Origin: Lentisphaerota bacterium | GTDB taxonomy: Bacteria > Verrucomicrobiota > Kiritimatiellia > UBA8416 > JAUUYL01 | Assembly (NCBI GenBank): GCA_030590485.1 | Contig: JAUUYL010000006.1 | Location: 3,785 to 67,784, forward strand | Length of the DNA stretch: 64,000 bases | Direction of reading: 5' to 3' | Shown: positions 1 through 64,000 of the stretch, piece after piece | How positions within the stretch are numbered: the stretch's first letter is position 1 | How the letters are laid out: each line of letters starts with the position of its first letter | Made by a program: the position numbers and the translations under genes | Notes under the pieces: model-generated | Seen by the model: only the letters and a program-made list of their open reading frames with translations | The model's database searches: none | What the model was told of the DNA's origin: nothing

Positions 1-185
1 AGTACAATGTTTCGTTGGGCGAGCACAGGGCCTTGGCTATACGTGCAGCTTTGGTAAGTGATGATGGCATTGCCAGTAAACGCATTCAGACTAGAACATA
101 TGGCGAAGAGAAGCCCGTTGATGGTCGTCACAATGAAAGCGCGTGGCGCCAGAACAGACGCGGCGAATTTGCGTTGTATCGATAA
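1..185 (+). CDS. pal: Pal/OmpA-family peptidoglycan-associated protein, C-terminal part (gene starts before window)
   Basis: Frame 3 reads YNVSLGEHRA...RIQTRTYGEEKP...AWRQNRRGEF*, the OmpA_C/Pal signature; TAA at 183-185. Confidence 0.85.
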   Translation, partial: YNVSLGEHRALAIRAALVSDDGIASKRIQTRTYGEEKPVDGRHNESAWRQNRRGEFALYR

Positions 186-548
186 ATGACTCACTATATT
201 TCAGCCAATCCAATTGCTTTTATCTCTGGTATGGGAACCAGTGAAATTATCGTTATTTTTCTGGTGATACTAATTCTTTTCGGGCCAAGGAAGCTTCCAG
301 GTATCGCAAAAATGATCGGCAAAACTCTTGATCAGCTTCGAAATGCATCTCAGGACTTCAAGGACGAGATCATGAAAATTGAGGATGATGTTAAGGATGA
401 TTTTAAAACTGCCACTATGGATGCGATTGATATTCCAGTGGTTGATGACTTAGATGGTGAGCCGGATGATGGTGAAGATGTGGATGCGAAGTTCGAAGAC
501 AGCAAGGAGATGGAAGAGGGTGAGCGAGAAAAAGAACCCGCGGAATGA
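186..548 (+). CDS. tatA: Twin-arginine translocase TatA/TatB family subunit
   Basis: TM helix followed by FGPRKLP and an amphipathic helix, acidic tail; directly upstream of tatC. Confidence 0.9.
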   Translation: MTHYISANPIAFISGMGTSEIIVIFLVILILFGPRKLPGIAKMIGKTLDQLRNASQDFKDEIMKIEDDVKDDFKTATMDAIDIPVVDDLDGEPDDGEDVDAKFEDSKEMEEGEREKEPAE

Positions 549-1350
549 TGATCGCATTCCTGATGATGAGCCTAAGTCTTTCCTTGAGCATCTTGAGGAG
601 CTGAGGGGTGCCATTATATGGACTGTCGGGGTTTTTATTGCCTGTTTTGCTGCTGCCTGCTGTTTTGTGCCGCGCATAATGACGTTCCTTGCCGGTCCGC
701 TTGGTGGTATCAAGGGGATTGATCCTGCCACATTCCTCATCTCCTACGATGTTTCAGAGCCCTTTATGATATGGATGAAGGTGGGGCTTTGGTCGGGGCT
801 GATTGTCGCTCTTCCAATAATAGTCTTTATTATCGGCAACTTTGTTATTCCTGGCCTGACATTAAAAGAGCGTCGAGTTTTGAGAATTGCGCTTGGAATC
901 TCGGCTCTTCTTTTCGCCTCTGGTGTATGGCTTTGTTATAACTGGACGTTGCCTGTGGCGCTCAAGGTGATGTATTGGATTCCTGAGAAAATAAACATCA
1001 CAGTGCCTGGCTGGACTGTTGGTAGCTACACGATTTTCGTTCTGAGATTGTTGTTGGCCTTTGGATTGGCCTTTGAACTTCCTGTGGTCGTTTATGCTTT
1101 AGGCAGTCTGGGCATTATTTCTTCCAAGAAGATGAGGGAGAAGCGAAGGCATGTGGTTGTAGGGCTCTTGGTTCTTGCGATGGTTCTGACACCTCAGGAT
1201 CCCTGGACGATGCTGATGATGGCTGTGCCGTTGATATGTCTTTTTGAGATTTCTGTCTGGCTGGTCAAAATGCATGAACTGCGCGCGAAGAAGAAATCTG
1301 TCGAGGAAGCTGATGCGGATTTTGAGTTCGACGACTACGAAGATCTATAA
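520..1350 (+). CDS. tatC: Twin-arginine translocase subunit TatC
   Basis: HLEELR, PGL..KER, FELP and LTPQDP motifs, about 6 TM; start placed at GTG 520 (ORF track opens at 454). Confidence 0.93.
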   Translation: MSEKKNPRNDDRIPDDEPKSFLEHLEELRGAIIWTVGVFIACFAAACCFVPRIMTFLAGPLGGIKGIDPATFLISYDVSEPFMIWMKVGLWSGLIVALPIIVFIIGNFVIPGLTLKERRVLRIALGISALLFASGVWLCYNWTLPVALKVMYWIPEKINITVPGWTVGSYTIFVLRLLLAFGLAFELPVVVYALGSLGIISSKKMREKRRHVVVGLLVLAMVLTPQDPWTMLMMAVPLICLFEISVWLVKMHELRAKKKSVEEADADFEFDDYEDL

Positions 1351-1385
1351 CGTGAAACGTGACGCGTAAAACGTGATGTGTGATG
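1351..1385 (+). repeat. Degenerate heptamer tandem tract (CGTGAAA-like x5) right after tatC stop
   Basis: cgtgaaa cgtgacg cgtaaaa cgtgatg tgtgatg. Confidence 0.75.
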
Positions 1386-1401
1386 TTTGTTGCATTTTGG
1401 G

Positions 1402-1491
1402 ACACTTAGTCGGCTACACTTAGTTGAAACCCAAGTGAAGATTATAATTTCTCCGACTAAGGGTAGAAGATTAAGGGTATAGGACTAAGTT
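1402..1491. repeat. Inverted repeat arrays between convergent tatC and USP genes (possible bidirectional terminator)
   Basis: cttagtcgg (1405-1413) pairs with ccgactaag (1453-1461); reiterated acttagt and gactaag/gattaag units on each side. Confidence 0.6.
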
Positions 1492-1505
1492 GTTTCGCTG
1501 CTCAC

Positions 1506-3323
1506 TTATACTTCGTAATTGCCCGGGGTGTTGAATTCGAGGATTTCGGCGCCGCGGTTCTTGAATTTGAATCCTCTGATCTTAAGATATTCAGGGGCAG
1601 TTTCGCTGGAATCGTCATCTGTCAGTAATATCAGTTCGAAACCGGTGTTGGATATTTCTTTATCCTTAATTGATACTTTGGCGTCTTTTTCTGTCCTGAT
1701 GACAAGAGCGGAGCTGCCTGACATTTTCAGGCCGTCTATATTGATATCTTCACCATCCAGGATGAGTGTGCTTTCGTCTGACATCTCGAGATTTCTTATT
1801 TTTTGTTTCACATCGCCAATAGACAGGGCAAATCTCGGGGTGAGTATGACTTTTGGTCCTCTTGTGAATGGAATGCCCAGGATTAGTTCTTCGCTATGTT
1901 CATTGACTGTGTTGCCGGCCAGCTGAAGTTTCATGCGGCCTGCCAGGTAGAAGTCGGATTCGGCGGTAGCGGCAGATTCAGGGGGGCCGCCTTGTTCATG
2001 CTTAGCCTTTGCGTCGATGATATTATTTTTGTTTGCGGAGAAGCACCAGCATCGGTCGAATATTGTTACGCCTACGTTCTCTCCGCTTTTGAACAGTTTC
2101 GGAAGGTCCTGCATCATTGTTTCCAAGCGGGTCGGTTTTTTGAATGATGTCCTAGTGTCGTCTTTGTACTTGGGATTAACAAATTCTGCTATTATGCCGC
2201 CTGAGTCTTTTAATACTTTGGCATAGGTATTCAGGTTTGCCACTAAAACGTTGATGTTGCCGGGGAATATGGAGAATCCCTTTTCGTTTGGAACGTCACC
2301 CTCAGGGCTGACCGTGGAGCGGAGCAGGGGATCCAGTTGGTTATATTCAACGTTGATGGTTATGCATTTGTCGCCGTTATTGAGTTTTGTCAGGGCGCCA
2401 ACGGCTTCGCCTGGAATTCTGTTTACTGCTACAGAGTTAAAGTCCAGATTATGTTTTATGGATGCACCGATGGCGGCAAATGCGGCGTTGAAGACCTGCC
2501 CGTTTGTGTCCTGGATAAAGAGTAGATGTTGTTTGCCGTCAGTAATCAGGCGTTCTGCTGTGCCGCTTGTGTGCATGAGCATATGTATGTCGCCATGACC
2601 ATGTGGTTTGAGTGTAACAGAGTAGGGGCCGTGCATGGCAATATGGCCATCATTGTCGGCTATAGCCGGCACGAGTTCCTGTTTGAGTATTGTTACCTGA
2701 GACTCTTGGAGTCCAAAGAAATTGTTTTCTGTCAGGGCGGTCATGGTCTTCTCATGGCTATCCCTGGATGTCATGATAATCATAGGGACTGAGCCAGGTT
2801 TGCCTGTCCTGAGTTCCATGGCAAGGATGACGGTGCTGTAATGCTGTATGTATGTTGTTTCTGTGAGTGTTTCTACCGGTATATTCAGTTTGATTCCGGG
2901 GTATCCCAGTCTTTCACCTAGACCGCCTGCAACGAGGGCTACGGCGATTTTGTCCATATTTTTCATTGCAACATCTTCATATTCTGAATATGTGTCGTCC
3001 AGAGAGGTTAGATCAACTGTATCGGGCTGTTCTGGCTGATATCCGCTAAACGGATTAACTCCGTCTTTGGAGGCGGCTAGGAGCGTTCTAGCATTGTTGA
3101 TGTAGGCTGTAATCCCGCCGGGGTATGAAGACTCGACTGTTGAGAGGTCGGCGAGTAGAGCCTTTTTCTCATCGGTCGCCTCTCCTGGAGGAGCCCAGTT
3201 GGAGAAAATATGTGCCTGATCTGAATCCAGAAGGATTTGGATCAGGTTCTTTTCGTATGCAGAAAGAGCAGAGCTTTTCAGCTCTGCTCTCACTGTAATT
3301 AAGAGTTTCTCGTTATTGATCAT
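1506..3323 (-). CDS. UDP-sugar pyrophosphorylase (UTP:monosaccharide-1-phosphate uridylyltransferase), plant/protist USP type
   Basis: LVAGGLGERLGY.GIK, KPHGHGDIH, INVEYNQLDPLL, FPGNIN and EFVNPKY...PTRLETMMQD motifs; about 600 aa. Confidence 0.85.
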   Translation of the reverse strand: MINNEKLLITVRAELKSSALSAYEKNLIQILLDSDQAHIFSNWAPPGEATDEKKALLADLSTVESSYPGGITAYINNARTLLAASKDGVNPFSGYQPEQPDTVDLTSLDDTYSEYEDVAMKNMDKIAVALVAGGLGERLGYPGIKLNIPVETLTETTYIQHYSTVILAMELRTGKPGSVPMIIMTSRDSHEKTMTALTENNFFGLQESQVTILKQELVPAIADNDGHIAMHGPYSVTLKPHGHGDIHMLMHTSGTAERLITDGKQHLLFIQDTNGQVFNAAFAAIGASIKHNLDFNSVAVNRIPGEAVGALTKLNNGDKCITINVEYNQLDPLLRSTVSPEGDVPNEKGFSIFPGNINVLVANLNTYAKVLKDSGGIIAEFVNPKYKDDTRTSFKKPTRLETMMQDLPKLFKSGENVGVTIFDRCWCFSANKNNIIDAKAKHEQGGPPESAATAESDFYLAGRMKLQLAGNTVNEHSEELILGIPFTRGPKVILTPRFALSIGDVKQKIRNLEMSDESTLILDGEDINIDGLKMSGSSALVIRTEKDAKVSIKDKEISNTGFELILLTDDDSSETAPEYLKIRGFKFKNRGAEILEFNTPGNYEV

Positions 3324-3328
3324 TCAGC

Positions 3329-5194
3329 TTAGAGATCAAGCGGGCTGATGTAGTCGCCCTTTGCGGCCCTGAGTTCTTCAAGGCGTGTGCGCTGTGCAGC
3401 CATCTCGTCTTTCATTGTCTGCGGATTATCATCGATAGTAGCGAAGATTTTATCCATGCGGTCAAGCTTGGCTACGCATTCAGGAATGCGGATCATGAAC
3501 TGGTCAACATAGTCCTGCTCAGTGTAGTCAGAGTCCAAGACTTCCTTAAACAGTCTCTTCAGGTCTTCAAACAGGGGGATCTTGCCGTATGCAGCATCAA
3601 TCGCCTCTACATCGCCGTGGACACGCAGTTCCATCCACTTAATCCAGATAGATTTGTCGAGTTTGCCGTTGAGGTATTCGCCGTCCTTCTTGATGAAGTA
3701 GTTTGTGCCGAATACTATTGGACGTTTGATATCTTTGGCGAAATCTAGGTTGTTCTGGATGTAGCGGCCAACTGACATTGACAGGAAGTCCATGTTGGAC
3801 ATTACGTTCCAGTTTCTAACGCCTTCTTGACCGATTGTAGCGGCTGTGGTCTCGGATTCGAGTGTAGCACCCATTGTGCATACGCCGTGTTCCCAAGAGT
3901 AAGCTTCGCGTACAGGAACGGATGTATCGCTGTCGCGGCCACCGTAGATGATACCGTCGATCTTAAGTCCTTTTGGTGCATCCCAATCCGGGTCAGCATT
4001 CTCGAGGTCTCTCATCTGGACAGTATAGCGAGCGTTCTTATGGCTTGGATTTGTCGGGTTGCCATCCGGACCTTCCATGCCTTCCGTCCATTCGCCACTG
4101 ACATAGTTGGTGCCGTCTTTAGCTGTTTCTTCGCCCATGCCGGACCAGTAAGGCCTTCCGTCTTTGACAAGTACGTTGCCGAAGATGACTTCACCTGGGC
4201 TAGTCAAAACTTTGTGGATGACAGGGTCATCATTAGCGTTAACATCGGTAATGATGCCGAAGATGCCATTTTCAACGTTAGCCGCGCGGAATTCTCCGTC
4301 GATCACCTTGAAGTACGCGAGATCGTCACCAACGATGTTTTCGCCGGGGATCATTGCTGTTGAAGTTTTGCCGCAGGCGCTTGGAAATGCACCGGCGAGG
4401 TATGTCTTGCGGCCGTTAGGTCCGTTGCTGCGCATGATGAACATATGTTCTGCGAGCCAGCCTTCGCGGTCGGCTTTGCGGAGCGCGAGGCGCAGTGAAA
4501 GTTTTTTCAGGCCAACGGTGTTACCTGCGTACTGGGTGTTAACGCTCAGAGTTGTGTTCTGAGTGTAGTCCATGTATACGCGGTTAAGTTCTGGGTGCTT
4601 TGAGCAGTTACGCTCATTGACTTCGCCCGTGGCGTGGCGGTACTTAAAGAACTCGAGTCCGGCATCGCGGCTCTTGAACTCTTCGTATCCACGTCTGTAG
4701 AGGAGATCTTCGCTGTGGATTACGTATGCTGAGTCTGTAATCTGCAGGCATGGGATTGCGAATTCTGTGCCTACTGGGCCGAGGCAGAAGAATCTCACCA
4801 ACATCTGGCGCCCTTTATAACCGCCGCGCTGGAGGTCTTCCATTTCCTTGACACCTTCATCTCTGTCCATTTGGCCGAGTTTCGGGTCAAGTGTTTCGTC
4901 TGCAGGGACGAGATATTTTGTGACGTCTTTTTTGCGGGCCTGGTCGAAATATCCATCAAAGTGGACAGTATGTCCCTCTATATTCAGCGGAGTTTCTTCT
5001 TTGTTGTCTATTGCGAGCTGTCTGCAATATGCCACATCTTCGTCTGAGTCGTTACCAACAAAGACGCTGTCTGGTTCGCAGAGTTCTATAGCTGCGCCCA
5101 CGAAGTCAAGAACTTCGTCATTCTCGAGTGATGCGAGCTTATTGAAGTTTTCTTCGCTCATCTTGCTTTTGATTAGATCGTCGTATTTACTCAT
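3329..5194 (-). CDS. pckG: Phosphoenolpyruvate carboxykinase (GTP)
   Basis: WLAEHM, AFPSACGKTSTAM, VGDDLA, ENGIFG, HKNARY and IIYGGRD motifs; ATG 5194 preceded by GGAGG. Confidence 0.95.
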   Translation of the reverse strand: MSKYDDLIKSKMSEENFNKLASLENDEVLDFVGAAIELCEPDSVFVGNDSDEDVAYCRQLAIDNKEETPLNIEGHTVHFDGYFDQARKKDVTKYLVPADETLDPKLGQMDRDEGVKEMEDLQRGGYKGRQMLVRFFCLGPVGTEFAIPCLQITDSAYVIHSEDLLYRRGYEEFKSRDAGLEFFKYRHATGEVNERNCSKHPELNRVYMDYTQNTTLSVNTQYAGNTVGLKKLSLRLALRKADREGWLAEHMFIMRSNGPNGRKTYLAGAFPSACGKTSTAMIPGENIVGDDLAYFKVIDGEFRAANVENGIFGIITDVNANDDPVIHKVLTSPGEVIFGNVLVKDGRPYWSGMGEETAKDGTNYVSGEWTEGMEGPDGNPTNPSHKNARYTVQMRDLENADPDWDAPKGLKIDGIIYGGRDSDTSVPVREAYSWEHGVCTMGATLESETTAATIGQEGVRNWNVMSNMDFLSMSVGRYIQNNLDFAKDIKRPIVFGTNYFIKKDGEYLNGKLDKSIWIKWMELRVHGDVEAIDAAYGKIPLFEDLKRLFKEVLDSDYTEQDYVDQFMIRIPECVAKLDRMDKIFATIDDNPQTMKDEMAAQRTRLEELRAAKGDYISPLDL

Positions 5195-5353
5195 GCTACC
5201 TCCTGTTTTGTTAAGCTTATTACTTGTGAAGTTGGTATTTGTACAGTGAAGAAGACGGTTAGGCAATACAAAAGAAACGATTCTGTTATTTTTTTATCAA
5301 TTGACTTTTATGTTGAAATACTGCCTGGCAGGGGATATTTTATAGGAATGGAT

Positions 5354-6205
5354 ATGAGGGTGGCTAATTATTGGGAGCGGAATGGTGATACGGTCGAGTG
5401 TTTGCTCTGTCCTACTGGATGTATTATAAGTGAGGGGGGTAGTGGTTTCTGTAAGGTACGCGGGGTACGTGAGGGGGAATTGAAGGCTTTGGGTTATGGA
5501 AAAGTCTCGTCGGCGCATCTGGATCCTATTGAAAAGAAGCCTTTAAATGATTTTTTTCCTGGCAGTATGATATACAGCATTGGGGGGTGGGGTTGTAATC
5601 TCTCCTGTGCATTTTGTCAGAATTGGAGCATATCCCAGGAGTTTCATGATGAGTCGAGGGTTTATGAGCCAGCGGATATTGTTGATGAAGCGAAGGCTTC
5701 CGGTTCAATAGGTATTGCGTACACGTACAATGAGCCTTTGATTTCATTTGAGTTTGTCAGGGATTGTGCGCAGTTGGCGCGTTCTGCTGGGCTTGTGAAT
5801 GTCCTTGTCACAAATGGGTATATTAATACTGAGCCTGCCTCTGAGTTGTTGTCTCTTGTCGATGCGCTTAATATTGATATTAAGAGTATGGATCCGGAGT
5901 TCTACAAAACACATTGCGGTGGTGAATTGAATCCCGTTTTGGACTTTGCTGTGCAGGCAAATGCGGCGGGTTGTCATGTGGAGATAACAAACCTGGTGAT
6001 TCCGGGTTTAAATGACAGTGATGATCTTTTTGTGAGTCTTGCTGATTGGATATATGATAATCTGGGTGCAGAGGTTCCGCTTCATTTGAGTGCGTATCAT
6101 CCGCAGTATAAGATGGTTGTTAATCGAACTCCGCCGGAAACATTGCTGAACGCGCGAGATTTATGCGAACAGCGGCTCAAGCATGTGTATTTAGGGAACG
6201 TCTAG
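5354..6205 (+). CDS. amrS: AmmeMemoRadiSam system radical SAM enzyme
   Basis: N-terminal CLLCP..C...GFCKVR, DPIEKKPL, GCNLSCAFCQNWSISQ, AYTYNEP, C-terminal VYLGNV; start approximate. Confidence 0.9.
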   Translation: MRVANYWERNGDTVECLLCPTGCIISEGGSGFCKVRGVREGELKALGYGKVSSAHLDPIEKKPLNDFFPGSMIYSIGGWGCNLSCAFCQNWSISQEFHDESRVYEPADIVDEAKASGSIGIAYTYNEPLISFEFVRDCAQLARSAGLVNVLVTNGYINTEPASELLSLVDALNIDIKSMDPEFYKTHCGGELNPVLDFAVQANAAGCHVEITNLVIPGLNDSDDLFVSLADWIYDNLGAEVPLHLSAYHPQYKMVVNRTPPETLLNARDLCEQRLKHVYLGNV

Positions 6206-7899
6206 TTCTGCGTTTCCGGCTCGGCATCATTTTCTTTGTCGTCATCAAGCGGTCCGAGTTCTTCTCTTAGTCTTGCAATATGGTCCACGAGACCAGCTGA
6301 AGCCAGGTTGGCGTTCAGCCAATCATCATATACGAGAGATGTGCGATAGCGTTCGATCATTGCCAGCACCTGTGGTTTCATGGCCATTATGGAAAGGGCG
6401 TCTGCAGGCGTTCGTTCTACAATGCGAACCAGCAGGATTCCGTCCTCGGTATCCACCACATCGGACAATTCGTCACCGTTGAGTTTCATCACAGTTGGGA
6501 TAAGTGTGTCGGCATACGCGATATCGTTAGAAATGCTACCTTCGTAAACGTTGAAAGGCTTTGTGGTTTCGACTTTCAGCTTCATGCGTTTTGCCAGATC
6601 TTTGAGTTTCTTGCCATCATCCAGGCCTTTGATCAGTGTGTCTCTAGTGGACGCCGCTTTTTCGTAGAATTTCTTGATCTCAAGTTCCTGTTTGACGGCA
6701 GGAATAATGCGGTTCTTGATTTCATCGAACTCTGGTATTGCCGGTTCAATAGTGTCTTGTGTGGCTATGACATAGATATTGCTCTCCCCGAATATAGCAT
6801 CGCTGAAATAGCCTTCATCATCATCAGGGTCCAGTGAGAATGCAATTCTGTTGAACATTAAGTCTGCATCTATTCCCTGGACGGATTCCGAGGCGGCGAA
6901 GAATTCAGAGGTCTGGACTTTCATTTTGAAAGTCTGAGCAGCCTGTTCCATGCTTGCCCCTTTTCTGTCGGAGTAGCGTCCAGGCACCATTGCGGAAACA
7001 AGATCAGATGCTTTTACGGCAGCATCGTTCAGGGCCTTCTTTAATTTAAGCTGGTGGGCAATGCCGTCTTTAACCTCCTTGAGCGGGGTTGGGACGGAAA
7101 CATTGTTAGTATCTGTTGTTGTGTAATCGTCTATGTTGAAGGCGTAATAGTCTTCAACGGCTTCTGAGGTGATTTCGATTGCGTCGATGTGCTCATCAAC
7201 AGGGAACTGGATATACCTGACGTTGATTTTCTTTTCAGTCTTAAAGTATTCCTTGTTGGTCTCGTAATATTCTTTTATGTCGGCATCGCTTACTTTAACT
7301 TTGGTCACAGTGTTGCTTAATGACATATGAATGTATTCCGCAATAAAATAGTCCATAAGGCTTCCAGCGCGGTCACTGGCTTCGTTGTGGGGAACCCAGA
7401 ATGTAGATGCGAGAACATCTATTAATTTGCGAAGTAGTAATTCTTGTCGCATATAATCTTCGTAGTCGCTTTCGGCGATTCTCATGCGCATGAGAATGTC
7501 TCTGTATTTGTCGCTGTTGAAGTTGCCGGCGACAAGGAAGGCCTGGTCTCTTTGCAGGTAGGCGGCAATCTCATCGTTGGCAACAGTGATGCCTATAGCT
7601 TTGGCTTGTTTCAGGGCTGCCAGGCGCATCCATACGCGGTTACGAAGGTACGCGTCTTCTTCCGGGGTGAGGCTTGTGTCGCGGCGCAGTCTGAGTTCGT
7701 AATATCTGGCACGGAGGAATTCACCTTTAGATATGTCATCACCGTTCAGTTCGCCTTCAGCGCCACCGCCGCCCGGGTTTTTATTCTTCATGAGCTGGGT
7801 GGCTACTGGCACGGCAACAAATGCCAAGACGATAATAAACGCCAGTAGGATGAGAAGGATTTTACTTTTAATCATTTTATTGAATTTTGTAATCAGCAT
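6202..7899 (-). CDS. PpiD/SurA N-terminal domain membrane-anchored periplasmic chaperone
   Basis: N-terminal TM, then AKAIGITVANDEI, FNSDKY, EIKEYYE-like (DIKEYYETNKEYF) and LSDVVDTEDG segments typical of PpiD. Confidence 0.75.
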   Translation of the reverse strand: MLITKFNKMIKSKILLILLAFIIVLAFVAVPVATQLMKNKNPGGGGAEGELNGDDISKGEFLRARYYELRLRRDTSLTPEEDAYLRNRVWMRLAALKQAKAIGITVANDEIAAYLQRDQAFLVAGNFNSDKYRDILMRMRIAESDYEDYMRQELLLRKLIDVLASTFWVPHNEASDRAGSLMDYFIAEYIHMSLSNTVTKVKVSDADIKEYYETNKEYFKTEKKINVRYIQFPVDEHIDAIEITSEAVEDYYAFNIDDYTTTDTNNVSVPTPLKEVKDGIAHQLKLKKALNDAAVKASDLVSAMVPGRYSDRKGASMEQAAQTFKMKVQTSEFFAASESVQGIDADLMFNRIAFSLDPDDDEGYFSDAIFGESNIYVIATQDTIEPAIPEFDEIKNRIIPAVKQELEIKKFYEKAASTRDTLIKGLDDGKKLKDLAKRMKLKVETTKPFNVYEGSISNDIAYADTLIPTVMKLNGDELSDVVDTEDGILLVRIVERTPADALSIMAMKPQVLAMIERYRTSLVYDDWLNANLASAGLVDHIARLREELGPLDDDKENDAEPETQN

Positions 7900-7920
7900 G
7901 AGTTTCTTCCTTGTATATAT

Positions 7921-7953
7921 AAAAAATGCATCCCGCCATTAAACGGGATGCAT
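7921..7953 (-). terminator. Intrinsic terminator of FecR-domain gene
   Basis: atgcatcccg-ccattaaa-cgggatgcat 10-bp stem followed by a T run on the minus strand. Confidence 0.75.
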
Positions 7954-7976
7954 CTTTCATCAAAATTTAAAGTTTG

Positions 7977-8921
7977 TCAATTACTTCTGCCTTTACCAAT
8001 CGGCGTTATTGACCGCGGCTGGGTGGTAGTGGTGGTTGTGCTGGTAGTGGTAGTAACGGTGATGTTTCCGTCAAACTTAATTCTTCTCTTAGGCTTCGCT
8101 TCACCGTCTATAGGGAGTTTGTCCTGCTTGTCTTCAGGAAGCTGATCTGTAAAAACATCTGCAGGGAGAGTGTTGCCGTCCGGCTCGGTGACGATTACTG
8201 TGATAATAATCAGATTGCCGCCTTTAGCTCTTCTGCGCCAGATCTTGACAATTGAGTTTTTCTCAGTTGAAACAACTTTTGGGTTGCCCTGAGAATCTTT
8301 GTATTCGATGTCAAACATCCCTTTGAGTGTCTTAATCCTGGTAAAACTACCTGCGTCATCGCCTGACACACTAAGTGCCGTGCCTGCGGAAACCTGATCG
8401 ATTGCATAATTCATACCGAAAATCGTGGTTGATCCGTGTGTGACTATGAACACAACTACGTTAATGTCCTGCTCCTTGTGAGCTTCGCAGGAGAACTTTG
8501 TGCCGATTGCGCCGCATACTGCGGTGGCTGTTTCGACGTTCAGTGAGTTGCCAGTGTTCTCTGTCAGCATCTCTTCCAGCTCGACTTCTATTTTACCTTC
8601 AGTCAGGTGTATGACTTTCAATTTAGGATTTGTGATTCCGTCGGACATGGTAAGTTCTGCTTTAGCGAGAACGCGACATTCGTTGCCGGCTGAAAGCTGT
8701 ATGAGCGCTGAGGATTTTCTGCCGGTACGGACAGTAGTGCCATACGCATAAGCCTTGCCTTCCTGAGCCTTGATGAATTTTCTGGCGCCAGCGGGCTTTA
8801 CTTCACAGTCACCCGATATCTTCATAACGCGAAAGAGTTGCTCGAAAGGTGCGCTGAAAGCTGTTGTGCTCACCAAACACACAAGGAATAACAATGTGGT
8901 GATTCTTACCAATCTGGTCAT
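7977..8921 (-). CDS. Secreted FecR-domain protein with Thr-rich C-terminal tail
   Basis: Signal peptide; TVRTGRKSSALIQL, LTEGKI and VETATAVCGAIGTKF FecR motifs; ATG 8921 with CAGGAG RBS. Confidence 0.75.
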   Translation of the reverse strand: MTRLVRITTLLFLVCLVSTTAFSAPFEQLFRVMKISGDCEVKPAGARKFIKAQEGKAYAYGTTVRTGRKSSALIQLSAGNECRVLAKAELTMSDGITNPKLKVIHLTEGKIEVELEEMLTENTGNSLNVETATAVCGAIGTKFSCEAHKEQDINVVVFIVTHGSTTIFGMNYAIDQVSAGTALSVSGDDAGSFTRIKTLKGMFDIEYKDSQGNPKVVSTEKNSIVKIWRRRAKGGNLIIITVIVTEPDGNTLPADVFTDQLPEDKQDKLPIDGEAKPKRRIKFDGNITVTTTTSTTTTTTQPRSITPIGKGRSN

Positions 8922-9176
8922 AATCTGTATCTCCTGTTGATTTCTAAATAATCTAACCTTTACTTTGCCATATATAAGCAATGTGGGTGACTAAGTCAAG
9001 TGGCATTTTGTTTGAAACGCGTATTTAACAGCCTGAAAGAATAATATGTTTTTTTATGTTTTGGCTTGATATTCCGTTCTTAGGCGTGTAAAAGTCTTTC
9101 CTTTGCAATATTGCGAATTATATAATGTGAATTGTGCCTATAATGTATATATCATCTGAGGGGTAGGAAACAACGT

Positions 9177-10979
9177 ATGGTAAAAGCCCGTTCGAAATCC
9201 AAAAAAGTGCCTAAGCAAGCAAAGAAACCTGTAGCCACGAAGAAACCTGCGGCGAAGAAGAAACCTGTGGCGAAGAAGCCGGTAAAGAAGGTTGCTGCGG
9301 GTAAGGCTTTGAAAAAGGGTGGAAAGGCTGGCTCAGAGAACCTTGATGAACGTTTGAGGCGTGAGCAGCGTAATACGAAAGTCAAGGCGCTGATTAAGAT
9401 CGCGGAGACTCAGGGGCATTTGACTTTTAATGATGTCAATGATGCTATCCCTGACGATGTAGTGTCTTCGGATGAACTTGAGCAGTATCTTGTTCTTTTG
9501 CGCGGCATGGATATCGAGATAATTGAATCGACCGCAGTTGATAAGGTTGCCAAGAAGAAGGTGGTCAAGACGGCGAAAAAAGCTGAGCCGGCTAAGTTGG
9601 ACTTTTTTGACGATCCAATCCGTATGTATCTTCACCAGATGGGTCAGGTTCCTCTGCTTACCCGTGAGCAGGAAGTCGAGATATGCAAGCGTATAGAAGC
9701 TGCTGAGATATCCGTGAAGCAGATTTTTAATCGTTTTGGCTTTGCTTCTGATATGTATCTCGCGTTGCTTGCGAGGCTGGAAACCAGTCAGGAGCGTTTC
9801 GACAGGATTGTTACAGATAAGTATGTAGACAGTCGTGATGTTTACATGCAGGCCTTACCCAAGATTAAGAAGGATTTATTAAAGAAGCAGGCGCGGCTTA
9901 TCAATCTCAGTGTTGCTTCCCGAAAACCTAAGCTTTCAAAGGGTGTGAAGACCCGGAAACTCCATGAGCTCGAAAAGGCGCGTGAGACTATGGCGAAGGC
10001 CTTCGTGAAGTTGCATTTCAAGCAGAAGGTCATAGAGACCATGGCTGCTGATGCTGAAAAGCATTACCTGGGTTTTTATGAGGACATAGCTGAGCTGGCT
10101 AAGATTGACAGGTCCAGAAAAAGCAAGAAACGGACCTCGGCATTGGCGGAGACCAGAAAGAAAATTAGAGAATCTGAGTTGATTTTCTGCCTTACGAGCG
10201 ATGAAATTGTTGCGATGTGCGACGAGCTTATAAAGGCGATAGACGCAGGGCAGAAGGCACGAACTGAGATGGTTGAGGCTAATCTGCGGCTCGTAATAAG
10301 TATAGTGAAGAAATATATGAACAGAGGGCTTTCATTTCTGGATCTTATCCAGGAGGGGAATACAGGGTTGATGAAAGCTGTGGAAAAATTTGAGTACCGG
10401 CGTGGATATAAGTTCAGTACGTACGCTACATGGTGGATAAGACAGGCGGCCACTCGGGCCATCGCAGACCAGGCGCGTACAATCCGTATTCCGGTGCACA
10501 TGATAGAAACAATTAACAAATTGCTCAGGGTGCAGAAGAAACTTGTGCAGGAGTTGGGGCGTGAGCCGTTGCCTGAAGAAGCAGCGGAAGAAATGGATAT
10601 GCCCGTCGAAAGGGTGCGTGCTGTTTACAAGATGGCGCAGCAGCCTATTTCTCTGCAAAGTCCGGTTGGTGATGCTGACGACGCAAATTTCGGAGACTTC
10701 ATTGAGGACAAAAGCGCAGAGAATCCTTCTGAAATGACGGCGTATAGTATGCTGAAGGACAGGCTTAAGGATGTTCTGGACACTCTGACGGAAAGGGAGA
10801 GGGCGGTGCTTGATTATCGTTTCGGATTGACCGATGGGTACTCAAGGACTTTAGAGGAAGTCGGAAAACAGTTCAATGTAACGAGAGAACGTATCCGTCA
10901 GATTGAAGCCAAGGCACTTCGTAAGCTAAGACATCCAACTCGTATGAGGAAGTTGGAAGGTTTCCTGGAAATGAAGTAG
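9177..10979 (+). CDS. rpoD: RNA polymerase primary sigma factor RpoD with Lys/Ala-rich N-terminal extension
   Basis: [42 protein letters not shown] and [20 protein letters not shown]. Confidence 0.97.
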
Positions 10980-11031
10980 CTGCCTGGCCTCCTGGCCAAC
11001 GGATAAATAACCAAGATTAAGGAGAAATGTA

Positions 11032-11463
11032 ATGGATAAATATTTTTTATCACTTGAAGAGCTGGTAGTAGTTGGTGTGTGTTCGCTGGCATGGTTCGTT
11101 GTGGGCTTGCAGCTGGGCTCGCGAAGGAACAAGAAGAAAGGTCGTGGACCATCTGCTAAACGTCGTGGTGGATCTGATCGAAACAGGGGTGGGCGGGGAC
11201 CTAGTAATGGTGACGTCGAGCTTTATGTCGGCAACTTGTCGTATGATGTTTCTGAAAAAGATCTTAAGCAGGCATTTAAGGAGTTCGGGAAAGTCGCTTC
11301 AATCCGGTTGATCAAGAATAAGTTCAATGACAAGTCAAAAGGTTATGGCTTTATTGAAATGCCCAACAGGAATGAGGCTGAGCTGGCGATCCGCAGGATG
11401 AACAACAAGGACATCCAGGGGCGCAGGATTATTGTTAACGAAGCTAAAACCAGAGAGCGTTAA
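11032..11463 (+). CDS. RRM (RNP-1) RNA-binding protein with N-terminal hydrophobic segment
   Basis: RNP2 LYVGNL, RNP1 KGYGFIEM, C-terminal IIVNEAK; RBS AAGGAG upstream. Confidence 0.9.
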   Translation: MDKYFLSLEELVVVGVCSLAWFVVGLQLGSRRNKKKGRGPSAKRRGGSDRNRGGRGPSNGDVELYVGNLSYDVSEKDLKQAFKEFGKVASIRLIKNKFNDKSKGYGFIEMPNRNEAELAIRRMNNKDIQGRRIIVNEAKTRER

Positions 11464-12865
11464 AGCAGGCAATATCAGGCCGACGAACTATATAAGTACC
11501 AGAGGCAGCATCGACCCTATCGGGTTTAGTGATGCCGTACTCATGGGTCTTGCCAGCGACGGCGGATTATTGCTTCCTGAACAGATTCCGGATGTTTCCG
11601 ATAAACTTGCCGATTGGCGAGGGTTGTCGTATGTGGAGCTGGCAGAAGAAGTAATGTCCCTTTATGTGGACTTGCCGCGTCCTGATCTCAAGAAGCTTCT
11701 TGAGCAAAGCTATGGGACTTTTTCGCATAATGAGGTGACTCCTGTCGTTTCTGTTGGCGGTATTCATGTGGCTGAGTTGTTTCACGGGCCGACATTGTCG
11801 TTTAAGGATATTGCACTCCAGTTCCTGGGTAACCTGTTTGAATATATTCTCGCTGAGACTGGTGGCTCTCTCAATATAGTGGGTGCGACCAGTGGTGACA
11901 CAGGAAGTGCAGCTATATATGGTGTAAAGGGCAGGGATCGGATTCGAATATTCATCATGCATCCGCATGGGCGGACGAGCCGGATACAAGAACTGCAGAT
12001 GACGACGGTTCCTGATGAGAATGTTTTCAATATCTCGGTTGAGGGAGATTTTGACGATTGTCAGAATGTTCTGAAAGGCATGTTTAATGATCTTGAGTTC
12101 AAGGAGGAGTTTTCGCTGGGTTCGATTAATTCCATAAACTGGGCACGTCTGCTTGCTCAGATCGTGTATTACTTTTACGCTGCTTTCAGGGCTATGGATA
12201 TTACAGGGAAGACTAGGGTTTCGTTTTCTGTTCCCACCGGTAATTTCGGCGACATTTTCGCCGGCTATATAGCCTCAAACATGGGGTTGCCTATTAAGAA
12301 GCTGGTCTTGGCAACCAACGAGAATGATATTCTTTCACGCTTCTTTAATACCGGAGTGTACAGTCTTGGTGATGTTCATGCTACTATCAGTCCTTCCATG
12401 GATATTCAGGTGGCCAGCAATTTCGAGCGTTATCTTTACTACAGATGTGACAAGGATGCTCGAAAGTTGTCGGCTTTGATGGACGAGTTTAGTAAGTTGG
12501 GTCGGATGGAAGTGGAGAGTCTTTCTGATGAGGGTGTTGACGGGTTGTTTGACGCTACGGCGGTTGATGCTGAATCCACGCTCAAAACAATTCGCGAATA
12601 TCATGAGAAGTATGATTATCTCCTGGACCCACACACTGCGGTGGGGGTTTTTGCGGGAGACAAATTTGTTGAGAAGGATGTGCCGATGATCTGTCTGGCA
12701 ACTGCGCATCCCGCAAAGTTTAGTCAGGCTATTATTGACGCGCTTGGAGAGAACGTTGCGCATCATCCGGCTATTGATAGTTTGGAGGGGATGCCGACGA
12801 GATGCAGTACGTTGCCTGTATCTGTGGATGCTGTTAAGTCGTATATTAAAGGGAAGTGTATATAG
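11432..12865 (+). CDS. thrC: Threonine synthase (start uncertain, see findings)
   Basis: YISTRG, GLASDGGL, ELFHGPTLSFKD, ATSGDTG, NSINWAR, VPTGNFGD and ATAHPAKF. Confidence 0.95.
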   Translation: MLTKLKPESVKAGNIRPTNYISTRGSIDPIGFSDAVLMGLASDGGLLLPEQIPDVSDKLADWRGLSYVELAEEVMSLYVDLPRPDLKKLLEQSYGTFSHNEVTPVVSVGGIHVAELFHGPTLSFKDIALQFLGNLFEYILAETGGSLNIVGATSGDTGSAAIYGVKGRDRIRIFIMHPHGRTSRIQELQMTTVPDENVFNISVEGDFDDCQNVLKGMFNDLEFKEEFSLGSINSINWARLLAQIVYYFYAAFRAMDITGKTRVSFSVPTGNFGDIFAGYIASNMGLPIKKLVLATNENDILSRFFNTGVYSLGDVHATISPSMDIQVASNFERYLYYRCDKDARKLSALMDEFSKLGRMEVESLSDEGVDGLFDATAVDAESTLKTIREYHEKYDYLLDPHTAVGVFAGDKFVEKDVPMICLATAHPAKFSQAIIDALGENVAHHPAIDSLEGMPTRCSTLPVSVDAVKSYIKGKCI

Positions 12866-15102
12866 TGGATAAATTAAGTGAACAGGTTTTAATGCATCTG
12901 TCCGATCAGGGCAATACGCCCATGAGTTCCGGGGAGATCTCAGCGGTTCTTCAGCTGGGGCTTCATGCACCTAAGAAGTTGCAGAAATCGTTGAGCCGAC
13001 TTGTGTCGACTGGCAAGATTGTACGGTCCAGAAAAGATAAGTACATCATGGCGGCGCCTGCAGACCTTGTTACGGGCACCCTGGATGTGTTGCGCAGCGG
13101 TAATGCATTTCTCGCGCCTGCCAGTGGTGGAGAGGATGTGTTTATTTCGTCGCGGGATATGGGGACTGCGCTTCCTGGAGACATGGTGGTGGCGCGTTTA
13201 TTGCACGAATCGTTGAGCAGGGCTGGCGACAGTCGCAATGGCAAGGTAATCAAGATTCTTGAACGGGGCAGGCATGATATTGTCGGGACATTGGCGTCAA
13301 CAGGTAAGTTTCTGTATGTTGTGCCTGTAAGTCCTAATTATTCAAAAGATTTCTATGTTCCTGATTCTGCAGGGGCAAAGCCTGGAGACCGCGTGGTAAT
13401 AAGGTTTTCCAGCTGGCTGAATAAGCATGTCAGCCCTGAGGCTGAGATTGTCGATGTCATTGGGCCTGCATCGGATCCATCGTTTGATACTACTGCGCTG
13501 GTTCGTCATCACGGGTTCAGGACGGATTTCCCGACTGCAGTCTTGGCGGAAGCTGAATCGGTTTCGACATTAATGGAAGAGCCGGGTGAAAGACTAGATT
13601 TTCGAAAGAAGTTTGTAATGACGATCGACCCTGATTCCGCTCGTGATTTTGATGATGCGCTTTCACTCGAGCGTGACGATTCTGGCAACCGTGTGCTTGG
13701 GGTTCATATTGCTGATGTTTCTCATTTCGTCAGGAAGGGTAGTCCTCTTGATAAGGAGGCTAAGGCACGGGGTACGAGTGTTTATCTTCCTGATCTGGTT
13801 ATACCGATGATACCTGAGCAGTTGTCCAATGGAGTTTGCAGTCTCAAGCCGAATGAAGATCGCTTGGCGTTCTCGGTTTTCATGACTCTCGACAATGGCG
13901 GCAAGGTCATTAAGAGTGAGTTTGCAAAAACAATTATACATTCAAAAGTTCGTCTTACATATGGGCAGGCGCTGTCTATTCTTGAGGGTAAGAAGGATCC
14001 TTCGGTAAATGTCGATGGTACGGATAAGTTGCTCAAGGAGTTTCATGCTATTGCGCAGAAGTTCAGGTCGGAGCGGTTTGCCCGTAATGCCTTGAATCTT
14101 GACATGCCGGAATGTGAAGTTGTTTTGGACAAGAGTGGGCGCATGACTGGGGTCAGGCTTCTTGAAAATGATATTTCGCATCAGTTAATCGAAGAATGCA
14201 TGGTTGCGGCTAATGAGGCTGTGGCGCGCGAGCTGGCCAATGAAGGTATGCCGATTATTTCCCGCTTTCATGATAATCCACAGCCTAAAAAGATCGAGGA
14301 TTTGCAGGCTACTCTTGCAGGGATGGGGCATCAGCCTGGAGATTTGTCTAATCCGTCTAATCTGGCAGCATTTCTCACCAGGACAGCGGATGATCCTTTG
14401 GCGCATAGTATTAAGATTGCGGTGCTCAGGAGTATGCAGAGGGCGGTATATACGGCGCAGGAGCGTGGGCATTTCGGGTTGGCAAAGGCGCATTACGCGC
14501 ATTTCACTTCGCCCATAAGACGTTATCCTGATTTGGTTTTGCATCGGCAACTGACTGAATTTTTGTGTTTCGGCAAGAAGAACTCCTACAAGAAAGATCA
14601 GCTTGAGTTGATAGCTCAGTCTTCGTCAGAAACAGAGAGGGAAGCTGATGAGGCTGAACGAGCCATTCTTGAGATTAAGAAGTATCGCTTCCTGCAGCAG
14701 CAGATTGACACGGACAAGGTAGAAACATATGAAGCGATTGTGGTGAAGGTTTCCAATGTTGGTTTGTTTGTCGAGTTGATTGATATTCAGGTGCAGGGAT
14801 TGGTTCACATGAGAAAAATTTCCGGCCGTTTTGTGAATTTTGACAAGAAAGACATGTCCTTGTCGGATGGGCGCAAACGTTTCAAGGCGGGTGACCGGGT
14901 GAATGTCTATGTTTCGAACGTGGACTTCGAGAAGCGTCGTCTTGATTTTGGTTTACAAGGTCAGGAGGGGCGTGCTTCGGGTAAGCCTGGTAGAAAGCGT
15001 ACGGGAAATAATCCTGGTAAAAAATCTGTTTCTGGTAAATCTGGACGTAAGCGTTTTTCGAATCAGTCTCGAAAGAGAAGAGGCCCCTCAAAAAAACGCT
15101 GA
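12865..15102 (+). CDS. rnr: Ribonuclease R
   Basis: TIDPDSARDFDDA, VHIADVSHFV, HFTSPIRRYPDL, S1 domain and basic tail; GTG overlapping the thrC stop chosen as start. Confidence 0.95.
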   Translation: MDKLSEQVLMHLSDQGNTPMSSGEISAVLQLGLHAPKKLQKSLSRLVSTGKIVRSRKDKYIMAAPADLVTGTLDVLRSGNAFLAPASGGEDVFISSRDMGTALPGDMVVARLLHESLSRAGDSRNGKVIKILERGRHDIVGTLASTGKFLYVVPVSPNYSKDFYVPDSAGAKPGDRVVIRFSSWLNKHVSPEAEIVDVIGPASDPSFDTTALVRHHGFRTDFPTAVLAEAESVSTLMEEPGERLDFRKKFVMTIDPDSARDFDDALSLERDDSGNRVLGVHIADVSHFVRKGSPLDKEAKARGTSVYLPDLVIPMIPEQLSNGVCSLKPNEDRLAFSVFMTLDNGGKVIKSEFAKTIIHSKVRLTYGQALSILEGKKDPSVNVDGTDKLLKEFHAIAQKFRSERFARNALNLDMPECEVVLDKSGRMTGVRLLENDISHQLIEECMVAANEAVARELANEGMPIISRFHDNPQPKKIEDLQATLAGMGHQPGDLSNPSNLAAFLTRTADDPLAHSIKIAVLRSMQRAVYTAQERGHFGLAKAHYAHFTSPIRRYPDLVLHRQLTEFLCFGKKNSYKKDQLELIAQSSSETEREADEAERAILEIKKYRFLQQQIDTDKVETYEAIVVKVSNVGLFVELIDIQVQGLVHMRKISGRFVNFDKKDMSLSDGRKRFKAGDRVNVYVSNVDFEKRRLDFGLQGQEGRASGKPGRKRTGNNPGKKSVSGKSGRKRFSNQSRKRRGPSKKR

Positions 15103-15123
15103 TCCTTGAAGCCGTGAACCTCC

Positions 15124-16680
15124 CTAGGTTAGGAGTTGTTCTTCTTCCGGTTTGTGGAAATGCTTCGCGCGGTGCCATGACTGAACCGACAGGTATACGG
15201 CTATAATCAATGTGAGTAGTATTATTCCGCCGCCGTATATAAATAGTGCTCTTGCTGGGTATGCGCCATCGCCGTAGGGGTTGTTGATGTCACCTCTAAT
15301 TGCCTGTATCAGAATAATTGTGAGTATAACTGGTGTTATGTATTTAATGCATATATCCCAGAGCTTTGACAGGCGCGTGGCGCCGAGGCTGTTGACGTGG
15401 TTTCTGGCGACATGTGCTTTGAGAACCCATCCGACGAAAATGCATTCGAGCAGGCCTCCGGTTACCAGTCCGTATTGATTTATAAAGTGATCGACGATAT
15501 CCAGTATCGATAGTCCGGCTCTTGTGGTGAATATTGAGCTTGTGACGAAACCGCAAATACAGAAGACACTGATGGTAGTGCTTCTCTTGCAGGCGAACTT
15601 GTCGGTGATAGCGCATACGAATGCTTCGACGAGAGATACGGCGGAAGAGAGGCCGGCGATAAATAAAGTAAGGAAGAAAGCGGCGCCGAAGATCTTGCTG
15701 CCGACAGGAAGCTGGTTGATTGCTTCGGGGTAGACGATAAAAGCCAGGCCAACGCCATCTGCGACGACCTTATCGATAGGTACGCCTTTCTGGAGAGCCA
15801 TGAAGCCTAGTGTACCGAATACCGCGAATCCGGCAAAGAATGAATAGGCGCAGTTAGCGAAGGCGGTGATGAGTCCGTTACGGACGATGTCGGTTTTTCG
15901 TGGCAGGTAGCTGGCGTAGGCGATCATTATTCCGAAACCGAGTGAGAGTGTGAAGAATATTTGGCCAAAAGCATTAAGCCAAACGTTCCAGACTTCTGAG
16001 TTGTTGAAATGCTTGATGATGTTTATCTTGTCCCAGTCGGGTGTGAGGTAGTGTTTGATTCCCATCATAGCGCCATCGAGGGTGAGCGCCCAGCAGACTA
16101 GTACGGTTGTCAGTACGAGGAGGATGGGCATGAATATCATGCAGGCTTTTTCGATACCGTGATTGATTTCCTTGAAGCATATTGCCCACGTGATGATCCA
16201 CACAACGGCGCTTGCCGCAAGTATTTTCAGATTACAGCCCCCAAGATCAAATGGGTCTCCTGAGCTATTGAGGAATGTCTTCTCGAAAAAGGCACCTGTT
16301 TCGGTGCCCCAGCTTAGTTTGAAGGAAAATAGAAAATAGTTAAGACACCAGGCGATTACGATGGAGTAGAAAAGAAGTATTCCGACGGAGGCTACTGTGG
16401 GCATCCACCATCCTACCCATTCCCATTTTTTATCTATTCGGGCGAATGCAAGTGGAGAAGCACCTTTTTCTCTATGTCCAATAGTGTACTCCAGGATGAT
16501 CAGCGGGAGGCCAGCTATAATGAGGGCAAAGAAGTAGGGGACAAGAAAGGCGCCCCCTCCGTTTTCGTATGCCATGTAGCTAAAGCGCCAGATATTGCCC
16601 AGGCCTATTGCGGAGCCTATTGCGGCGAGTAGAAATCCAAGTTTGCTTCCCCATATTGCGCGGTCAGGCTGTTCGCTCAT
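15124..16680 (-). CDS. Sodium-dependent transporter, NSS/SNF family
   Basis: GSAIGLGNIWRF, GGGAFL.PY, QIFFTLSLGFG and GLAFIVYP; about 11-12 TM. Confidence 0.93.
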   Translation of the reverse strand: MSEQPDRAIWGSKLGFLLAAIGSAIGLGNIWRFSYMAYENGGGAFLVPYFFALIIAGLPLIILEYTIGHREKGASPLAFARIDKKWEWVGWWMPTVASVGILLFYSIVIAWCLNYFLFSFKLSWGTETGAFFEKTFLNSSGDPFDLGGCNLKILAASAVVWIITWAICFKEINHGIEKACMIFMPILLVLTTVLVCWALTLDGAMMGIKHYLTPDWDKINIIKHFNNSEVWNVWLNAFGQIFFTLSLGFGIMIAYASYLPRKTDIVRNGLITAFANCAYSFFAGFAVFGTLGFMALQKGVPIDKVVADGVGLAFIVYPEAINQLPVGSKIFGAAFFLTLFIAGLSSAVSLVEAFVCAITDKFACKRSTTISVFCICGFVTSSIFTTRAGLSILDIVDHFINQYGLVTGGLLECIFVGWVLKAHVARNHVNSLGATRLSKLWDICIKYITPVILTIILIQAIRGDINNPYGDGAYPARALFIYGGGIILLTLIIAVYLSVQSWHRAKHFHKPEEEQLLT

Positions 16681-16793
16681 TGTTCAGTTCCATTCGTATT
16701 TTTGCTGTCGGTCTTGTCGTACGAGTCGACTATATCGCGCAGGTACACGAGCTCGTTAATAATTTCATCTTTACTTTTGTTTCCCCAATCCAT
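16677..16793 (-). CDS. Small hypothetical protein (38 aa) overlapping the transporter start (ATGA)
   Basis: AAGGT RBS, ATG 16793, MDWGNKSKDEIINELVYLRDIVDSY...; its stop overlaps the transporter ATG. Confidence 0.45.
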   Translation of the reverse strand: MDWGNKSKDEIINELVYLRDIVDSYDKTDSKNTNGTEQ

Positions 16794-16992
16794 TCGTCGA
16801 CCTTGCTGTGATGTTGTGTAATGGGATATGTTATATGAGAGTGTGGTGTCAAGGATGAAGGAGTTGGAGATTTTCTCCTTGCCGATAATGTACAAGAAAT
16901 TGCCAAGAATTTCCAAGCCTTTACTTTTGAATTAGTGTATTATCCATAGGTATTGACAAGTGTTGTTGCAAACAAATAGCAGGAGAGGTCGT

Positions 16993-18312
16993 ATGGCGAA
17001 GTATTTTCCAGAGATCAGAGGTAAAATCAAGTATGAGGGGGCGGATTCCAAGAATCCGTTGGCTTTCAAGTATTACAATCCCAGAAAGAAGGTTGGCAGG
17101 AAGACGATGGAGCAGCATTTGAAATTTGCTGTTGCGTATTGGCATACCTTTAAGGGGACAGGTGCGGACCCGTTTGGTGGTGGTGTTTACGATCGTCCGT
17201 GGGATCATGCTTCGAGCCCTATGGAGCAGGCCGAGAATACTTTGGATGCGGCTTTCGAGTTTATTTCCAAGATGGGCATCAAGTACTATTGTTTCCATGA
17301 TCGTGATATAGCACCTGAGGGCGCAACGATTAAGGAGACAAACAAGAATCTCAAGAAAATCATTAACAAGGCTGAGAAACTTCAGAAAGAAACAGGCGTA
17401 AAGCTTCTTTGGGGTACGGCTAATCTGTTTAGTCATCCACGTTACACAAATGGTGCCGCCACGAATCCTGATCCAAGGGTATTCGCGCAGGCTGCGAGTC
17501 AGGTTAAGCGTGCTATTGATGCTACTGTTCAGCTTGGTGGTACAGGATATGTGTTCTGGGGTGGAAGGGAAGGTTATGTTTCTCTGATTAACACAAATAT
17601 GAAGCAGGAACTGGATCAGCTTGCCCAGATGTTGCATATGGCTGTTGATTATGCCAAGCGCGCAGGTTTCAAGGGTAAGTTCTTTATTGAGCCCAAGCCA
17701 AAAGAGCCGTCGACACATCAGTATGATGTTGATGCGGGGACGGTGCTGGGTTTCTTGACGAAGTATGACCTTCTTGATGATTTTGCTCTAAATATTGAGG
17801 CTAACCACGCGACGTTGGCTGGTCATTCTTTTCAGCATGACTTGCAGGTGGCTTCTGATGCCGGAATGCTTGGAAGTCTGGATATCAATCGTGGTGATCC
17901 AACTTTAGGGTGGGATACTGATCAGTTCCCTACGGACATCTATGATGCTGTTTGGGCGATGTACATTATTCAGCAGCAGGGCGGATTGAAGTACGGCGGA
18001 TTGAACTTTGATGCGAAGGTCAGGCGTTCATCGTTTGACACTGTTGATCTGTTTCATTCTCACATAGGTGGCATGGATACATTTGCAAAGGGTCTTCTGA
18101 TTGCTGACAAGATGATTAAGGACAAAGCATTGAGTCAGCCTATGGCTGAGAGATACGCTGGTTTCAAGCGTGGCATGGGTAAGAAGATCATGAAGAATGA
18201 GCTTACCTTGACCCAGCTGGAGAAGATGGCGATAGAGCAGGGCGAGCCACCTATGCTCAGTGGCCGCCAGGAAGAGCTGGAAAACATTCTCAACAGTTAT
18301 ATTTTCGGCTAG
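16993..18312 (+). CDS. xylA: Xylose isomerase (class II)
   Basis: [49 protein letters not shown] and NFDAK; RBS AGGAGAGG. Confidence 0.97.
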
Positions 18313-18404
18313 GAGCCATGTCTAGAGGACATTTGAAAAGGTTTCAGGATGCATGATTGATGGTGAATGGCTGATGGTCTAAATAAATAGCTGGAGATAT
18401 TGAC

Positions 18405-18530
18405 ATGGAAAGTGATGTTGTTGCTCCGGGATTACAATGTTTGGATTGGGTTGTCATCAGTGTGTATTTCTTGGCACTTGTAGCGATTGTCTGGTGGTCT
18501 TCGAAAAAACAGGACACGACGGCTGACTAT
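18405..18530 (+). pseudogene. Truncated N-terminus of a sodium:solute symporter (SSS family)
   Basis: LDWVVISVYFLALVAIVWWSSKKQDTTADY matches the SSS first TM, but the expected FLAGR continuation is absent and the frame runs into non-homologous sequence to 18686. Confidence 0.7.
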
Positions 18531-18661
18531 TGTAGTTATCCTTGGATTAGTTTTGCTGATGTACCTCTATTTCAGCTTCTGGTTGAGTTAGAGTTTTTTG
18601 TAAGGGAAAACCTTACAAAAAATATCTTGCACGGGGCGAGGTCAGGTGAGATGATACTTTC

Positions 18662-18774
18662 AAATGGGCATTTGGTTACAGCTTAGTCTGGTCCACCTCC
18701 AGAGGCAGCCTCGTCTACAAGCAGGACATACGTTGGCACCTGGGTCAGGCTTTCAAACCGGGCCCGTTTTTTTT
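18662..18774 (+). ncRNA. Candidate structured non-coding RNA (long rod closed by its termini, ending in poly-U)
   Basis: aaatgggc/gcccgttt, ttggtt/aaccgg, agctt/aggct and ggt/acc pairings; T-run after; no family recognised. Confidence 0.45.
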
Positions 18775-18812
18775 CTTTCTTGCAATAACGTTTTTGAATT
18801 CACCAAGAATAC

Positions 18813-18841
18813 TTGACATAAGGAGTATCTAAGGCTAAAAC
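18813..18841 (+). promoter_or_regulatory. Sigma70-type promoter of tRNA-Thr
   Basis: TTGACA-17 nt-TAAAAC. Confidence 0.65.
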
Positions 18842-18863
18842 ATCAGGCGCTTGGAATTTTCAA

Positions 18864-18939
18864 GCCAGCTTAGCTCAGTTGGCAGAGCAAGTGATTTGTA
18901 ATCACTAGGTCGTCAGTTCGAATCTGACAGCTGGCTCCA
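18864..18939 (+). tRNA. tRNA-Thr (anticodon UGU)
   Basis: Acceptor GCCAGCT/AGCTGGC, D-arm, anticodon loop TT-TGT-AA, GTTCGAAT T-loop, encoded CCA; 76 nt. Confidence 0.97.
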
Positions 18940-19119
18940 TACTCCATTTTATGAGTAAACACTATATGCCCTGTTTTTCTTCTCGAATGACAACCGTTTT
19001 CAGGCGCTTGTCGCAATCATAAAATTGCTAAATTTGTTTTGATTTCGGTTCTGTATTCCTTTATGGTTATTTTTGTGCGTCTAATATAGCTTAATGTTAA
19101 CGGTTAACGGGAGTTACTG

Positions 19120-19821
19120 ATGAGAAGAATTTTGGTGCCATTCTGCGTTTTGATCTTTCTATTCGCTCTGTTAACCGTGGATGTAACGGCGCAGGTTTCC
19201 CGCCTTAAGGGCACGGCATCGAGAAAGAGAGCTGTTGCTGCAGGCGAAGAGTCCCCTGTCGTCGCAATCGATAAGATTTATGGTGTAGGGAATCGGACCA
19301 AGCTTGACACTCCTACTTATAATACCAGCGCGGCTCGTGGTATTAATACCCCTAAAAAATGGTCGCGCATTGAAGTGACGTACAAGACGGGCCGAACTAA
19401 GGTGGAATGGCTTGATTCTTTGACTTTCTCTTACTACGCGTTGGCCAAAAAAATTGACAGGGAAAAGGGAACGCTCTATACATTCTATAAGAAGAATATA
19501 CATTATGTGAATATTGAGGCAGGAAAGAGGCAGCTGAATCACAGGAGTCATATTTTTCTCAGACCGGCCGCAGTCAGGCGTAATGGTGAACTTATCGCTG
19601 TTGCCGTGGAGATCAGCCATAAAGGGGTAATCGTAGATACGGCTGTAGAGTACGCGTCCGGAGCCGCTGCCAAGTTGCCGAAATCGGAAAAGGGTAAATG
19701 GTGGAAGAATTCTGTAATCACAGAAAGCAAGATAACTACGACGGACACGAGTTCTCTGCTGGATCGATCGCAATCACCGTGGGCGTATATTAATATCGAT
19801 GATTATGAGGTGATTAAGTAG
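19120..19821 (+). CDS. Amuc_1102-like secreted protein of a type IV pilus-like cluster
   Basis: Signal peptide; KKWSRIEV, AVAVEI, WWK and LLDRSQSPW...DDYE pattern; first gene before pilM as in the verrucomicrobial cluster. Confidence 0.7.
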   Translation: MRRILVPFCVLIFLFALLTVDVTAQVSRLKGTASRKRAVAAGEESPVVAIDKIYGVGNRTKLDTPTYNTSAARGINTPKKWSRIEVTYKTGRTKVEWLDSLTFSYYALAKKIDREKGTLYTFYKKNIHYVNIEAGKRQLNHRSHIFLRPAAVRRNGELIAVAVEISHKGVIVDTAVEYASGAAAKLPKSEKGKWWKNSVITESKITTTDTSSLLDRSQSPWAYINIDDYEVIK

Positions 19822-21530
19822 TGTTTGAATCAGATAGAGTGATTGCTATTGATATTGGGGCAAGCAAGCTTGTTGTTGCGGAGTTTCTGGCTCCGAAGGG
19901 TACGGCTCCTCAATTGGTCAATTACGGTATCGCTAATCTTGATGCAGATCCTGAGTCCTCGCAGAACTTGTCGGCACTTATAGCCACTGGAACACGAGAC
20001 TTAATGCGTGAGGCGGGGATAAAGCACGGCCCGATGTATATGACGGTCTCGGGACAGTCGGTTTTTCCCAGATATGTTAAGCTTCCTCCCGTGACCAGAG
20101 ATAAGGTCGCTCAGATGGTGCAGTATGAAGCTGAGCAGAATGTTCCATTCCCTATCAATGAAGTGGTATGGGATTATCAGCTCATTACGGACACAGATGA
20201 TGGTGAATTGCATGTAATGCTGGTTGCAGCCAAGATTGAAAATGTTTCCCAGTTTACCGATTGCATGGCGGCCGCAGGGTTGGAGCCGGACATTGTAGAC
20301 GTTGCTCCGATGGCCTTATACAATTGTGTTCGTTATAACTACCCGGATTTGCCTGGATGCACTATGGTTCTCGACATAGGCGCCAGGTCGTCGAATCTTA
20401 TTTTCCTTGAAGGCAGCCGTATCTTCAGTCGCAGTATACCCGTGGCAGGGAATACAATAACGCAAGAACTGATGAAGGAATTCGAGATTTCCTATGAGGA
20501 AGCCGAGGCGCTTAAGATAGAACATGGTTTCGTTGCTTTTGGCGGCGTATACGCGGGGGCTGATGATGAGGTGGCAGACATGGTCTCAAAACTCATCAGA
20601 AATGTTGTGACTCGTCTGCATGCGGAAGTTAACCGGTCTATAAATTTCTACAGAAGTCAGCAGGGTGGTGAGTCACCATCTGTAGTGTTGTTGACTGGTG
20701 GCTCAGCCATCATTCCTCATCTTGATACTTTCTTCAGGGAAAAGCTTCAGGTCGAGGTAGAACATCTCAATCCTTTTGCCAATATTGTTGTTAACCCTGC
20801 GCTTGATGCCGAGAGAATCAATCAGGAGTTCAATGTGCTTGGCGAGGTGACTGGGCTGGCCCTCAGAAGAGGCTTGGCATGTCCAGTTGAGATTAATCTC
20901 ATGCCGCCGGAGATTGTGGCCAAGAAAGTTTTCCGCAGGCGACAACCATTCTTTGCGGCATCGGTGATAGGCGTGGTTTGTATCATGTTGTGCTGGTGGG
21001 TTTATTTTTATCGCATGAGTACCGTTCTGAATAACAGAGGGAATGTTGTGGCTCAGGAAATAGCAAGTCTTGATGCTAAGGCCAAGACGCTTGCAACACA
21101 GGCTCAGAAGAGGCAGGTAGCGCAAATTAAGATAGCAACTGTTACGACTGTGATTGATAAGCGAACGCTCTGGAGCGAGATGCTCAACGATATACGCGGG
21201 AATCTTCTTGACGGTATGTGGGTGACCTCTTTGCGTATGGTTGCGGATAATAAGATGAAAGAGGCTAATCCTGATGTTCAGATAATCGAGATGGAAGGGT
21301 CGGGATTTCATGATAAGCTGCAGAAGGAAGACAAGCCTGATGCTAATGCGATAATGATTTTCAGGGACAAACTCAGGGCCTCAAAATATTTCACGCAAAG
21401 AACAGAGATAAAGCAATATTCACCTGGTTCATATACCCGAAGATTTAAAATGTGGATTTATATAGGCAAGGATGAATCCGAGCAGGCTGTGGATGATTCG
21501 GAAAAGTCCCCTGAGAAAACCGAAGGTTGA
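19821..21530 (+). CDS. pilM: Type IV pilus assembly PilM fused to TM plus PilN-like domain (Amuc_1101-like)
   Basis: Actin-like IDIGAS, EAEQNVPFPINEVVWDY, LDIGARSS and LTGGSA; INLMP then TM and coiled coil. Confidence 0.88.
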   Translation: MFESDRVIAIDIGASKLVVAEFLAPKGTAPQLVNYGIANLDADPESSQNLSALIATGTRDLMREAGIKHGPMYMTVSGQSVFPRYVKLPPVTRDKVAQMVQYEAEQNVPFPINEVVWDYQLITDTDDGELHVMLVAAKIENVSQFTDCMAAAGLEPDIVDVAPMALYNCVRYNYPDLPGCTMVLDIGARSSNLIFLEGSRIFSRSIPVAGNTITQELMKEFEISYEEAEALKIEHGFVAFGGVYAGADDEVADMVSKLIRNVVTRLHAEVNRSINFYRSQQGGESPSVVLLTGGSAIIPHLDTFFREKLQVEVEHLNPFANIVVNPALDAERINQEFNVLGEVTGLALRRGLACPVEINLMPPEIVAKKVFRRRQPFFAASVIGVVCIMLCWWVYFYRMSTVLNNRGNVVAQEIASLDAKAKTLATQAQKRQVAQIKIATVTTVIDKRTLWSEMLNDIRGNLLDGMWVTSLRMVADNKMKEANPDVQIIEMEGSGFHDKLQKEDKPDANAIMIFRDKLRASKYFTQRTEIKQYSPGSYTRRFKMWIYIGKDESEQAVDDSEKSPEKTEG

Positions 21531-21541
21531 TTTAATTTGTC

Positions 21542-22642
21542 ATGAGCAAGAAAATAATAATAATAATAGCGGCTTCCGTGGCAGTGCTGGTGTTGCTTGT
21601 GTTTGCAGGGTATAAACTTTATGTGGGAGTTAGTGCTTTCGCAGAGGCGGAAAAGAACCTGCAGTCTTCATTGCTGCGCCTCAACAGATATTACGCAGGC
21701 AACCCGTTTCCATCTCAGGAGAATATTGGTAAAGAGTCCGCCAATCTTAAGACGCTTGATGATTGGTTTGTCACGCTTGTTGAAGGAATACGCAATGGGC
21801 AGTTGCAGGAAAGTCACGAGCGAAGACCGTCTAAGTTTATTGATACGTTGACAGAGAAGCGCAATGAGATAAAGGCACTTGCGGGTAATGTGCGTCCTGC
21901 GGTTCTGTTGGCTGCGGATTTCGCCGTTGGATTTAAGAAATACAATTCTGGCGATCTGCCTGACCCTAAGTATGTTCCCCGGCTGACTCAGCAGCTTACT
22001 GTAATGGATTCAGTTTGCAGGATAATGATAGAGTCCGGTGTTCGTGAGATATTTGCTATGCAGAGAGAGAATATCGAAGCTACGTCAGGACGCGGAGTAG
22101 CCAGGGGTCGTAGTGGCGGGAGCAGCGGCAGGAGCGCAAGAAGACCTAGGCCTGAAGATGGGGCGACTGTACGGAGTTCGGTTTTTGCCGATGATATGAA
22201 GGCGAGCAAGGCAAATCCTGATGCTGGAATCATTGCAAAAGGCAAGCTGTTTACTAAATTCCATTTTTGTTATTTGATTAAAGCTGACGAGACATCGCTG
22301 GTGACTTTACTTAACAGTCTTTCGGAATCACCTATGTTTCTTGTGGTAACCAAAGTTTCTGTACAGAAGGACAAGAATGACATTGTTCTCCCGGAGAAGG
22401 AAGAGGAGGGCGAAGCGAGCGGGGGGCTTACAGGAGGGGCTCTGCTTGCCAGCATGTTGCGTAGGCCAAGTGATGATGCAGGCGAGCGAGAGAGTGAGGT
22501 TGCTCCGGATGTGCCAGCTGCTCCGAAGGTGGATCTTTCGCGAGAGCAGAAAGTTGTTAGTGGACCAGCATTTGAAAAGCTGCTTGATGTTCTTATTGAA
22601 TTTGATGTTTACCGTTTTGATAAAACTGAGGTGTCGAAGTGA
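21542..22642 (+). CDS. Amuc_1100-like (PilO-like) pilus-associated protein
   Basis: N-terminal TM, coiled coil, FPS.EN, GFKKY...LP, L..LLNSL...PMFLVV; position in cluster. Confidence 0.7.
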   Translation: MSKKIIIIIAASVAVLVLLVFAGYKLYVGVSAFAEAEKNLQSSLLRLNRYYAGNPFPSQENIGKESANLKTLDDWFVTLVEGIRNGQLQESHERRPSKFIDTLTEKRNEIKALAGNVRPAVLLAADFAVGFKKYNSGDLPDPKYVPRLTQQLTVMDSVCRIMIESGVREIFAMQRENIEATSGRGVARGRSGGSSGRSARRPRPEDGATVRSSVFADDMKASKANPDAGIIAKGKLFTKFHFCYLIKADETSLVTLLNSLSESPMFLVVTKVSVQKDKNDIVLPEKEEEGEASGGLTGGALLASMLRRPSDDAGERESEVAPDVPAAPKVDLSREQKVVSGPAFEKLLDVLIEFDVYRFDKTEVSK

Positions 22643-23703
22643 TTTTTTTAAGATCCATAATAGCTAACCTTAAAACGCATTATGATAAGCTCATTGCGTT
22701 TGTTATCTTGGCTGTACTTGTGGCTTCATTGATATATCTGGCGGTACAGCTTGGTCTGATCCAGGGTAGTGACAAGGCGTTCAGGGGAAAGATGAGTGCC
22801 TTTACCCCTAAGTTTCCAAATACAGAGAAAGTTGATACTGCATCCTTTGATGTTGCACGGAAGGTTATTTTTGAACCTTATGTGATTGATGGCGAGGTAT
22901 GGTCGAATACGCCTTTATTTGTGGTTGAGCAGAGGTTCTGGTGTGACTCCTGCGAAAAGCCTGTTGCGTGGGAAGCAAAGAGTTGTCCTTTCTGCGGGTA
23001 TGAGGTTCCTGAAGATCCTGAGGTGCATCCCGGCGGAGATATCGATGGCGACGGCTTAACTTATGCCATTGAGGTTGCAAATCAGATGGATCCGGATGAT
23101 GCCTCTGATGCAGGTATGGACTTTGATAATGACGGCTTTACTAATTACGAAGAGCTGACCGCTGAAATCCCGACTAATCCTCGCGACGAGACTGACAGAC
23201 CTCCTGATGTTCAAAAGCTGAAAGTAGATGCCTTGGGAGTCAATCCGTTCAGACTCAGGTTCAAGAGTCATATAAAGACACTTGATGGGTCGTTAAGATT
23301 TGGCTTAAACCTCCAGAAAAAAGGAAAACCGCCAAAGACGTATTTCAAGAAGATTGATGGGGACGTCGAGGGGTTCACCCTTGTGAAATATGAAGAAAAG
23401 ATCATAGAAGATGTTGATACTGGCAAGAAAGATATCTCTGAACTGACCCTTAAAAGAGGCAAAAAAGTGATTGTTTTAGTTAAAGGGCAGGATGTACAAC
23501 ATGATGAGTATCTTGTGAGGTTCTATTTTGAACCGCAAGACTTAAAAATCGTCAGAGCTGTAGGCTCGACATTTGATTTAAAGGAAATAACGTACAAGGT
23601 AATTAGTGTTGACATAAGCGCGCAGAGTGTAGTAATAATGCGTCTTTCTAATAGTAAAGAACTGACGATTCGGAAGGTGCCAGCGTTGTCTGGATCTAAC
23701 TAG
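22639..23703 (+). CDS. Amuc_1099-like protein with Zn-ribbon and Ca-binding DxDxDG repeats
   Basis: YDK then TM; CDSC...CPFC; DIDGDGL and DFDNDGFTNYEE. Confidence 0.7.
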   Translation: MIFLRSIIANLKTHYDKLIAFVILAVLVASLIYLAVQLGLIQGSDKAFRGKMSAFTPKFPNTEKVDTASFDVARKVIFEPYVIDGEVWSNTPLFVVEQRFWCDSCEKPVAWEAKSCPFCGYEVPEDPEVHPGGDIDGDGLTYAIEVANQMDPDDASDAGMDFDNDGFTNYEELTAEIPTNPRDETDRPPDVQKLKVDALGVNPFRLRFKSHIKTLDGSLRFGLNLQKKGKPPKTYFKKIDGDVEGFTLVKYEEKIIEDVDTGKKDISELTLKRGKKVIVLVKGQDVQHDEYLVRFYFEPQDLKIVRAVGSTFDLKEITYKVISVDISAQSVVIMRLSNSKELTIRKVPALSGSN

Positions 23704-23718
23704 GGAGTTGTATTTGGG

Positions 23719-26700
23719 ATGATATTTAGGGATTACATAAGAATTTTGACAGTAGTTTTTTTAGCCCTTTTTGTGTTTACTGCTCATGCTCAGGATTTGC
23801 TTGATGATGAGAGCGAAGCCGCGTCCGAAGATCTTCTTCTTGATTCCGCCCTTAATGGTGATTTGCTTGTCGATGAGACTTTGCTGGCTGAAGATGATTT
23901 AGACAGCCTGGATTTAGACTTAGAACTTCCTGTTGAAGAACCTCTTGGTGAAAATCTGGTTCTCGACACCGGTCTTGGTGATCTTATAGAAGAGCCAGCA
24001 GACTCCGAGTTCGATTTGAGCGATATCGAAGAGCCAATGATTGAGGAACCTCTAATCGAGGAGCCAATGCTTGAGGAACCTCTAATCGAGGAGCCAGTGC
24101 TTGATGAACCAGTGCTTGAGGAACCTCTAATCGAGGAGCCAGTGCTTGAGGAACCAATGCTTGAAGAACCTCTACTCGAGGAACCAGTGCTTGAGGAACC
24201 AGTGCTTGAGGAACCTCTAATCGAGGAGCCAGTGCTTGAAGAACCTGTGCTTGATGATGGCATTGATTTCAATGCGCTTGTAGAAGAGACATTGGAAGAC
24301 AGTAAAGACGCTGATGGCGGCAATGTGCATATTCCGCCAGCAACAACAGATGTAGCCCCTGTTACTTCTGCGCTTGTGGTTAATCATCAGGACGATGAGA
24401 TGGTTCGGACGGAAATCATGCAGGCGATAGGTGAGGGTATACCTGCACCTCCTTCTATTGAGGGTATTGAGATCGAGGGGTTGGGTGAATTGCTGTTCAC
24501 AGAGAATCTGGCCATATTAAAGAGAGAAGCCGGGGAGCATCACGCAGTCGACCAGTTGGATGAGGCTGGCATTGCTTATTCTGAAGGGGATTACGATAAG
24601 GCTATTGCTCGTTATAAGTATGCGTATAGTAATCTTGGGCGGCGACCAGCTACGGGGGCGGACAAGAAGCGGGCTAAGATAGGTGTAGCGAAGTCTTATT
24701 ACGCCAAAGCTATACAGCGCTACAGGGCTGGAGAAGAAGATCCGGCGTTGGAGGCTGCGCGTTTGGCTCGTGATTACGGGCACCCTAAGGCCAATAAACT
24801 TATTAAGATGATTAGTGACGGTCCTATCCAGGATAAGGTGGCAGCAGCTGGCTTTAACAGGCAACCTGTTGTTAATACTGAGGAAAGCAAGCTCAGGGTG
24901 CAGAGGATATCGGATCTCCTATGGCTTGGCAGGCAGCGTTTCCAGGCAAGGCAGTATGAAGATTCTCTTAAGGCATTTGAAGCAGTGCTCACGGTTGAGC
25001 CCGAGAATACAGAAGCCATACGGATGCGGTATAAGCTTGGGATGATGAAGTTTGACCGTTCGAGTCTTGAGCTTGAGGCAACACGTGAAATGATGACCGC
25101 GATGGTTCGTGAAACATGGAATCCCAGGCACTATATCGAGTTGGATGCTGCGGCGATGACAATAGAAACTGGTCCCGGAAGAGGTAGAAGTACAAGAGAT
25201 AACCGCCGGGATAAAATCTTGAAAAAGATGAACTCTATTATGATTCCGGAGATTGATTTCCGTCAGGCAAATATTAATGATGTGGTTTCTTTCCTTGCTC
25301 AAATGAGCCAGGAGTTTGATACGACAGAGCTTGAGCCTGGCGATATGCGCGGTGTAAACATTATTCTTAACCTTGGTGTGAAAGATGGTGGTGGCGCGGC
25401 AGATGAGGGTTTTGCTGCTGCTCCGGTTGAGGACGATCCTTTTGCAGCGATGGATGCTGGCTTTGGCAACAGTGGTGGCGCTGCTGCTGCGGCTGCTCAT
25501 GGCGACATACCGCTGGTCACATTTCAGGCTCGTGAATTAACTTTGCTTGATGCGTTAAAGATTGTTACAGAATATTGCAATCTAAAATACCACATAAAAG
25601 GCAGTGTGGTCATGATTGTCCGTAAGAACTACACGACCGAAGAGATTATTCCACGCTGGTACTCAGTAATGAACTTTACTGATATAATGAATGAATCGGC
25701 TGTCAGTATGGCTGCAGGTGGCGGCGGTGGTGGTGGTGGTGGTGGTGACTTTACCGCCATCGATGGCGGTGATATTGGTGGTGGTGGTGGTGCTGGTAAT
25801 TGGAAGGCGTTCTTTGAAGGACTTGGTGTTCCGTGGCCGCAGGGTTCAGCGATCAAGTATCTGCCTGGAATCGGTAAGCTTATGGTTGCTAATACAGCCG
25901 AAAACTTGGCGCTTTTTGAGCAGATCCTCAATCAATTTGACTTTGTTCCTAAGCAGATCGAGATCGAAGCAAGGTTTGTTGAGATTAACCAGAGTGATCT
26001 GGAGTCCTTGGGCATTGAGTGGAGTCTGACTGACGACTGGGAAATGCTATCTCGTAAGGGTGATGCACATATGCCTATATCGGCACGGCCGGCAATCAAA
26101 ATGTCTGCGCATAATGCTTCTGCTGGTGAAAGTTTAACCGTGGGGAACCGTTTCCTTACAGGTGGTGCTCTCGGGGCTGGTATTAATGATAATATAATGA
26201 GAATTGCCAGTGTTTTGACTAACCCTGAGTTGGATTTTGTTCTTCATATGATGAAGCAGAAGGGCAACTCAGACCTCTTGTCTGCTCCTAAAGTGACTGC
26301 TCAGTCAGGTTCAGAGGCGACTATAAAGGTTGTAGAAGAGTATATCTATCCGACAGAGTTTACGGTATCAGGTGTCACCGGCCAAACAAGTGCTGGCGGC
26401 GGCGGCGGTGGTATGAGCGGTGCGGTTGTTGAACCAGGTGGCTTTGAGACAAGAGAAGTCGGTGTTCTGCTTTCGGTTCTTCCTGAGGTGAGTGCTGAAG
26501 GCCAGATGATCATGCTTACCTTAAGCCCCGAAGTCTGTGAGTTTGTGAGATGGGAGGAGTATGGCTCTACATTTACGGATGCCAATGGTGCTCTTCAACA
26601 GCTCAGAATGCCTCAGCCTATTTTCCATACGCGTAATGTTTCAACTCAGATTATGATATTCAATGGCGCCACAGTTGTTATGGGCGGCATGATAACAGAG

Positions 26701-26904
26701 TCTCGGATCAGCGTGGATGATAAAATTCCGTTCCTGGGTGACATACCTATAATCGGACGACTGTTCAGTAGCAGGTACGATCAGAGTATAAAGCGAAATC
26801 TGCTTGTGTTTGTGACTGCGCGGATGGTGACGCCTGATGGCAGACCAGTAAAGACTGCTGAGGAAATGAATCCTCAGTTATCTTTGACTAATCCGAATAA
26901 CTAA
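23719..26904 (+). CDS. pilQ: Secretin (PilQ/GspD family, Amuc_1098-like) with acidic repeats and TPRs
   Basis: QIEIEARFVE, LLSAPKV, GATVVMGG and DKIPFLGDIPIIGRLF...RNLLVFVT secretin signature. Confidence 0.88.
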   Translation: MIFRDYIRILTVVFLALFVFTAHAQDLLDDESEAASEDLLLDSALNGDLLVDETLLAEDDLDSLDLDLELPVEEPLGENLVLDTGLGDLIEEPADSEFDLSDIEEPMIEEPLIEEPMLEEPLIEEPVLDEPVLEEPLIEEPVLEEPMLEEPLLEEPVLEEPVLEEPLIEEPVLEEPVLDDGIDFNALVEETLEDSKDADGGNVHIPPATTDVAPVTSALVVNHQDDEMVRTEIMQAIGEGIPAPPSIEGIEIEGLGELLFTENLAILKREAGEHHAVDQLDEAGIAYSEGDYDKAIARYKYAYSNLGRRPATGADKKRAKIGVAKSYYAKAIQRYRAGEEDPALEAARLARDYGHPKANKLIKMISDGPIQDKVAAAGFNRQPVVNTEESKLRVQRISDLLWLGRQRFQARQYEDSLKAFEAVLTVEPENTEAIRMRYKLGMMKFDRSSLELEATREMMTAMVRETWNPRHYIELDAAAMTIETGPGRGRSTRDNRRDKILKKMNSIMIPEIDFRQANINDVVSFLAQMSQEFDTTELEPGDMRGVNIILNLGVKDGGGAADEGFAAAPVEDDPFAAMDAGFGNSGGAAAAAAHGDIPLVTFQARELTLLDALKIVTEYCNLKYHIKGSVVMIVRKNYTTEEIIPRWYSVMNFTDIMNESAVSMAAGGGGGGGGGGDFTAIDGGDIGGGGGAGNWKAFFEGLGVPWPQGSAIKYLPGIGKLMVANTAENLALFEQILNQFDFVPKQIEIEARFVEINQSDLESLGIEWSLTDDWEMLSRKGDAHMPISARPAIKMSAHNASAGESLTVGNRFLTGGALGAGINDNIMRIASVLTNPELDFVLHMMKQKGNSDLLSAPKVTAQSGSEATIKVVEEYIYPTEFTVSGVTGQTSAGGGGGGMSGAVVEPGGFETREVGVLLSVLPEVSAEGQMIMLTLSPEVCEFVRWEEYGSTFTDANGALQQLRMPQPIFHTRNVSTQIMIFNGATVVMGGMITESRISVDDKIPFLGDIPIIGRLFSSRYDQSIKRNLLVFVTARMVTPDGRPVKTAEEMNPQLSLTNPNN
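24028..24252 (+). repeat. Coding tandem repeat, 15 x 15 bp encoding (E/D)EP(V/L/M)(L/I)
   Basis: gaggaacc/gaggagcc-based units counted directly in DNA and protein. Confidence 0.92.
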
Positions 26905-26951
26905 TACTTCTGTAACTGGTTTATATTACTAATGCATTAATTGAAGTACCT

Positions 26952-27821
26952 ATGTCTTCTTCCACATTACTGCTAGTCGATGGCCTCGCGGCCGTTTATC
27001 GTGCTTTTTACGCTATAAAAGGATTGTCGACCGCAGATGGTCTGCCTACGAACGCAGTTTTTGGCTTTGTTCGCATGATGAATCAGCTTATGGACAAAGT
27101 TAAACCTACTCATATGGTGCTTGTGTTTGATGGCGGTCTACCTGCAGCGCGGATGGAGCTTGTTCCTGAATACAAGGCTCAGCGACCCAGTATGCCTGAC
27201 GATCTGAGTCGACAGCTTCCGTTGATAGATCGATATCTGGAAGCTAGTTCGATTCTGGAAGTGGTGGTGGATGGCGAGGAGGCTGATGATGTTCTTGCAT
27301 CTATCGCTACTATATATGCTGATGATTTCGATAGTATTTTGATAGCGACGAGTGATAAGGATCTCTTTCAGGTCATAGATGACACGGTTAAGATGATTAA
27401 GCTGTCTGGCGGTAATGAGATTATGGGACCGGATGCAGTTAAGGCTAAGACGGGCGTTACGCCGGAACAGACTATTGAATGGCTTGCGCTTATTGGCGAC
27501 AGCGCGGACAACATTAAGGGTGTGCCTGGTGTTGGAGCCAAGACTGCTACGAAGCTTTTGTGTGAGCATGGCACTGTGGCGGCCATGTATGACAACATCG
27601 AGAAGGTGGCGTCTGAGCGGATTCGAGGCTCTCTCCTTGATTCAAAGGATATTGTTGAGCGAAACATTGCAATGATAAGGCTAAAGCTTGATATCGATTG
27701 TGTGTCTGGTTTGGATGAGATGGCTGTGAAGCCTTCTGATGACGGCCTTCTTTTGGCCTTGTTTGAGGAGCTTGAGCTTGACGGGTTCGCCAAAGCTATT
27801 CGTGAACCGGAGTTGTTTTAG
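26952..27821 (+). CDS. Stand-alone 5'-3' exonuclease / flap endonuclease (PolA N-terminal domain homologue)
   Basis: LLVDG...YRAFYA, PTNAVFGF, YKAQR, EADD, DKD and GDSADNIKGVPGVGAKTA; ends at 289 aa with no polymerase domain. Confidence 0.9.
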   Translation: MSSSTLLLVDGLAAVYRAFYAIKGLSTADGLPTNAVFGFVRMMNQLMDKVKPTHMVLVFDGGLPAARMELVPEYKAQRPSMPDDLSRQLPLIDRYLEASSILEVVVDGEEADDVLASIATIYADDFDSILIATSDKDLFQVIDDTVKMIKLSGGNEIMGPDAVKAKTGVTPEQTIEWLALIGDSADNIKGVPGVGAKTATKLLCEHGTVAAMYDNIEKVASERIRGSLLDSKDIVERNIAMIRLKLDIDCVSGLDEMAVKPSDDGLLLALFEELELDGFAKAIREPELF

Positions 27822-27954
27822 TTGTTTTTTTTTGTTGACATATTTCTGGATAATATTAATGATGTCCACGATTTGGTTATTAGACGAAAGAATCCCATTA
27901 TCTCATAAACGATAGAATCCCATTTGATAGGTTCGCTATCACTTCTGAATTTCC

Positions 27955-28551
27955 ATGCTGAGAATAGCAGTTACAGGTGGCATTGCTTGCGGTAAAACCC
28001 AACTCGGGACTTTAATCCAAAAGTCGGGGGTGGCGGTTTGCGAGGCTGATGATATGGCTCATCTCATGATGGAGCGGGGCACTGAATTGTACAAAGTGCT
28101 GGTTGACAGGTATGGTAGCGACATTGTCAGTGAAAGCTGCGATATAGACAGGAATAAGCTTGCGGATATTGTGTTTAATGATTTGCCGGAGCTCGAGAAA
28201 TTAACATCATTTGTCCATCCCGCCGTCAAGTTGCAGTGGGAAGAGTGGCTGTTGAAAGAGAGCGAGGCGGCTTCTGAAGGGATTGCGTGCGTAATAGTGC
28301 CTCTTCTGTATGAGGATGGTTTTGCTGATGACTGGGACGCGGTGATTTGTGTGGTAGCACCAGAAGAGACTTGCGTCAAGCGGCTCATTGGGAAGGGGGT
28401 GTCCAATTATGAGCGAAGAATGGATTTGCAGATGCCGATGAGTGAAAAGGCGGCAAGGGCCGACTATGTTGTTGTGAACAGCGGCACGTTGGAGTTTATG
28501 GAGTTACAGTGGAAAAGGATTTTAAAAAACATCACGGAGACTAAAGTATGA
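27955..28551 (+). CDS. coaE: Dephospho-CoA kinase
   Basis: [26 protein letters not shown] and VPLLYE. Confidence 0.92.
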
Positions 28552-29984
28552 CGAAAGAAAGTAATTCACCATCCCGATCCAGGAGAGGGCCCTCTGGCCG
28601 ATCTCATGGCAATGGACAGAGGGGCCGTTCAGGCAATAGGGGAAATAGTCAGCCGTTAAGGCCAAGAAATCATGACGGCGATAAGGATTCGAAGGCGGAG
28701 CCGCGTCCGGAGTGGACAGGACCAGTGCCGCCGCCGCTGAGCTTGTTTGATTTGCAGAACAAGACCGTTCCAGAGCTTCATGAGATCGCAGAAAAGATGG
28801 AGCTTAAGGATATTGGTGCTTTGCGCAAGCATGAGCTTATATTTGAGATACTTCAGGAGCATGCGAATCGTAAAGGCGTGATGTTCAGTCAGGGAATCAT
28901 CGAGATATTGCCTGACGGGTTCGGATTTTTGCGCTCGCAGTTCAGCAACTACCTTCCGTGTCCTGAGGATATATATGTTTCTCCGTCTCAAATTCGGCGT
29001 TTTGGTCTCAGGACTGGCGATCTGGTGGAGGGTGAGATTCGTGAGCCAAAGGAAAAGGAGCGTTTCTTTGCGTTGCTAAAGGTTCTTAAGGTTGGAAATG
29101 ATGATCCAGAGAAGGCTTGGCACAAGGTTCCGTTTGGCGATCTTACGCCGCTTTTTCCTGACAAGAGGATTAATCTTGAAACCAACCCAAAAGAGGTTTC
29201 CATGCGAATCATGGATCTGTTTACACCTATTGGTATGGGTCAGCGGGGTTTAATAGTTGCGCCACCTCGTACGGGAAAGACGGTATTGTTGCAGAAACTT
29301 GCGAATGCCATATCCGAGAACCATCCGGACGCATATCTCATTATCCTTCTTATTGATGAGCGGCCTGAGGAAGTTACTGATATGCAGAGAAACACCAAGG
29401 CGCATGTGTTGAGTTCAACATTTGACGAGGCTCCTGAGCGCCATGTTCAGGTCGCAGAGCTTGTTATAGAGATGTCTAAGCGCATGGTAGAGGGTGGACA
29501 GGACGTTATAATACTGCTTGATAGTATTACGCGTCTTGCCAGGGCGTATAACACTATTGCACCTCATAGTGGCAAGATTTTGTCCGGTGGTGTGGATGCT
29601 AATGCTCTTAATAAGCCAAAAAGATTCTTTGGTGCTGCACGAAACATTGAAGATGGCGGAAGTTTGACTATTATAGCTACAGCACTTGTAGAAACGGGTA
29701 GTCGTATGGACGATGTTATCTTCGAGGAGTTTAAGGGTACGGGTAATATGGAGCTCTGTCTTGATAGGGCATTGGTTGACAAACGCGTGTTTCCTGCGAT
29801 TCATATTGAGAGATCGGGGACGAGGAAGGAAGAATTGATTCTTCATCCGGATGAACTCAGTAAGATCTGGGTTCTCAGGCGTGCTATTAACGGGGTTCCG
29901 CCTGTTGAGGCGATGGAAACAATAATAAATAGACTTAAGAAAACTAAGAGTAATGCCGAATTTCTAATGGCAATGAAGGAGTAG
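28548..29984 (+). CDS. rho: Transcription termination factor Rho
   Basis: [38 protein letters not shown] and [10 protein letters not shown]. Confidence 0.97.
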
Positions 29985-29985
29985 A

Positions 29986-31284
29986 ATGATTGTAAAGGTT
30001 GAGAATAAGGGGTCTTGCAGAAAGGTTCTGCATATTGAAGCGCCGTCAGACGCTGTTGCTGATGAGTATAACAAGGTTTTAAAGGCATTTGAGAAGGGTG
30101 CAAAGATTCCTGGTTTCAGGAAGGGTAAGGCACCTAAGGACGTTACTAAGCTTCATTTTGCCACACAGATTGAAGAAGAGGTCAAAGAAAGATTGCTGCC
30201 TCAGTTGTATCGGGATGCAGTGAAGAAAAAGCAGATTAAGACTGTCAGTATAGTCGAAATCTCTGAAGTCGAATTCTCTCTAGATTCAGGTATAGCGTTT
30301 GGTGTCACTGTTGATGTATATCCTGAATTCAAGATTCCGAAGTACAAGAAAATCACACTTAAAAAGACTGCTGTAGAAATTGCTGATTCGGATGTGGAAG
30401 ATGCTGTCAAACGTTTGCTTGATAATTTCGCTAAGTTTGAGGACGTAACTGGCCGAGCGGTTAAGTCGGACGATCTGGTGATGGTGGATTACACTAGCGA
30501 ATGCGAAGGTAAATCTGTTGAGGAGCTGGTTCCTACGTCTAAGGGCATAGGAGAAGGAAAAGATTTTTGGATGATGGTTGGCGAGCCGGAATTGGCGCCA
30601 GGTTTTGCTGATGGTCTCAAAGGTACAGAGATTGGCGACAAGAAGGATATCAAAATTCATTTCCCTGATGATTATCAGCTTACTGACCTTTCCTGTAAGG
30701 ATGCAGTCTATCATGTGGAAATAAAAGGCATCAGAGAAAAGGCACTTCCGGATATAGATGAAGAGCTCTTAAAGAGGCTGCAGGTTAAATCCGAGGATGA
30801 GTTGCGAGAGAGAATCAGGGAAGATCTTGTTTCCGAGAAGGAGCGGATGGAAAACGAGCGGCTTAAGAGTGAAATCACTACTCATCTGCTTGCGAAGACA
30901 TCTTTCGACCTTCCTGAGACCATAGTTCAGCACGAGACGGCGTCAGCCACTAAAAGCATGGTAGACAGGCTTGCAATGCAGGGGCGGGCGACTGCGCAGA
31001 TTGAGCTGGAGAAAGAATCAATCGCCGATATGGCACGAAAGACATCTGAAGAGAAAGTTCGCATCTCATACATCCTTGCCCGTATTGCGGACGAGGAGCA
31101 GATTGATGTAGAAGAATCCGAGCTGAATGATCGTTTGGGGATGATGGCTATGCGTTATGGTATGACTGCAGGTCAGCTGAGGTCGGAACTCGAGAATAGG
31201 GACAGTCTGTCTGGTGTGCAGGAAGATCTCAGGGCTGAGAAGACCCTTACTTTTATTCTGGAAAATGCTAAGATTAAGAACTAG
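29986..31284 (+). CDS. tig: Trigger factor
   Basis: [10 protein letters not shown] ribosome-binding motif, FKBP domain; upstream of clpP-clpX. Confidence 0.93.
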
Positions 31285-31297
31285 AGGAGATAGAGTA

Positions 31298-31930
31298 ATG
31301 AATACTATGAATCAATTGGTACCAATGGTAGTGGAGCAGACGGGCCGTGGTGAACGGGCTTACGATATCTACTCACGTCTCCTGAAGGACCGTATTATTT
31401 TTATTGGTACGGGCATTGACGACCAGATCAGCAACCTTATTATAGCGCAACTGCTTTTTCTTCAGGCGGATGACTCGGAGAAAGACATCAGCATGTATGT
31501 TAACTCTCCAGGTGGATCGGTGACGGCGGGGTTGGCTATTTATGATACAATGCAGTTTCTCAAGTGTGATGTTGCGACCTATTGCGTGGGGCAGGCGGCC
31601 AGCATGGGCGCAGTCCTTCTTGCTGCAGGAACGGCTGGCAAGCGTTTTGCTCTGCCTAATGCGCGTATAATGATACATCAGCCGTGGGGCGGAACTCAGG
31701 GGCAGGCTGCTGATATAAGTATACAGGCACAGGAAATTTTGCGGTTGCGTGACTGTCTTAACGATATACTTGCCAAACACACTGGAAAATCTTCTTCCGT
31801 AATTACTAAGGATACAGACAGGGATTTCTTTATGACGGCTACAGAGGCCAAGGCATATGGTCTTGTTGACGCGGTTGTGAAGAGTAAAAAGAAGTCTGCC
31901 GGAAAAACATCGGCAAAGAAAGGTAAGTAA
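31298..31930 (+). CDS. clpP: ATP-dependent Clp protease proteolytic subunit
   Basis: [26 protein letters not shown] and MIHQP; ATG 31298 after GAGGAG. Confidence 0.96.
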
Positions 31931-33198
31931 TGTCGCAGGAGAAACCAGGATCATGCTCTTTCTGTGGGAAGGGCAACAAAGAGGTTAAGCGTTTGATCGC
32001 AGGGCCTGGGGTGAATATCTGTGATGAATGCGTTCATCTTTGTGACGGCTTGCTTGTTGAAGAGAGCGGTACCGTGAAGACAAAGAATGCCTCGGCGTTG
32101 CGGGTTCCTAAGCCGCGAGAGATCAAGGCGATGCTTGATGCGCATGTCATTGGACATGATTACACAAAGAAGGTCTTGTCGGTGGCTGTTCACAACCACT
32201 ATAAGCGGTTGAAACAGGAATCGCATTTTAATGAAGATGATCCTTATGCAAACATTGAGATAGAGAAAAGCAATATTATGCTGATAGGACCTACAGGAAG
32301 TGGCAAAACGCTTTTGGCAAGGACATTGGCGCGGTTGCTTGATGTGCCCTTTACCATTGTTGATGCGACAACACTGACGGAGGCCGGGTATGTGGGCGAG
32401 GATGTGGAAAATATTTTACTAAGCCTTATCCAGGCGTCTAACGGAGATATTGCAAGGGCTGAGATGGGAATTATTTACATTGATGAGATTGATAAGATCA
32501 GCCGGAAGACGGAGAATGTATCTATCACTCGTGATGTTTCGGGGGAGGGCGTACAGCAGGCGCTCTTGAAGATACTTGAAGGTACAGTTGCCAGGGTTCC
32601 ACCTGGAGGTGGCAGGAAGCATCCTCAGCAGGACTATATCAAGATTAACACTGAGCATATCCTGTTTATATGTGGCGGTGCCTTTGTGGGGCTGGAAGAT
32701 ATCACTAAGCGTCGGATCGGCGCGAATACATTGGGTTTTCTTGAGACCGAGGATGACTTGGTTAAGAAGGGGATTCGTGAGGGGCTCCACGTCGAACCGG
32801 AAGATCTTGTGCGTTATGGCTTAATACCTGAGTTAGTGGGTAGAATGCCGGTTGTCACATCTCTCGCTGAGCTTTCAGAGGAAGATCTTGTGCGCATTCT
32901 TGTCGAGCCGAAGAACTGTATGGTTAAGCAGTATCAAAAGCTTATGGCTATGGAAGATGTAAATCTTTCGTTTACACAGTCAGCTCTTACTGAACTGGCA
33001 AAAATTGCTACAAAGCGAGGAACGGGTGCACGTGGCTTAAGGGCTGTCGTCGAAAACGTCATGCTTGATGTGATGTTTGATGCTCCGAGTAATAGTAAGA
33101 CCAAGAGTCTTAGTGTAACAAGGCAGATGATTCGCGAAAAATATGGTATAGCAAAGTCTGATGATGCGTCTGATCAAGAGAAAAGAAAAATAGCTTAA
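31930..33198 (+). CDS. clpX: ATP-dependent Clp protease ATP-binding subunit
   Basis: CSFCG Zn-finger, [18 protein letters not shown] and [14 protein letters not shown]. Confidence 0.97.
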
Positions 33199-33200
33199 CT

Positions 33201-33566
33201 TTAGATTTCCTTGAGTCCGCAGGGCGCTTCGTTGTTCTCGTCGAGAATAAGAATCAGCGGTTTGTGTGTTTTTGCATCTGCCTCGTCTATGACGGCAAAA
33301 GTGAATATTATTAAAGTGTCACCAACTGATCCTTTGAATGCCGTGGCACCATTAAGGCTTATCTTTTTGGAACCGCTGTCCGCTGGAATTGCGTATGTTT
33401 CAAATCGCTCTCCATTAGAAACATTTGCGACCAGAATTTTCTCAAATGGATGAATCCTTGCGTGATCCATGAGATCTCTATCGATGGCCATGCTACCTTC
33501 GTAGTCCTTTTCGACTGCGGTGACGCGCGCGGCGTGAAGTTTTGATTTTAGCATTATAACGTTCAT
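33201..33566 (-). CDS. panD: Aspartate 1-decarboxylase
   Basis: KSKLH, YEGS cleavage site, NGERFETY and LNGA. Confidence 0.93.
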   Translation of the reverse strand: MNVIMLKSKLHAARVTAVEKDYEGSMAIDRDLMDHARIHPFEKILVANVSNGERFETYAIPADSGSKKISLNGATAFKGSVGDTLIIFTFAVIDEADAKTHKPLILILDENNEAPCGLKEI

Positions 33567-33614
33567 ATTCTTACCCTGATGTTTATTTGGATTGAGAGGT
33601 TAACTCAGCTTGTA

Positions 33615-34433
33615 TTATATAGCAAGCAAAGTCTTCTCAAGGACAGATGTTATTATCGGCATGGCTTTTGTTGTTTCGCTTAAGACCTCTTCGTGGGTAA
33701 GTTTTGCGTCACCAACGCCTGCAGCGAGGTTTGTAATGCACGAAAGGCCTGCTACAGTTAATCCGATGGAATTGGCTAATATTGCCTCCGGAACGGTTGA
33801 CATGCCTACTGCTGTACCTCCCATTGAATGGAGGTTTTGCACCTCTGCGGGTGTTTCGTATGTTGGCCCGTCCTTGGCAATGTAAATGCCGTGATGATAT
33901 GTTGCATTGGAATCTTTGCATGCGGAATCCAGTATATTCCTTAATTCGAGATCATAAACCTCGCTCTGGTCGGGGAAGTGTGGGCCCCAGTATGGCTCAT
34001 GTTTACCTGTTAGAGGATTATTGCTCATGGCGTTGATATGGTCGTCAATAATCATAAGGTCGCCTGGTTTGACGGATTTGGAGAGGCTGCCAGCGGCATT
34101 TGTCAGGAGCATCGATTTGATTGATAATTCTTTTGTTAGAAAAACAGGAAAGGCTATAGCGTCCCAGCCGCATCCTTCATACCAATGGTGTCTGCCTTGA
34201 AAAACTACGATTTTCTTGCCTTCGTGTTCGAGAAGGAGAAGCTTCCCTGTGTGACCTTTCACCTGGCTTTCTCCCATTATTGGGATATCGCTGTAGTCGA
34301 TAGACTGTAAGACCTTTAGCGGGCTAATGACTTCGCTCCAGCCTGAGCCCAGAACGATTGTGAGAACAGGTGATGCGTCAATAAAGTGTTTCTTAATCCC
34401 GGATAAGGAATTTTTTAATAATTCGAGGTTCAT
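33615..34433 (-). CDS. Purine nucleoside phosphorylase (trimeric PNP I family)
   Basis: VLGSG, GHTG, QGRHHWYEG, TNAAG, GPTYETPAE and VGMSTVPE. Confidence 0.93.
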   Translation of the reverse strand: MNLELLKNSLSGIKKHFIDASPVLTIVLGSGWSEVISPLKVLQSIDYSDIPIMGESQVKGHTGKLLLLEHEGKKIVVFQGRHHWYEGCGWDAIAFPVFLTKELSIKSMLLTNAAGSLSKSVKPGDLMIIDDHINAMSNNPLTGKHEPYWGPHFPDQSEVYDLELRNILDSACKDSNATYHHGIYIAKDGPTYETPAEVQNLHSMGGTAVGMSTVPEAILANSIGLTVAGLSCITNLAAGVGDAKLTHEEVLSETTKAMPIITSVLEKTLLAI

Positions 34434-34469
34434 TCAAGAAGTTATACATGAAAAACGGCATGTTACGAT

Positions 34470-34560
34470 AAAAAAAGACCGTTCAGTCAGGCAGGTTTCA
34501 TTAGACTTAGAACCTTACATCAGGTGGAGTCCTTTCCTACCTGCCCAACTGAGGGTCAGC
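34470..34560 (-). ncRNA. Candidate sigma54-dependent small RNA, about 90 nt rod ending in U7
   Basis: Minus-strand pairings gacc/ggtc, tcagtt/gactga, ggcaggt/acctgcc, ggact/agtct and acct/aggt; 5' end falls 11-12 nt after a -24/-12 motif. Confidence 0.6.
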
Positions 34561-34570
34561 ATATTATAAA

Positions 34571-34586
34571 GCATCTACTGTGCCAA
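34571..34586 (-). promoter_or_regulatory. Sigma54 (-24/-12) promoter
   Basis: TTGGCAC-AGTAG-ATGC with canonical GG-N10-GC spacing. Confidence 0.65.
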
Positions 34587-34660
34587 CCTCAGGGTGATTA
34601 CAGCAGTAGGTCTGAAAGCGCCTGATAATAAGGAAAAAATATTTATGGCAATTAGGCGAC

Positions 34661-34729
34661 TGTATCATATGCACATTTATTCAGGTATAGATGTATCATT
34701 ACGTGAAACAATGTGGTCGTATTCGGCCA
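34661..34729. promoter_or_regulatory. Putative upstream activator sequences for the adjacent enhancer-binding protein
   Basis: TGTATCATATGCACA (34661), TGTATCA-TTACG-TGAAACA (34692) and TGGTCG-TATT-CGGCCA (34714), 100-170 bp upstream of the predicted start. Confidence 0.45.
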
Positions 34730-34750
34730 AATGAGGGGTGTTAAGTACTG

Positions 34751-36148
34751 TTAGGCCTCTATTTTGAGGCTTTCGAGTGCACGTCTCAGTTTTCCGCGCG
34801 ATATACCGAGCATACGGGATGCTGCGGAGACATTGCTATTGGTTTGCTCAAGAACTGATGTAATCAATTCTCGTGTAACCTCATCCATATTGAGCGATTT
34901 AAATGACCATTCTGACGTTGATGGTTCAGGGAGACCTACAAGTGAGTCGGGGAAGTCTGACGCTGTCATTTGCCCAGTATGTTTACAATGGATAATGCTA
35001 CTTTCTATAACATTTCTTAATTCTCTGATATTACCAGGGAAACTGTATTCTGTAAGTTTGGATAAGGCTTCCGGATCAATACCGTCGATTGGTTTTCCCA
35101 TTTCGGAAGCAAATTGGAGCACAAAATGAGTTGCGAGCAGGGGGATATCATCTTTTCGATCTCTTAGCGGTGGCAGTACGATGCTACAGACCTTGAGTCG
35201 GTAGTAGAGATCCTCGCGAAACTGTTTTTTGCTTACGAGTTCGTCCAATCTCTGATTGGTAGCCGCTATTACTCGGACATCGGCGACCCGCTCCATGTTC
35301 TCTCCTATGGGAAGGTAAGTTTTCTGCTCTAGCAGTCTCAATATTTTAGCTTGTGATTTCAGGGGCAGGTCGCCTATTTCATCAAGGAAGAGTGTGCCAC
35401 CCTCTGCAGCTTGGACGTAACCACCTTTTGTTTCTATCGCACCAGTAAATGAGCCCTTTCTGTGTCCGAAAAGTTCCGACTCGAATAATTCTTCCGGTAC
35501 GGACGGACAGTTGACCGTCATGAAATGTTTGTCTTTTCGCGAGCTTGCGACATGTACGGCTCTTGCAGCGAGTTCTTTGCCTGTGCCGCTTTCACCGGTA
35601 ATCAGGACGGTAGCTGTGGTGTCCGCGACATTTATTATGGATTCAGCAACTTTTTTGATTCCGTCAGATTTTCCAATTATCAGGTTTCGCGGATTCTTCT
35701 GGGTAAGCAATTCTGAGCTTAGGATGTTCACTTTCTGGGTAAGAAGTTCTTTTTGCTGATAAAGAATCCTGAATCGGCTGGTGCGTTCTATTGCGGTGCT
35801 CAGCGCTTCTGTGGTGAAAGGTTTTTCGAAGAAATCGGTAGCACCTTCACGAAGGGCTCTGATTGCTGTGTCGACTTGTCCGTGCGCGGTTATGAAGATG
35901 ACGGCGCAGGATGGGTCAATTGCTTTGACTCGTTTGAGAACCTCGAAGCCATCGCATTTGGGCATGCAAATATCGCTTATAATGATATCTGCGCCGTTCT
36001 TGTCGATCCAGTCGATTGCTTTCAGGGGTTCCCTGAAAGATTCAATGGAAAATCCAAATTCCTTGAGTGCGCTTTTCAGGCTGTCTCGAACCATATCGTT
36101 GTCATCGATGAGGACAACTTTCATGTGCGTGTAATCAGATGTAGGCAT
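34751..36148 (-). CDS. Sigma54-dependent response regulator (NtrC family: REC-AAA+-HTH)
   Basis: IDDN, phospho-Asp in ISDICMP, GESGTGKE, GSFTGA, LFLDEIGD, FREDLYYRL and Fis HTH. Confidence 0.95.
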   Translation of the reverse strand: MPTSDYTHMKVVLIDDNDMVRDSLKSALKEFGFSIESFREPLKAIDWIDKNGADIIISDICMPKCDGFEVLKRVKAIDPSCAVIFITAHGQVDTAIRALREGATDFFEKPFTTEALSTAIERTSRFRILYQQKELLTQKVNILSSELLTQKNPRNLIIGKSDGIKKVAESIINVADTTATVLITGESGTGKELAARAVHVASSRKDKHFMTVNCPSVPEELFESELFGHRKGSFTGAIETKGGYVQAAEGGTLFLDEIGDLPLKSQAKILRLLEQKTYLPIGENMERVADVRVIAATNQRLDELVSKKQFREDLYYRLKVCSIVLPPLRDRKDDIPLLATHFVLQFASEMGKPIDGIDPEALSKLTEYSFPGNIRELRNVIESSIIHCKHTGQMTASDFPDSLVGLPEPSTSEWSFKSLNMDEVTRELITSVLEQTNSNVSAASRMLGISRGKLRRALESLKIEA

Positions 36149-36254
36149 TAGAGATTAATAGAAGCTTTTTTTTGTGCGCTAGTCCAGAAAAATATATACG
36201 GCATGTGAAATATGTATACCAATTGGGTGTATATAATGATATTTTTAGTATGTT

Positions 36255-37616
36255 GTGAAAAAAGAAAAAATACACGATAGAGATGATTGCATGTCTCGCA
36301 GGGAGTTTGCGGCGCTTACAGCCGCGTCCATGACTGCGCTGGCGTCTGGTTGTGCAACAAACCCTGTCAGCGGCAAAAGGCAGTTTATGTTGATAACGCA
36401 GTCGATGGAGGTGAGTTACGATCGGAAGTGGGCGCCTCAGCAGTTTTCCGCTGATTACGGTGCCGTGCAGGATTATAAGCTTAACGAATACCTAAGCTCA
36501 ATTGGTCGTAACATGGCTGTGGTGACGGATAGGCCTTCTATGCCGTACAACTTCAGGGCTCTAAATGCAGTTGTGGTCAATGCGTATACGATGCCAGCTG
36601 GAAGCATAGGCCTTGCGCGGGGGCTGTTGCTCGAAATGGACAATGAAGCTCAGATGTCCTCGATTATAGGGCATGAACTGGCTCATGTGAATTGGAAGCA
36701 TGCCGCCGAGAGGATTTCCAAGAGTCTGTTGTTAAATGCGGTGATTGCGGGTGGTGGTGCATATCTTGAATACAAGGACAGCAAATATACTGATCTTGCT
36801 GCCGGACTTGGTATGATTGGGTCTAACATACTCTTGAGCAAGTATAGTCGTGATAATGAGCGCGAGGCGGATCTTACGGGTATGGAATACGCCGCTCGTG
36901 CGGGACATAATCCATTAGGCATGCCTGGTGTGATGGAGAAGTTCATGTCTTTGCATAAAAGCAAGCCCAGTGCTGTTGAATTGCTTTTCTCGACGCATCC
37001 CATGAGCACCGAGAGGTATCAGAATACGACTATAGCCTGCCAGAAGCAGCACAAGGATATTAGCGGCAGGTCTATGCACAGGGAACGGTATATGGATAAC
37101 ATTGCAAGCGTACGTTCAATAAAGAAAGCGATTGTAGAAATGCAGAATGGTGATAAATCAATGTATGCGAAGAAGTATATGCAGGCGCAACAGCATTATT
37201 CTGCGGCATTGGCTGTGGCGCCCGAGGATTATGCAGGGTTATTAATGATGAGTAAATGCCTTATGGCTCAGGGGCATAACAAGACTGCCCGCAAGTATGT
37301 TGCCCAGGCAAAAGATGTGTATCCGCAGGAGGCGCAGGCGCTGCATGTCGCGGGCATGGTTGGTATAAAGATGCGAAGTTTTGATTCTGCGCTTGCCGAC
37401 TTTGTGGAGTATGAAAAACGTCTTCCTGGTAATCCTAACACGATCTTTTTCAGAGGACTCTGTAATGAGAAGATGGGGCGCAAGGAGTTGGCAGCAAGGG
37501 ATTACAAGCGATATCATTATGCAGCGCCACGAGGAGACTACTCTGGATATGTGCAGAACAATCTGATAAAGTGGGGCTATATGGCGCAACCGCAGCAGAA
37601 TCAAGGGAGTAAATAA
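36255..37616 (+). CDS. M48 metalloprotease (BepA/YfgC-like) Tat-lipoprotein with C-terminal TPRs
   Basis: SRREF Tat motif, LASGC lipobox, HELAH, YSRDNEREAD and STHP; true start may be ATG 36291. Confidence 0.88.
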   Translation: MKKEKIHDRDDCMSRREFAALTAASMTALASGCATNPVSGKRQFMLITQSMEVSYDRKWAPQQFSADYGAVQDYKLNEYLSSIGRNMAVVTDRPSMPYNFRALNAVVVNAYTMPAGSIGLARGLLLEMDNEAQMSSIIGHELAHVNWKHAAERISKSLLLNAVIAGGGAYLEYKDSKYTDLAAGLGMIGSNILLSKYSRDNEREADLTGMEYAARAGHNPLGMPGVMEKFMSLHKSKPSAVELLFSTHPMSTERYQNTTIACQKQHKDISGRSMHRERYMDNIASVRSIKKAIVEMQNGDKSMYAKKYMQAQQHYSAALAVAPEDYAGLLMMSKCLMAQGHNKTARKYVAQAKDVYPQEAQALHVAGMVGIKMRSFDSALADFVEYEKRLPGNPNTIFFRGLCNEKMGRKELAARDYKRYHYAAPRGDYSGYVQNNLIKWGYMAQPQQNQGSK

Positions 37617-37617
37617 T

Positions 37618-38526
37618 ATGGCTTTTCTCGGTAATTTTAATATAGCAGAAGATATGCAGGTTAAAATCCTTTCTTCGCTACTTGTCGTTGTTCTGTTATG
37701 GATAATTCGCAAGATCATTTGCTCGGTCATGAAGCGGAAAGTTACTGACTTGGCTAAGTTTTATCATTGGCGAAGAGTCGTTGATTATACTTTCTGGGTG
37801 CTAATCATATTGCTGGTTCTTGGTGAGTGGCTACATGGAATTGACTCTATCGCTCAGTTTCTCGGGTTGGCAACTGCTGGTCTGGCAATTGCAATGCATG
37901 ATACTGTGGCTAATCTGGCAGGTTGGGTGTTCATATTGTGGCGTAAGCCGTTCGTTGTGGGCGACAGAATACAGGTTGGCGATACAAGGGGAGATGTAAT
38001 CGATATCAGGCTGTTTCAATTTAGCATGATAGAGATAGGTAATTGGGTTGATGCTGAGCAGAGTACGGGCCGGATTGTTCACGTTCCGAATAGTAAGGCG
38101 TTCAGGGAGAATGTTGCAAATTACGAGACTGGTTTTGAATATATATGGCACGAAATACCGGTTTTGATTACTTTTGAGAGCGATTGGCAGAAAGCGAAGA
38201 ATATACTGCTAAATATTTCCAAAGAGAAGGCTGAGCATCTTTCAAAAGGGGCGGCCGAGCAGATACGACGCGCGGCAAGGAAGTATCTGATTCACTTCGA
38301 TAAATTGACGCCTACTGTATATACGACCGTCAAGGACCATGGTGTGTTGTTGACAATGAGGTATATTGTTAAGCCTCGCAGGAGACGCAACACAGAGCAG
38401 GATATCTGGGAAGAGATACTTACTGTTTTCTCCCATGAGAAGGACATCAGCCTGGCATATCCTACAACAAGGTTTTACAATCCCGGGGTTGATCCAGGGG
38501 TGAGCGTAGCCACTAAAAATGAATAA
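37618..38526 (+). CDS. mscS: Small-conductance mechanosensitive channel MscS family
   Basis: 3 TM; KPFVVGDRIQVG..RGDVIDI, VHVPNS and LAYPT. Confidence 0.9.
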   Translation: MAFLGNFNIAEDMQVKILSSLLVVVLLWIIRKIICSVMKRKVTDLAKFYHWRRVVDYTFWVLIILLVLGEWLHGIDSIAQFLGLATAGLAIAMHDTVANLAGWVFILWRKPFVVGDRIQVGDTRGDVIDIRLFQFSMIEIGNWVDAEQSTGRIVHVPNSKAFRENVANYETGFEYIWHEIPVLITFESDWQKAKNILLNISKEKAEHLSKGAAEQIRRAARKYLIHFDKLTPTVYTTVKDHGVLLTMRYIVKPRRRRNTEQDIWEEILTVFSHEKDISLAYPTTRFYNPGVDPGVSVATKNE

Positions 38527-40330
38527 ACGTCTCCTTTATCTTCTAGTTTGTCTTTTTCTTGCGATATCGATGTTCTCTGTCTACTCGTATGTCGGGAGAT
38601 GTGAGTTTATTGGCTTTGACGATGATCTCTATGTTTCCGAGAATCAATATGTGAGACAGGGCCTGACGCTTGAAAGTATTAACTGGGCCTTTACGGCATC
38701 TCATGCTTCCACCTGGCAGCCGATTGTATGGTTGTCGTATATGATTGAAAGTCATATACAGGGTCATCAAATAACCCCCGCCCTTTTTCATTGGACTAAC
38801 TTGGTCCTGCATGTTGTGAATGCTGGGCTGCTTTTGTATCTTTTATATCTTGCGACAGGTTCTTTCTGGCCGTCGGTCTTTGTCAGTGCTGTTTTTGCCA
38901 TGCATCCTGTGCATGTAGAATCTGTTGTTTGGGTTGCGGAACGTAAAGATGTTCTGAGTACTCTGTTTTGGATGTTGTCGCTAATCTTTTATGTCCGGTA
39001 TACAAACGTGCCTTCCAGAGGTAGGTATATTCTCTTTACGTCCATGTTTGTGTTGGGTCTCATGGCGAAGCCCATGTTGGTCACTATTCCGCTTGTTATG
39101 CTTCTTCTTGATTATTGGCCCCTGAAGAGAGGTGAGCTGGGATTGACCTCTCTTCTTCTTGAGAAGGCACCCTTGTTAGTGCCAGCGTTCATTTCCGCTG
39201 TTATTACAGTGGCGGTGCAAAAAACGGGTGGGTCGGTAGTGTCTCTGGATGAGCTGTCGATCCTTTCGAGAATATTGAATGTCCCTGTATTTTATTCCAT
39301 GTATATACTGAAGCTGTTTTGGCCTGCTGATCTGGCTGTCCTGTATTTGCATCCGGGGATGCCGCCATTATATGCAATATTGTTCGGGGTTCTGTTTTTG
39401 GCGTTTGTTACAGCATTAGCGGTTCGATATATGAAGTCATGTCCGTTCCTTCTTATTGGTTGGCTTTGGTACCTTGTGACAATGCTGCCGGTTATAGGGG
39501 TGATATCATTTGGTCTTCATGGGATTGCTGATAGATTTCTGTATATCCCTGCAATTGGTATTTACATGATGGTGGCATGGGGTGTGGCGGAATTTGTTGC
39601 TTTCAAGAAAAGTGGAACGTTGTTTTCTTTTGTGTGCGGGCTGTCAATTGCCCTTATTGCCGGGTTGGGGTACATGACGAATTGTCAGGTTAGATTGTGG
39701 AAAGATAATATTACACTTTTCACTCATGCTATCAATGTTACCAAAGACAACTGGGCGATGCGCAACTGTCTTGGTGCTGCCAGGGAGAGAAAAGGGGATC
39801 TTAAGGGTGCCTTGACTGAATTCAGGACGGCGGCAGAGATTAATCCGCGTCGGCCCCGAATTTTTTACAATATAGGTTGCACGTTGCAGAAGCAGGGTGC
39901 AATAAATGATGCTGTTGAGGCATATATACATGCCCTGAAGCTATCCGACAGTTTTTTTAAAGCCAGATATAATCTCGGTGTAGCTTATGAACATCAGCGC
40001 CGCTTTGATGAGGCGTTGGAAGAATACACGAAAGTTTTGGAGGCTGAACCTGAACATCTTATGGCTTATAACAACATGGGTACTGTATATACAAAGCAAG
40101 GGCGACTTGATCTTGCTTTGAACTGCTATCAGGATGTGCTTGCTATAGAGCCAGATTACATTAAGGCTGAATATAATCTCGGTGCGATTTTGTTTCAGCT
40201 GGGGCGTTATAAGGAGGCCGCCGTCCAGTTCTCTGAGATTCTTCAAAAACAGCCTGACAATACAGCTGCTCGTCAAAACTTAGTTCTTTGTCTTAACAAG
40301 GCGGGGGAGGAGATAGGCACTAGGCATTAG
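38519..40330 (+). CDS. TMTC-like GT-C membrane protein with C-terminal TPRs (putative protein O-glycosyltransferase)
   Basis: FDDDLYV loop, HPVHVESVVWVAERKD, ADRFLYIP, multiple TM and about 5 TPRs. Confidence 0.8.
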   Translation: MNKRLLYLLVCLFLAISMFSVYSYVGRCEFIGFDDDLYVSENQYVRQGLTLESINWAFTASHASTWQPIVWLSYMIESHIQGHQITPALFHWTNLVLHVVNAGLLLYLLYLATGSFWPSVFVSAVFAMHPVHVESVVWVAERKDVLSTLFWMLSLIFYVRYTNVPSRGRYILFTSMFVLGLMAKPMLVTIPLVMLLLDYWPLKRGELGLTSLLLEKAPLLVPAFISAVITVAVQKTGGSVVSLDELSILSRILNVPVFYSMYILKLFWPADLAVLYLHPGMPPLYAILFGVLFLAFVTALAVRYMKSCPFLLIGWLWYLVTMLPVIGVISFGLHGIADRFLYIPAIGIYMMVAWGVAEFVAFKKSGTLFSFVCGLSIALIAGLGYMTNCQVRLWKDNITLFTHAINVTKDNWAMRNCLGAARERKGDLKGALTEFRTAAEINPRRPRIFYNIGCTLQKQGAINDAVEAYIHALKLSDSFFKARYNLGVAYEHQRRFDEALEEYTKVLEAEPEHLMAYNNMGTVYTKQGRLDLALNCYQDVLAIEPDYIKAEYNLGAILFQLGRYKEAAVQFSEILQKQPDNTAARQNLVLCLNKAGEEIGTRH

Positions 40331-40361
40331 GCGTTAGGTGTCAGGCATTAGGGAGTAAGGA
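40313..40361 (+). repeat. Heptamer tract (TTAGGCA-like x7) overlapping the stop codon
   Basis: ataggca ctaggca ttaggcg ttaggtg tcaggca ttaggga gtaagga. Confidence 0.8.
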
Positions 40362-40402
40362 ATTCTGTTGCATACTTCCCGTATTCCTGTTACTTTTCTC
40401 TT

Positions 40403-40518
40403 GTCTTCAGGATTGGGTGAGATTCCCGACCGGCGGTTAAAGCCCGCGACTCTCTGCTTAGCAGGGACTGACTCGGTGGAAATCCGAGGCCGACAGTAAA
40501 GTCTGGATGGGAGAAGAT
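40403..40518 (+). promoter_or_regulatory. FMN riboswitch (RFN element)
   Basis: tcttcagg..gggtga.attcccgaccggcggt..agcccgcga...ggccgacagtaaagtctggatgggagaaga, upstream of ribBA. Confidence 0.96.
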
Positions 40519-40539
40519 CTGAATTGCTTGTGTGTTTAT

Positions 40540-40579
40540 GACGCAATCTGAGATTTTTTCTCGGGTTGCGTTTTTTTTT
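40540..40579 (+). terminator. Riboswitch expression-platform terminator
   Basis: acgcaatctgaga-tttt-tctcgggttgcgt followed by a T run. Confidence 0.85.
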
Positions 40580-40631
40580 GGATATGGAGTGTTGCGTTTG
40601 TTGAGAAATAAATAAGTGGAAGAGGAAGAAT

Positions 40632-41822
40632 ATGTTGGATCCAGTTGAAGAGGTAATAGAAGCGATTCGCGCTGGTGCTATTGTAATCATCACTGACGAT
40701 GAGAATCGAGAGAATGAGGGTGATCTTATCTGTGCAGCAGAGAAGGTTACTGATGAGTCTATTAATTTTATGGCCAAATATGGACGTGGACTGGTTTGTG
40801 TAGCCATGAAAGCTGATCGGCTGGAGCATCTGGGGCTGTCGCGCATGGCGACTCGCGGTGGCGGTGATGAGTTTCAGACAGCATTCATGGAATCAGTGGA
40901 TGCCGCAAGCGATATTACAACTGGCATAAGTGCCGCGGACAGAGCCCAGACGATAAAGGTCTTGATTGACGATGCTTCGGAAGGAAAAGATCTTGTCAGT
41001 CCCGGGCATACATTTCCTCTTAAAGCAAAGAAGGGTGGGGTTCTTCGCCGTGCCGGTCATACGGAGGCGGCAGTTGACTTGGCGGTAATGGCTGATTTGA
41101 AACCGGCAGGTGTTATTTGTGAGATTCTTCGTGAAGATGGGCAAATGGCGCGGATGGACGAGCTTAAGGATTTTGCGAAGAAGCATGGTCTGAAGATAAC
41201 GAGCATTGCCGACATAATGTCCTACAGGAATCGCAAAGAGCATCTTGTGGCGTTTGTCCGCGAGGTTGATTTCCCGACTGTCTACGGGCACTTCAAGTTG
41301 AGGTTATATATGTCTGAGATCGACAAGAAGGAGCATTTGGCAATTACTATGGGTGAGCTGGGGCCCGATGCAACATTGGTGCGGGTGCATAGTGAATGTT
41401 TGACCGGTGATGTGTTTAGTTCTATGCGCTGCGACTGCGGTAATCAGCTCCATGCAGCTATGAAAATGGTGGCCGAGGAGGGGAACGGTTGCGTCCTGTA
41501 TATGCGTCAGGAAGGGCGGGGGATAGGTCTTGCCAACAAGATACATGCCTATGAACTTCAGGATGCAGGTTTGGACACTGTGGAAGCTAATGAGGAGCTC
41601 GGGTTTAATGCAGACCTGCGCGATTATGGAATTGGCGCACAAATACTCGCAGATCTGGGTCTGAAGAAGATACGGCTTCTGACAAATAATCCGAAGAAAA
41701 TCATTGGGCTCAATGCGTTTGGGCTGGAGATAACTGAACGGGTCCCAATAGTGTCTGATGTGACAGAGCATAGTGAACGGTATTTGATGACCAAGAAGGA
41801 AAAGTTAGGACACATGATTTAG
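40632..41822 (+). CDS. ribBA: Bifunctional DHBP synthase / GTP cyclohydrolase II
   Basis: [33 protein letters not shown] and QEGRGIGL. Confidence 0.96.
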
Positions 41823-41927
41823 TGGACTGTGGACTGTGGACGGTGGACTGTGGGCGGGATGAGAGAAGACTGTGGACGGTGGACGGGATGAGCGAAGACT
41901 GTGGGCTGTGGCGAGTCTGGACTTGGA
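41820..41927 (+). repeat. Heptamer tract (CTGTGGA-like) with duplicated cgggatgag(a/c)gaaga insert
   Basis: Begins at the ribBA stop: tagtgga ctgtgga ctgtgga cggtgga ctgtggg ... Confidence 0.85.
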
Positions 41928-41953
41928 TAGTGTAAATAAATGGAGGAGGAGAG

Positions 41954-42415
41954 ATGAAAGAGATATCAGTAAAACTGACGGCAGAAGGAATCAAGTTTGG
42001 CATTATTGTCAGCAGATTCAATGACTTCCTGACAAAGCAGCTTATGGAAGGTGCTAAGGATTGCCTGATTCGCCATGGCGCGGATGACAAGAATATTACA
42101 GCAGCATGGGTGCCTGGTGCCAACGAGACACCTATGGTTGCCGACAAAATGGCGCAGTCAGGCAAGTATGATGTCGTCATTGTTCTTGGTGCAGTTATTC
42201 AGGGTGCTACAAAGCATGCGGGTTTAATTATAACGCAGGTGTCAAAATCACTTGCCAGAACATCGATAGAGCGTAATATACCTGTAATCAACGGATTGGT
42301 TTGTGCTGATAACCTGGAGCAGGCAATTGAACGCTCTGGAACCAAGTCCGGCAACAAAGGTTGGGCCGCCGCGCAAACGGCAATTGAAATGGCCAACCTT
42401 TACAAAGAGATATAA
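41954..42415 (+). CDS. ribH: 6,7-dimethyl-8-ribityllumazine synthase
   Basis: VSRFN, VPGA.E, LGAVIQGAT.H and QAIERSG.K.GNKG. Confidence 0.95.
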   Translation: MKEISVKLTAEGIKFGIIVSRFNDFLTKQLMEGAKDCLIRHGADDKNITAAWVPGANETPMVADKMAQSGKYDVVIVLGAVIQGATKHAGLIITQVSKSLARTSIERNIPVINGLVCADNLEQAIERSGTKSGNKGWAAAQTAIEMANLYKEI

Positions 42416-42421
42416 GTGGTA

Positions 42422-42467
42422 TGTATTCGAGAGGATTCTCGAATACAGTTGATAGTTATTTGTTTTT
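42422..42467 (+). repeat. Hairpin plus heptamer dispersed element (copy after ribH)
   Basis: tgtattcgaga-ggat-tctcgaataca then agttgat agttatt tgttttt; homologous to 55347-55402. Confidence 0.75.
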
Positions 42468-42629
42468 AATAGGTCTTCATGCTGGATGTTTGAGTGAATC
42501 TGGAATTAATGCTGGTTTTTATGTTGCTCTCTGGAGTAGTCTGTCTGCTTGCGTAACAAAATACTAATAACAATTAACTTTTAACCAATAACTGAGCCTG
42601 CGCTGTTTGAGCGTAGGCTTTGGGGGAAT

Positions 42630-43046
42630 ATGTCAACTAGACGAGATGCCAGAGAATGGGCGGTTCAACTTCTGTTCCAGATAGATCTTAATGCAACAGA
42701 CAAGCTGGATAGGGTGTTGTCTGCCTTTTGGGAGGATAAAGAATCGGACGAAGCTTCCCGTAAATACGCAGAATTCCTTGTTAAAGGTGTTCGGGGTGCC
42801 ATTGAGGAAATAGACGCACTTTTGAGTAAATATGCCGACAACTGGGATATCAACAGGATGGGCGTGATTGATCGTAATGTGTTACGCCTGGCATTGTTCG
42901 AGATGAACAACGCTGATGAGGTGCCATCTGTCGTGTCCATTAATGAAGCGGTGGATCTGGCTAAGTATTTCAGCAGTTCTGAATCGGGTAAATTCGTCAA
43001 CGGTATCCTCGACAGGGCAAGGAAAGAACTCGAAGCAACTCCATGA
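42630..43046 (+). CDS. nusB: Transcription antitermination factor NusB
   Basis: RRDARE.AVQLLFQ, IDRNVLRLA, INEAVDLAK and FVNGILD. Confidence 0.95.
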   Translation: MSTRRDAREWAVQLLFQIDLNATDKLDRVLSAFWEDKESDEASRKYAEFLVKGVRGAIEEIDALLSKYADNWDINRMGVIDRNVLRLALFEMNNADEVPSVVSINEAVDLAKYFSSSESGKFVNGILDRARKELEATP

Positions 43047-45523
43047 ACAGTTCGTCAGATCAGAAAAACAGATTCAAGCCATCTGGCTTGATGGTAGTTT
43101 TTCTTCTTTCGTTACTTTCACTTGAGCTTACTATCCTTGGCGGCCGCTTTTTGCTTGGCGGCGACTCTGTCATGACGGATCTCTTTATGAGATGGCGCCT
43201 AACGCTGTCGATGGGTGCTTTTTCTAAAGATACTAAGGATATCATTCTTCTTGGTATTGACCCCAAGACGCAGCTTGTTTTGGGGCGATATGGGGCAGGG
43301 CAATGGGTTTCCCGGAAACCGTTTGTTGACAGCCTGCGTTTCTTTCATAAACACCTTAAGCCTAGCGTGATTGGTTATGATATTGTTTTTGAGGATGACC
43401 TTTCTTCTGTAGAAGGATCTCGGGGAAAGCGTGTAAGTGAATCTCCAGACAAATTGAAGGCGCTTGCAGACCAGATAATCAAGGGATCGAAGCAAGGTGG
43501 GGATACTGTTCCTCGGTCTACGCTTGCGGACATTAACCGTTTGGTGATAGAGCAGGGTAACAAGACTTTTGCAAATGCATATGCGGAGGTGCAGGAGGCC
43601 GAATTCTTTCAAACGCTCCTCGGCTTTTATTTTCGCGGAGGTGGAGTCGATCCGCAAGCTATAAAGATCGAGTCTTGGTCAGATGAAGATATCTTCGGTG
43701 ATGATGAGGACGGTGATGAGGATATGGGGCTAAGGATCCCGTATCTCACGGATCTGGCTATACCTGTTGAGACTGTACATTATGCTACGAAGCGCAAGGA
43801 CGGCCGATCCGAGCCATCGTCTAATGCAAGCTTACCAGCCAGTGAGTTGCTGGATTATATCATGATGGCGCCTCTTAATGTTCCGCGTGATCGAGATGGC
43901 GTTGCCCGACTCGTGCCTATGGTCTTGAGCTTTATGTATCAGAACTCAGTCACAAAGGAGAAAAAAAAATACTTTGTGCCGTCCTTCTCGTTGATGGCGG
44001 CGATGCTGCATCTTGGTGTAGAGTTCCCGCTAGAGCCTGATGACATAGAGGTTTTTATGGGGGATAAGATAATCCTGCGGTCCTCCGCCAAGGGCGAGTA
44101 TCATATACCTATTGACGATGACGGGTACATGTATTTGAACTACAAGAATACATTTAATGACTTTGACGCCATCAGTTTCTCGCGAGTTTCCCCCTCGTAC
44201 CTTGAGTATTCCCCCGAGTCTATCGAACGTTATGCTGAGTCCTACAAAAAAATAATTGATGGAAGGATTTCGCTTGTGGGTGTAACTGTTACGGGTGTTG
44301 ACGTGGGGGCTACGCCGCTATATTCCAATATTCCGCTTGTGTTTGTCCAGATGACAGCTATCAATAATATACTTACACGAAGTTTTATTGCGCCGCTTGG
44401 AGCGAAGGATAGGATTGTGCTTTGGCTCGTCATGTTTGTTCTCGTGACTTTGATATGTCAATATGAAAAGTCGTTTAAGCTCGGTCCTGCATTGTTTCTT
44501 TTTGGAGTTTTCTATTTCATTATGGCATATGTGTTTATACATAAGAGCTGGTTGATCATGCCGGTTGTGCAGCCGTTACTTTACATTGCTCTAACCTCTT
44601 TCAGCATACTTACGTATCGTTTTTTTACTGAAGAACGCGCTAAGAAAAAAATACGGGGCATGTTCTCGACAATGGTTTCGGATAAGGTTCTTATTTATCT
44701 CGAAGAAAACCCACGGAGCTTTTCTTTGCAGGGCCGGAATATTGATACCACGGTGTTCTTCTCGGATGTGGCGAGTTTTACGTCAATAAGCGAGACATTA
44801 CCGCCTGAGAAACTTACGGACCTGTTGAATCGATATTTGACGCCTGTTACGGACTGCATAATGAGTTATGACGGATATGTTGACAAATACGTAGGTGATG
44901 GAATTATGGCAGTATGGGGAGCGCCGAACCCTGATCCTGAACATGCTTTGAAGGCTTGCCTTTCAGCGCTTGAACAGCAGGCAATAATAGACGGCATGAA
45001 CGACGAGCTGGAAAGAGAGTATGGTGCGAAGATTCATGTTAGGATGGGTTTGAACTCCGGGATCGTTACGGCTGGAAATATGGGCTCTGAGAAAAAGTTT
45101 CAGTACACTGTCATGGGCGATGTGGTTAATCTTTCTTCCAGGTTGGAGCCGGTCAATAAAGACTTTAATACGAGTATTATTATTGGCGATACGACGGCCA
45201 AAGCTGTTAAAGATATGCTTGTCGTGAGAATGCTGGATAAGATAGTCGTGAAGGGGAAGGTTGAGATTGTTCCCATATATGAATTAGTGGGTAAGAAGGG
45301 GACTGTTGCTGATTCGACTATGAGCGTTCTGGCGCTTTATGAAGAGGCGCTCGCTCAGTTTCATGGCAGAGAATGGAAGAAGTCACTGCAGATTCTGGAG
45401 AAGACCCTTGCCATTTGTAATGATGGTGCGAGTCTTTACTTAAAGAACCGCGTGCTGGAGTTTATGAAAAACGCACCGCCGGATAATTGGCACGGTGAAT
45501 ACATCCGGGAAAGTAAAGAGTAG
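43043..45523 (+). CDS. CHASE2-domain class III adenylate cyclase
   Basis: N-terminal TM; IILLGID, YDIVF and DRDGVAR CHASE2 motifs; 3 TM; FSDVASFT, DKYVGDGIMA and GNMGS..KFQYTVMGDVVNLSSRLE. Confidence 0.92.
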   Translation: MNSSSDQKNRFKPSGLMVVFLLSLLSLELTILGGRFLLGGDSVMTDLFMRWRLTLSMGAFSKDTKDIILLGIDPKTQLVLGRYGAGQWVSRKPFVDSLRFFHKHLKPSVIGYDIVFEDDLSSVEGSRGKRVSESPDKLKALADQIIKGSKQGGDTVPRSTLADINRLVIEQGNKTFANAYAEVQEAEFFQTLLGFYFRGGGVDPQAIKIESWSDEDIFGDDEDGDEDMGLRIPYLTDLAIPVETVHYATKRKDGRSEPSSNASLPASELLDYIMMAPLNVPRDRDGVARLVPMVLSFMYQNSVTKEKKKYFVPSFSLMAAMLHLGVEFPLEPDDIEVFMGDKIILRSSAKGEYHIPIDDDGYMYLNYKNTFNDFDAISFSRVSPSYLEYSPESIERYAESYKKIIDGRISLVGVTVTGVDVGATPLYSNIPLVFVQMTAINNILTRSFIAPLGAKDRIVLWLVMFVLVTLICQYEKSFKLGPALFLFGVFYFIMAYVFIHKSWLIMPVVQPLLYIALTSFSILTYRFFTEERAKKKIRGMFSTMVSDKVLIYLEENPRSFSLQGRNIDTTVFFSDVASFTSISETLPPEKLTDLLNRYLTPVTDCIMSYDGYVDKYVGDGIMAVWGAPNPDPEHALKACLSALEQQAIIDGMNDELEREYGAKIHVRMGLNSGIVTAGNMGSEKKFQYTVMGDVVNLSSRLEPVNKDFNTSIIIGDTTAKAVKDMLVVRMLDKIVVKGKVEIVPIYELVGKKGTVADSTMSVLALYEEALAQFHGREWKKSLQILEKTLAICNDGASLYLKNRVLEFMKNAPPDNWHGEYIRESKE

Positions 45524-45634
45524 AGAGTAGAGAAGGGAGAATGAACAACCAACTTCCAAGTGGAGACTTATAGGCTTTGGATTAGGGTTGCGGGAGGCAG
45601 GGACGGAATGTCGAATATCCAATTTCGAAGTGGT

Positions 45635-46759
45635 TTAGGTCGTTGCTTTTAAAAGAAACACTGAGAATGTAGTTCCTTCGCCAAGCGTTGATTTAACTTG
45701 AATATCGCCTTTATGTTCTGAAGCGATTCCTCTGGAAATCGAGAGTCCAAGTCCAGTGCCCTTGTCCTTTTTCTTGGTCGTCATGAATGATTGAAATATT
45801 TCCCCAAGAATATTTTCTGGAATGCCGGCGCCAGTGTCGGACACATCTACCTTCCAGTATTTTCCGGCAGTACGCTCGCATGAAGATATGTCAATTGCGA
45901 TATTGCGTGTCTCAGCATCCTCCATTGCATCGCAAGCGTTGGAAATAAGGTTCATGAAGATCTGCTCCAGTTTGTTTGGCGCGCCGTCTACATAGTAGCG
46001 CTCTTTTTCGATGTTATTCTGGAGTTGCACGTCGGCTTTTATCATCTTGTTGTCTGTCATGAATAGTGCGTCATCTATGCAATGGGCAAGATCAACCTTC
46101 TCGTGTTTTTCTTCAACGCCGCGTGAGAAATTGCGAAGGTGATTTGCGAGCTTTTCAATGGACTGTGAAGCTTTTTTGACGCTTACTGTTTGCGACTTTA
46201 TGCCTTCAACCATTTCGTCATGAGCCATGTCGCTTTCGAGTTCCTTTTGCATGATCTCATTCGACAGCATGATAACCGTCAATGGGTTGTTGATGTCATG
46301 AGCCACACCTGATGCCAATTCACCAATAGCAGCCAACCGTCCCGCATGTGCGAGACTGTTCTGGAGATCCTTTACAGTTCTCAGGTCGCGAAGAATAGAG
46401 AATGTGCGGAGAAAGTTGCCCTTATCGTCATAAATGCTGAAAGATCGGATTTCCACAGGGATCTCTTCGCCGTCCTTGGTTTTTAGCCAACTCTCAGGAA
46501 TGTTCTTATCGCCATCCTCTTTGAGGTCAGAAAAGCCCTTTTCCATCTCTCTCAGGATTCTGTCTGCGTAGATCTCCTTAATGTCTTTACCAATAAGTTC
46601 TTCACTTGTGTAACCAAGGAGCGTTTCGGCGGTTTTGTTTGTGTAGACTATCTTTCCGTCGTCTCCAATGGAGTGAATCATATCAGGGAAATTGTCTAAC
46701 AGAATCTTGAATATATCTGCTTCTCTGATCTCAATGTCGTCTATTTTCATTATGCTCAT
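45635..46759 (-). CDS. Cytoplasmic PAS-domain sensor histidine kinase (NtrB-like)
   Basis: PAS domain; H-box GVAHDINNPL, N-box NLISNACDA, DTGAGI and GTGLGL; ATG 46759 with GAGGT RBS. Confidence 0.92.
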   Translation of the reverse strand: MSIMKIDDIEIREADIFKILLDNFPDMIHSIGDDGKIVYTNKTAETLLGYTSEELIGKDIKEIYADRILREMEKGFSDLKEDGDKNIPESWLKTKDGEEIPVEIRSFSIYDDKGNFLRTFSILRDLRTVKDLQNSLAHAGRLAAIGELASGVAHDINNPLTVIMLSNEIMQKELESDMAHDEMVEGIKSQTVSVKKASQSIEKLANHLRNFSRGVEEKHEKVDLAHCIDDALFMTDNKMIKADVQLQNNIEKERYYVDGAPNKLEQIFMNLISNACDAMEDAETRNIAIDISSCERTAGKYWKVDVSDTGAGIPENILGEIFQSFMTTKKKDKGTGLGLSISRGIASEHKGDIQVKSTLGEGTTFSVFLLKATT

Positions 46760-46907
46760 AATAAAGACCTCTTTATAGGCTATAATTATCACTTGGCCTC
46801 AAGATTGTCTATGTTTTTTTTGCTTGTATCTTTGCTCGTCTTGCATATTGTATAAGTAATTGTGTATAAAGAATTACCTCTGACACTTTGACTCAAGGAG
46901 AATGTAT

Positions 46908-47630
46908 ATGAGTATCATGGATGGTATTAATAGTTTAATCAGAAAGATTACCGGTGTAGGTGCATCTTCAGCACCAACGCTTAAAGTTGATAAGTCAGTT
47001 TTGCTGGAGAAAATCCGCCAAACAGATCTTTTCAAGGATGTTCCTGAGGAAAACCTGAATGAAATGTATACCAATATGGAGATCATTGCGGTTCCTGCCG
47101 GAAAACAAATCGTTACCGAAGGACAAGAGGGCGATTTTTATTATCTTCTGGCTGAAGGTCATGCCCGGGTTACCCGGAACAACGAAGTATTGGCTGACCT
47201 TGATGAACCCCAGGGGTTTGGTGAAGAATCGCTTATTTCCAATGCGACCCGTAACGCAACAGTTACAATGACTACGGACGGTGCAGTGATGCGCTTGTCA
47301 AAAGATGGATTTAATGACTATGTAAAAGAGCCGTTGCTTGATTGGTTTTCACCTAGCGAGGCGCAGAAGAAGATTGCTGATGGCGCCAAGTGGATTGATG
47401 TCCGTGAAGAAGACAAAGCTAAACAAGATCATCTTCACGGTTCACTCGCAATCCCCGTTACTGTCATACGCGACAGATTTGAAGAGCTTGAAAAAGACAC
47501 TTTGTATATCTGCTACTGCGAGAATGGACGCCTCAGTTCCACCGCAGCATTTCTCATGCGCCAGGAAGGTTTCAAAGTTGGCGTCCTCAGAGGCGGCCTT
47601 AAAAGCCTGAAACAGGCGGGCATAGCGTAG
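46908..47630 (+). CDS. Cyclic-nucleotide-binding domain plus rhodanese domain protein
   Basis: EGQEGDFYY and FGEESLI...RNATV (cNMP); IDVRE, HLHGS, YCENGRLS and LRGGL (rhodanese). Confidence 0.88.
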   Translation: MSIMDGINSLIRKITGVGASSAPTLKVDKSVLLEKIRQTDLFKDVPEENLNEMYTNMEIIAVPAGKQIVTEGQEGDFYYLLAEGHARVTRNNEVLADLDEPQGFGEESLISNATRNATVTMTTDGAVMRLSKDGFNDYVKEPLLDWFSPSEAQKKIADGAKWIDVREEDKAKQDHLHGSLAIPVTVIRDRFEELEKDTLYICYCENGRLSSTAAFLMRQEGFKVGVLRGGLKSLKQAGIA

Positions 47631-47965
47631 GAGGAAAGCAGGTCGTTTAAGCGTAAACAAGTAAACTATACCTACACATAAGCGTACACTTACGCCCACA
47701 CATCGTCGCACACATACATGGTTACGCGTAAAAGACACGCTTTATCGGTCTCAACTGCCTCAATAATCTCGCTACCTGCCCGCAGTGCTACAACATAGCA
47801 GGCGGGCAAGATAATTCCGCCCATTCTACGCAGCAATTGCACTCTATACCTCCACCGAAAGACCAGATCCTATTCGGTTGGCAATTCCATCTACCCACAG
47901 ATTATTCATAAGACCCTTAAATCCTTTAAAAACATATTAGAACTTGACCCGGAGGACGTTCCAAG

Positions 47966-47974
47966 TGCTATAAT
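47966..47974 (+). promoter_or_regulatory. Extended -10 promoter upstream of the degenerate regulator
   Basis: TGcTATAAT; TTGACC 19 nt upstream of the hexamer. Confidence 0.5.
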
Positions 47975-48067
47975 GCTCGCCAGAGTAGAGGGTTATAAGC
48001 TTAATCTTCCTGATGAAACGTGGGCGGGTGAATTTACGCGTTCTACGAAGGATTAAAAGGAAAAGTA

Positions 48068-49192
48068 ATGTCAAAGATACTGCTAGCCAGTAATGAACAG
48101 AGCACAGCCGACATCCTTTCTAAGCTCCTTAAGACAGAGGGTTATAAGGTGGTAATAGCCTCAGTCCTGAGCCATGCACAGGAGTTGATTGAAACCGATG
48201 ACTTTGATCTGACTATTACTAGCGCAAGCAAGGGGTTTGATCCTGAGCTCAGCCTTATGAACTCCGCCAGAACACACAAGGCGTCTATGCCTGTAATTGT
48301 CATGAAGGAAGCTGGTGATGCAGAAGCCGATGCCTTGATAGATGAATATAAACCCTTTGCGACGATGGGCAAGCCGATCAAGGTTGATCGGCTTCTGATT
48401 ACGGTTCAGCAGGCAATAGATTTTAAAGGTGATGAAGCGTCGGAAGATGTAAACCTCAACCTTCAACTTGAGAAGATTTATCAGTTTGAAGGTATTGTCG
48501 CTGAAAGTCCCACGATGAAAAGCGTGTGCGATATGGTCAGTCGTGTTGCAGGAATCGACGTCACAATACTTCTGTCTGGTGAGTCTGGAACAGGTAAAAC
48601 CGAGATTGCAAGAACACTGCATCTTAACAGTAACAGGAACGCTGGCCCGTTTATTTCTGTAGACTGCTCCAAGGGTGATCCTTCTGGCGAGCTTTTTGGT
48701 GGCGGCGGACAGAGTGCGCTTGTGCTTGCAAATGAGGGCACGATTTTTATTAGGGAAATCAGTAAGCTTTCGCCTGCCACGCAGGATAAACTTCATAAGG
48801 TTCTTGTTGAGAAATCTCTTTCGGCCATCGACTTGGGTAATACAGGTTTTGATATTCGTGTGATAGCGTCAACAAGCGATGATCTCGATAAATTAGTGGC
48901 AGACGGCAAGTTTAAGGAGGAACTTTACAAGATACTGAAAGTCATCCTGATAAAGATTCAGCCCTTGAGAAACCGTCCTCAGGATATCATGCCTACGTTC
49001 AGGCGTATGCTTCAGCAGAAGCTTGGTGATGGGGAAACCCTCCCCAGCATGGAAGTTGAAGTAATTGATGTGTTGGAGAAACATTCATGGCCGGGCAATA
49101 CAGATGATATCGAGACAGTTATTGATTATGCATTGGCAAATCTGGTTAATGACAGCATCAAGAAAGAAAGCCTTCCCGCCGGGATAGCCTAA
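48068..49192 (+). CDS. Degenerate NtrC-like protein (pseudo-receiver plus GAFTGA-less AAA+ domain, no HTH)
   Basis: GESGTGKT and WPGN retained; acidic pocket LLASNE, no phospho-Asp (LTITSA), ELFG followed by a deletion, Walker B IFIREI. Confidence 0.8.
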   Translation: MSKILLASNEQSTADILSKLLKTEGYKVVIASVLSHAQELIETDDFDLTITSASKGFDPELSLMNSARTHKASMPVIVMKEAGDAEADALIDEYKPFATMGKPIKVDRLLITVQQAIDFKGDEASEDVNLNLQLEKIYQFEGIVAESPTMKSVCDMVSRVAGIDVTILLSGESGTGKTEIARTLHLNSNRNAGPFISVDCSKGDPSGELFGGGGQSALVLANEGTIFIREISKLSPATQDKLHKVLVEKSLSAIDLGNTGFDIRVIASTSDDLDKLVADGKFKEELYKILKVILIKIQPLRNRPQDIMPTFRRMLQQKLGDGETLPSMEVEVIDVLEKHSWPGNTDDIETVIDYALANLVNDSIKKESLPAGIA

Positions 49193-49197
49193 ACGGG

Positions 49198-50010
49198 CTA
49201 TAGCTTCATGCCTTCAACCGCCGCGCCAGTATTCTTGAATAGACTGCGCGCATCTTCAATGATTTTGTCAATCTCGTCGTCAGTACGTTCCGGTGCGTGG
49301 TGGGTAAGAAGCAGTTGGCCTACGTGAGCTTTGTTTGCAATATAGGTGGCGACTTCCCATGTGCTGTGACCCCAGCCGATATGCTGTTTGTATTCGTCGG
49401 GAGTGTATTGGGCGTCGAAGATCAGATGGTCAGCTCCCTCACAAAACTCAATAAAATCGTGCGACACTCTGTCAATGTCGAATTCAACATCAGTTGCGAT
49501 GACAATACTCTTTGTTTCGTCGCTCAATCTGAATGCAAGGCATTGTTGTGGATGAGGAACATTGCACCATTTTATGTCTATGCCGTATAGGCTGAAACTA
49601 TCGTCATCAACCGGAATGTTTTTCATTTCCATGGTTGCGTCCGCCTCGCCGATGCCTATTGGCCAATATGGTTTACCTATGAGCGTGGTCAGTGATTCGC
49701 GCCAATTATCGTTACGGCGTGGATCCGCCATTATGGATATCTTCGCATTTTTATTGTAAAGGGGGTTGAAGGATGGAAGCCCTGAGAGATGATCCAGGTG
49801 AAAGTGCGTGAAAATCATTGTGATTGGTAGCGGGGTAGCAAGTTCGCCAATTTCCTTGGCTACTCGGGATACACCTGTTCCTGCGTCTATGATTATAAAA
49901 CCTTCGTCAGTCTTGACTCTGAATGATGTGGTACTGCCACCGTATTTAAGATATTCACTGCTGCATACTGCGGTTGTCCCTCTTGTTCCTAATATGTGAA
50001 AATCTAACAT
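49198..50010 (-). CDS. MBL-fold metallo-hydrolase (putative cyclic-nucleotide phosphodiesterase)
   Basis: LGTRGT, IDAGTG, THFHLDH, ATDVE, DAQY, GWGHS and THHAP. Confidence 0.85.
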   Translation of the reverse strand: MLDFHILGTRGTTAVCSSEYLKYGGSTTSFRVKTDEGFIIIDAGTGVSRVAKEIGELATPLPITMIFTHFHLDHLSGLPSFNPLYNKNAKISIMADPRRNDNWRESLTTLIGKPYWPIGIGEADATMEMKNIPVDDDSFSLYGIDIKWCNVPHPQQCLAFRLSDETKSIVIATDVEFDIDRVSHDFIEFCEGADHLIFDAQYTPDEYKQHIGWGHSTWEVATYIANKAHVGQLLLTHHAPERTDDEIDKIIEDARSLFKNTGAAVEGMKL

Positions 50011-50165
50011 AGCAACTCGCTCAGGGTGTTGGTGTTTAATACAGGGATCAATCCTGCACCGCAAGGAGCAGTAGAGATATTTATGTAATGATGGTACTCT
50101 TCGACCCTCTTTCTGTCAACAGAAACACTCGACAGTTTGCTGTTAATGTTCTAATTTAGTGGGGT

Positions 50166-51254
50166 ATGAAGCCTGACAGACATTATATGGAGCGCGCGTT
50201 GGAGCTTGCCCGAAAGGGGGAGGGGCGGACCCATCCGAATCCGCCTGTGGGGGCAGTGATTGTAAAAGGCGGGCGTGTAGTAGGGGAAGGGTTTCATAAG
50301 AAGGCGGGCGGACCTCATGCCGAAATAGAAGCGATCAAGTCTGCTGGCAAGAAAGCTGACAAGGGCGCTCTTTATGTGACACTCGAGCCCTGTAGCAGTG
50401 CAGGAAAAACACCACCCTGTACGAAAGCCATTATTGAGGCAGGTATAGAAAAAGTTTTTATTGCAATCAAGGATCCCAATCCAAAGAATCACGGGCGCGG
50501 TATATATGTGCTTCGCAAGGCCGGTATCAGGACTGTGGAAGGGACATCTCGTGATGAAGCGTTTGAGCTGATTACTCCGTTCAGGAAATTAATAATGACC
50601 GGGCGGCCATATCTTACCCTGAAGATAGGAATGACGATTGACGGCAAGATAGCTGATTTTACTGGCAAGTCGAAATGGATAACAGGGAAGGAATCGCGTG
50701 CGTTGGTGCATGATCTGCGAAGGCGTGTGGACGCGGTCATGGTCGGCGGTCGGACAGCTGTCGCGGATGATCCGTCGCTTTTGTGTACGGGTCGAAGGGA
50801 TGGAAGCTTGCGCAGGATTATTGTTGATTCCAGTGGGAAACTTCCTTTCACAGCAAAGGTGCTTAATGATTCCTGCGCGTCAGCTACGATAGTTGCGACT
50901 ACTGAGAAATGCGCCAAGTCGCGAATCAAGAAATACGAGGCTAAGGGCGCAGAGGTATGGGTGCTTCCCGGATCACGAGGTGGTGTTTCTGTACCGAGGC
51001 TAATAGATAAGCTTGGTAAGGCAGGCCTTATGCATGTCTTGTGCGAGGGTGGGGGGGAGCTGGCTTTCAGTCTTATTAAGGCTGGAGTGACAGATAATCA
51101 CCTCTTTTTTATCGCGGCGAAATTGCTTGGTGGTGGAAAGTCTGTTCCTTCAATAGGCGGAGACGGCTGGAGCCTTAACAGTGCACCTAATCTGAAATTT
51201 AAAGAATATGAGAATGTTGGCGAAGACATATTGATAAGAGCTGTTCGCAAATGA
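50166..51254 (+). CDS. ribD: Riboflavin biosynthesis deaminase/reductase
   Basis: PNPPVGAV, HAE, TLEPC...TPPC, DGKIA...SKWIT and EGGG. Confidence 0.96.
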   Translation: MKPDRHYMERALELARKGEGRTHPNPPVGAVIVKGGRVVGEGFHKKAGGPHAEIEAIKSAGKKADKGALYVTLEPCSSAGKTPPCTKAIIEAGIEKVFIAIKDPNPKNHGRGIYVLRKAGIRTVEGTSRDEAFELITPFRKLIMTGRPYLTLKIGMTIDGKIADFTGKSKWITGKESRALVHDLRRRVDAVMVGGRTAVADDPSLLCTGRRDGSLRRIIVDSSGKLPFTAKVLNDSCASATIVATTEKCAKSRIKKYEAKGAEVWVLPGSRGGVSVPRLIDKLGKAGLMHVLCEGGGELAFSLIKAGVTDNHLFFIAAKLLGGGKSVPSIGGDGWSLNSAPNLKFKEYENVGEDILIRAVRK

Positions 51255-51264
51255 TGGAGGCGGC

Positions 51265-51903
51265 ATGTTTACTGGATTAATAGAGAAAACTGGCAAGTTG
51301 ATTGCGATGAAAGAAAGCGATGAAAGCGCGTCGCTTACGATTGAATGCGGTGAGTGGGATGATCCGCTGAAGGATGGGGAAAGTGTTGCCGTGCAGGGTG
51401 CGTGCCTGACCGTTACATCTTCAGGAAAGAATACATTTGATGCTGACTTGCTGAAGGAAACTATCGACACGACTACTTTTGTCTCAATGAAGCAAGGTAC
51501 GGTCGTTAATCTGGAGCGAGCGTTGAGAAGTGACGACAGGATAGGGGGTCATATAGTTTCCGGGCATGTGGATGGACTTGGGACAATAAAAAACGTCTCG
51601 CAAATCGGTAGAGACTGGATTTTGGATATAGAGTGCGCGCCTGGGCTTCTGCAGGAGATAATCGTTAAGGGCTCGATTGCCATCAACGGCGTCAGTCTGA
51701 CGGTTACCGAATGCACAGATGCATCGTTCTCTGTAAATATTATTCCTCACACATGGGCGAATACCAACCTGAACGGGTTGAAAGCGGGTGACATCTTGAA
51801 TATTGAGACTGATGTTATTGCTAAATATGTCAATAAATATCAGGAAAGAACTGCTCGTTCTGAAGTTACTCTCGAAACCCTCAAGAACGCAGGTTTCATT
51901 TAA
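51265..51903 (+). CDS. ribE: Riboflavin synthase
   Basis: MFTGLIE, GACLT, NLERA, GGHIVSGHVD and GVSLTV. Confidence 0.96.
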   Translation: MFTGLIEKTGKLIAMKESDESASLTIECGEWDDPLKDGESVAVQGACLTVTSSGKNTFDADLLKETIDTTTFVSMKQGTVVNLERALRSDDRIGGHIVSGHVDGLGTIKNVSQIGRDWILDIECAPGLLQEIIVKGSIAINGVSLTVTECTDASFSVNIIPHTWANTNLNGLKAGDILNIETDVIAKYVNKYQERTARSEVTLETLKNAGFI

Positions 51904-51924
51904 AGAGTAAACCGCTTTCGACAC

Positions 51925-51953
51925 TTGACACATCCTCTTTCGTAGGATAGTTT
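51925..51953 (+). promoter_or_regulatory. Sigma70-type promoter for the Zn-ribbon gene and probably rnpB
   Basis: TTGACA-17 nt-TAGTTT. Confidence 0.55.
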
Positions 51954-51989
51954 ATGGCTCTTTTATTGAGAGTGGAAAGGTCTTTTAAA

Positions 51990-52679
51990 GTGAATACTGT
52001 TGACAAATTGCTGGAATTGCAAAAGCGGGACTGCACCATACGTGATATCAAGCAGGAGCTTCAGGATATCCCCGCGAGGCAGAAGGAAGAGGAAGTGCGG
52101 CTTGATGAGCACAAGTTGGCACTTGCTGAAGCCGAGGATGCCTTAAAGTCTGAGCAGGCATCTATCGCTGATGTTGAACTCGAAATAAACTCAAGCAATG
52201 AGAAGATATCAAAGCTTCGTCAGCAGCAATTGGAACTGAAGACCAACAAAGAATTTCGTGCCATGGAAGATGAGATCAAAGCTGTCCTTAGCGGAATCAC
52301 CACGTTCGAAGACAAGCAACTGCTCTTGATGGAAGATCTTGAGCAGGCCAGTGGTATTGTTGAGGAAAAGCGCAAGGCGCTTGCCGAGGAAGCTGCGGCT
52401 GTAGAGGGTGATAAGAAGGTGCATGGCGATCGTGCAGCGGCGCTTGAAAGCGAACTGAAAACGCTTGAGGAGGCTCGCGCATCTGAGGCAGCCGACATAG
52501 ACGCCGGATGGTTGACACGTTACGATTTGATAATTGAGCGCAAGGGTAGAGCAATGGTGCTGGTTGATAACGGTATTTGCGGTGGATGCCACATGCAGTT
52601 GCCGCCAGCAGTTATTCATGCTGCAGCCGCACACAATACCATGGTGTTTTGTGACCATTGCGGAAGACTTTTATATTGA
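51990..52679 (+). CDS. Coiled-coil C4 zinc-ribbon protein (zf-RING_7; CT398/HP0958 family)
   Basis: LLELQKRD, long coiled coil, KTNKEF, CGGCHM and CDHCGRLLY; GTG 51990 chosen as start. Confidence 0.88.
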   Translation: MNTVDKLLELQKRDCTIRDIKQELQDIPARQKEEEVRLDEHKLALAEAEDALKSEQASIADVELEINSSNEKISKLRQQQLELKTNKEFRAMEDEIKAVLSGITTFEDKQLLLMEDLEQASGIVEEKRKALAEEAAAVEGDKKVHGDRAAALESELKTLEEARASEAADIDAGWLTRYDLIIERKGRAMVLVDNGICGGCHMQLPPAVIHAAAAHNTMVFCDHCGRLLY

Positions 52680-53106
52680 CCGATGGGATGGAGTGGTCGC
52701 CTTTTCTTAGTCTCAGGGTTTACTCTGAGAGGAGGGGAGGGAGGAAAGTCCGGACTCCATAGGGCAGGATGACTCCGTCGGCTGACGGAGAGGTTTCTCG
52801 TTTAAGCGGGGAATACGGAAAGTGCCACAGAAAATATACCGCCCTGAGCAAGTGAGGCGCAAGCCGAACACGTCGAAGGGTAAGGGTGAAATGGTAGTGT
52901 AAGAGACTACCGCCCCGAGAGTAATCGAGGGGGCAGGGTAAACCCCATCCGGAGCAAAGTCAAATAGGGAACTGGAGGTTGTCCGTCTCATTTTCGCCTT
53001 GGCGAATACAGTTTCGGGTTGACCGCAATAGATAAATGACCAATAATTCGCTGAAGCCTCGGCTAAAGCGGGTGAAACAGAATCCGGCTTATGAATTTCA
53101 TCGGTC
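52678..53106 (+). ncRNA. rnpB: RNase P RNA, bacterial type A
   Basis: GAGGAAAGTCCGGACTC, GGAAAGTGCCACAGAAA, GGTAAACCCC..CCGGAGCAA and AACAGAATCCGGCTTAT; P1 gaccgatggga/tttcatcggtc. Confidence 0.96.
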
Positions 53107-53987
53107 AATATAATAATAAATCGAGAAAGGCGGCATACGCTGTCCTTTTTATGGCCATTGCCGGCTCTATTGCAATTCTTGCGCAGGTCTTCTTAATGCC
53201 GGCTATTATTCCATCTAATGATTCAGATCGTCAGAATGCTGTCGAATGGATAGAGCCGTCGCCAATGGGCAATCTTGATTGGTCTGTTGTTCAAAGTGCT
53301 TCCGGTGTTGTCGGGATTGATGGAGGGTTGGCATCAAAGAAATTTCGCCTGGCGGGTACATTTATTGCGCATGGTGGACAGAATGACAAGAGACGGGCAA
53401 TTCTGGATAATTTAACTACTCATAAGCAGAGAATTGTATCCGAGAATGAAGAAATTGAGGGATTCCTTGTTCTCAGGATATTCACTGATCGAGTCGTCGT
53501 TCGGGGGCAGGACGGCGAGGAGCAGCTCAGGCTTAGTTTTACCGGCCCAGGCGAAGTGGCTGAGGCTAATCCTAATAAAGGCGAAAAGGCTGGAAATGGC
53601 GAGTTCGTCGCCAAGAAGGGTCTTTTTGGCAAGCAAGTAGGGGAGCATAGCTATGTTATTAAGCGTGAGAAGCTATTGGCCTACTATAATGAGCTTCGGG
53701 ATCAACCTCAGCGCCTAGTGACTGTGTTTGACTCATTGAAGCCCATATGGACCGAGGATAGTAAAATTGCCGGATATCATCTTGATGTTGAAGGTGAGCC
53801 TGAGTTCTTTAAGGAGCTGGGCTGGAAGCAAGGTGATGTTATACGGGCTGTAAATTCGATGGCTATGTCCAACCGTTATCGTGCGGAGTATTTCATACGC
53901 GAATTCGTTGCTGACCGAGCAAACGCATTCCTGATCGATATGGAACGTGATGGCGAGACTATGAAGAAGGTATATCGCGTCAGATAG
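53091..53987 (+). CDS. GspC/PilP-like protein (TM, HR domain, PDZ-like C-terminus)
   Basis: TM; FRLAGT...RRAIL...LRIFTDRVVV; GWKQGDVIRAVN PDZ; start uncertain (53091 or 53151). Confidence 0.7.
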   Translation: MNFIGQYNNKSRKAAYAVLFMAIAGSIAILAQVFLMPAIIPSNDSDRQNAVEWIEPSPMGNLDWSVVQSASGVVGIDGGLASKKFRLAGTFIAHGGQNDKRRAILDNLTTHKQRIVSENEEIEGFLVLRIFTDRVVVRGQDGEEQLRLSFTGPGEVAEANPNKGEKAGNGEFVAKKGLFGKQVGEHSYVIKREKLLAYYNELRDQPQRLVTVFDSLKPIWTEDSKIAGYHLDVEGEPEFFKELGWKQGDVIRAVNSMAMSNRYRAEYFIREFVADRANAFLIDMERDGETMKKVYRVR

Positions 53988-53988
53988 A

Positions 53989-54040
53989 GCATTCGAAAAC
54001 CCTTTTCGAATGAATGGTTAATGGCAATGGTTTATGGTTG
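53989..54040 (+). repeat. Hairpin plus heptamer dispersed element (copy after gspC-like gene)
   Basis: cattcgaaaa-ccc-ttttcgaatg then aatggtt aatggca atggttt atggttg. Confidence 0.7.
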
Positions 54041-54128
54041 GTGTGCGGCTAGCGTAAAAGTTATCTTAGTGGCCAAATCAGCCCCAAAAGCAAAAAACCC
54101 CAATATATTGTGTTTTCCCATGTACATG

Positions 54129-54156
54129 AGTAGACATAAGATATATTATGCGACGT
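54129..54156 (-). other. dif site (XerC/XerD chromosome-dimer resolution site)
   Basis: ACGTCGCATAA-TATATC-TTATGTCTACT versus E. coli dif GGTGCGCATAA-TGTATA-TTATGTTAAAT; 11-6-11 layout, intergenic, at the convergence point of gene orientation. Confidence 0.8.
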
Positions 54157-54190
54157 TGGAAGTTGTATCAATAAAGCAAGGTTATATAAT

Positions 54191-54218
54191 GAGATTTCTC
54201 GACTTTGCTCGGAATGAC
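54191..54218 (-). repeat. REP-like short palindromic element
   Basis: GTCATTCCGAGCAAAGTCGAGAAATCTC, resembling a widespread GTCAT...ATCT intergenic repeat; single copy here. Confidence 0.5.
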
Positions 54219-54222
54219 ACTT

Positions 54223-55338
54223 CTACCGACTTGCTAAGCCCCATCTACGGGTAAATGGCCAGTACACCATAACGGCGGGTCCAAGCATGTTCTCAGCAGG
54301 AACCGGCCCCCAGTAACGACTGTCCCGGCTGGAGCGCGTATTATCTCCACAGGCAATATAGCCATCCTCGGGTATCTGCATGACCTGTTCTGAATTAGCC
54401 ATGTATGGCATCGTTATATCATGACCAGGATTCTGGTATCCGGCTTTGTATGGAGCTTCTTGATTCTGAATCCGGGTAATCTGGTGAGGTTTAGTCAGAA
54501 TCTTGCCGTTAATCTCGATGCTCGGCACTCTTATGCGTATTTTCTCACCAGGAAGCCCGACAAGCCGTTTAATGTAATGCGACCCTCTATCTATGCCCGC
54601 AATATTATCGGTCTTAAATACCATGATTTCGCCCCGTTTTGGTCGTCTGAAATTCCAGCTTACCTTATCGACAAAAACATGATCTCCAGCCTTCATGACG
54701 CCTTCCCAGATAACCGTTCCTTTTTTGACGAATTCGCCAGATTCAAAGCGCCTCATATACGCACCCTCGGGAATCTTGTACTTAGTCGGGCCGATTACAC
54801 AGTACATATAAACCGGATTCGAGTTTCCGGGTGAGTATTTAGTGTCGTACCAGCCTTTAAAGACTCCATTCCGCTTTGCAACGACTTTCATGTACTTGTC
54901 GCCGGTTATAATCCATTTAAGGTATCGCATCGGCACCTTGTCCATATAAGTAGGCTTATAACCCCCCTCCTCGACCGTTACACCATTTAGCGTCGGCTGC
55001 ATTGATCCGGTTGGAATCTTGAAGGGTTGAATGAAGTACGCCTTGATTGCCATCGCAACCGTCAGCGCCACAACAAGCACTTCAAAGTTCTCTCTAAAGC
55101 CGGCCATCTTCTTTATGGACGCCAGGCTGCATGAAATGTCGTAGAGCTCATTTCCGCAGTCCTTGATCTTGGAATGATCTTTCTCTTTCACGGCGGCATG
55201 AAGATTGCCCTCAGCTTTAGCAAGCCGATCTTTGTCCTCAGACGTCATAAGATCCTCACGCATATTGGAAAGATGTCGCGTATGATGAAGAACGTCTTTA
55301 GCCATCTTCAGACTTTTTCTTTTCTCAAAATAATTCAT
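54223..55338 (-). CDS. lepB: Signal peptidase I
   Basis: QPFKIPTGSMQPTL, GDHVFVDK, YIKRLVGLPGE and GDN..SSRDSRYWG. Confidence 0.94.
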   Translation of the reverse strand: MNYFEKRKSLKMAKDVLHHTRHLSNMREDLMTSEDKDRLAKAEGNLHAAVKEKDHSKIKDCGNELYDISCSLASIKKMAGFRENFEVLVVALTVAMAIKAYFIQPFKIPTGSMQPTLNGVTVEEGGYKPTYMDKVPMRYLKWIITGDKYMKVVAKRNGVFKGWYDTKYSPGNSNPVYMYCVIGPTKYKIPEGAYMRRFESGEFVKKGTVIWEGVMKAGDHVFVDKVSWNFRRPKRGEIMVFKTDNIAGIDRGSHYIKRLVGLPGEKIRIRVPSIEINGKILTKPHQITRIQNQEAPYKAGYQNPGHDITMPYMANSEQVMQIPEDGYIACGDNTRSSRDSRYWGPVPAENMLGPAVMVYWPFTRRWGLASR

Positions 55339-55346
55339 AATTCAGA

Positions 55347-55402
55347 AACTATTAACTAATAACAATTAACTTTTAACTGCATCCGAGAATCTTTTCGGAT
55401 GC
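55347..55402 (-). repeat. Hairpin plus heptamer dispersed element (copy after lepA)
   Basis: Minus strand gcatccgaaa-agat-tctcggatgc then agttaaa agttaat tgttatt agttaat. Confidence 0.75.
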
Positions 55403-55405
55403 TCT

Positions 55406-57211
55406 CTAACTGGTTTTCAATACTGCGATGAAAGCCTTCGATGGAACGTTGACGTCTCCAAACTGTTTCATTCGCTTTTTACCCTTTTTCTGCTTTTTAA
55501 GCAATTTCTGCTTTCTGGTGACGTCACCGCCGTACAGTTTCGCTGTAACGTCTTTTCTGAATGGTCTAATGGTCTCTCTGGCAATTATATTGCAATTGAT
55601 TGTCGCCTGCACAGGAATGGCGAACTGATGAGGAGGGATGGCTTCTTTAAGCGCCTTGCATATCTGCTTTCCTCTGGTTCTGGCCTTGTCTCTATGAACC
55701 ATGGTAGAGAAAGCATCAACCCCTTCACCGTTAAGCAACATATCGAGCTTAACAATATCACTGATCTCATACCCCTCATATTCATAGTCCATCGATGCAT
55801 ATCCACGGCTTATACTCTTAAGTGTATCATGAAAATCAATTAGTATCTCGTTGAGCGGCAATTTGGCGGTAAGTATAACTCTGTTTGAGTCAAGGGAGTC
55901 TGTCTTTGTGACCTCCCCTCGCCTATCCATTACAAGCTTCAATATATCGCCAATATGTTCATTGTTACATATAATCATCGCCTTGATAATCGGTTCCTGA
56001 ATCTGCTCGATTGTTGACGGGTCGGGATAATTGACAGGGTTGTCGAATTCCAACGTATCACCCTTCTTCGTCAATATCTTGTAGATTACCGCAGGATGCG
56101 TGCTGATTACATCCATATCGAACTCACGCTTCAATCGCTCTTGTATTACTTCCATATGCAGTAATCCAAGGAAACCACACCTGAACCCAAATCCAAGTGC
56201 TGTTGAGTTCTCAGGATGAAAGGAAAAAGCAGCATCGTTCAGCCTCAGCTTGTCTAAACTTTGACGAAACTTCTCGTATTCGGAAGTATCCACAGGGTAG
56301 AGACCGCTGAAAACCATGGGGTGTATCTCCTGAAATCCGGTTAACCGCTCTGTGGCAGGATATTTAGACAGCGTTACAGTGTCTCCAATGCTAATTTCTG
56401 ACGGATCTTTTATTGTTCCCACAATATATCCGACATCGCCACCGTTCAACACCCCAGTGGAAACAGGTTTCGGAGCAAATATCCCGATCTCCTTAATTTT
56501 ACTGGTGACATCGCTACCCATAAAGATGATATCGTCGCCTTCTTTGAGTTGTCCCTCCCTAATCCTTACATATGTTACAACACCCCTGTAGGCATCATAA
56601 ACCGAGTCGAATACAAGTGCTCTGGTCTTTTCTGGGTCCATAGAAAGCGGTTTCGGCGGAGGCATGCGCTTCACGACAGCTTCGAGAACCTTCTCAATAC
56701 ATTCCCCTGATTTAGCGCTCACACAGAGATCTAAATCAACTTCAATCGCAAGGATGTCCTCAATCTGATGCGCAACACCTTCAATATCAGCGTTCGGAAG
56801 ATCTATCTTGTTGATTACAGGGATAATCTCCAATCCGTTGTCCATTGCCAGATATACATTGGCAACAGTCTGTGCTTCGACCCCCTGTGCAGCATCGACC
56901 ACAAGCAGTGCTCCTTCGCAAGCAGCCATGCTCCTGGAGACTTCGTAAGTGAAGTCGACATGTCCGGGAGTGTCAATAAGGTTGAATTTGTAGAGTTGTC
57001 CATCCAAAGCCTTGTAGTTCATGGTTACAGGATGGGATTTGATGGTGATACCACGCTCTCGCTCGAGATCCATGTCGTCGAGTATCTGATCCCTGAAATC
57101 ACGATCTTCAACGGTATGGGTCAATTGAATCATGCGATCAGCGAGCGTGGATTTTCCATGGTCGATATGCGCTATGATGCAGAAATTTCGAATGTTATCA
57201 GTAGAAGACAT
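55406..57211 (-). CDS. lepA: Elongation factor 4
   Basis: IRNFCIIAHIDHGKSTLADR, DTPGHVDF, GFRCGFLGLLH and YGGDVTRK.KLL. Confidence 0.97.
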   Translation of the reverse strand: MSSTDNIRNFCIIAHIDHGKSTLADRMIQLTHTVEDRDFRDQILDDMDLERERGITIKSHPVTMNYKALDGQLYKFNLIDTPGHVDFTYEVSRSMAACEGALLVVDAAQGVEAQTVANVYLAMDNGLEIIPVINKIDLPNADIEGVAHQIEDILAIEVDLDLCVSAKSGECIEKVLEAVVKRMPPPKPLSMDPEKTRALVFDSVYDAYRGVVTYVRIREGQLKEGDDIIFMGSDVTSKIKEIGIFAPKPVSTGVLNGGDVGYIVGTIKDPSEISIGDTVTLSKYPATERLTGFQEIHPMVFSGLYPVDTSEYEKFRQSLDKLRLNDAAFSFHPENSTALGFGFRCGFLGLLHMEVIQERLKREFDMDVISTHPAVIYKILTKKGDTLEFDNPVNYPDPSTIEQIQEPIIKAMIICNNEHIGDILKLVMDRRGEVTKTDSLDSNRVILTAKLPLNEILIDFHDTLKSISRGYASMDYEYEGYEISDIVKLDMLLNGEGVDAFSTMVHRDKARTRGKQICKALKEAIPPHQFAIPVQATINCNIIARETIRPFRKDVTAKLYGGDVTRKQKLLKKQKKGKKRMKQFGDVNVPSKAFIAVLKTS

Positions 57212-57255
57212 AAATGCCTGATGGTTAATGGTTAAATGGTTGATGGTTCATTGCT

Positions 57256-57930
57256 TCAGAGGACAAAAGCTTCCGTGGTGACTTTGCGCAATTCCGCAAG
57301 AGTCGCCTTCATATCGTCCGCAGTATAAAGAAAGTTGCCTGCAACAAATCTGTTCGCACCATGCGCGGCACATTCCCGCCCTGTCTCAAAATTGATTCCG
57401 CCATCGACCATGATGTCCATATTGTTTAGGCCAAGCTCTTTAGCTTTCTCCCTGATGGCTCTGACCTTTGGGAGTACTTCAGGCATGAACGACTGACCGC
57501 CGAAGCCAGGGTTGACTGTCATGCAGAGAACTTCGTCAACTTGCTCGATCACGGGAAACACCATCTCAGCCGGTGTTCCGGGATTAAGGGTAATGGCAAC
57601 ACGGACGCCCTGGTTACGGATATAAGCGAGTACTTCAGGCACATTGCATTCAGCCTCAATATGGATTTGAACAGTATCGGAACCAGCTTCGATAAAACTT
57701 TGAGCAAGCTGATCAGGATTAGATATCATAAGATGGGTGTTCAACGGTATCTTGACAGTGTTCCTGGCCATCTTAACGACCTGCGGTCCTATAGTCAGAT
57801 TTGGGACAAAATGACCGTCCATAACGTCAAGATGAAGTGCGTCAGCGCCTGCATCTTCAGCCATTTTAGCACCCTCTGCAAGGTGCCCAAAATCTGCGGA
57901 TAAAAGTGATGGAAGTATGTTTATTTTCAT
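57256..57930 (-). CDS. rpe: Ribulose-phosphate 3-epimerase
   Basis: PSLLSADF, HLDVMDGHFVPN, MTVNPGFGGQ and VDGGI. Confidence 0.96.
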   Translation of the reverse strand: MKINILPSLLSADFGHLAEGAKMAEDAGADALHLDVMDGHFVPNLTIGPQVVKMARNTVKIPLNTHLMISNPDQLAQSFIEAGSDTVQIHIEAECNVPEVLAYIRNQGVRVAITLNPGTPAEMVFPVIEQVDEVLCMTVNPGFGGQSFMPEVLPKVRAIREKAKELGLNNMDIMVDGGINFETGRECAAHGANRFVAGNFLYTADDMKATLAELRKVTTEAFVL

Positions 57931-57984
57931 GGCGCGGAATAATACACGGCAAACCCGCATTTTCCAAGCCTAAAATAAGGCTAT

Positions 57985-58722
57985 TCAGTAGCGAACCTTC
58001 CAGAGAAAGAGGCCCTGAGGAGGTGCCGTTTCGACATGCTGAGTTCTTTTCTCTGCCTTAAGAATTTTCTTTGTCTCGGCTGGCTTAGCTTTCCCCTTCC
58101 CCACCCTGATAAGATATCCGGCTATACTTCGAACCATCTTGTATAGAAAACCCGAGCCCTGCGCTATGATAACGATCTCTGAGCCTTTCTTTTTTACATC
58201 AAGGCGATATAGATCACGCACGTAACTACCCTCTTCTTTACGTCTATTGGCGGAGAATGATTTAAAACTATGCCGACCTACTAAATATTTAGCTGCTTTC
58301 GCCATTTTGTCTACGTCAAGTGGAGTGCGGACATGCGTTCTATAGGATCTCTGAAAAGGCGGCAGAACCTCGTCGTTCCATATGAAGTACCGATATTCCT
58401 TGGTTTTAACTGTCTTGCGCGCGTGGAATGAATCGCAAACTTTCTTACTGCTCAATATGCGTATATCTTCAGGAAGGAGCGCATTCAGAGCTCTCATCAT
58501 GCCGCGTTCGGTGAATTTTTTTTCAATATCAAAATGTGCAACTTGTCCTCTGGCATGCACGCCCTGATCTGTACGCCCACTGCCGTGAACCTTGATGCTC
58601 TCACCCGAGAGCTCATGCAGCGCTTTTTCGATTGTACCCTGTACGGATACATCTTCAGGCTGAACCTGCCAGCCAAAGTACTCAGTCCCATCATACGATA
58701 TTGTTATTTTAAATCTCTGCAT
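57985..58722 (-). CDS. truA: tRNA pseudouridine(38-40) synthase
   Basis: YDGT.YFGWQ.Q, GRTDQGVHA, FLYKMVR and TAPPQGL. Confidence 0.96.
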   Translation of the reverse strand: MQRFKITISYDGTEYFGWQVQPEDVSVQGTIEKALHELSGESIKVHGSGRTDQGVHARGQVAHFDIEKKFTERGMMRALNALLPEDIRILSSKKVCDSFHARKTVKTKEYRYFIWNDEVLPPFQRSYRTHVRTPLDVDKMAKAAKYLVGRHSFKSFSANRRKEEGSYVRDLYRLDVKKKGSEIVIIAQGSGFLYKMVRSIAGYLIRVGKGKAKPAETKKILKAEKRTQHVETAPPQGLFLWKVRY

Positions 58723-58799
58723 ATCACTGTCCGCTTAGACTCAAAACCGACTGCTTATTACCTGAACCATTAACCATCAACCATTCAGTGATGACCAGT

Positions 58800-59222
58800 T
58801 TACTGGGCAGCACTGCTCTTTGCATCAAGATAACCTTGAAGTATCACCTGCGCGGCGACCCGATCGCGGACACCCTTCTTCTCTCGGTTGTCCATGCCCG
58901 CTTCATTAAGCGCTCGGTCTGCAGCCATGCTGCTCATTCTTTCGTCCCAACCATCTACTGGTATATCAACAGCATTGGAAAGCAACTTCATGAAAACTGT
59001 GACTTTTTCGTATATAGGCCCTTCTGTTCCGTTCATATTGAACGGCAGTCCAACCACGATCATTTCAGCTTCCTTTTCCACGGAAACCTCTTTGATCTTT
59101 GCGACGGCGTCCGAGTCGCTTGTTACCTCAAGGGTGCATGCGGGCATGGCAAAGAAACCAGCAGGATCGCTTATTGCGACGCCCACTCTTCGTTCACCCC
59201 AGTCAATACCAAGAACTGTCAC
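58800..59222 (-). CDS. ruvX: YqgF/RuvX pre-16S rRNA nuclease
   Basis: LGIDWGERRVGVAISD, VGLP, WDERMSS and D..AA..ILQ.YLD. Confidence 0.93.
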   Translation of the reverse strand: MTVLGIDWGERRVGVAISDPAGFFAMPACTLEVTSDSDAVAKIKEVSVEKEAEMIVVGLPFNMNGTEGPIYEKVTVFMKLLSNAVDIPVDGWDERMSSMAADRALNEAGMDNREKKGVRDRVAAQVILQGYLDAKSSAAQ

Positions 59223-60301
59223 ATCAATTCCTTGTATTTGTCCTTCTCCTGAAGGAGTTGAACCATCTTCTTAACATCCTGAGCCTTGTCCTTGGGGCAT
59301 ATGAGAGTGGCACCTTCAGCCTGGACAACTACCAGGTCCTTGACACCGATGAGCGCAGTTAAACGTTTCTCGGAATATACAATGTTGCCACTGGAATCCA
59401 GTTGCTCGGCGGCACCGATTAAGACATTGCCATGGTCATCCGCATCAAAATGATCTTCCAGAGCTGTCCATGAGCCGACATCGAACCATCTGAAAGTCCC
59501 TTTAGCCATGATAATGTTGTCGGCCTTTTCCATAATAGCATAGTCGATAGATATCCTATCGAGCTTATTGTATTCTTCTTCAAGCTTCTCGTCGAAATCA
59601 GACTTATCAACAAACGCCTCCATCGTGTTGGCCATTTCGAGAAGCTGCGGTTGGTGTTTCCCAAGCGCGCGCTGTATCGCATCGGCAGACCAGATAAACA
59701 TACCTGAGTTCCAACAGAAATTTCCAGCATTCATGTATTCAGCGGCCTTGTCGGCATCTGGTTTTTCAACAAAGCGTTTCGTTCTTACAAACTCTATCTC
59801 ACCTTCGTGATCAAACTTGTCTGAAAACTCAATGTAGCCAAACGCCGTACTGGGTTCCGTTGGGACGATACCTATGGTCATCAGGAGGTCATTGTTTGCT
59901 GCAATCTCAGCACCTTCACTCAGCGTAGCTTTGAAAAGATCCAGGTCGTAAATTATATGGTCGGCAGTGAGTATGCAAAAAACACCTTTAGGATCCCTTG
60001 CCTTGACTATTGCCGAAGCCAATGCCACTGCTGCCGCCGTATCTCTACCAAACGGCTCGCCGATGACATTCTCCTTTGGCAGACTTGGTGCCGCTTTGCA
60101 CAAGGAGTCAACAAGGTCTGCACTGGTGACGACTATCACGCGCTCGGGCGGAATTATACCTTTCAGACGGTCTACGGCCAACTGCATCAACGGCTTGCCT
60201 CCAACGAGTGACAACACCTGCTTAGGGCTCTCCGACGTACTCAGCGGCCAGAATCTCTCGCCCTTTCCACCCGCCATTATTACTGCATAAAAATTATCCA
60301 T
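59219..60301 (-). CDS. manC: Mannose-1-phosphate guanylyltransferase
   Basis: MAGGKGERFWPLS..SPKQ, EPFGRDTA, FVEKPD, WNSGMF, SIDYAIME and DVGSW. Confidence 0.93.
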   Translation of the reverse strand: MDNFYAVIMAGGKGERFWPLSTSESPKQVLSLVGGKPLMQLAVDRLKGIIPPERVIVVTSADLVDSLCKAAPSLPKENVIGEPFGRDTAAAVALASAIVKARDPKGVFCILTADHIIYDLDLFKATLSEGAEIAANNDLLMTIGIVPTEPSTAFGYIEFSDKFDHEGEIEFVRTKRFVEKPDADKAAEYMNAGNFCWNSGMFIWSADAIQRALGKHQPQLLEMANTMEAFVDKSDFDEKLEEEYNKLDRISIDYAIMEKADNIIMAKGTFRWFDVGSWTALEDHFDADDHGNVLIGAAEQLDSSGNIVYSEKRLTALIGVKDLVVVQAEGATLICPKDKAQDVKKMVQLLQEKDKYKELM

Positions 60302-60315
60302 ATCTATATCTCCTT

Positions 60316-60360
60316 TAACGATTTAAACGATTTGCACGACTCTAACGATTCGAACGATTC
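60316..60360. repeat. Nonamer tract (AACGATT core x5) overlapping the coaX stop
   Basis: taacgattt aaacgattt gcacgactc taacgattc gaacgattc. Confidence 0.7.
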
Positions 60361-61115
60361 AAGTCATATATTCTACTTAGCCCGTAAAGCGTTAACTTAG
60401 GGTCAAAATGAAAATCCATGTCAAGTTCTGCCAACGCCCATTTCGCATATCCACCTGTGGCGCAAAGAGTTACCTCGCCCTCCCCCATTGTCTTCGTCAA
60501 GTGATTAACAATCTCACGGACTATACCTCGGTACCCTACCTTGGCACCTAACTTCATTGCGCCTTCGGTACTTCGTCCCATCGCTGGGCAAGAGCCCTTA
60601 AGTTGAATATGGGGAAGCAATGCGGTCTTATCTGCTAGGTAATCCGTCATTAGGGGTAAGCCTGGTGCGATAGCTCCTCCGACGTAACCCTTTGTCTTGC
60701 TGATCACATCAAAAGTGAGGGCTGTTCCGAAATCAGCCACGATCACAGGTGTTCCATATTTGTACGCTGCACCACTGGCGTTCGCCAAACGGTCAGCACC
60801 AATCGAGGCCGGCTTGGGATATGTGATATCTATACCCAATTCAAGGCGATGGTTAACGACTAGCGGGTAACTCTTGAAAGCTTTTCTGAGTTGAGTGACC
60901 CATGCCATGTTAGCGGCGGGAACTACCGAGCATAAAACCGAGCCAACAATGGAATGACCTTTTGATAATTCCTTCAGAACGGCGACAATCTCGCTTTTCT
61001 TTACAAGAGACCCATCGAGTCGTTGAAAGCGTTTTAGTTTTTCGCCGTGAGCCAGCCCAAGTGATGTGCTGGTGTTACCGACGTCTACAACAACAACCCA
61101 ATCCATGTTACACAA
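60342..61115 (-). CDS. coaX: Type III pantothenate kinase
   Basis: DVGNT, SVVP, IGADR, DFGTA, GGAIAPG and ATGG. Confidence 0.94.
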   Translation of the reverse strand: MCNMDWVVVVDVGNTSTSLGLAHGEKLKRFQRLDGSLVKKSEIVAVLKELSKGHSIVGSVLCSVVPAANMAWVTQLRKAFKSYPLVVNHRLELGIDITYPKPASIGADRLANASGAAYKYGTPVIVADFGTALTFDVISKTKGYVGGAIAPGLPLMTDYLADKTALLPHIQLKGSCPAMGRSTEGAMKLGAKVGYRGIVREIVNHLTKTMGEGEVTLCATGGYAKWALAELDMDFHFDPKLTLYGLSRIYDLNRSNR

Positions 61116-61977
61116 TCTCCAGAGAAAGGTCTGCAGCCTGAACAGAATGGGTCAGGCAACCTAGCGAGATTGCGTCAACTCCAGTTGTAACCACACCCGC
61201 GATATTATCGATTGTAATTCCACCCGATGCCTCGAGGGAACATTGCTTGTTGCAAATCTCTACACAGCGCTTCATCAGGTCTACAGACATGTTGTCCAGT
61301 AATATCCAGTCGGGATTTCCTGCCAGCGCACTAATCAGCTCTTCTTCGGTCTCAACTTCGACTTCAATAGGAAGGTCCGGGTAATGCTGCCTGACCTCTT
61401 CAATGGCGAGATCCAGTGACATCTCATGCTCGACGCTCCATAGCTTCCTGTGGTTGTCCTTAATCATAACCATATCGTAGAGACCTTTTCTGTGGTTTGT
61501 GCCCCCACCGCATTTGACAGCATATTTTTCAAACACACGCGAACATGGCGAGGTTTTTCTCGTGTCCAGTATTTTGACTCCATGCGGTTTGGCTATGTCA
61601 ACAAACGCTTTTGTCATGGTGGCGATGCCTGTCATTCTTTGCATAAAATTGAGAGCTGTACGTTCAGCCGTCAATATGGCGCGAGCCTTACCTTCGACCG
61701 ACATGATAATTTCATTGTTTCCAGCCTTCTGTCCGTCAAAGATCTCTATTTCGCATTTCAAATGACGATCCTGATCCTTGAAGACCTCCTCCGCAACTTT
61801 GGTTCCGGCAACTACATATTCGCCTTTGGAGATAAGAGATGCTTTGACTATAGTGTCCTCAGGAATCAGCGACTTGGTTGTGGCATCACCGTCTTCGGCA
61901 AGATCCTCTTCAAGCGCCATGCGGATCATCCGATGCACATGCGGCTCACTCAATAATTTATCTGCTTCTTCTTTCAT
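61108..61977 (-). CDS. nadC: Nicotinate-nucleotide diphosphorylase (carboxylating)
   Basis: ERTALN, DTRKT, NHR.GL.D...IKDNH, LLDNM and EASGGI. Confidence 0.96.
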   Translation of the reverse strand: MKEEADKLLSEPHVHRMIRMALEEDLAEDGDATTKSLIPEDTIVKASLISKGEYVVAGTKVAEEVFKDQDRHLKCEIEIFDGQKAGNNEIIMSVEGKARAILTAERTALNFMQRMTGIATMTKAFVDIAKPHGVKILDTRKTSPCSRVFEKYAVKCGGGTNHRKGLYDMVMIKDNHRKLWSVEHEMSLDLAIEEVRQHYPDLPIEVEVETEEELISALAGNPDWILLDNMSVDLMKRCVEICNKQCSLEASGGITIDNIAGVVTTGVDAISLGCLTHSVQAADLSLEIV

Positions 61978-61984
61978 CTTTTTC

Positions 61985-62033
61985 CCTCACGTTTCACGCC
62001 TATCTTATCTCTCCTCACGTTTCACGTTTCACG
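61985..62033 (-). repeat. Heptamer tract (CGTGAAA-like) at the wzt stop; same unit as 1351-1385
   Basis: Plus strand cctcacg tttcacg ... cctcacg tttcacg tttcacg. Confidence 0.75.
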
Positions 62034-63225
62034 TTTTAATATTTCCCCATTTACATGGCATATGACAACAGCCTTCAAACTCTTTTGTACTTTCAACCGC
62101 TATCGGGAACAGATTATCCACGCGATGGTAGTTTGTCTTGTGGTCCTCCGAATGGATTGAGAATGAGAACAGATACGTACCTGTTGCCATAGCAATCTCG
62201 TTAAGTCTTAGCTTTAGCGAACCTTTACCATCTATCGAGCCAACCTGGAATTCTTCCAACTGCGTGTTGTTACCGTATATAAGATGTCCTTCTTCATCAG
62301 ATATCGCGAATCCGAACACAGGATTATCCAGCTTCTTGGATGATTCATAGTCGATTCTAACATCAAGCGGATCACCCCACATGAATTTATCAGTAACATT
62401 GCCGTCTTTATCAAAGAACTCTACTCCCGCGATTTTAGCCTCGCCAGTCCCCCACTCTCTCTGCAAGCTCTTGGCGTTCTTTTTGCGCGTAATCGACTCA
62501 TATCGTTCTACAAGCTCTTCAGGATCACCAATGCCGACAACCTTACCTTCGTCCAACAAAAGTATCTGATCGCTGACCGACTGGATGGTTTTGAGATCGT
62601 GAGAGATAATCAGCATCGTCTTGCCCTTCTCCCTGAATTCCTCCATCTTCGCGATACATTTTCTCTGGAAGTCTGAGTCACCCACCGCCAACACTTCATC
62701 AATAAGGAGAATATCCGGGTCCAGTTCGACGGCCACAGCAAATCCGAGCCGCACATACATGCCAGACGAATAATGCTTTACCGGTTGATCGATGAAGGAG
62801 CCTATTCCCGAAAATTCAACAATGGCATCGTACTGCGCTGTCATCTTTGCCTTTGGAATACCCATCAGGGCGCCACAGAGAAAAACGTTTTCACGTCCAG
62901 TAAGATCAGGATGAAACCCGGCACCAAGCTCAAGTAGTGACGAGATTATACCCGTCGTCTTAATAGAGCCCTCTGTCGCAGTCTTTGTTCCGGCCAGAAG
63001 AGAAAGAAGTGTGCTCTTGCCTGCCCCGTTCGCACCGATGATTCCCAGTGTCTCACCCTTTCCGACAGAGAAATTCACATCCTTAAGAGCCCAGAAATCC
63101 TCTTTCTTTCCGGACCTGATACCCAAAGCATCAAGTACAGACGATTTAAGAGTACGTGTCCCGCCAGCACGTAGCCGGAACTTCTTACCCATCCCCTTAA
63201 CTTCAATTGTATTTTCGTTGCCCAT
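62029..63225 (-). CDS. wzt: Polysaccharide ABC exporter ATP-binding protein with Wzt C-terminal domain
   Basis: GANGAGKST, LGAGFHPDLTGREN, YSSGM and DEVLAVGD; C-terminal carbohydrate-binding domain. Confidence 0.92.
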   Translation of the reverse strand: MGNENTIEVKGMGKKFRLRAGGTRTLKSSVLDALGIRSGKKEDFWALKDVNFSVGKGETLGIIGANGAGKSTLLSLLAGTKTATEGSIKTTGIISSLLELGAGFHPDLTGRENVFLCGALMGIPKAKMTAQYDAIVEFSGIGSFIDQPVKHYSSGMYVRLGFAVAVELDPDILLIDEVLAVGDSDFQRKCIAKMEEFREKGKTMLIISHDLKTIQSVSDQILLLDEGKVVGIGDPEELVERYESITRKKNAKSLQREWGTGEAKIAGVEFFDKDGNVTDKFMWGDPLDVRIDYESSKKLDNPVFGFAISDEEGHLIYGNNTQLEEFQVGSIDGKGSLKLRLNEIAMATGTYLFSFSIHSEDHKTNYHRVDNLFPIAVESTKEFEGCCHMPCKWGNIKT

Positions 63226-64000
63226 TAAAGTTCATCTCCAAAACCTGGCTCGAGTTTCTGAAATACGGCTATTCCTATAAACAGAACCGACCAGGCGATT
63301 ACATAAGATATAGCTATCCATGCGGCACCTGGATTGGCATCAGACAAAAGACATATCCTGTAGGATGTTATAATTCCAAACATCGGATTGCAGAACAGAA
63401 ACTTGTGCAGGAATTCCGGAGCTTTAGATAGCGCCAGCTCTAAAGGATATATAACTGGCGACATAAAAAACCATGCGAGCATGACCATTGAGAGAATATG
63501 CTCTGTATCTCTGAAATACACATTACTACATGAAACCAGCAATGCAACGCCCAGACATAATGCGAATTGCGTGAGCACTACAAACGGCAACATGTAAAGC
63601 GGCCCGAACTCAACACTGGGAGTTGCCAGCAGATAGACGAACAGCACAACAAAGGAGAGCATAAAGTTAATCAGGTTTGCTTTTACCATGGATAGTGGAA
63701 GTATAATGCGCGGAAACGCTGTTTTTGTAACAAGATTGGCATTACCAAGAATAGAGTTCAATGAGTCACCAAGGCACATAGCAAGAAACTGCCAGACAAT
63801 AATACCCGTAACCAAAACAGGTAATGGAATTGGAACCTTTAGGATGCCCAAAAATACAGAATAAATGACAATAAGGAAGATTGGACTAAGCAATGACCAG
63901 AAGAAACCTAACGAGGTGTTTTTATACCTTATTTTCAGATTTCTGACCACCAGAAGCTGTAAAAGCTCCCGCCGTTCGTTAATACTCTTTAGTAGTGCTA
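63225..64000 (-). CDS. wzm: Polysaccharide ABC exporter permease (start beyond window)
   Basis: RYKNTSLGFFWSLLSP, FPRIILP, FRD, FF.SPVIYP and NP; frame open to the window edge. Confidence 0.9.
   Translation of the reverse strand, partial: ALLKSINERRELLQLLVVRNLKIRYKNTSLGFFWSLLSPIFLIVIYSVFLGILKVPIPLPVLVTGIIVWQFLAMCLGDSLNSILGNANLVTKTAFPRIILPLSMVKANLINFMLSFVVLFVYLLATPSVEFGPLYMLPFVVLTQFALCLGVALLVSCSNVYFRDTEHILSMVMLAWFFMSPVIYPLELALSKAPEFLHKFLFCNPMFGIITSYRICLLSDANPGAAWIAISYVIAWSVLFIGIAVFQKLEPGFGDEL

Follow-up and report, generated by a model that had tools for sequence, protein, structure and literature searches.

A candidate sigma-54-dependent small RNA family encoded beside an NtrC-type regulator gene in Kiritimatiellia

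In Pseudomonas, the sigma-54-dependent small RNA (sRNA) CrcZ is encoded beside the gene of the NtrC-type activator CbrB and acts as a protein sponge, with a length of about 400 nt and repeated A-rich Hfq/Crc motifs. In Vibrio, the qrr1 gene adjoins luxO, and the Qrr sRNAs act by base-pairing through a seed that is free and conserved, with Hfq being required. According to excerpts of the literature, the NtrC-type response regulator LuxO and sigma-54 drive several homologous sRNAs, Qrr1-5. The GlmY and GlmZ RNAs of Enterobacteriaceae are under sigma-54/GlrR control, and glmY lies next to the glrK-glrR genes. The 6S RNA, of about 180 nt, is a protein-binding closed hairpin, paired from end to end, with an internal bubble much larger than that of the RNA described here. 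As outlined in parts of two publications, GlmY and GlmZ are homologous sRNAs, one of which acts as a decoy for RapZ and the other by base-pairing (PMC4152352; PMC7073468). In Myxococcus and its relatives, the sRNA gene pxr is found directly downstream of nla19, the gene of a sigma-54-dependent response regulator; in the passages that treat it, Pxr is an RNA of about 100 nt with its own sigma-54 promoter, a predicted fold of three stem-loops, and paralogs each preceded by a sigma-54 promoter (PMC5568312).

Here, we analysed a window, i.e., the whole 64,000-nt stretch of DNA presented above, from a Kiritimatiellia genome (G000, 90.8% complete), in which the 317-nt gap between an NtrC-type regulator gene and the next gene carries a hairpin preceded by a putative sigma-54 promoter. 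We consider it likely that this gap holds the gene of a member of a sigma-54-driven sRNA family, controlled by the activator encoded upstream and acting in trans. The features of the locus are as follows:

34751-36148, minus strand: NtrC-family enhancer-binding response regulator (EBP) of REC-AAA+-HTH architecture, 465 aa
34714-34729, no strand assigned: palindrome TGGCCGAATACGACCA, a candidate enhancer (UAS) with its centre about 162 nt upstream of where the RNA is predicted to start
34586-34571, minus strand: putative sigma-54 promoter TTGGCAC-N5-ATGC (-24 GG, -12 GC), 11-12 nt before the hairpin
34470-34560, minus strand: predicted small RNA, about 90 nt long, with its start predicted near 34560/34559 and its end at the last U of the U7 tail
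34539-34557, minus strand: 5' strand of stem P1, GACC.UCAGUUGGGCAGGU, which pairs with 34496-34477 and holds the invariant G.U
34533-34538, minus strand: 5' strand of the internal loop, AGGAAA, from RNAfold
34503-34532, minus strand: stem P2 and variable apical domain, in which GGAC/GUCC covaries with GGGC/GCCC
34497-34502, minus strand: 3' strand of the internal loop, AAUGAA, from RNAfold
34477-34496, minus strand: 3' strand of stem P1, ACCUGCCUGACUGAACGGUC, from fold and covariation
34470-34476, minus strand: U7 tail, forming an intrinsic terminator together with the hairpin
33615-34433, minus strand: purine-nucleoside phosphorylase (NCBIfam NF006054, 294.3 bits, cut-off 218)

An earlier note, made from the window alone, had proposed an undescribed sigma-54-dependent sRNA of a PVC lineage, placed after its NtrC-family activator, and this core of the proposal is supported by comparative data: by covariation, by promoters at 37 of 41 testable copies, by 11 genomes with the EBP as neighbour, by the presence of rpoN, and by the lack of an Rfam match. 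The elements listed in the note (an A/T-rich stretch, the promoter, an overlapping TATAAT, the AGGAAA/AAUGAA loop, the U7 tail, and the 317-nt gap) were all found at the positions given for them.

The regulator matched the Pfam families Sigma54_activat (222.6 bits), Response_reg (102.5), and HTH_8 (28.5), and its translation contains the acceptor Asp D59 within IISDICMP, the Walker A sequence GESGTGKE, and the GSFTGA loop. It scored under all NCBIfam equivalog cut-offs, the top one being AtoC (383 vs. 714), and belongs to no named subfamily among these equivalogs. Orthologs with at least 51% identity were identified in 21 of the 64 genomes of the order, with paralogs reaching at most 44%. In 11 genomes an ortholog lies directly upstream of the RNA and on the same strand (G000, G004, G019, G021, G046, G036, G002, G043, G026, G028, and, from another order, G067). 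As counter-evidence, 8 of the 21 genomes with an EBP ortholog yielded no RNA copy with the covariance model R1 described below, and in 10 of 11 regions checked downstream of the EBP the RNA does not adjoin it. The presence of rpoN, which the earlier note had suggested checking, was confirmed on contig C108 (PF04552, 209.6 bits). Since the genome encodes about 13 sigma-54 activators (13 PF00158 matches above 100 bits), the pairing of this regulator with the RNA is drawn from their adjacency and from the upstream palindrome. No histidine kinase was seen adjoining the regulator and RNA in the syntenic block examined.

The end-to-end pairing described in the earlier note was reproduced by RNAfold, which predicts a closed hairpin from 34557 to 34477, interrupted by a 6x6 internal loop. 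The predicted energy of this fold, -38.2 kcal/mol, compares with -23.0 +/- 3.35 among shuffled sequences (z -4.53), and none of 200 shuffles folded as well. The 5' end of the RNA, near 34560, is placed from promoter geometry. The 5' side of the loop lies within GUAGGAAAGGAC (34540-34529, minus strand), and the window copy carries two AGGA motifs. A simple terminator scanner misses the hairpin and its U7 tail because the loop is too long.

Searches with covariance models recovered 42 copies of this RNA, spread over about 30 genomes belonging to a single order and a further six from sister orders in the same class. When the 321-nt gap was used as blastn query against 60 genomes of the same order, five matched, and only over query positions 175-293, which is exactly the stretch from the -24 element through the terminator. 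Model R1, built from the RNA part of six sequences without the promoter, matched in 20 of the 64 genomes of the order, across many families and mostly with 2-3 copies each; in G000, further copies are found on contig C12 (58.2 bits) and, as a weak third match, on contig C134. Model R2, built from 30 copies, matched in six of 151 genomes searched from other orders of the class and in none of 150 other genomes of the phylum. The window copy scores 92.9 bits with R1 and 80.8 bits with R2. Furthermore, when 185,579 species genomes were scanned with an exact pattern, 20 stretches were returned, of which 15 were confirmed by the models; the titles of these 15 name Kiritimatiellia/Kiritimatiellae, Victivallales/Lentisphaerae, the PVC group, or Verrucomicrobiota MAGs. 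The five unconfirmed ones (e.g., Vreelandella, Rhodopirellula) compare with about four expected by chance. Of 17 stretches obtained from metagenomes, eight were confirmed by the models, some of these being identical to each other or to known copies. The host group is apparently one order of the PVC bacteria, within Kiritimatiellia, together with some of its sister orders, and RNA length ranges from 85 to 121 nt across copies.

The Rfam scan that the earlier note had recommended revealed no matching family. With Rfam 15 on the window and E-values up to 10, the only match was Ysr206 (12.7 bits vs. 124, E = 7); 10 loci gave no match at gathering thresholds, and the RNA itself matched nothing in 12 loci with E up to 5. 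Rfam presumably includes the Pxr, Qrr, GlmY/Z, and CrcZ families, and membership of the new RNA in any of these was rejected, as no Rfam match was obtained. No paper on sRNAs of Kiritimatiellia or their PVC relatives was found in the part of the literature that was searched. That the window hairpin represents one copy of an undescribed RNA family in little-studied PVC bacteria is, judging from its homologues, well supported.

The putative promoter, TGGCACAGTAGATGCT at 34585-34570, shows GG and GC doublets at the canonical spacing (TGGCAC-N5-TTGCW type). In the window, this motif taken alone is at chance level (one match vs. 0.65 expected, with at least one in 49 of 100 shuffles), so that the case rests on its conservation in homologues. 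In this context, TGG[CT]A[CT]-N6-TGC occurs 5-7 nt before the start of the model, from which the promoter was excluded, in 37 of the 42 copies, 41 of which are testable, one of the five misses sitting at a contig end. The same promoter precedes all eight model-confirmed metagenome copies. The earlier note had left open a sigma-70 promoter through the TATAAT at 34568-34563 (minus strand), which overlaps this region. We rejected this candidate: the hexamer is not kept in homologues, and a sigma-70 scan found two sites, against 1.3 in shuffles, none of them using the TATAAT. A sigma-54-dependent RNA, downstream of its NtrC-family activator, is thus what conservation among homologues strongly supports.

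A rival reading takes the hairpin as nothing but the terminator of the regulator gene and the -24/-12 motif as a chance occurrence, or else has a sigma-70 promoter with the TATAAT in its place. Such an explanation draws on the fact that a hairpin followed by U7 would also stop transcription arriving from upstream, as well as on the chance-level frequency of the promoter motif within the window. It is nevertheless scarcely credible, as paralogs with the same fold and promoter occur far from EBP genes (e.g., on contig C12 of G000), GG and GC doublets recur at one constant distance from the RNA in 37 of the 41 copies that could be tested, and TATAAT is not conserved. The RNA contains this terminator without being explained by it.

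The fold itself is under selection, as indicated by covariation between paired positions. With 30 copies aligned by fitting to the model, 90% of the cells are paired, and compensatory changes affect 12 of 22 pairs (84 cells); the covariation score of 0.358 was reached by none of 500 shuffles, and sliding the partners by 1-3 columns gave at most 0.094. Because a model-fitted alignment leans towards its model, 39 copies were independently realigned with MAFFT and folded with RNAalifold, which returned the same fold with compensatory changes in 13 of 18 pairs. The conservation of promoter and structure in relatives, on which the earlier note had let its proposal depend, was therefore recovered for both. 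One G.U wobble is invariant (39/39 copies), and the model scores about 111 bits on the forward strand against about 31 bits on the reverse; G.U pairs and this asymmetry fix the RNA strand, which is that of the promoter.

In the family consensus, the basal stem starts with CC...GG and has a bulged A. Conserved positions within the stem are G17, G20.U146, and G21, and a GGU closes the internal loop, whose strands read A-N-G-A-R-A (5') and A-A-W-G-A-A (3'). P2 follows GGRC/GYCC. The tip varies from one hairpin in RNAs of 85-105 nt to two hairpins in those of 112-121 nt, and the sequence in the middle of P1 differs among paralogs while the pairing is kept. Of the 42 copies, 30 are followed by a tail rich in U, with 5 or more T in 8; the other 12 have no clear U tail, and RNA ends may therefore form differently.

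Regarding upstream elements, the sequence TGGCCGAATACGACCA differs by one mismatch from TGGCCG-N4-CGGCCA, a palindrome that, allowing up to two mismatches, 13 of the 42 copies carry at an upstream distance of 120-210 nt, often as a tandem pair about 20-22 nt apart. It is present in 8 of 10 tallied copies adjoining the EBP gene, and is kept at two loci (L009 and L035) though the EBP gene lies elsewhere. Such sites are rare in G000: its 2.63 Mb contain 112 of them, which gives a background of about 0.011 per 260 nt, and only two of these sites precede a sigma-54 promoter, both with the promoter 128 nt further on. We infer that the EBP binds this palindrome. The earlier note had pointed to other repeats as regulator sites: its TGTATCA/TGATACA palindromes do exist in the region 34661-34710, with TGATACA occurring twice (34699-34692 and 34668-34661, minus strand) and an imperfect palindrome, TGTTTCA-N5-TGATACA, at 34710-34692, which was read by eye and is not reported by an exact-seed inverted-repeat scan. 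Unlike TGGCCG-N4-CGGCCA at 34729-34714, they are not conserved, nothing comparable to the TGATACA repeats being present upstream at homologous loci.

Ten copies, including that on contig C12, form a second class (type B, as opposed to the palindrome-bearing type A), in which the -24 element is preceded, at a distance of about 45 nt, by repeats resembling TGT[CA]A-N4-TTGTAAT, with further conserved blocks upstream of the repeats. We take this motif to resemble the IHF consensus, and the repeats could be bound by IHF or by another activator. In G000, the motif followed by a sigma-54 promoter at a spacing of +43 occurs only at the type B RNA, and one other site has a promoter at +15. Six genomes carry one copy of each class (G000, G019, G021, G046, G016, and G067); the last of these belongs to another order, which suggests that the A/B duplication is old. 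Family f18 includes three genomes in which this regulator, with the palindromes and the promoter, is combined with another RNA that has a long C-rich region left unpaired, and model R3, built for this RNA, matches only its three source genomes among the 64. That the RNA exists in several copies, falling into two or more enhancer classes, could not be seen from the window sequence alone.

As for the neighbouring genes, the phosphorylase gene starts only 36 nt past the U7 tail, and it also follows the RNA in G019, G002, and G067, lying one gene away in G021. For type A copies, this invites a reading as a cis-acting leader or attenuator, in which a sigma-54 transcript reads into the phosphorylase gene and its termination is regulated; the weak U tails of some type A copies would fit as well. 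However, the whole clpX-mscS block is syntenic (clpP-clpX ... phosphorylase, RNA, regulator, and then a divergent BepA-like M48 protease and MscS), so the phosphorylase may be a neighbour through mere conserved gene order. Type B copies have an Ank-MORN protein gene as neighbour in three genomes and unrelated genes elsewhere, and the genes after copies at other loci are unrelated ones (Ank-MORN, His_Phos_1, DUF362). Related downstream genes on the same strand, as a leader would have, were not consistently found: the downstream gene is convergent at 7 of 15 assessable non-A copies and varies at the others. Moreover, no alternative anti-terminator fold was seen in single predicted structures. 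A leader function is hence very improbable, and the phosphorylase gene is probably not part of the RNA element; convergent and varied downstream genes argue instead for a free-standing, trans-acting RNA.

In the mechanism that we propose for such a trans-acting RNA, the NtrC-type regulator encoded upstream, once phosphorylated, would bind the palindrome at 34729-34714 and activate sigma-54 polymerase to start near 34560, with the transcript ending at its own hairpin and U7. The product would be a closed hairpin comprising a long P1 with the invariant G.U, an invariant 6x6 purine-rich loop, a short P2, and a free tip. As there are usually two paralogs per genome, of type A and of type B with its TGTCAA-N4-TTGTAAT repeats, two signals might feed one RNA scaffold. 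Among public sequencing runs, no RNA run containing the locus was found, and of the contigs from three metatranscriptome sets of the same study, compared with 34380-34720, none aligned; these results are uninformative on expression either way.

How the RNA would act can be addressed from the distribution of conserved bases. The middle of the stem covaries between paralogs and the tip is free, with conserved bases found along the helix and in both loop strands. This distribution, together with the closed ends, favours protein binding over base-pairing, and our tentative reading, which falls somewhat short of probable, is that the RNA titrates or scaffolds a protein via its internal loop and the adjoining conserved stem positions. 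We regard it as rather doubtful that the family constitutes a new class of stable, closed-hairpin, protein-capturing RNAs in which two enhancer inputs converge on one scaffold, similar in this to GlmY/GlmZ without being related to them, and with Hfq, ProQ, and CsrA missing from most carriers.

A Qrr-like base-pairing riboregulator, pairing mRNAs through the loop strand CCAAUGAAACC or UAAGAGAGG, or through the C-rich 5' end GACCCUC, is possible but unlikely. In the excerpts of the literature that deal with sigma-54-dependent sRNAs (the Qrr RNAs), base-pairing is the commonest mode; both loop strands are nearly invariant, and the f18 RNA, sharing regulator, palindromes, and promoter, has an unpaired C-rich stretch typical of seeds. 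Against this, the conserved bases occupy an internal loop of 6 nt, clamped by stable helices, and not a hairpin loop or free end, and conservation extends to stem positions and the G.U, which a seed would not need. In addition, neither Hfq (PF17209) nor ProQ was found in G000 (90.8% complete), and a genome scan for exact 10-nt complements of the loop strands, a crude one that used no gene calls, G.U pairs, or conservation check, gave counts near chance and no standout site.

Returning to protein capture, several candidate partners could be considered. The earlier note had hinted at CsrA on account of GGA motifs, and a CsrA/RsmA sponge would be consistent with the two AGGA motifs of the window copy; this part of the hint stands as an observation. 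CsrA itself (PF02599), however, was not found in G000 (90.8% complete); it occurs in 9 of the 64 genomes of the order and in 5 of the 20 RNA-bearing ones (genomes 63-97% complete), and does not track the RNA across the order. The loop consensus A-N-G-A-R-A does not conserve GGA, and there is one internal loop only, whereas known CsrA sponges carry many GGA hairpins. A CsrA sponge is therefore hardly tenable. Furthermore, Ro60/TROVE (PF05731) was not found in G000 (90.8% complete), and identity with a Y RNA of a Ro ribonucleoprotein was rejected accordingly.

The 5' strand consensus GGUA-N-GARA-GGRCC resembles the sarcin-ricin loop of the 23S rRNA of the same genome, AGTACGAGAGGACC on contig C33, with 12 of 13 bases matching. 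That the partner is a factor which normally reads the 23S sarcin-ricin loop seems very improbable to us. A self-folded sarcin-ricin mimic is unsupported by closing position and covariation: only 3 of 30 copies have the C that closes the sarcin-ricin fold, the flanks lack the self-complementarity of such a loop, and GGAC covaries with the opposite strand. By eye only, no 6S-style likeness of the stem to a -24/-12 promoter was seen, and an RNA mimic of this promoter was rejected for lack of a matching register.

Almost nothing is known about the RNA regulators of Kiritimatiellia and their PVC relatives. With its covariation, a dedicated promoter, and a likely dedicated regulator, the family offers an entry point into the sigma-54 signalling of polysaccharide-degrading anaerobes, and allows riboregulation without Hfq, ProQ, or CsrA to be tested. 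It is also a ready candidate for a new Rfam entry, and the palindrome supplies a candidate site at which binding by an orphan NtrC-type regulator can be tested. Should a role as protein decoy under two sensory inputs be confirmed, the logic of GlmY/GlmZ or CrcZ would have been invented independently.

In comparison with described systems, the new RNA shares with 6S RNA the closed, end-paired hairpin with an internal bubble, and identity with 6S RNA was rejected on account of its 85-121 nt, its 6x6 loop, and the lack of an Rfam 6S match. CrcZ differs from the new RNA, which is shorter (85-121 nt) and has a single internal loop, with Hfq not found in G000. As regards the Qrr RNAs, there is again no Hfq found in G000 and no Rfam match, and the conserved bases are placed in the internal loop and stems. 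The GlmY/GlmZ pair, as far as the published excerpts describe it, is the best model for two paralogs on one scaffold with protein titration; the new RNA has no sequence or structure match to it in Rfam, and its classes differ upstream and so probably respond to different activators.

The resemblance to luxO-qrr, glrR-glmY/Z, and cbrB-crcZ is looser than that to nla19-pxr. Judging from the passages on Pxr, the layout is the same, i.e., a regulator gene followed by an sRNA with its own promoter, and paralogs each with a promoter. The new RNA differs from Pxr in forming one closed hairpin with a 6x6 loop, in belonging to another phylum, in matching nothing in Rfam, and in having a second paralog class with a different upstream element. 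In brief, it is a new RNA family inside a known kind of module, that of the activator-adjacent sigma-54 sRNA.

The gene order around the RNA (window 29986-38526) is kept across orders and comprises, within this interval:

one strand: a 432-aa ORF, a 238-aa ORF and clpX (Pfam assignment)
opposite strand to the clpX group: panD, purine-nucleoside phosphorylase, the RNA and the NtrC-family regulator
after the regulator, divergently transcribed: a BepA-like M48/TPR protease and an MscS channel

No histidine kinase gene adjoins the regulator in this interval. On the other side of the RNA, only 36 nt (window 34434-34470) separate the U7 tail from the start codon of the phosphorylase gene, and a TATAAC box lies 7 nt upstream of its ATG; therefore, this gene may be leaderless or dependent on read-through.

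The 2.6-Mb genome of the window bacterium (G000) carries about 13 sigma-54 activator genes, including one of the FHA-AAA+ type on contig C70, and Hfq, ProQ, CsrA and Ro were not detectable in it. Two further matches to the RNA were identified in this genome:

C12:11250-11363 (L030:1501-1614), minus strand: second copy, type B
C134:42041-42152 (L066), minus strand: third match, weak (35 bits)

The type B copy is preceded by a TGGTAT-N5-ATGC promoter, with a TGTCAA-N4-TTGTAAT motif on the upstream side, lacks a U tail and is flanked by genes for a SpoU-type RNA methylase and a His_Phos_1 protein. The C134 match has a degenerate loop, and its promoter is poor; it could be a copy in decay or have arisen by chance.

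Besides the RNA locus, G000 has a single place where a sigma-54-like promoter comes after a TGGCCG-N4-CGGCCA-type palindrome:

C70:7221-7380 and L089:4913-10747: palindrome, sigma-54-like promoter and the ORF downstream

Here the palindrome-to-promoter distance (+128 nt) is the same as at the window RNA, and downstream lies a 1944-aa ORF without any Pfam match, whose N-terminus, judged by eye, resembles a secretion signal. Possibly, this site is another target of the regulator encoded beside the window RNA.

In three genomes of family f18, the regulator ortholog is followed by tandem palindromes, a sigma-54 promoter and then a different RNA:

L080:432-585, L082:370-522 and L083:389-530 (genomes G052, G054 and G056): loci with a closed RNA of about 120 nt

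This RNA (GCCGGGGGUUG...CAGCCCCCGGC, then a U tail) displays a long, unpaired C-rich stretch, and its covariance model (R3) matched 3 of the 64 genomes of the order, solely these three.

Regarding known structures, the 5' strand of the loop region (window 34528-34541; family consensus GGUA-N-GARA-GGRCC; GGUACGAGAGGACC in the metagenome copy L103) is similar to the 23S sarcin-ricin loop of G000 (contig C33, near 35518). Since covariation of the loop region points to cross-strand pairing instead of a sarcin-ricin-type fold, this likeness may be a coincidence.
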